A stretch of DNA of 16,055 bases from FCB group bacterium (GTDB lineage Bacteria > Fidelibacterota > Marinisomatia > Marinisomatales > JAADGP01), in contig JAADGP010000048.1 in the NCBI GenBank assembly GCA_013152315.1, positions 1-16,055 of the forward strand. Reading direction: 5' to 3'. Numbering within the stretch: the stretch's first letter is position 1; the number at the start of each line of letters is the position of its first letter. Below, one piece after another: positions 1 to 16,055 of this stretch. Made by a program: the position numbers and the translations under genes. The notes beneath the pieces were generated by a model, which did not search any database, was not told the DNA's origin, and was given only the letters and a program-made list of their open reading frames with translations.

Positions 1-1247
1 AACAGGTCCTGATTGATAACATAGATCATTACCGCCATAAGAAAGAAAGACAAACAGGTGGCTGCCGCGGCGCCAAGCGCTCCAAAATAAGGAATAAGAA
101 GCAGGTTGGCCCCGATGTTCAAAGCCGCGCCAAAGCCGCGCGTCAGAGCCGCATACTTGGATTTCTCCCGCAAAAACACACCCGGTAATTGCAGCGAATA
201 GGCCGCAAAAAAGACGTACCCCAGAGCAATCAACGGTACAATTTGTGTTGAAGACCAATACTCCGGTCCGTATACCGTTACCGGTCCGATCCTCAATTTC
301 ACCAGGGCGTCCACCCACAGAAGAAGCAAAACCCAAAAGAAACCAAGAACTGTTAATACATACGTGGTAATCCGGGAATACATCTGTCTTTTTTCTTCCC
401 CGTCTCCTTCCTTCAGGAAGAAAGGTTGCCAGCCCATATTGAATCCCATAACCAGAAGCATCATTAACATGCCCAGTTTATAGCCGGCGCTATACAGGCC
501 GACCGTCTCCATATTGGTCATGGCTTTCAATATGTACCGGTCGGCCAGTTCCATGAGCATGGCGAAAATCCCGGAGGGTAAAAACGGCAGACCAAAACGC
601 ATGAGTCGTTTCCAGGTCATCCAGGAAACAGCGCCACCACGGGTTCTTTTCACCACCAGGGGGGCCGTGATAAGCACCAGGCCGCCGGAGGTCAGGAGAT
701 TGCTTAGGAGAACCCCCTCCACCCCCATTTGGTACTTTATCACCAACAGCAAATTCAGACTTAACGAGGAAACGACATTCAGGAGACTAAACCCGATAAA
801 AGAGAGGGGTCGGCCCTCCGACCTCAGCAACAACATCGGCACCGACCACAATATATCCAGCGCCAAAATAGCAGCAATGTAAGCCAGGTAGCGGGGATAA
901 TGCCCTCCCAGGAGCAAGTCGCTGGCGACCCCCCGAACCAGAAACAGAAACAACGCGAAACCCGCGGAGGTGATGATAAAGGAAAGATAGGCCGTTGTTA
1001 ACAGTCTTTTTCTCTCCGGCGGATCGGCCGGGACATAGTACTTCATCAATGCCGCGTCGAGACCGTAATGAAGGACCACGCTCATAAAACCCATAAAAGT
1101 ATACGCCAACGACACGACGCCGTACTCGGCCGGAGTAAACGCGTTGGTGTACAGCGGTAACAACAGGAAGGTTACCATTCGGGCCAGGATATGTCCGGCA
1201 CCGTAAAGAAGCGTTTGTTGCGAAAGAGCCTTTATCCGGTCAAACAT
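1..1247 (-). CDS. Wzx/MOP-family polysaccharide (oligosaccharide-unit) flippase, C-terminal end cut by window edge
   Basis: Absent from the supplied ORF track because it runs off the window. My translation of the minus strand from the ATG (complement of 1245-1247) stays open for 415 codons down to position 3. It reads MFDRIKALSQQTLLYGAGHILARMVTFLLLPLYTNAFTPAEYGVVSLAYTFMGFMSVVLHYGLDAALMKYY... and ends ...GALGAAAATCLSFFLMAVMIYVINQDL. The N-terminal motif and many hydrophobic helices are typical of Polysacc_synt/Wzx proteins. Confidence 0.8.
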   Translation of the reverse strand, partial: MFDRIKALSQQTLLYGAGHILARMVTFLLLPLYTNAFTPAEYGVVSLAYTFMGFMSVVLHYGLDAALMKYYVPADPPERKRLLTTAYLSFIITSAGFALFLFLVRGVASDLLLGGHYPRYLAYIAAILALDILWSVPMLLLRSEGRPLSFIGFSLLNVVSSLSLNLLLVIKYQMGVEGVLLSNLLTSGGLVLITAPLVVKRTRGGAVSWMTWKRLMRFGLPFLPSGIFAMLMELADRYILKAMTNMETVGLYSAGYKLGMLMMLLVMGFNMGWQPFFLKEGDGEEKRQMYSRITTYVLTVLGFFWVLLLLWVDALVKLRIGPVTVYGPEYWSSTQIVPLIALGYVFFAAYSLQLPGVFLREKSKYAALTRGFGAALNIGANLLLIPYFGALGAAAATCLSFFLMAVMIYVINQDL

Positions 1248-1332
1248 GACCCTGGGCAGCCGGAAAGGAAATTGGGATTAGGGAATTCGATGATTTCACT
1301 GAATTTTGCACTGACCGGGCGGGAACGGGGAT

Positions 1333-2307
1333 TTAGTTGTTCTTCCAAGAAATCTCCAGGGTGTCGCGAAACATCCCGCTGGCGCCGAAATTTTCCTTGA
1401 ACCTGCCGAGCCCGAAATTCGGTTCTTCATTAACGGTAAATATTCCGAAATCAAATACTTTGTACCCCGCTTTAATTGCCCAGTCAAAGATCGAATAAAA
1501 CAAAAGATTCAACGGCCGGTACTCCTGGTAAGACTCATCATGGCTGATGTAGAAGGCCAGAACCACCTCATCGGTGGCAATAAAATTCACGACTCCGGCA
1601 ACCATTGTTTCATCGACGAAGGCGCCGAACAAATTAATTCGTTCGGGAAACAAGTCTCTTAAACGCAACAACTCATCCAGGGTGTGAGTCGGGGACACAT
1701 TATGGCGGATTTTCAGGTTTCGTTTAAGAATTTCATAGAAACCGGCATAATCCCGGGTCGGCCGAACAACCACCCCTGAACGCTGGGCTTTCCTTACGGA
1801 CCGCCTGTGAGAGGGACGGAATTTCGCCAGGTTCCCTTCGACGCTTTGCTCCAAAAACAAAATACTGGATATTTCACGCTTGGCGTAACGAAATCCATGT
1901 TTCAAAAGCGCAAAATCCATATAATTGGAAAGCCGCCGACTGTAAATGGTCGGTGGCAATGTCAACCGAATACCGTCAAATCCTTTCTGCCGGGCATACG
2001 CTTTAAGGGTTTGAACCAGTTTGTAGGAATCGGCAAAAGCCAGGTCTTCCGGTACAACAAAGGATCCCATGGACGCCCCGGGGTGCGAAACCAATAGCTT
2101 CGCTCCTTCGGTTTGAACCTCGGCCGCCGGGAATAGGACAAACGGTTTTTCTTTCTTATAAAAGATCAAACTATGGTCCCTGAATCGTCCCGGGGGGTGA
2201 TAGCCAAGAAAGCGACGGGTATGAAACAGGGTTCCATTGTTGGCCGCCCATACCATTGCATCCCACCAATCGGCGTGCTCGTTTTTAAATCGTCTGATAT
2301 CCAGCAT
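1333..2307 (-). CDS. FemAB-like / GNAT-fold (Acetyltransf_6-type) transferase, probably glycan- or peptidoglycan-modifying
   Basis: 324-aa ORF with an ATG start and no signal peptide. The C-terminal half (FGAFVDETMVAGVVNFIATDEVVLAFYISHDESYQEYRPLNLLFYSIFDWAIKAGYKVFDFG) resembles the FemAB/BioF2-like GNAT core. It lies 85 bp upstream of, and on the same strand as, the flippase gene. Confidence 0.55.
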   Translation of the reverse strand: MLDIRRFKNEHADWWDAMVWAANNGTLFHTRRFLGYHPPGRFRDHSLIFYKKEKPFVLFPAAEVQTEGAKLLVSHPGASMGSFVVPEDLAFADSYKLVQTLKAYARQKGFDGIRLTLPPTIYSRRLSNYMDFALLKHGFRYAKREISSILFLEQSVEGNLAKFRPSHRRSVRKAQRSGVVVRPTRDYAGFYEILKRNLKIRHNVSPTHTLDELLRLRDLFPERINLFGAFVDETMVAGVVNFIATDEVVLAFYISHDESYQEYRPLNLLFYSIFDWAIKAGYKVFDFGIFTVNEEPNFGLGRFKENFGASGMFRDTLEISWKNN

Positions 2308-2500
2308 CTTGTAGAATCGGACACGAAATTAGCGGGGAAAGGTTCCACAAGCAATTGCAAGTTGACAACACGGATTCGAGCCGGTTCGTGGCAATAGCTG
2401 TTTTTATCGGAATAACAATTTGCGCTTTGGATTATCAGGGTAAACCGCTGGTATTACTGCTTTCAACTTCAAATTTCGTATTTTTGCTAATTGCTGTTGA

Positions 2501-3838
<1,338 letters not shown>

Positions 3839-3999
3839 GGAAATACGCTTCTCTACGACGGCAACGACGATCGCGCCGCGCTCAGAGGCAAGCCAGCGAT
3901 ACACAAAAGAAATTTATCCGGAGTCTGTTACTACTAATCGCTGTAGCCCTCCTTATCATTTTTGTTTTCGGTGACCACGGCGTTTACCAACTATATAAA

Positions 4000-4188
4000 T
4001 TGAGACTTGAACGTAACGCCACCCAGAGACTCATTACGCAATTGCGCGAGAATCGGAAAACGTTGGAAGAGGAAACGTCACGCCTGGAACAGGATTTGGA
4101 ATATATTGAACGCTTAGCCCGGGAACGCTACCGCATGGCTAAAAAAGGCGAAAAGGTTTTTAAAGTTATTAAAAAGGATAAAAAATAA
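4000..4188 (+). CDS. ftsB: FtsB/DivIC-family septum formation initiator; coordinates give only the part downstream of the first canonical start, and the true 5' end is probably upstream (at or before 3907)
   Basis: The coiled-coil segment LRLERNATQRLITQLRENRKTLEEETSRLEQDLEYIERLARERYRMAKKGEKVF matches the FtsB/DivIC (Septum_form) pattern. The same frame is open back to 3757. Codons 3907-3999 encode a basic stretch plus a TM helix, KKFIRSLLLLIAVALLIIFVFGDHGVYQLYK, as expected for this family. An eno-ftsB gene order is known from other bacteria such as Pseudomonas. Confidence 0.75.
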   Translation: MRLERNATQRLITQLRENRKTLEEETSRLEQDLEYIERLARERYRMAKKGEKVFKVIKKDKK

Positions 4189-4191
4189 CTC

Positions 4192-4893
4192 TTATTGCTG
4201 CTTCACCAGGGCGGCATTAATAATAATCTCCACGCGACGGTTTAAATCACGATCGGCCGTGGAAGTATTGGCACGGACGGGGCGGTATTCTCCATAACCG
4301 GAAACAGCAAACATTGCTTCCGGCAAGCGTGTAAACTTTTGCAGCATGCGCATGACCACCTGAGCGCGGGCCGCGCTTAATTCCCAATTGTCCCGATAAT
4401 CCGATCCTTCGATAATCGGAATATTATCCGTGTACCCTTCCACCCGAATTTCCACTTTCCACTCCAAACCGTTCTTTACGAACTCGTCAATCCAGGAACG
4501 CAATTTCGGATTTTTTTCGAGGTGCAATATCCCCAGGTCGCGAATGGCATCGGCAATGCTTTTTATATGCGTTTCCAGTTCGGGGTTCGGATCCGCTTTC
4601 CCGGGATCAAACATTTTTTTATCATGAATGACTATCCGGACGCCTTTTGAATCATGCCCGATTACCAATCCTTCTATCCCGCGCTGGCTGATGGTTTCAG
4701 TAAGTTCATCCACCGCGTTTGACAACTGTTCCGATACCCAGGCGTGTACCTTTGAGATTTCACCGGCTCTTATGGAAATCATCATGATAAAGAATGTAAT
4801 CAGTAACGTAATCATATCTCCGTAACTCAACAGCCAACTGCCGTGGGTTTTCACGGAACCCACATTATTCTTGTCGATTTTAACTTTGAACAC
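4192..4893 (-). CDS. MotB/PomB-like stator subunit with OmpA-like peptidoglycan-binding domain (module 1, second MotB paralog, channel Asp retained)
   Basis: The N-terminal TM motif SWLLSYGDMITLLITFFIMM aligns to E. coli MotB [21 protein letters not shown], with Asp encoded at 4816-4818 (GAT). The OmpA-like C-terminus contains VEGYTDNIP, NWELSAARAQVV and NRRVEIII. The track start is a GTG at 4893, overlapping the upstream gene by 14 nt. Alternative GTG starts at 4863 and 4854 cannot be excluded. Confidence 0.85.
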   Translation of the reverse strand: MFKVKIDKNNVGSVKTHGSWLLSYGDMITLLITFFIMMISIRAGEISKVHAWVSEQLSNAVDELTETISQRGIEGLVIGHDSKGVRIVIHDKKMFDPGKADPNPELETHIKSIADAIRDLGILHLEKNPKLRSWIDEFVKNGLEWKVEIRVEGYTDNIPIIEGSDYRDNWELSAARAQVVMRMLQKFTRLPEAMFAVSGYGEYRPVRANTSTADRDLNRRVEIIINAALVKQQ

Positions 4894-5587
4894 GATCGGT
4901 AATTTCTATTAACTGCACATCAATATATATTTCAACCCGGCGGTTTTCATCCAGCTTTTCCCGGCTGCGGAGGGGATGAAAAGAGCCGTAGCCCGCCAGG
5001 GAAAAATATTCTTTGGGCAGGGCTGTTTTCCATTGTAAAAATTTCATCACCTGGTAAGAACGCGCCAAACTTAAATCCCAATTGGTTTTAAACCGACCGG
5101 AAAGAATCGGTAAATAATCGGTGTGTCCCTCCACCGTTAGTTCGATGGCAACTTTTTTTCCCGATCTTTTAAGGGCTTCGATAATCGGCCGGTAAGTTTG
5201 TTGAATTTTTTCGAGCTCTAACTGCTTAATAATATTGGCGGTCGTTTCCAAAAAACCGACGAAGAGAGGATTGATATTGTCATCTTCCGACGGAAACATC
5301 GGTTGTTCGCCGATTTTAGAGGGAATAAGCAACTTAATTCCTTTGGTCCCGGTATTTTCGACATACAGCCAGTCCAACCGTTGGCTTTCCTTGTCTTCCA
5401 AGATCCTTGAATACAGAATACTTTTCACACGTTCCGAGAATTTAAACGTTGTCGCCGCCTCATGCTCGGCCCGGGTCACGAAAAGAATGAAGAAAGCCAG
5501 GACGGCGGTCAGAAGCGAGGCGTAGGTCATCATCCAACCGGCCCCTCCGGACTGAGACCGATTGGCGTTCGCTATTTTACCGGCCAT
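4880..5587 (-). CDS. MotB-like OmpA-domain protein lacking the conserved channel aspartate (module 1, first MotB paralog)
   Basis: The TM motif GWMMTYASLLTAVLAFFILF has Ser (TCG, complement of 5516-5518) where MotB/PomB carry the essential Asp. The OmpA-like domain is intact: VEGHTDYLP, NWDLSLARSYQV, NRRVEIYI. I prefer the ATG at 5587 (MAGKIANANRSQSGGAGW...) over the track's TTG at 5623. That start gives an 11-nt overlap with the motA-like stop. Confidence 0.8.
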   Translation of the reverse strand: MAGKIANANRSQSGGAGWMMTYASLLTAVLAFFILFVTRAEHEAATTFKFSERVKSILYSRILEDKESQRLDWLYVENTGTKGIKLLIPSKIGEQPMFPSEDDNINPLFVGFLETTANIIKQLELEKIQQTYRPIIEALKRSGKKVAIELTVEGHTDYLPILSGRFKTNWDLSLARSYQVMKFLQWKTALPKEYFSLAGYGSFHPLRSREKLDENRRVEIYIDVQLIEITDRVQS

Positions 5588-6407
5588 TTGATTCCCGGTG
5601 TAAAGCTCGTGTATCCTTATCAAGGAATGTCAGCAGTTTTTCCTCCATAATTACCGGGTGTTCCTTGCTGTGGATACTTAAAATACCCGCCAGAATTATT
5701 TCATTAACGTGTGTCTCAAACGCTGTGCGACCTTTTAATTTTCCAGCAATGGGAATAAAAATCAGGTTCGCCAGAAGAACACCATAGAAAGTAGTAACCA
5801 AAGCGATACCCATTCCGTCCAACAATTGTCCCATCGAGTTCTCCATTTGTGATGCATATCCCGCCACGGAGCTTGACTGCCCCTGTTGTGTCATCATCAG
5901 GATCAACCCCATTACCGTCCCCAGCAATCCGAAGGCCGGGGCGTAATTTCCCATATTATAGAACATTTCCTGTCCGCTCTGATGCCTTTTAATCATGTTG
6001 TCCAGTTCGTTTTCCAGGAAACTCCGTAACTTGCCGGCATCTTTTTCGAGGATTGCATTTTCCAGCCCCATCCGTAAAAAATTATTTTCAATTTTCGGCA
6101 ATAACTTTTCAATCGTGACAAAACCTTTCTTGCGGGCGATTTGGCTTAACTCAACCAATTGGTTAATGATTTTAACCGCCGAATCATCGTTTTTTCCACC
6201 GAAAGCCTTTCCGGCAACCCGGAACATGCGCAACACGTTGGGCAGCGGATAATTAATCGCTGTGGCCGCCAGGGTTCCGCCTAATACAATAGCCACTCCC
6301 TGGATGTTGATAAAGGTTGATGGAATCATTTGGGTGTTCGGATCAAACATCCCAAACAGGATTAATCCCAACCCGATGATCAGACCAAAAACTGTTGCAA
6401 TATCCAT
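5577..6407 (-). CDS. MotA/PomA-type stator channel subunit (module 1)
   Basis: 276 aa with 4-TM MotA topology and a large cytoplasmic loop between TM2 and TM3. It carries YAPAFGLLGTVMGL (TM3 Pro motif), TTFYGVLLANLIFIPIAGKL (TM4 Pro motif) and ARKKGFVTIE, where R92 and E100 are spaced like PomA R88/E96 and MotA R90/E98. Confidence 0.88.
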   Translation of the reverse strand: MDIATVFGLIIGLGLILFGMFDPNTQMIPSTFINIQGVAIVLGGTLAATAINYPLPNVLRMFRVAGKAFGGKNDDSAVKIINQLVELSQIARKKGFVTIEKLLPKIENNFLRMGLENAILEKDAGKLRSFLENELDNMIKRHQSGQEMFYNMGNYAPAFGLLGTVMGLILMMTQQGQSSSVAGYASQMENSMGQLLDGMGIALVTTFYGVLLANLIFIPIAGKLKGRTAFETHVNEIILAGILSIHSKEHPVIMEEKLLTFLDKDTRALHRESNGR

Positions 6408-6638
6408 TGAAACCCCTTATCTAAAACCAAACAATAATGATGTAAGATGGTTGTGGTATAAAACGTATGATAAAGGAGGAAACCGGTCTACGGCCGGTTT
6501 TCACCCGATATTATCACATACGTAACAATTATACTGCCATTTTACTCTTTTTCGGAAAGAGACCGGTTCACGATAATCCAATAGTACGCCCGTACTGCCC
6601 CTGACAATATCTCGGAGCAACGCTGAAGAGGAGGTTAT

Positions 6639-7223
6639 TTAAAATCCTAAAGTATAATAGACTTCCTCACCGGTCAATTTTGATTTGCAGATTAACTCTA
6701 AATTTCTGGGAGGCGTCTTAAAATCGAAAACCAGTTCGGCAACGATCTTTTTCAAAGGCCGGATAATCGCCAGGTTCTGATATTTCCCTTCAAAAGGATT
6801 TAATTCCCCACGGACTCCTCCGGAGCCGATTAATTTCACCATGGTCGTCGCCGAAAAATCAAAATCTTTCGTCAGATCACTGTTGGCTATTTCCAATTTG
6901 ATAAAAACCCTGTTCCCCTGTTTACGCGCGCTTAATAATGTAAACTTAACTTTATCGGCCAATTGCTCGGTTCCAACCGGGAAAGCCACCCGGCCGTCTT
7001 CCAGAGCCTCGACGGGAATATAAAATTCCATTGTTGCCTTAACATATTTCTTGCTGCGGTCCAATTCCAATTTTCGTACTGTTGCCCCGGGCTCAATCTG
7101 CCCGATGGCTTCCCCATCGTATGGCCGACTGTAAATCTCCGTACCGGACTTTACTTTCGTCTCCTGCCCGACAAGAATTCCCAATAAACCGATCCAGACC
7201 AACCTGCGAATACGCGGTGTCAT
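6639..7223 (-). CDS. Secreted or membrane-anchored protein of unknown function: N-terminal SH3b-like segment plus Ig-like (DUF4352-like) beta-sandwich; third gene of module 2
   Basis: Signal or anchor sequence MTPRIRRLVWIGLLGILVGQ. KVKSGTEIYSRPYDGEAIGQIEPGATVRKLE fits the bacterial SH3 pattern. VKFTLLSARKQGNRVFIKLEIANSDLTKDFDF...IRPLKKIVAELVFDF fits the DUF4352-type pattern. The start is 8 nt after the MotB stop on the same strand. Domain calls are by eye only. Confidence 0.5.
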   Translation of the reverse strand: MTPRIRRLVWIGLLGILVGQETKVKSGTEIYSRPYDGEAIGQIEPGATVRKLELDRSKKYVKATMEFYIPVEALEDGRVAFPVGTEQLADKVKFTLLSARKQGNRVFIKLEIANSDLTKDFDFSATTMVKLIGSGGVRGELNPFEGKYQNLAIIRPLKKIVAELVFDFKTPPRNLELICKSKLTGEEVYYTLGF

Positions 7224-7231
7224 TTTACTTT

Positions 7232-7963
7232 TTATCCTGTTACCGTATTGGTTTTCACAAACGCGTCGAGATAAATTTCCACGCGCCTGTTTTTAGCGCG
7301 GGCGTCTTCGATATCCAGCGGATTCTTACCAACAGCCTTTATATCGATGACGGGGCGGAACTCACCATATCCCATGGCGGAAAACTTTGATTCCTCAATT
7401 TGCGAAAACCGGCTTAATAATTTCACCACGTTTAAAGCCCTGGCCGTGGACAGGTCCCAATTGCTTTCGTATAAGGAATTCTTTGGTAATGGCAGATCGT
7501 CCGTATGTCCTTCACAGCGTATTTCAATATTCAGAAATCCTCCCCGTTTTTCAATTGCTTCCAAAAGGTTTTTGTAGCGCGGATCTTCGAATACCCGCAT
7601 AATTTTCGACACGCGGATAATCCCCCCGATTTGTTGCAGAAGGGGATATACATCCGGTTGTACTTCCGCATCCATGGATTTGAACAGCCGGCCGCTGGCC
7701 ATGGTAATTTTAACTCCTTTGGTAACCCGTTCGACGCGTACATAGGAAGATTCCACATTTTCTTTCAATTCCTTATATGTTTCATCCAAAAGCATATTGA
7801 TTACCCGATCAATGTGCTTCTCAGCATCATTCATGATTACCAGCAATAATATGAAAAAGGTCAATAACAAGGTTACCAGGTCAGCATAGGTTACCGCCCA
7901 GGCCGTACTTTTGGCCTTGGCCTCCTCGGCCGAAAGCCCTTCGTGGAGGACCGCCGTGGTCAC
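7232..7963 (-). CDS. MotB/PomB-like stator subunit with OmpA-like domain (module 2, channel Asp retained)
   Basis: The TM motif AWAVTYADLVTLLLTFFILLL has Asp encoded at 7880-7882 (GAC). The C-terminus contains CEGHTDDLP, NWDLSTARALNV and NRRVEIYL. The GTG start overlaps the upstream motA-like TGA stop (GTGA, 7960-7963), suggesting translational coupling. Confidence 0.87.
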   Translation of the reverse strand: MTTAVLHEGLSAEEAKAKSTAWAVTYADLVTLLLTFFILLLVIMNDAEKHIDRVINMLLDETYKELKENVESSYVRVERVTKGVKITMASGRLFKSMDAEVQPDVYPLLQQIGGIIRVSKIMRVFEDPRYKNLLEAIEKRGGFLNIEIRCEGHTDDLPLPKNSLYESNWDLSTARALNVVKLLSRFSQIEESKFSAMGYGEFRPVIDIKAVGKNPLDIEDARAKNRRVEIYLDAFVKTNTVTG

Positions 7964-8772
7964 TTTATTTCCTGCCGTTTACTTTGGGGAACAAAAGTCA
8001 TGAGTTTTTCCCGAATAAGGAGCGGATGTTCCTTGGCATGGATACTGATAATTCCCTCCACAATGATATTTTTCAACATCAGTTCCTCTTCGGATTTACG
8101 CTTTAACTTTCCTCCGATAGGCAGAAACACCAGATTGGACAACAACACACCGTAAAAAGTCGTAATCAGGGCCAGTCCCATGCCACTTAACAGCTCGGCG
8201 AATTTCTTGGCTACGTCAAATTCAATGGTATCGATGGTAGCTCCATTCCCACCGGAAAAATTATTCATCATTATAATCAATCCCATGACGGTCCCCAGCA
8301 TCCCGAAAGCCGGTGCATAAGCCCCCATGTAAAAGAAAATTTCCTGTCCGTTACTGTGGCGACGCACAATGTTGCTTAATTCCAAATTAAGGTAGGTACG
8401 GAGCCGCCCGGCATCGCGTTCGTTAATAGCCAGTTCAATCCCATTCCGCAAAAATTTGTTGCTGATCTTATCCAGATCAGCTTCTAAGGACATAATCCCC
8501 GATTTACGGGCCTTTTCCGCCTTCTCCACCAATTCGTCAATCCAGTTCTGATAACTGTAGTCCTCGTCGGTAAACACGTTTTTTAATACTTTAAACAGGC
8601 CTAATACGTTCTTAAGCGGATAGTTCACCAGCGTTGCCGCAAGGGTGCCGCCCAACACAATCATAATTGAATTGAAGCTGAAAAACCAATATAAATCACC
8701 GCCGCCACGCCAGACTCCGATACCAATAATGCCCAGACCGGCAAGCAAACCAATGGCTGTCCCAAAATCCAT
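7960..8772 (-). CDS. MotA/PomA-type stator channel subunit (module 2)
   Basis: 270 aa, clearly paralogous to 5577-6407 along its full length. Shared features include LGGTLAAT, YAPAFGMLGTVMGL, TTFYGVLLSNLVFLPIGGKL and ARKSGIMSLE (R89/E97). Confidence 0.88.
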   Translation of the reverse strand: MDFGTAIGLLAGLGIIGIGVWRGGGDLYWFFSFNSIMIVLGGTLAATLVNYPLKNVLGLFKVLKNVFTDEDYSYQNWIDELVEKAEKARKSGIMSLEADLDKISNKFLRNGIELAINERDAGRLRTYLNLELSNIVRRHSNGQEIFFYMGAYAPAFGMLGTVMGLIIMMNNFSGGNGATIDTIEFDVAKKFAELLSGMGLALITTFYGVLLSNLVFLPIGGKLKRKSEEELMLKNIIVEGIISIHAKEHPLLIREKLMTFVPQSKRQEIK

Positions 8773-8944
8773 AAAAGGTCCCCAAATTTAATTTAGCGGT
8801 GTGAAGTTATTGCCTCCGACGGTGGAAGGTCAAGCGTTCTCACGTAACTTCCGTATTGAAATTTAGATAAGAGGAATATATATTCATTCAACTGTTTATT
8901 CTGTATTATGATCTTTAACGGTAACAAATATAAGGTACAATATT

Positions 8945-10333
8945 ATGAAATACCCATTGTGTATGTTCGTTTACATTGTGCTGAACGGTCATCTTTTCGG
9001 ACAAGTTATTGATTCTTTTGGCGATGGTGATTTTTCCAATAATCCGGTTTGGGTCGGTGAGACCGGTTCATGGCAAATCGTTACCCGGGCAAGTTCCGGT
9101 CCGAACGCTTCAAATTCGTACACTCTGCGTCTTAATGCACCGGACGACAATTCCTCTTCTCAATATATCGCTACCCAAAAATCCGGTTCCTGGGGCGGCG
9201 AACAATCCTGGGGTTTTTGGATAGGCCGCAGATCCTCTTCGCCCGCCACGTCCGGTAACTACAGTGTGGTTTGGCTCTGGGCCAATGAATCTAATCTGGA
9301 ATCCACTACCGTGGACGGGTACCGGATTCGATTCGGCGATAGTTCGGGAGATGATGAAATCCTTTTACAACGCGTTGACAATGGTAACGTGACTACGATT
9401 CTGACTTCCGCGGACGCAATCGCCAACGGGCTGGATGATATCGGGTTTTTAATCCGGGTCACCAGGAACAGTAATTCCATCTGGACGCTTTACACTTCGC
9501 AATTACCGACCGCCAGCGGAGAACTATACGGGGCTACCACCACACCAACTCCGGACAATACACCGGTTAACCAAGGCAGTGTGACTGATAACACGTACAC
9601 CTCTTTTGATGACGGTTATTTCGGATTTATGGCGATTCACACGACCAGTTCAATCGCACGCCAGGGAGCTGAATTCGACCAATTATATTTTGACCCCAAC
9701 AGCGATTCCTCCCTACCAGTCGAATTGAGCTTTTGGAGGATCAGAAATGAAAACACAACGGTAATTATCGATTGGACCACCGAATCGGAGATTAACAACC
9801 TGGGCTTTATAATAGACCGGCGAGAAATCGCCGAAGATCGATCCCCGCTAATTTCGCAAAGCGACTGGATCAAGATTGCCGGTTATAAAACCGATCACCG
9901 ATTGGCGGGACAGGGATCGGTAACACACCGCACCCATTATTCCTTTACCGACACGGATGTTCGCCCGCACCGGACCTACCAATATCGGTTATCCGACGTG
10001 GATTACTCCGGCAACGTGACCAACCACGGAATAAAAACCATCACCGTTAAAACAGAAGCCATTGCCTGGGGCGCCGCCTGTCCCAATCCTTTTAATCCCA
10101 ATCTCCGGATATCCTTACAGCTCGCGGAACCATCTCCGATTATGGTTAACGTATACGATCTCCGCGGAAGCCGTGTGGCTTCGTTAATCGATGAAACACT
10201 TTCGGAAGGGAGGTATACCATTAGTTGGGAAGGAAAGAACGATCGGGGGATTCCGGTCCCCGGCGGCGTTTATTTTATCCGGTTACGGAGCAAAAGTGAC
10301 ACGAAAATCCAAAAAGTCGTGTTAATCCGTTAA
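8945..10333 (+). CDS. Secreted lectin/LamG-like protein with T9SS-type C-terminal sorting domain
   Basis: N-terminal hydrophobic leader MKYPLCMFVYIVLNGHLFGQ. The jelly-roll-like N-domain begins FGDGDFSNNPVWVGETGSWQI. The middle domain starts LPVELSFW...IDWTTESEINNLGFIIDRRE...YQYRLSDVDYSGN (from 9713). The last 84 aa (10079-10330) read CPNPFNPNLRISLQL...GGVYFIRLRSKSDTKIQKVVLIR, the pattern of Por_Secre_tail / FlgD-Ig-like CTDs common in FCB-group bacteria. Confidence 0.7.
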   Translation: MKYPLCMFVYIVLNGHLFGQVIDSFGDGDFSNNPVWVGETGSWQIVTRASSGPNASNSYTLRLNAPDDNSSSQYIATQKSGSWGGEQSWGFWIGRRSSSPATSGNYSVVWLWANESNLESTTVDGYRIRFGDSSGDDEILLQRVDNGNVTTILTSADAIANGLDDIGFLIRVTRNSNSIWTLYTSQLPTASGELYGATTTPTPDNTPVNQGSVTDNTYTSFDDGYFGFMAIHTTSSIARQGAEFDQLYFDPNSDSSLPVELSFWRIRNENTTVIIDWTTESEINNLGFIIDRREIAEDRSPLISQSDWIKIAGYKTDHRLAGQGSVTHRTHYSFTDTDVRPHRTYQYRLSDVDYSGNVTNHGIKTITVKTEAIAWGAACPNPFNPNLRISLQLAEPSPIMVNVYDLRGSRVASLIDETLSEGRYTISWEGKNDRGIPVPGGVYFIRLRSKSDTKIQKVVLIR

Positions 10334-11148
10334 TCCTTTTTCTTCTGTTCCTGGGATAATTTTCGGCTGGCGCTGTACAAGTCCGCCTTTTCTTTTTCCG
10401 TCAGTCCTTCATACCCCACCCGGTTAATTTTATCCAGTAACCGGTCGATCTCTTTCTGCAATTCCCGCCTTTTTGATAAACGCCGTTCTTCCCGCAGACT
10501 TTTCAGATCCACAACCCGTCGACGAAAAGCAATCTTCAGATTTCGCCATTGTTGATCCGACCGCAAATACAAATAACCAACCAACATGCCGGACAAATGG
10601 GTCAAATTGCTGATTTTCGAGGTTGTATCGAAAGATGAGAAAAAGGCCAGAGCTCCGATAAGAAGCACAAACCATTTTACTTTGACGGGAAACAGAAAAT
10701 AAATATACACCGTGCGGTTCGGGAACATTAAACCGTAGGCCATCAGGATACCGTAGATCGCTCCACTTGCACCTATCAGAATGGCGTAAGGATTGGTAAT
10801 ATTAAACAACAGCCAGATCAATCCCGAGCCGATACCGGTTATAAAGTAATATTTTAAAAATGCCTTTCGGCCCCAAACCATTTCCAGCTCCGTGCCGAAC
10901 ATCCACAACACAAACATATTAATGGTAACGTGCCAAAATCCGCCGTGAATAAACATATAGGTTACCGGCTGCCAAATCATTGGGAATACGGTGCTGGCAG
11001 AAAGTCCGAATACCCGGGTTAAAACCGGAGCCAGCGTCCGCATTAAATACAAAACAATGTTTATTCCGATCAGGATCTTGATTGCATCGGTAAAGATCCG
11101 CGGTTTCCAGGAAAATTGTCCGTATTCCGATTGAAACTGGTAGCGCAT
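10330..11148 (-). CDS. Rhomboid-family intramembrane serine protease with charged C-terminal cytoplasmic extension
   Basis: WQPVTYMFIHGGFWHVTINMFVLWMFG, the catalytic GASGAIYGIL (GxSG) and a downstream HLSGMLVGY His motif. The roughly 75-aa Lys/Arg/Glu-rich tail (RRRVVDLKSLREERRLSKRRELQKEIDRLLDKIN...QEQKKKD) looks like a coiled coil. Confidence 0.9.
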   Translation of the reverse strand: MRYQFQSEYGQFSWKPRIFTDAIKILIGINIVLYLMRTLAPVLTRVFGLSASTVFPMIWQPVTYMFIHGGFWHVTINMFVLWMFGTELEMVWGRKAFLKYYFITGIGSGLIWLLFNITNPYAILIGASGAIYGILMAYGLMFPNRTVYIYFLFPVKVKWFVLLIGALAFFSSFDTTSKISNLTHLSGMLVGYLYLRSDQQWRNLKIAFRRRVVDLKSLREERRLSKRRELQKEIDRLLDKINRVGYEGLTEKEKADLYSASRKLSQEQKKKD

Positions 11149-11149
11149 T

Positions 11150-12007
11150 CTAATTCCGGTATTTTAACTGACGGACTTTAATACGATTCTTTACATTCAT
11201 CAAGGGGGTCATTGCGCTGGGCGGCGCTTCCGGCACCGTCAACTGCGGCATACGGAAAATCGACACCTTAAGTTTCGGATCCTGTTGCAGGGCATAAGCC
11301 GCGCTCACAAACAAATCCCGGGGAAAGAACCCTTTAATTTGTTCATATCCCAAAGCGTTTAATCCATCGCGAATAATGGTCGCGCAACTGCGGGTGAAAA
11401 AGTTGAAATCGGCATACTTCTCCGGTCGTTTCGGATCGGGAGGCGTGTTTTTAATACGGTCCAATTCGGCGTGGTAGAAGGCTTTCAGCCGGTCGGTGTC
11501 AATTCCTTCCACGTGCACCACATGGATGGTACGCATAAAATTCCGGCCGAACTTGTCGTAATAGGGACGGCCATTCTCCAATTCGACAAATTTGCCGGTT
11601 GTCGGAGAAGGGGCAAACTCACCCAACGCCGGCCGGTAAAAATATTCTTCCTTCGTCATTGCTTCATTTTCATTCGCCAAATGGGAGAAATTAAAGATTT
11701 CTCCGCAAATGTTTATCGCCGTGTGTCCAAAAGCGGAAGCCCAGTACTTTACTAACCGTTCGTTGTAATAAAGTTCCATGAAGGGTCTTTCCGGAAACGG
11801 GTCATCGGGCCACATGATCACAATTCTCTTTCCCGTTTCGTAATCGCGCTGCGGAATACGCCGCGCCAAAACCGGTTTTCCCGACCAGTGTTTAAGATAC
11901 CCCTCCCAAATTCGATCCTCTTCCAGGAAGTGTTCGCCGTTCGGACCAAGAAGATAGGATTTTTCCCCTTCCACCGTCAGGATTCCCTTATATACGACTC
12001 CTTCCAT
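11150..12007 (-). CDS. Hypothetical cytoplasmic protein; possible permuted-papain (PPPDE/DeSI-like) thiol hydrolase
   Basis: 285-aa ORF with an ATG start and no signal peptide. ELYYNERLVKYWASAFGHTAINICGEIFNFSH, and about 110 aa later FNFFTRSCATIIRDGLNALG, resemble the His-then-Cys arrangement of PPPDE-type peptidases (HTG..V.G.EY.FG ... Y.L...NCNHF). Similarity is judged by eye only. It sits 1 nt from recO and 1 nt from the rhomboid gene. Confidence 0.35.
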   Translation of the reverse strand: MEGVVYKGILTVEGEKSYLLGPNGEHFLEEDRIWEGYLKHWSGKPVLARRIPQRDYETGKRIVIMWPDDPFPERPFMELYYNERLVKYWASAFGHTAINICGEIFNFSHLANENEAMTKEEYFYRPALGEFAPSPTTGKFVELENGRPYYDKFGRNFMRTIHVVHVEGIDTDRLKAFYHAELDRIKNTPPDPKRPEKYADFNFFTRSCATIIRDGLNALGYEQIKGFFPRDLFVSAAYALQQDPKLKVSIFRMPQLTVPEAPPSAMTPLMNVKNRIKVRQLKYRN

Positions 12008-12008
12008 C

Positions 12009-12695
12009 TCAGGTCAATATTTGTTTGATTACGGAGAAAGATTTCAACTCTTTCAAACCCTCAAAATGGTACTGCAGATATAAGGATAAATATTCGCTGA
12101 TTGCCTTTCTGTCTCTTGCCGTAACCGTAACCTTCGGTAATGATTCCAGTGTTCCTTTCTGCAAACTGTTCAAAATGATTCTGCTGTTGGGCCCCGAGTA
12201 GGGGTCGGGAAGCCGCAGTCCCGGGAAATCGCGTTTTTCAAAGTCCGGCTGAAAACCGAGGATTTTTAACAATTGTATTTCGTAGTGCCAAAAAACAAGA
12301 TTGAGCTGTTCGGAACGTGCATTAAAAGCACGTAAGGTCTCAACCAATTTATCGAATAAGTCCCGGTGGGGGTCGTGGTCGGTTACTGTTTTATCAGTGA
12401 GTTCTATCGCGGCCAAACTGTACGTGATTTTCTTCAAATCGTCACGAATCCGGGGCCAGGTTTCAACAAAGCCGGCTTTTGATATCGTTTGCAATTCCCT
12501 GGTTTCTTTGTAGAAAAAAATCAGATCCAAATAGTTCGTGGGTTGAAAATAGGCCGCCAGCGGGGCTTTTTTCCTCCGCGCACCGCGAACCAGCAAATTT
12601 ACCTTGCCCATTTCCCGGGTAAAGCAGCGGGTCGTTAAACTGGTTTCGCTATAGGGAAAACTTTTGAGGACGATGGCCGGTGTCTGGACAATCAT
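12009..12695 (-). CDS. recO: DNA repair/recombination mediator RecO
   Basis: The N-terminal OB-fold pattern PAIVLKSFPYSETSLTTRCFTREMGKVNLLVRGARRKK and the overall length of 228 aa are typical of RecO. Confidence 0.85.
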   Translation of the reverse strand: MIVQTPAIVLKSFPYSETSLTTRCFTREMGKVNLLVRGARRKKAPLAAYFQPTNYLDLIFFYKETRELQTISKAGFVETWPRIRDDLKKITYSLAAIELTDKTVTDHDPHRDLFDKLVETLRAFNARSEQLNLVFWHYEIQLLKILGFQPDFEKRDFPGLRLPDPYSGPNSRIILNSLQKGTLESLPKVTVTARDRKAISEYLSLYLQYHFEGLKELKSFSVIKQILT

Positions 12696-12872
12696 GGGGA
12701 CCCGTACAACTTTGTCCCCCGTTTCCGAACCGTTACCTGTTTTTGCAAACCGAACACCTCCTTCCGGTCCCTGATGGATGATTGCTCTCCCCTGGGCAAA
12801 TCAACCCGGTACTCTCATATCCGATTATTGCAAAATTACTTAACACGCATTGTCTTCGGAAAATTATTTGGG

Positions 12873-14342
12873 TTAATACGCTTTGGCGAAAATTACCTCG
12901 TACCGGGCCGGTTTTCCACTGTAAATACAGGTCAATCCTTCCGGGTTACCGTCAAAAGGGATACATCGAATGGTGGCTTTCGTTTCATTTTTGATTGCCG
13001 CTTCGGTTTCTTCCGTACCATCCCAGCCGCAACGGACAAAGCCACCCTTATTGGCAATAACATCGCGAAATTCCTCATAGGAAGTTAACCGGTACGTATT
13101 TTCTTCGCGGAAAGCCAGAGCCTGATCATACAATTCCCGCTGTATGTCATCAAGCAATTCGGGCACGATTTCACCCAACCGTTCCTTGTCCACCACGGTC
13201 TTCTCACCTTTGTCCCTTCTTGCCAGCACGACTTTATTGTTGGCAACATCCCTGGGACCGATTTCCATCCGCAACGGCGCGCCCTTCATCTCCCATTCGT
13301 TAAATTTGAATCCCGGGGAATTGTCGGTCCAGTCTTCGTGGACGCGGATTCCCTTTTCCTTAAGTGTCGTAACAATCGGGGCCAGGAATGAACGAACCGC
13401 TTCGCGATCGTCATCGCTACGGAAAATAGGGACAACAACCACCTGGTAAGGCGCTATCCGCGGTGGCAACCGCAACCCTTTGTCGTCCCCATGGGCAAGG
13501 ATGATGGCTCCAATAAGCCGGGTACTGACGCCCCAACTGGTCGCGTAAACGTATTTCTCCTGATTGTCACGGGTTTGAAAGGTGACATCAAAAGCCTTGG
13601 CAAAGTTTTGTCCTAAATTGTGGGATGTTCCGGCCTGGAGCGCGCGTTTATCGCCCATCATGGCCTCGATGCACACGGTTTTTTCCGCCCCGGCGAATTT
13701 TTCCGATTCGGTTTTCACACCGGTAATCACCGGAATTGCCAGGAAATCTTCCGCCAATTGTCGATAGACCTCCAGCATTTTCAAGGTTTCTTCTTCCGCT
13801 TCTTCAGCCGTGGCGTGGGCGGTATGACCCTCCTGCCATAAAAATTCGGTGGTTCTTAAGAACAGGCGCGTTCTCATTTCCCAACGCACAACATTGGCCC
13901 ACTGATTAATCAACAACGGCAAATCACGGTACGACTGAATCCATTTCTTGTACATGGACCAAATCACCGTCTCCGAAGTGGGACGCACAATCACCTCTTC
14001 CTCCAGGCGCGATTCCGGATCAACGATGATATCTCCGTCCTCCGTAGCCTTCAGACGGGTATGGGTAACGATAGCACACTCCTTGGCGAATCCTTCCACG
14101 TGGGCGGCTTCCCGCGCTAAAAAAGACTTGGGAATAAACAAGGGAAAGTAGGCGTTGACATGCCCGGTTTCCTTAATCATGTCATCCAGGGATTTCTTGA
14201 TATTATCCCACAACGCGAACCCATACGGTTTAATCACCATGGTCCCTTTCACGGGTCCGTAATCGGCCAGGCCGGCCCGGCTGATTACTTCGGTGTACCA
14301 GGCGGCATAATCTTTTGAGCGGGGAGTAATTCCTTTAGACAT
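12873..14342 (-). CDS. proS: Prolyl-tRNA synthetase, archaeal/eukaryote-like type (no INS editing domain)
   Basis: [41 protein letters not shown]..., class II motifs, an [11 protein letters not shown] anticodon-domain linker and a Cys-containing C-terminal domain ending in ...FAKAY. A terminal Tyr is characteristic of this ProRS type. 489 aa, with an AAGGAAG RBS upstream. Confidence 0.95.
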
Positions 14343-14753
14343 AAAGCTTCCTTTATTTTAACTACAGAAATTTTGGTATTAAGATCCGATAATGCCTGCG
14401 GACGATATGAATACTAAGCATTAAAAAGGGTAATTTTAACCGTAAATAACCGACGGGAAAATTAGCGGGGATCGGGAGGGCTTTCCAACAGAAAGGTTTG
14501 GCTTTATAAAATCCCCACCAATCTACGCCAAGATTGCTCATGATATAACAGCAATGAATTATCGGACTGACACCCTGTTTCTTCTATTTGCCCTTCTCCA
14601 CTAAGCGGATAAGCCCGTATTCTTTTGAATCATAATGCAATCGATATCCAGTTTTTTTGGCTCTTGAATCCTGTCTTCCACCCCCTCCGGGAACGCCCAG
14701 CTTTATCTTTCATCGCTACTCCAAATGCGCCTATTTTCCTTCGAACTATTGTT

Positions 14754-16055
14754 ATGAAAGGACAAACAATTCTCGCTTTGTTTATCGGATCGGTCATGTC
14801 TGTGCTTATGGCGGAAAAGGGAACAACACTTTTTACCGATTGCCACGTGTTCGGGTACCCGGAGGCGAATGCAATTCTAAGCGAAAACGGCACCATCACG
14901 GTAATCGGCTCCGCCACCGATTTCTCCGCTGAAGATACCGTGTCCCTGAAAGGCGGCTATCTTTATCCCGGTTTTACCGACGCGCATCTTCACTTGACAG
15001 GATTGGGCTGGTCCCTGGAGGTTCTGGACCTGGTCGGGACCAAATCAGCGGAAGAAATTGTGGCTCTGGTTTCCGAAGCGACAACCCGAACCGGAAAACG
15101 GCGCTGGATCCAAGGGCGGGGTTGGGACCAAAACGATTGGGCAATTCCGGAATACCCAACCAAAAACCTGCTGGACCGCGTAGCGCCGGACGTTCCCGTC
15201 TGTTTACGCCGCATTGACGGCCACGCCGTCTGGGTAAATTCACGTGCCCTGGAAATTGCCGGTATCACGGCCGATTTCGCCGATCCGGACGGCGGTAAAA
15301 TCCTGCGCGACGAACACGGCGCCCCCACGGGAATTCTGATCGACAATGCCATCGCCCTGGTTGTCTCCCACATCCCTCCCGACACAAAAGAAGACAAGCG
15401 GCGTTACGTTTTGCGGGCAACCGCCCTGCTCAATTCCCTGGGAATCACCGCGGTCCACGATGCCGGTACCGACGCGGAAACCATTGCCGTTTTAAAAGAA
15501 CTTACCGCCGAAAACGCTCTTCCCCTCCGGGTTTATGCCATGTTAAACAACCAACCCGAGGACTATCAGGTATTCCTGGAATCCGGGCCTGAAACAGGCA
15601 ATCCCTTTTTAAAAGTGCGCGCAGTCAAATTATACCTGGACGGAGCTTTGGGCTCCCGGGGAGCCGCTTTATTGGCGCCCTATACCGACGATCCCCTTAA
15701 TTACGGTCTCATACTGACCGATTCCAGTGTGATTGCCCGGCAGGTTCAACGATTTAATACGGCTGGTTTTCAGGTCTGTGTTCATTGTATCGGAGACCGG
15801 GCCAATCGGATTGCGCTTGACATATTCGAGAACCTACGTCGCGTTATTCCCGGGGACCACCGCAACCGGATCGAACATGCGCAGATCGTTCACCGCCGGG
15901 ACATTCCCCGCTTCGCGATCCTGAACGTCATCCCCTCCATGCAAGCCACGCACTGTACCAGTGACATGTACTGGGCTGACGAACGACTGGGACCGGCGCG
16001 CCTGGAAGAGGCCTACCCCTGGCAATCGCTGGTGCGGTCCGGATCGATCATTGCC
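14754..16055 (+). CDS. Secreted metal-dependent amidohydrolase, YtcJ-like (Amidohydro_3), 3' end beyond window
   Basis: Absent from the ORF track because it is an edge ORF. My translation from the ATG at 14754 is open for 434 codons to the window end. It reads MKGQTILALFIGSVMSVLMAEKG (signal peptide) ...GGYLYPGFTDAHLHLTGLG (HxH metal site)...RRIDGHAVWVNSRALEIAGI...VKLYLDGALGSRGAALL...HCIGDRANR...RIEHAQ. Confidence 0.85.
   Translation, partial: MKGQTILALFIGSVMSVLMAEKGTTLFTDCHVFGYPEANAILSENGTITVIGSATDFSAEDTVSLKGGYLYPGFTDAHLHLTGLGWSLEVLDLVGTKSAEEIVALVSEATTRTGKRRWIQGRGWDQNDWAIPEYPTKNLLDRVAPDVPVCLRRIDGHAVWVNSRALEIAGITADFADPDGGKILRDEHGAPTGILIDNAIALVVSHIPPDTKEDKRRYVLRATALLNSLGITAVHDAGTDAETIAVLKELTAENALPLRVYAMLNNQPEDYQVFLESGPETGNPFLKVRAVKLYLDGALGSRGAALLAPYTDDPLNYGLILTDSSVIARQVQRFNTAGFQVCVHCIGDRANRIALDIFENLRRVIPGDHRNRIEHAQIVHRRDIPRFAILNVIPSMQATHCTSDMYWADERLGPARLEEAYPWQSLVRSGSIIA

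What the first reader, a model, noticed from the sequence alone, without database searches (positions are those of the whole stretch)
4192..8772. Two tandem paralogous MotA/MotB-type stator modules, each with a different non-canonical third gene
Six consecutive minus-strand genes form two three-gene units, MotA-MotB-X. Module 2 is MotA(7960-8772)/MotB(7232-7963)/secreted SH3b-Ig-like protein(6639-7223). It has a GTGA start/stop overlap and then an 8-nt gap. Module 1 is MotA(5577-6407)/MotB-like without the channel Asp(4880-5587)/MotB-like with Asp(4192-4893), with 11-nt and 14-nt overlaps. The two MotA copies are full-length paralogs, so this is an ancient tandem duplication followed by divergence of the accessory gene. 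No flagellar, chemotaxis, Tol-Pal or TonB genes are visible nearby; the neighbours are eno/ftsB on one side and a T9SS-type cargo gene on the other. Known 5:2 ion-driven motors (MotAB, PomAB, ExbBD, TolQR, GldLM, AglRQS, ZorAB) are usually two-gene cores. A three-gene core with a second B-type subunit, or with a periplasmic SH3b/Ig protein, is not a textbook architecture. It may mark a specialised or undescribed use of the motor.
Basis: partly seen in the sequence, partly recalled or inferred. Interest (0 to 1): 0.7.

Follow-up and report, generated by a model that had tools for sequence, protein, structure and literature searches.

The report
Flagellar-type stator operons without a flagellum
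Two three-gene operons for flagellar-type, probably sodium-driven motor units are conserved throughout Marinimicrobia, an abundant ocean phylum that appears to have no flagella, so this motor is probably used for something not yet described.

Summary
Six minus-strand genes form MotA2-MotB2-X (8772-6639) and MotA1-MotB*-MotB1 (6407-4192), with the stated overlaps, and MotB* has Ser where the channel Asp should be. The window is a whole 16-kb contig of an 'FCB group' MAG related to Marinimicrobia (Fidelibacterota).

Both triplets are rigidly conserved. MotB2 precedes X in 63 of 64 metagenomic loci and MotA2 in 51 of 51. MotA-MotB*-MotB is intact in all ten module-1 contexts outside the window's own clade, including one more distant relative tied to a secretin.

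Both MotAs belong to the flagellar class in sequence, and MotA2 also in its predicted fold. They keep the PomA sodium-site threonines and the rotor-facing Arg/Lys/Glu. They are sister paralogs sharing an enlarged periplasmic loop.

Relatives seem to lack flagella. In 12 Marinisomatota MAGs, fliM, fliN and che genes scored 0 of 12, while a fliG model hit 8 of 12. The only isolate, Fidelibacter multiformis, is non-motile yet encodes an intact FliG and a degenerate FliF-like protein next to a MotB gene.

Best reading: PG-anchored stators, probably sodium-coupled, used without a flagellum, perhaps on a reduced FliF/FliG ring. Module 1 probably has a MotB*/MotB1 heterodimeric axle. The output is unknown. 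This is a new variant of a known kind.

The parts
7960..8772 (-). MotA2: A subunit of module 2 (270 aa), flagellar-class (FIT/TGI4-like) MotA/PomA-type
   Evidence: It hits Pfam MotA_ExbB and aligns over its full length to solved MotA/PomA chains at E 2e-44 to 7e-37. The AF2 model has pLDDT 81, and the top 23 Foldseek hits are all flagellar MotA/PomA. The PomA R88/K89/E96, T158/T185/T186 and P151/P199 equivalents are invariant or nearly so in 43 family members.
7232..7963 (-). MotB2: B subunit of module 2 (243 aa), with TM helix carrying Asp (TYADLVT), plug and OmpA-like PG-binding domain
   Evidence: It hits MotB_plug and OmpA. Its start overlaps the MotA2 stop as GTGA. Asp is present in all 47 family members where the motif was found.
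6639..7223 (-). X: exported or membrane-anchored 194-aa accessory protein (N-terminal hydrophobic helix, small beta domain, Ig-like beta-sandwich), specific to this phylum
   Evidence: It has no Pfam or NCBIfam hit, although homologs show a weak DUF4352 hit. The family has only 31 representatives among 1.84 billion. It follows MotB2 in 63 of 64 loci.
6408..6638 (-). 231-nt spacer between the modules, with a hairpin plus T-run at 6500-6480, a possible terminator and promoter region for module 1
   Evidence: Found by the pattern scan. The number of such sites is not above the shuffled expectation, so this is weak. In most relatives the two modules are unlinked, which fits separate transcription units.
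5577..6407 (-). MotA1: A subunit of module 1 (276 aa), a paralog of MotA2 (48% identity)
   Evidence: Supported. It is 59% identical to the MotA of Fidelibacter multiformis.
4880..5587 (-). MotB*: first B-type subunit of module 1 (235 aa), with plug and OmpA-like domain but Ser in place of the channel Asp (TYASLLT)
   Evidence: Supported. The family is well conserved, with 25 invariant columns in 32 sequences. The Asp column is D in 45, S in 37 and A in 2 clusters.
4192..4893 (-). MotB1: second B-type subunit of module 1 (233 aa from the GTG at 4893), with the Asp kept (SYGDMIT)
   Evidence: Supported. Asp is kept in all 8 loci examined. The exact start is uncertain, because the close relative L003 has no canonical start codon for the full-length form.
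8773..8944 (.). Divergent intergenic region between MotA2 and the T9SS-type cargo gene, the presumed promoter region of module 2
   Evidence: This is inferred from gene layout. One sigma-70-like match on the + strand at 8856-8884 is not above chance.

Best explanation
The six genes are two separate operons that are conserved across Marinimicrobia/Fidelibacterota. Each encodes an ion-driven 5:2-type stator of the flagellar (MotA/PomA) class, anchored to peptidoglycan by OmpA-like domains.

Ion flow, probably sodium, past the Asp of the B-subunit helix would make the MotA pentamer turn around the B dimer.

- Module 2 is MotA2 with MotB2 plus X. X is a small periplasmic accessory protein, made in step with MotB2, that probably docks on or positions the periplasmic part of the stator.
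- Module 1 is MotA1 with two different B subunits. MotB1 always keeps the Asp, while MotB* can lose it. The two therefore most likely form a heterodimeric axle in which one Asp suffices.

The lineage appears to lack a flagellum but keeps FliG and a degenerate FliF. The stators therefore most likely work on a reduced FliF/FliG ring, or on another cytoplasmic partner that reads the same charged face. In other words, the flagellar motor core is used without a flagellum. The output is unknown.

Shown: gene content, conservation, fold class and key residues.

Inferred: sodium coupling, the heterodimer, the role of X, coupling to FliG, and absence of flagella in this particular genome.
For: Identity as flagellar-class stators:
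- Both MotAs align over their full length to solved MotA/PomA (E 1e-34 to 1e-45), with ExbB only at E 9e-4.
- The MotA2 model matches 23 flagellar stator chains (TM 0.67-0.87) before any ExbB or TolQ chain (TM 0.3-0.5).
- The model has four cytoplasmic helices and an unbroken TM3, which are FIT/TGI4 criteria in PMC12505986.

Purifying selection (with residue roles from PMC10374538): R88 and E96 are invariant, K89 nearly so, and T158/T185/T186 and P151/P199 are invariant in 43 MotA2 and 6 MotA1 sequences.

Conserved triplets.

MotB* versus MotB1: the Asp column of MotB* is D in 45, S in 37 and A in 2 clusters, while the rest of the protein stays conserved. MotB1 keeps Asp in 8 of 8 loci. Overlapping reading frames suggest coupled synthesis.

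No flagellum in relatives:
- fliM, fliNY and cheA/B/R are absent in 12 of 12 Marinisomatota MAGs, including one that is 93% complete. A fliG model hits 8 of 12.
- Fidelibacter multiformis is non-motile.
- Two comparative genome papers on the phylum never mention flagella or motility.

FliG link: the F. multiformis genome carries MotB, then a FliF-like gene, then FliG about 8 kb upstream of its module 1. All three FliG domains score above the Pfam cut-offs, and the torque-helix charges are kept.

Non-flagellar use of the same long-loop MotA clade: a MotA-B*-B triplet lies in an apparent operon with a GspM/PilO-like gene and a secretin.
Against: - The window is 16 kb and the rest of this genome was not seen, so a flagellar regulon in this organism cannot be excluded.
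- The fliG hits in the MAG table may partly be MgtE cross-hits. A Nanoarchaeota MAG also scores, and MgtE occurs in the phylum.
- FliG and FliF were seen in one genome only, next to a third kind of MotB that is 33-39% identical to the window MotBs. They were not seen next to either module, and none of the Marinimicrobia loci held contains them.
- PomA D114 and R232, which matter for FliG coupling in Vibrio, are not conserved here.
- A more distant triplet locus has a chemoreceptor gene next door, and Desulfobacterales triplets sit in taxa that are usually flagellated (my own knowledge). The architecture as such may therefore also serve flagella.
- A close relative (L005) has a truncated MotA1 and a split MotB*, so module 1 may be dispensable.
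- No multimer modelling or experiment supports the heterodimer or the role of X.
Confidence: 0.5

Rival explanations
1. These are ordinary flagellar stators. The organism is flagellated and carries two stator sets, as in MotAB/MotCD of Pseudomonas or PomAB/MotAB of Shewanella. X and MotB* would be stator-associated accessory proteins, analogous in role to MotX/MotY, FliL or MotK/MotE.
For: - Both MotAs are flagellar-class in sequence, and MotA2 also in predicted fold.
- The rotor-facing R/K/E residues are conserved.
- A real FliG exists in the phylum.
- Aquifex has a flagellar motA/motB1/motB2 operon.
- The L012 triplet lies next to a chemoreceptor gene.
- The rest of this genome is unseen.
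Against: - fliM, fliNY and che genes are absent in 12 of 12 related MAGs, while the same models detect them in other taxa in the same table.
- The only isolate is non-motile.
- No flagellar gene lies within 10 kb of either module in any Marinimicrobia locus.
- Both modules are kept in small pelagic genomes of 0.6-2.1 Mb.
- All MotA scores are far below the NCBIfam equivalog cut-offs.
Confidence: 0.2
2. The stators energise an envelope machine with no FliG-type rotor. Ion-driven rotation would be passed through the periplasmic B domains and X to an outer-membrane or periplasmic device, such as type IX secretion or gliding, a secretin, or Tol-Pal-like envelope maintenance. This would resemble the way ExbBD, TolQR, GldLM and AglRQS work.
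For: - A long-loop MotA-B*-B triplet sits in one apparent operon with a GspM/PilO-like gene and a secretin.
- T9SS-type cargo genes lie next to the modules here, and C25 peptidases lie next to them in L010 and L005.
- X is periplasmic and strictly linked to MotB2.
- The enlarged periplasmic TM3-TM4 loop is a clade-specific feature on the periplasmic side.
Against: - The cargo neighbours are not conserved across loci.
- The cytoplasmic face of MotA (R88/K89/E96) is invariant, which points to a cytoplasmic partner, although these residues may also be structural.
- No PorL/M, TolA or TonB-like partner was seen.
- The secretin-linked locus has no DNA on hand and lies in another organism.
Confidence: 0.22
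3. These are decaying relics of a lost flagellum with no present function.
For: - Module 1 is damaged in one relative (L005: MotA1 of 144 aa and a split MotB*).
- Asp is lost in many MotB* sequences.
- The FliF-like protein in Fidelibacter is highly degenerate.
Against: - Dozens of invariant columns are maintained across lineages that are 40-60% diverged, including all ion-pathway residues.
- The triplets are intact in 51 of 51 and 63 of 64 loci.
- They are retained in small pelagic genomes, and the proteins are seen on more than 170 contigs each.
Confidence: 0.03
4. This is an anti-phage Zorya-like system (ZorAB).
For: The PADLOC ZorB models hit all three MotBs (E 1e-10 to 6e-21).
Against: - ZorA hits are marginal and partial (E of 2e-5 or weaker).
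- The MotAs are 270-276 aa and have no long ZorA tail.
- No ZorC, ZorD or ZorE-like genes are present.
- The loci are core and syntenic rather than island-like.
Confidence: 0.02

Closest known systems
PomAB / MotPS sodium-driven flagellar stators (FIT class, TGI4 type; structures 8brd/8bri, 6ysf)
   Same: - The A subunit has four TM helices and a four-helix cytoplasmic domain.
- The B subunit has a plug and an OmpA-like domain.
- The A subunits are 27-33% identical and TM-scores are 0.67-0.87.
- The three Na+-site threonines, both prolines, and R88/K89/E96 are conserved.
   Different: - All scores are below the NCBIfam equivalog cut-offs.
- The TM3-TM4 periplasmic loop is 13-16 residues longer.
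- D114 and R232 are not conserved.
- A third gene is always present.
- The host phylum seems to lack fliM/fliN, chemotaxis genes and observed motility.
Aquifex aeolicus motA/motB1/motB2 operon (PMC4525482)
   Same: One MotA is followed by two MotB genes in one operon, and the stator is sodium-type.
   Different: - In Aquifex the two MotB TM regions are 97% identical, both keep Asp, and each was tested separately with MotA in a flagellated organism.
- Here the two B subunits are about 30% identical, and one can lose the Asp.
AglRQS gliding motor of Myxococcus (one A, two B subunits)
   Same: It is a three-gene core with two different B-type subunits, used outside the flagellum. Whether the B subunits form heterodimers is open there too (PMC9389320).
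   Different: AglR is TolQ-like (GIT class), AglQ and AglS are TolR-like and both keep Asp, and there is no OmpA-type MotB domain.
Vibrio T-ring proteins MotX/MotY, FliL, MotK/MotE (periplasmic stator accessories)
   Same: X is a small periplasmic protein genetically tied to a stator B subunit.
   Different: X has no sequence similarity to any of them (no Pfam or NCBIfam hit). Its fold is an MPT63/DUF4352-type Ig-like sandwich, and the family is confined to this phylum (31 representatives).
Retained flagellar genes in non-flagellated bacteria (for example Lysobacter enzymogenes, PMC9927559)
   Same: Flagellar-family genes are kept in a lineage without flagellar motility.
   Different: By that paper's abstract, Lysobacter keeps many flagellar genes. 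Here only stators, FliG and a degenerate FliF-like gene were seen, and the stators are duplicated and elaborated.

Membership tests
Flagellar ion transporter (FIT) stator, A subunit (PMC12505986) | Four TM helices plus an expanded cytoplasmic domain with at least four helices (torque-generating interface) | tested here: met
   Both MotAs align over their full length to solved MotA/PomA. The MotA2 model has helices at 74-91, 93-102 and 106-117, plus the start of 121-173. The top 23 fold hits are flagellar stators.
Flagellar ion transporter (FIT) stator, A subunit | Continuous (unbroken) TM3 | tested here: met
   The AF2 model has a single helix at 121-173. This rests on the model only.
Flagellar ion transporter (FIT) stator, B subunit | Plug/linker next to the TM helix and an OmpA-like PG-binding domain | tested here: met
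   MotB_plug and OmpA hit all three B proteins. The OmpA motif columns are invariant in the MotB* family.
Flagellar ion transporter (FIT) stator, B subunit | Conserved ion-binding Asp in the TM helix | tested here: not met
   This feature is met for MotB2 and MotB1 but not for MotB*, which has Ser here. Across the MotB* family the column is D in 45, S in 37 and A in 2 clusters.
Flagellar stator (functional membership: drives FliG of a flagellum) | A flagellum with FliG/FliM/FliN rotor in the same organism | not testable with these tools
   The rest of this genome is not available. In relatives, fliM, fliNY and che genes are absent in 12 of 12 MAGs and a fliG model hits 8 of 12. The only isolate is non-motile but has FliG and a FliF-like gene.
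Flagellar stator, rotor interface | Charged residues equivalent to PomA R88, K89, E96, D114 and R232 | tested here: inconclusive
   R88 and E96 are invariant and K89 nearly so. D114 becomes Asn (MotA2) or Leu/Ile (MotA1), with an invariant Glu at the next position. R232 is hydrophobic.
NCBIfam equivalogs MotA / PomA / MotP | Score above the curated cut-off | tested here: not met
   The best four models score 156-200 bits, against cut-offs of 237-394.
Sodium-driven stators (PomAB/MotPS) | Thr at PomA positions 158, 185 and 186 (PMC10374538) | tested here: met
   These residues are invariant in 43 MotA2 and 6 MotA1 sequences. The coupling ion itself was not tested.
ExbBD / TolQR (GIT class) | Condensed cytoplasmic domain, ExbD/TolR-type B subunit, TonB or TolA partner | tested here: not met
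   ExbB and TolQ hits have E of only 6e-4 to 1e-2. Fold TM-scores are 0.3-0.5. The B subunits are MotB/OmpA type, and no TonB or TolA is nearby.
Zorya ZorAB | ZorA with a long C-terminal tail, plus ZorC/D or ZorE partners | tested here: not met
   ZorA hits are marginal and partial. The MotAs are 270-276 aa, and no partner genes are present.
DUF4352 / MPT63-like Ig fold (for X) | Pfam PF11611 match or a clear fold match | tested here: inconclusive
   The window protein has no Pfam hit, and its homologs carry only a weak PF11611 hit. Foldseek finds MPT63 and YjhA first, but at E 1e-3 and TM 0.42-0.59.
Known stator accessories (MotX, MotY, FliL) | Sequence match to the family models | tested here: not met
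   X has no hit in Pfam or NCBIfam at E of 0.01 or better.

The most novel reading that the evidence does not exclude
Marinimicrobia, one of the most abundant bacterial phyla of the dark ocean, universally keep a flagellum-less rotary motor. It would consist of a reduced FliF/FliG ring driven by two kinds of elaborated sodium stators. One kind has a heterodimeric axle with a single ion-binding Asp. The other has a phylum-specific periplasmic adaptor. The motor would power an unknown envelope process. This would be the first case of the flagellar torque-generating core working outside a flagellum.
Probability: 0.3. Interest if true: 0.9.

Novelty: new variant of a known kind. Interest (0 to 1): 0.72.

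Why it matters
Flagellar-class stators (MotAB/PomAB) have so far been treated as specific to the flagellum, and non-flagellar 5:2 motors belong to other branches (ExbBD, TolQR, AglRQS, GldLM, ZorAB).

A phylum that lacks the switch complex and chemotaxis genes yet conserves two elaborated flagellar-class stator operons plus FliG would show one of two things. Either the torque-generating core has an independent use, or it can survive the loss of the flagellum by taking on a new job. This bears on how the flagellar motor arose and how it decays.

The variable Asp in MotB* offers a natural test of whether a 5:2 motor can run with one ion-binding site.

Fidelibacter multiformis is culturable and carries module 1 plus FliG, so the question can be tested by experiment.

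Tried and rejected
- **Genome scan.** It returned mostly unrelated MotBs. It gave only side information: triplets in L013 and Desulfobacterales, and FliG genes of flagellated taxa.
- **Exact look-up of X.** This found nothing. The homolog search then identified the source.
- **RNA and signals.** Rfam and tRNA scans of the window were empty. Promoter and terminator pattern counts were not above the shuffled expectation.
- **Defence system.** PADLOC gave only generic MotB-like ZorB hits, so a defence reading was rejected.
- **FliG/FliF in held loci.** A tblastn search with the Fidelibacter proteins found FliG only in flagellated non-Marinimicrobia loci and found no FliF-like match.
- **Rejected annotations for X.** FliL, MotX and MotY were considered and rejected, as X has no model hits.
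- **Rejected origin.** 'Simple tandem duplication still in place' was considered and rejected as the general state, because adjacency is seen only in the window's own clade.

Full report
**Observation**

The window carries six consecutive minus-strand ORFs at exactly the reported coordinates.

| Gene | Coordinates |
|---|---|
| MotA2 | 7960-8772 |
| MotB2 | 7232-7963 |
| X | 6639-7223 |
| MotA1 | 5577-6407 |
| MotB* | 4880-5587 |
| MotB1 | 4192-4893 |

Reading the sequence confirms every junction. MotA2 and MotB2 overlap as GTGA, and an 8-nt gap precedes X. MotA1 and MotB* overlap by 11 nt, and MotB* and MotB1 by 14 nt.

Pfam assigns MotA_ExbB to both A proteins and MotB_plug plus OmpA to all three B proteins. 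X has no hit. NCBIfam matches both MotAs over the full length of the MotP, PomA and MotA models, at 156-200 bits for the best four. All of these scores are below the equivalog cut-offs.

MotB* reads WMMTYASLLT, with Ser where MotB2 (TYADLVT) and MotB1 (SYGDMIT) have the channel Asp. MotA1 and MotA2 are 48% identical over their full length. The three B proteins are about 30% identical to each other.

**Source**

The X protein is identical to a hypothetical protein of an NCBI MAG named 'FCB group bacterium' (locus tag GXO92_02890), on a 16,056-bp contig. The window is therefore the whole contig. All close homologs of X, MotB* and MotA1 that carry names are from Marinimicrobia, Neomarinimicrobiota or Fidelibacterota.

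**Are the third genes real partners?**

Yes, for both modules.

*Module 2.* A metagenome scan with an alignment of X returned 73 loci. MotB2 lies directly upstream of X in 63 of the 64 loci with room for it. MotA2 lies upstream of that in 51 of 51. A profile search of 1.84 billion representative proteins finds only 31 relatives of X, so X is a small family tied to this triplet. Its AlphaFold model (pLDDT 77) has an N-terminal hydrophobic helix, a small beta domain, and a confident beta-sandwich. The nearest solved folds are MPT63 and YjhA, at weak E-values.

*Module 1.* The MotB* family has about 90 clusters at 45-60% identity. Every context examined shows MotA, then MotB*, then a second MotB, with small overlaps:
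- pelagic Marinimicrobia (L010/L011)
- three other Marinimicrobia lineages (L166-L168)
- Fidelibacter multiformis (L169)
- two more distant organisms (L012, L013)
- a locus listed only by its gene table

**How the two modules relate**

In a rough NJ tree the MotA1 and MotA2 families are sisters, with the L013 and L012 triplet MotAs outside them. Both families share a TM3-TM4 periplasmic loop that is 13-16 residues longer than in PomA or in Bacillota, Caldithrix and Desulfobacterales MotAs. L012, Fidelibacter and the P0237 protein share it too. A duplication in this lineage is therefore well supported.

The tandem arrangement is nevertheless unusual:
- The common layout is RecO, a 285-aa unknown gene, rhomboid, MotA2-MotB2-X, then eno and a FemAB-like gene on the other strand.
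- eno follows X in 45 of 49 loci, and MotA1 follows X in only one, which is the 90%-identical relative.
- In pelagic genomes module 1 lies elsewhere.
- In the L166 lineage module 1 occupies the slot just after the rhomboid gene.

An ancestral tandem between rhomboid and eno would explain all three layouts, but this is inference.

**Class of motor**

Both MotAs align from end to end with solved flagellar MotA/PomA chains (E 1e-34 to 1e-45). ExbB appears only at E 9e-4.

The AlphaFold model of MotA2 (pLDDT 81) has four cytoplasmic helices between TM2 and an unbroken TM3. Its top 23 Foldseek matches are all flagellar stator A subunits, and ExbB and TolQ follow far behind. These are the features that a 2025 classification uses to define flagellar ion transporters of the TGI4 type (PMC12505986).

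I aligned 43 distinct MotA2 and 6 MotA1 sequences to PomA. The reference sequence was checked as identical to PDB 8bri.

| PomA position(s) | State in MotA1/MotA2 families |
|---|---|
| T158, T185, T186 | invariant |
| P151, P199 | invariant |
| R88, E96 | invariant |
| K89 | nearly invariant |
| D114 | Asn (MotA2) or Leu/Ile (MotA1), with an invariant Glu at the next position |
| R232 | hydrophobic |

The three threonines form the sodium site and are replaced in proton stators. R88, K89 and E96 face FliG (PMC10374538). Sodium coupling is therefore a reasonable inference for a marine lineage, but it was not tested.

**The B subunits**

The Asp column of MotB* is D in 45 clusters, S in 37 and A in 2. 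The window's clade, Fidelibacter and several others have Ser, while the pelagic clade has Asp. The rest of MotB* is well conserved, with 25 invariant columns in 32 sequences, including the OmpA-type motif. It is therefore not a pseudogene.

MotB1 keeps Asp in 8 of 8 loci. MotB2 keeps it in all 47 sequences where the motif was found.

The simplest reading has MotB* and MotB1 sitting together inside the MotA1 pentamer, with only MotB1 needing to carry the ion-binding site. The alternative is separate homodimeric complexes, as tested for Aquifex MotB1 and MotB2 (PMC4525482). That would leave Asp-less MotB* complexes unable to conduct ions.

The same order, an Asp-less B followed by an Asp-bearing B, occurs behind short-loop MotAs in three Desulfobacterales loci. 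The architecture has therefore arisen or spread more than once.

**Is there a flagellum?**

The window holds no flagellar gene, and I could not see the rest of the genome. Four lines of evidence from relatives bear on the question.

1. The only cultured member of the phylum, Fidelibacter multiformis, is described as non-motile (PMC11652737).
2. Two genome-comparison papers on the phylum never mention flagella, motility or chemotaxis.
3. A published per-MAG table for oxygen-deficient zones lists results of fliG, fliM, fliN and che models. In the 12 Marinisomatota rows I could read, fliM, fliNY and cheA/B/R are absent in all 12, and none is called motile. A fliG hit appears in 8 of 12, including a MAG that is 93% complete. 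The same models find all three genes in other taxa of that table.
4. The complete F. multiformis genome has module 1. About 8 kb upstream on the same strand it has a MotB gene, a 517-aa protein and a 311-aa FliG.
   - The 517-aa protein has a short YscJ_FliF_C match. Its C-terminal tail ends in IIRDWMEEDE, which from memory resembles the FliG-binding end of FliF.
   - The FliG N, M and C domains all score above the Pfam cut-offs.
   - The FliG torque helix keeps the K...ED...R charge pattern of flagellar FliGs.
   - The genes after FliG are not flagellar.

Together this suggests that the phylum lacks a conventional flagellum but keeps FliG, a degenerate FliF and flagellar-class stators.

There are four caveats:
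- Some fliG hits may be MgtE cross-matches. A Nanoarchaeota MAG also scores, and MgtE occurs in the phylum.
- The FliG cluster was seen in one genome.
- The MotB beside that cluster belongs to neither window family.
- No FliG lies near the modules in any other locus held.

**Other context**

Gene neighbours of the modules are otherwise housekeeping genes that differ between lineages. T9SS-type cargo genes sit next to the modules here and in L005/L010, but not consistently.

One more distant long-loop MotA (P0237) heads an apparent operon of MotA, an OmpA-type B, MotB, a GspM/PilO-like protein, an unknown gene and a secretin. This shows that the triplet class can be tied to a non-flagellar envelope machine.

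PADLOC gives only generic ZorB-like hits and no Zorya partners.

**Verdict**

There are two conserved three-gene stator units, related by duplication, in a non-flagellar setting. It needs four corrections:
- Adjacency is lineage-specific.
- The Asp loss is variable.
- The MotAs belong to the flagellar class rather than outside it.
- One MotA with two MotBs has precedents.

I found no description of this system in the papers searched. I rate it a new variant of a known kind. The strongest open possibility is that the flagellar torque-generating core works here without a flagellum.

Noticed in passing
L169:1-2831 (Fidelibacter multiformis AP035449.1:134147-136977): A MotB gene, a 517-aa FliF-like protein and an intact FliG lie in a row, about 8 kb upstream of this non-motile isolate's MotA1-MotB*-MotB1 triplet. 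The FliF-like protein has a short YscJ_FliF_C match, a coiled or low-complexity middle, a C-terminal TM helix, and a tail ending IIRDWMEEDE. All three FliG domains score above the Pfam cut-offs. No other flagellar genes follow.
   Followed up: partly
Supplementary Dataset 3 of PMC10359470 (12 Marinisomatota MAG rows read): The rows show a consistent pattern of fliG=1 with fliM=0 and fliNY=0 and no che genes (8 of 12 have fliG). This may reflect a real orphan FliG across the phylum or MgtE cross-hits, since a Nanoarchaeota MAG shows the same pattern.
   Followed up: partly
Contig of P0237 (JGI 3300072015, 173 kb; gene table only, no DNA held): A long-loop MotA is followed by an OmpA-type B without a plug hit, a MotB, a T2SSM_b (GspM/PilO-like) protein, a 220-aa unknown and a secretin. 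All are on one strand with abutting ends, so a stator triplet is apparently operon-linked to a secretin.
   Followed up: no
L032:5824-8412, L045:8451-10672, L060:254-2562 (Desulfobacterales MAGs): MotA-MotB-MotB triplets in which the first B lacks the channel Asp (Gly, Gly, Ser) and the second keeps it. Their MotAs have the short PomA-like loop, so this looks like a parallel case of the same architecture.
   Followed up: partly
L005:10839-11966 (66-88% identical relative): Module 1 looks damaged here. MotA1 is only 144 aa and MotB* is split into two ORFs, while MotB1 and the whole of module 2 are intact. This is either decay of module 1 in that lineage or an assembly error.
   Followed up: no
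window 4860-4900 versus L003:10040-10110: In the 90%-identical relative, seen in two independent assemblies, all three in-frame GTG codons at the 5' end of MotB1 are GTA. The frame is kept across a 3-nt indel. Full-length MotB1 there therefore has no canonical start codon, and an ATC just upstream or coupled re-initiation may be used. The true start in the window is uncertain for the same reason.
   Followed up: partly
window 11150-12007 (minus strand): A 285-aa protein with no Pfam hit is conserved at 53-59% identity between RecO and the rhomboid protease across the phylum. It always lies just upstream of the stator slot.
   Followed up: no
window 8945-10333 (plus strand): The T9SS-type cargo gene (FlgD_ig, with a sub-threshold Por_Secre_tail hit) is inserted between the rhomboid gene and MotA2 only in the window's clade and L113. 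Most relatives have rhomboid directly before MotA2, or other genes in between.
   Followed up: partly
window 3-1277 (minus strand) and 14613-16055 (plus strand): Two long reading frames run off the contig ends. The left one corresponds to the Polysacc_synt flippase gene seen in L003. The right one (at least 481 codons open) was not identified. The high-GC stretch at 14.5-16 kb is this gene, not an RNA (Rfam found nothing).
   Followed up: partly
window 8236-8266 and 5845-5889 (TM3-TM4 loops of MotA2 and MotA1): Both MotAs carry a 13-16-residue enlargement of the periplasmic loop. It is disordered in the model (MotA2 residues 175-183). It is shared with L012, Fidelibacter and the secretin-linked P0237, but not with PomA or with Bacillota, Caldithrix or Desulfobacterales MotAs. 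It may be a docking site for periplasmic partners.
   Followed up: partly

What the first reader, a model, noticed from the sequence alone, without database searches (positions are those of the whole stretch)
4880..5587. MotB paralog that has lost the universally conserved proton/sodium-binding aspartate, paired in cis with an Asp-bearing paralog
Alignment of the TM segments shows one difference at the ion-binding position. E. coli MotB has [10 protein letters not shown]. ORF 7232-7963 has W-A-V-T-Y-A-D-L-V-T. ORF 4192-4893 has W-L-L-S-Y-G-D-M-I-T. ORF 4880-5587 has W-M-M-T-Y-A-S-L-L-T. The Ser codon TCG (complement of 5516-5518) replaces the Asp equivalent to MotB D32, which is essential for ion translocation in MotB/PomB, and an analogous Asp is essential in ExbD/TolR. 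The rest of the protein looks functional: TM helix, GHTD, N..LS.AR and NRRVEI peptidoglycan-binding motifs. It is therefore not an obvious pseudogene. Because it overlaps both the upstream MotA gene and the downstream Asp-bearing MotB gene, the three are probably made together. Possible roles are an asymmetric B/B' heterodimer inside the MotA pentamer, an alternative non-conducting (brake or anchor) stator, or a regulator competing for MotA. These functional ideas are speculation.
Basis: partly seen in the sequence, partly recalled or inferred. Interest (0 to 1): 0.62.

Follow-up and report, generated by a model that had tools for sequence, protein, structure and literature searches.

The report
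Stator operon with aspartate-less MotB partner
One MotA gene is followed by two MotB genes, and the first MotB has lost the ion-binding aspartate thought essential for flagellar motors; it is still strongly conserved and always sits next to a normal copy in two bacterial phyla, so the motor unit may run on one ion site instead of two.

Summary
ORF 4880-5587 (minus strand) is a full-length MotB homologue with Ser (TCG, 5518-5516) where MotB has its channel Asp. It overlaps motA2 (5577-6407) upstream and an Asp-bearing paralogue, B2 (4192-4893), downstream.

- **Not decay or error.** The trio motA2-B'-B2 recurs in 72 other loci: 38 Marinimicrobia and 34 Thiomicrospiraceae-type gammaproteobacteria, including cultured Thiomicrorhabdus arctica.
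- **Asp states.** B2 keeps Asp in 73/73 loci. B' has Ser, Ala, Gly or Thr in 55 and Asp in 18.
- **Selection.** dN/dS for B' is 0.03-0.18, the same range as B2.
- **Origin.** B' and B2 are sister paralogues whose duplication predates the spread of the trio.
- **Type.** MotA2 is a flagellar-type MotA, and the trio is an accessory stator beside a canonical motAB-fliG cluster.

My best reading (about 0.5) is a B'/B2 heterodimer inside a MotA2 pentamer, leaving a single ion-binding Asp. Non-conducting B' homodimer units remain possible. I found no paper describing this. Earlier notes from this scan report the same trio on other DNA.

The parts
5577..6407 (-). motA2, a flagellar-type MotA (276 aa) and the first gene of the trio
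   Evidence: It matches Pfam MotA_ExbB at 86.4 bits. The best solved relatives are C. sporogenes MotA 6YSF/8UCS (E 7e-45) and PomA 8BRI. Across 50 orthologues E100 and G95 are invariant and position 92 is R or K in 43. It also carries PAFGLLGT and LVTTFYG.
4880..5587 (-). motB' (235 aa), a MotB paralogue lacking the channel Asp, with an intact TM helix and OmpA-like peptidoglycan-binding domain
   Evidence: The AF2 model has pLDDT 90.3. The top Foldseek PDB hits are the MotS, H. pylori MotB and PomB periplasmic domains. dN/dS is 0.03-0.18.
5516..5518 (-). Ser24 codon (TCG) at the position of MotB Asp32 (E. coli numbering)
   Evidence: Read directly. Aligned. Codon survey.
4192..4893 (-). motB2 (233 aa), the Asp-bearing MotB paralogue (Asp26 = GAT at 4818-4816) and third gene of the trio
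   Evidence: It matches Pfam MotB_plug at 42.9 bits and OmpA at 51.9 bits. Asp is present in 73 of 73 loci. The AF2 model has pLDDT 89.6 and the same architecture as B'.
5577..5587 (-). 11-nt overlap between the motA2 stop and the motB' start
   Evidence: In the other loci the distance from the A2 stop to the B' Trp codon is 20-137 nt.
4880..4893 (-). 14-nt overlap between the motB' stop and the motB2 GTG start
   Evidence: The distance from the B' stop to the B2 TM Trp codon is only 16-76 nt in 50 loci, which leaves no room for a separate promoter.
6639..8772 (-). Context only: a neighbouring second accessory module, motA1 (7960-8772), motB1 (7232-7963, Asp present) and an unknown 194-aa protein (6639-7223)
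   Evidence: This module is conserved in more than 20 Marinimicrobia loci. It is not part of the trio.

Best explanation
motA2-motB'-motB2 is a conserved, co-translated three-gene operon for an accessory flagellar-type stator. B' and B2 arose by an old tandem duplication of motB. B2 kept the ion-binding Asp. B' lost the requirement for it, and now carries Ser, Ala, Gly or Thr, or occasionally Asp. B' kept a MotB-type TM helix, the plug-like helix and a peptidoglycan-binding domain. I think the most likely arrangement is one B' and one B2 forming the dimeric axle inside a MotA2 pentamer (A5:B'1:B2 1). The unit would then have a single ion-binding Asp, supplied by B2, while both B chains anchor it to the cell wall. 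Shown here: the sequence facts, conservation, selection, synteny and phylogeny. Inferred: the heterodimer, its stoichiometry and the single-site ion cycle.
For: 1. **Obligate partnership.** All 72 other loci that hold B' and enough downstream DNA have B2 directly after it, with motA in front. B2 orthologues (45% identity or more) in 301 Marinimicrobia genomes lay on the same contigs as the B' loci wherever I fetched them (20 of about 47). Weaker hits were motB1-type.
2. **Complementary states.** B2 has Asp in 73/73 loci. B' lacks Asp in 55/73. All 18 top cluster representatives of the B' family lack Asp.
3. **Equal purifying selection.** dN/dS is 0.03-0.18 for both B' and B2.
4. **The B' TM helix is more constrained than a simple anchor would need.** W18, T27, L30, A31, F32 and F33 are invariant or nearly so across two phyla.
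5. **Substitution pattern at the Asp site.** Only small residues or Asp occur there. Asp is nested within Ser/Ala lineages along a one-step codon path: TCC, then GCC, then GAC. A mid-membrane Asp is only tolerable inside the MotA ring.
6. **Tight packing.** The genes overlap or abut in every locus.
7. **Shared history.** B' and B2 are sister clades with congruent internal topology, and their predicted architectures are the same.
8. **Flagellar type.** MotA2 is flagellar-type with the rotor-contact Glu invariant. All five trio-bearing Marinimicrobia genomes I tested have fliG.
Against: Nothing here shows physical association of B' with B2 or with MotA2, because no multimer modelling, pull-down or expression data were available. 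Aquifex MotB1 and MotB2, encoded in a comparable motA-motB1-motB2 operon, each work separately with MotA as chimeras (PMC4525482). Two B genes after one A therefore need not mean a heterodimer. The one covariation signal between B' and B2 is B2 Thr27 occurring with Asp-type B'. It rests on 2 independent pairs (p = 0.5) and fails in L014 and L139. Current 5:2 models use both Asp residues alternately, so a single-site cycle would need a revised mechanism (PMC9389320).
Confidence: 0.5

Rival explanations
1. B' and B2 are alternative partners of MotA2. A5B2 2 would be the working stator. A5B'2 would be a non-conducting unit that occupies rotor or cell-wall sites and acts as a brake, lock, placeholder or competitor for MotA2.
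For: The Aquifex precedent shows two B subunits each pairing with one MotA. From my own knowledge of Zhou et al. 1998, as cited in PMC9389320, E. coli MotB Asp32 mutants are dominant-negative, so Asp-less units can assemble and interfere. Strong purifying selection on B' fits a regulatory role equally well.
Against: This reading does not explain why Asp comes and goes in B' lineages without other changes to the protein. If the point of B' were to be dead, regaining Asp would destroy its function. Constitutive 1:1 coupled translation with B2 in every locus is an odd design for a regulator.
Confidence: 0.22
2. B' does not sit inside the MotA2 ring. It would be a membrane-anchored periplasmic scaffold that binds peptidoglycan and positions or activates A5B2 2 units, in the manner of MotY, FliL or MotK/MotE-type accessories.
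For: The peptidoglycan-binding motifs are intact. Stator accessory proteins are common (PMC10954123).
Against: The TM helix keeps the full MotB signature and is among the most conserved parts of the protein. Asp is present or regained at the mid-membrane position in 18 loci, which would be strongly disfavoured in a lipid-exposed helix.
Confidence: 0.1
3. The trio is not a flagellar stator at all. It would power some other envelope process, whatever the arrangement of the B subunits.
For: It lies outside the flagellar gene cluster in the window, in T. arctica and in G034. Every genome I checked also has a canonical motAB next to fliG. All NCBIfam stator models score below their cut-offs.
Against: The closest solved relatives of MotA2 are flagellar MotA and PomA (E 1e-45 to 1e-34), not ExbB, TolQ or ZorA. 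The Glu matching MotA E98 is invariant and the Arg/Lys matching R90 is present in 43/50. Both B proteins have the plug-like helix and the MotB-type expanded OmpA domain, which the literature treats as flagellar-type markers (PMC12505986). I did not find the trio in the MotB-less small Marinimicrobia genomes sampled (f3/g3).
Confidence: 0.15
4. B' is a decaying duplicate, or the Ser is an assembly or sequencing error.
For: None beyond the missing Asp.
Against: dN/dS is 0.03-0.18. All 72 other loci have intact ORFs. Non-Asp codons appear in 55 independent assemblies and use TCN, AGY, GCN and GGY codons among others.
Confidence: 0.01

Closest known systems
Canonical flagellar stator units MotA5MotB2 / PomA5PomB2 (PDB 6YSF, 6YSL, 6YKM, 8BRI)
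   Same: MotA2 is a close homologue (E 7e-45 to 6YSF). B' and B2 have the MotB TM signature, a plug-like helix and a MotB-type OmpA domain. The genes are adjacent.
   Different: There are two unlike B genes for one A gene. One of them lacks the Asp that the literature I read treats as conserved in MotB, PomB, TolR and AglQ/S (PMC9389320). NCBIfam equivalog cut-offs are not reached.
Aquifex aeolicus motA-motB1-motB2 operon (Takekawa et al. 2015, PMC4525482)
   Same: One motA is followed by two motB genes in a single operon of a flagellated bacterium.
   Different: In Aquifex the two TM regions are 97% identical, and each B works with MotA on its own as a chimera. They differ only in the periplasmic part. 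Here the two B proteins are about 26% identical throughout, and B' lacks the Asp.
Myxococcus AglR-AglQ-AglS gliding motor
   Same: One MotA/TolQ-like protein works with two different B-type proteins. Whether those form homo- or heterodimers is also unknown (PMC9389320).
   Different: AglQ and AglS are TolR-like, lack an OmpA domain, and both keep the Asp. AglR is a non-flagellar type (PMC12505986).
Engineered MotB Asp32 / C. jejuni MotB D22N mutants
   Same: A neutral residue replaces the channel Asp, and the protein still folds and assembles (PMC9389320).
   Different: Those are laboratory loss-of-function mutants of the only B subunit. Here the neutral residue is natural, is selected, and is paired with an Asp-bearing partner.

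Membership tests
MotB/PomB/MotS stator B subunit | N-terminal single TM helix with the MotB signature (Pfam MotB_plug PF13677) | tested here: met
   27.1 bits against a cut-off of 24, matched over the TM part only. W..TY.x.LT..LAFF is conserved.
MotB/PomB/MotS stator B subunit | Invariant ion-binding Asp in the TM helix (E. coli D32) | tested here: not met
   Ser24 (TCG 5518-5516) aligns to the Asp of 6YSL and 6YSF MotB and of B2. There is no other acidic residue in the helix.
MotB/PomB/MotS stator B subunit | C-terminal OmpA-like peptidoglycan-binding domain with GHTD, LSxxRA and NRRVE motifs | tested here: met
   PF00691 scores 34.7 bits against 27.2. G154, H155, D157, N169, L172, S173, R176, N215, R216, R217 and E219 are invariant. 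Foldseek TM-scores to MotS and PomB reach 0.72-0.82, normalised by target length.
MotB/PomB/MotS stator B subunit | Encoded next to a motA gene | tested here: met
   It overlaps motA2 by 11 nt. The same order holds in all 72 other loci.
MotB/PomB/MotS stator B subunit | Conducts ions and generates torque with MotA | not testable with these tools
   This needs genetics or biophysics.
Flagellar-type (FIT) MotA, for MotA2 | Four TM helices and a cytoplasmic torque interface with the R90/E98-equivalent charges and the P173/P222-equivalent prolines | tested here: met
   ARKKGFVTIE, YAPAFG and IFIPIAG are present. E100 is invariant in 50/50 and position 92 is R or K in 43/50.
Named stator equivalogs (NCBIfam MotA/PomA/MotP and MotB/MotS/MotD) | Score above the curated cut-off | tested here: not met
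   MotA2 best hit is MotP at 177 bits against 394. B' best hit is 84 against 259. B2 best hit is MotD at 128 against 283.
Aquifex-type motA-motB1-motB2 operon | Two motB genes after one motA, both functional with MotA alone | tested here: not met
   The gene order matches. Aquifex MotB1 and MotB2 have near-identical TM regions and each works with MotA as a chimera. B' lacks the channel Asp that such function requires.

The most novel reading that the evidence does not exclude
The trio builds a naturally asymmetric 5:1:1 stator (MotA2 5 : B' 1 : B2 1) that turns with a single ion-binding Asp. That would mean about 5 ions per MotA-ring revolution instead of 10. [quoted passage not shown]
Probability: 0.35. 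Interest if true: 0.85.

Novelty: new variant of a known kind. Interest (0 to 1): 0.68.

Why it matters
All current models of 5:2 ion-driven rotary motors (MotAB, PomAB, ExbBD, TolQR, ZorAB) rest on two equivalent Asp residues that take up and release ions in alternation. A conserved natural unit in which one of the two axle subunits has given up that Asp is an evolutionary experiment on this point. If B' and B2 share one MotA ring, the motor works with one site. That would constrain the step size, the ion stoichiometry and the role of the second Asp. If they do not, B' is a naturally selected non-conducting stator, a kind of motor regulator not yet described. Either outcome can be tested. The trio is present in 51 of 61 sampled genomes of the family that includes Thiomicrorhabdus arctica DSM 13458 and Thiomicrorhabdus sp. 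Milos-T2, which are cultured, motile, non-pathogenic sulfur oxidisers.

Tried and rejected
- **Literature.** Six full-text searches found no paper on an Asp-less MotB paired with an Asp-bearing one. The 2025 MotAB survey (PMC12505986) does not mention aspartate.
- **Covariation scan of B' Asp state against every MotA2 and B2 column.** The top column outside B' itself was B2 residue 27 (the residue after the Asp): Thr in 14/15 Asp-type loci and 0/36 others. Only 2 independent pairs support it (p = 0.5). L014 and the gammaproteobacterial L139 have Asp in B' without Thr in B2. I treat this as unsupported.
- **AF2 monomer models of B' and B2**. They show the same architecture but cannot address pairing.
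- **A fourth conserved partner gene.** Flanks differ between the window, T. arctica and G034, so there is none.
- **B2 orthologues without B'.** I suspected the second-tier B2 hits (35-39% identity) might be these. They are motA1-motB1 modules.
- **Stops inside matches.** The 'stops inside' flagged for four gammaproteobacterial B' matches do not lie within the two ORFs that I fetched and checked: L127 and L140 are intact.

Full report
**1. What is in the window**

Six consecutive minus-strand genes form two stator-like modules.
- The first module is motA1 (7960-8772), motB1 (7232-7963) and an unknown 194-aa protein (6639-7223).
- The second is motA2 (5577-6407), the gene in question, which I call B' (4880-5587), and a further MotB gene, B2 (4192-4893).

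Pfam assigns MotA_ExbB to both A genes. It assigns MotB_plug plus OmpA to all three B genes, each above the gathering score. No curated NCBIfam stator equivalog is reached by any of them.

**2.

B' reads ...GAGWMMTYASLLTAVLAFFILFVT... phmmer aligns this with B. subtilis MotB (6YSL, WLVPYAD) and C. sporogenes MotB (6YSF, WLATFSD), which puts Ser24 on the channel Asp. A profile-profile alignment of 67 B' relatives against 39 B2 relatives is colinear over 231 columns at 26% identity, and it places the same Ser on the B2 Asp.

The codon is TCG at 5518-5516, and the B2 Asp is GAT at 4818-4816. The helix holds no alternative acidic residue. The peptidoglycan-binding motifs (EGHTD, NWDLSLAR, NRRVEI) are present and invariant across relatives. 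motA2 and B' overlap by 11 nt. B' and B2 overlap by 14 nt.

**3. It is a conserved family, not decay**

A search of 5.8 billion proteins returned about 90 orthologues at 36-90% identity, all of those named being Marinimicrobia/Fidelibacterota or 'FCB group'.

A scan of species-representative genomes returned 52 loci carrying the same trio, motA-B'-B2.
- 38 loci are Marinimicrobia-type MAGs.
- 14 are Thiomicrospira, Thiomicrorhabdus or Piscirickettsiaceae gammaproteobacteria. These include the cultured Thiomicrorhabdus arctica DSM 13458 (L057) and Thiomicrorhabdus sp. Milos-T2 (L047).

In the genome family of T. arctica, 51 of 61 sampled genomes have a B' orthologue. All 20 that I fetched carry the full trio.

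Pairwise dN/dS for B' is 0.03-0.18, indistinguishable from B2. Against L010 the values are motA2 0.022, B' 0.059 and B2 0.049.

**4. The pattern at the Asp site**

| Protein | Loci (window included) | Residue at the Asp site |
|---|---|---|
| B2 | 73 | Asp in all 73 |
| B' | 73 | Ser 35, Ala 14, Gly 5, Thr 1, Asp 18 |

Only small residues or Asp occur in B'.

In an exhaustive profile search of 1.84 billion cluster representatives, only 51 proteins score E <= 1e-30. Every one of the 18 best full-length representatives of the B' family that I read at the site lacks Asp. The Asp-bearing hits that follow are, by their TM motifs, mostly B2- and motB1-like, plus one L076-type B'.

On the B' tree rooted with B2, a divergent trio with Asp in both copies (L076/L077) branches first. 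The remaining 51 rows are Asp-less, except for one nested Marinimicrobia clade.
- The sister of that clade has Ala (GCC) and its outgroups have Ser (TCN). A one-step path TCC, then GCC, then GAC is therefore available for a regain of Asp.
- A sub-clade inside it has Ser again, this time encoded AGY.

Whether this history is repeated loss or loss followed by regain, the site is free to change while the rest of the protein is held. Asp is tolerated there, which is hard to reconcile with a lipid-exposed helix.

**5. Origin**

In a tree of all B-type proteins, B' and B2 together form one group (support 89/96). Within it B' forms a clade, and B2 does so apart from the divergent L076 copy. That group is nearest motB1 and distant from the genome's canonical MotB and from E. 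coli MotB.

Within both B' and B2, the gammaproteobacterial sequences form one clade beside the Marinimicrobia. The duplication therefore predates the spread of the trio between the two phyla. That spread must have involved transfer of the whole operon.

**6. What kind of motor**

The closest solved relatives of MotA2 are flagellar MotA and PomA (6YSF E 7e-45, 8BRI 4e-34). It keeps the rotor-contact motif ARKKGFVTIE and the YAPAFG and IPIAG prolines. Across 50 orthologues the Glu is invariant and the Arg position is R or K in 43.

AF2 models of B' (pLDDT 90.3) and B2 (89.6) share one architecture: a long TM-plus-plug helix followed by an OmpA-like domain. The best PDB fold matches for B' are the periplasmic domains of MotS, H. 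pylori MotB and PomB.

The window's genome has a fourth MotAB pair next to fliG on another contig. All five trio-bearing Marinimicrobia genomes I tested have fliG, with a canonical motB about 3 kb from it. The Thiomicrorhabdus genomes have two or three further motB genes. The trio is therefore an accessory, flagellar-type stator.

It has no fixed fourth partner. The flanks differ between the window (enolase side), T. arctica (glyQS, HAD, plsC on one side and an MCP on the other) and G034.

**7. How it probably works**

These facts point to two subunits that are made together and act together.
- B' and B2 strictly co-occur.
- B2 never loses its Asp while B' usually has.
- Selection on the two is equal.
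- The B' TM helix is highly constrained.
- Only small residues or Asp occur at the site.
- The gene junctions are tight: 16-76 nt from the B' stop to the B2 TM Trp codon in 50 loci.

The simplest reading is a B'/B2 heterodimeric axle in a MotA2 pentamer with one ion-binding Asp. This is inference, and I give it about 0.5.

The main rival, at about 0.22, is that B' and B2 pair separately with MotA2, as Aquifex MotB1 and MotB2 can (PMC4525482). Non-conducting A5B'2 units would then act as a brake or placeholder. The comings and goings of Asp in B' argue against a role that depends on being 'dead'. A peripheral scaffold role (0.1) fits poorly with the MotB-type helix. A non-flagellar role (0.15) is independent of the pairing question, and the MotA2 features make it less likely.

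Ser, Ala or Gly would mimic a permanently neutral (protonated-like) Asp. How a ring would then advance through the second 36-degree step is not explained by current models. [quoted passage not shown]

**8. Comparison with what is known, and novelty**

The closest described systems are these.
- Canonical MotA5MotB2 and PomA5PomB2 units.
- The Aquifex motA-motB1-motB2 operon, where both B subunits are functional and their TM regions are nearly identical.
- Myxococcus AglRQS, which has two TolR-like B proteins, both with Asp, and unknown pairing.

Six full-text searches, and the 2025 phylogenetic survey of MotAB, turned up no description of an Asp-less MotB paired with an Asp-bearing one. I class it as a new variant of a known kind.

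Earlier AI notes from this scan describe the same trio on other genomes, and analogous Asp-less MotB twins in other phyla. I confirmed the first independently and did not test the second.

**9. Limits**

The single B'-B2 covariation signal is not significant. Many loci are MAGs, and some record titles ('uncultured Lentisphaeria', 'Francisella') disagree with where the sequences fall in the trees.

Noticed in passing
window 6639-8772 (minus strand): motA1-motB1 plus an unknown 194-aa protein with no Pfam or NCBIfam hit is itself a conserved three-gene module. It appears in more than 20 Marinimicrobia loci, with 34-54% identity for the third gene. It may be a stator accessory.
   Followed up: partly
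window 5790-5860 (MotA2 residues about 183-196); also MotA1: MotA2 carries a 14-residue insertion in the periplasmic TM3-TM4 loop relative to the solved C. sporogenes and Paenibacillus MotA structures. By eye, MotA1 has a longer one.
   Followed up: no
L076 and L077, 5190-7450: This is a divergent motA-B-B trio in Marinimicrobia with Asp in both B copies. Each copy branches at or near the base of its group in the tree: the B' copy at the base of the B' clade, the B2 copy unresolved at the base of the B'+B2 group. It may reflect the state before Asp was lost.
   Followed up: partly
L139 (G328:C1:1775500-1779200): This is the one gammaproteobacterial trio out of 34 in which B' has Asp (WMMTFADVFTALLTFF). 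It would be a useful natural comparator.
   Followed up: no
B2 residue 27 (window 4815-4813) across loci: The residue after the B2 Asp is Thr in 14 of 15 Marinimicrobia loci whose B' has Asp, and in L076/L077. It is never Thr where B' lacks Asp. The association is suggestive but not significant, and it fails in L014 and L139.
   Followed up: yes
L014, L018, L020, L030 (titles 'uncultured Lentisphaeria'); L049, L054, L058, L072 (titles 'uncultured Francisella'): The record titles of several MAGs disagree with where their stator genes fall in the trees, which is inside the Marinimicrobia or Thiomicrospiraceae-type clades. The taxonomic labels are probably wrong.
   Followed up: no
Trio phylogeny: The whole trio is shared by Marinimicrobia and one gammaproteobacterial family, with reciprocal clades in MotA2, B' and B2. 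This implies an ancient inter-phylum transfer of the operon. The direction was not determined.
   Followed up: partly
L124 10617-12305 (G034): A GAF plus HD-GYP-type (HD_5) protein lies between the flagellar cluster (motAB-fliF-fliG) and the trio in one complete Marinimicrobia genome. This could link to c-di-GMP control, but it is not conserved elsewhere.
   Followed up: no
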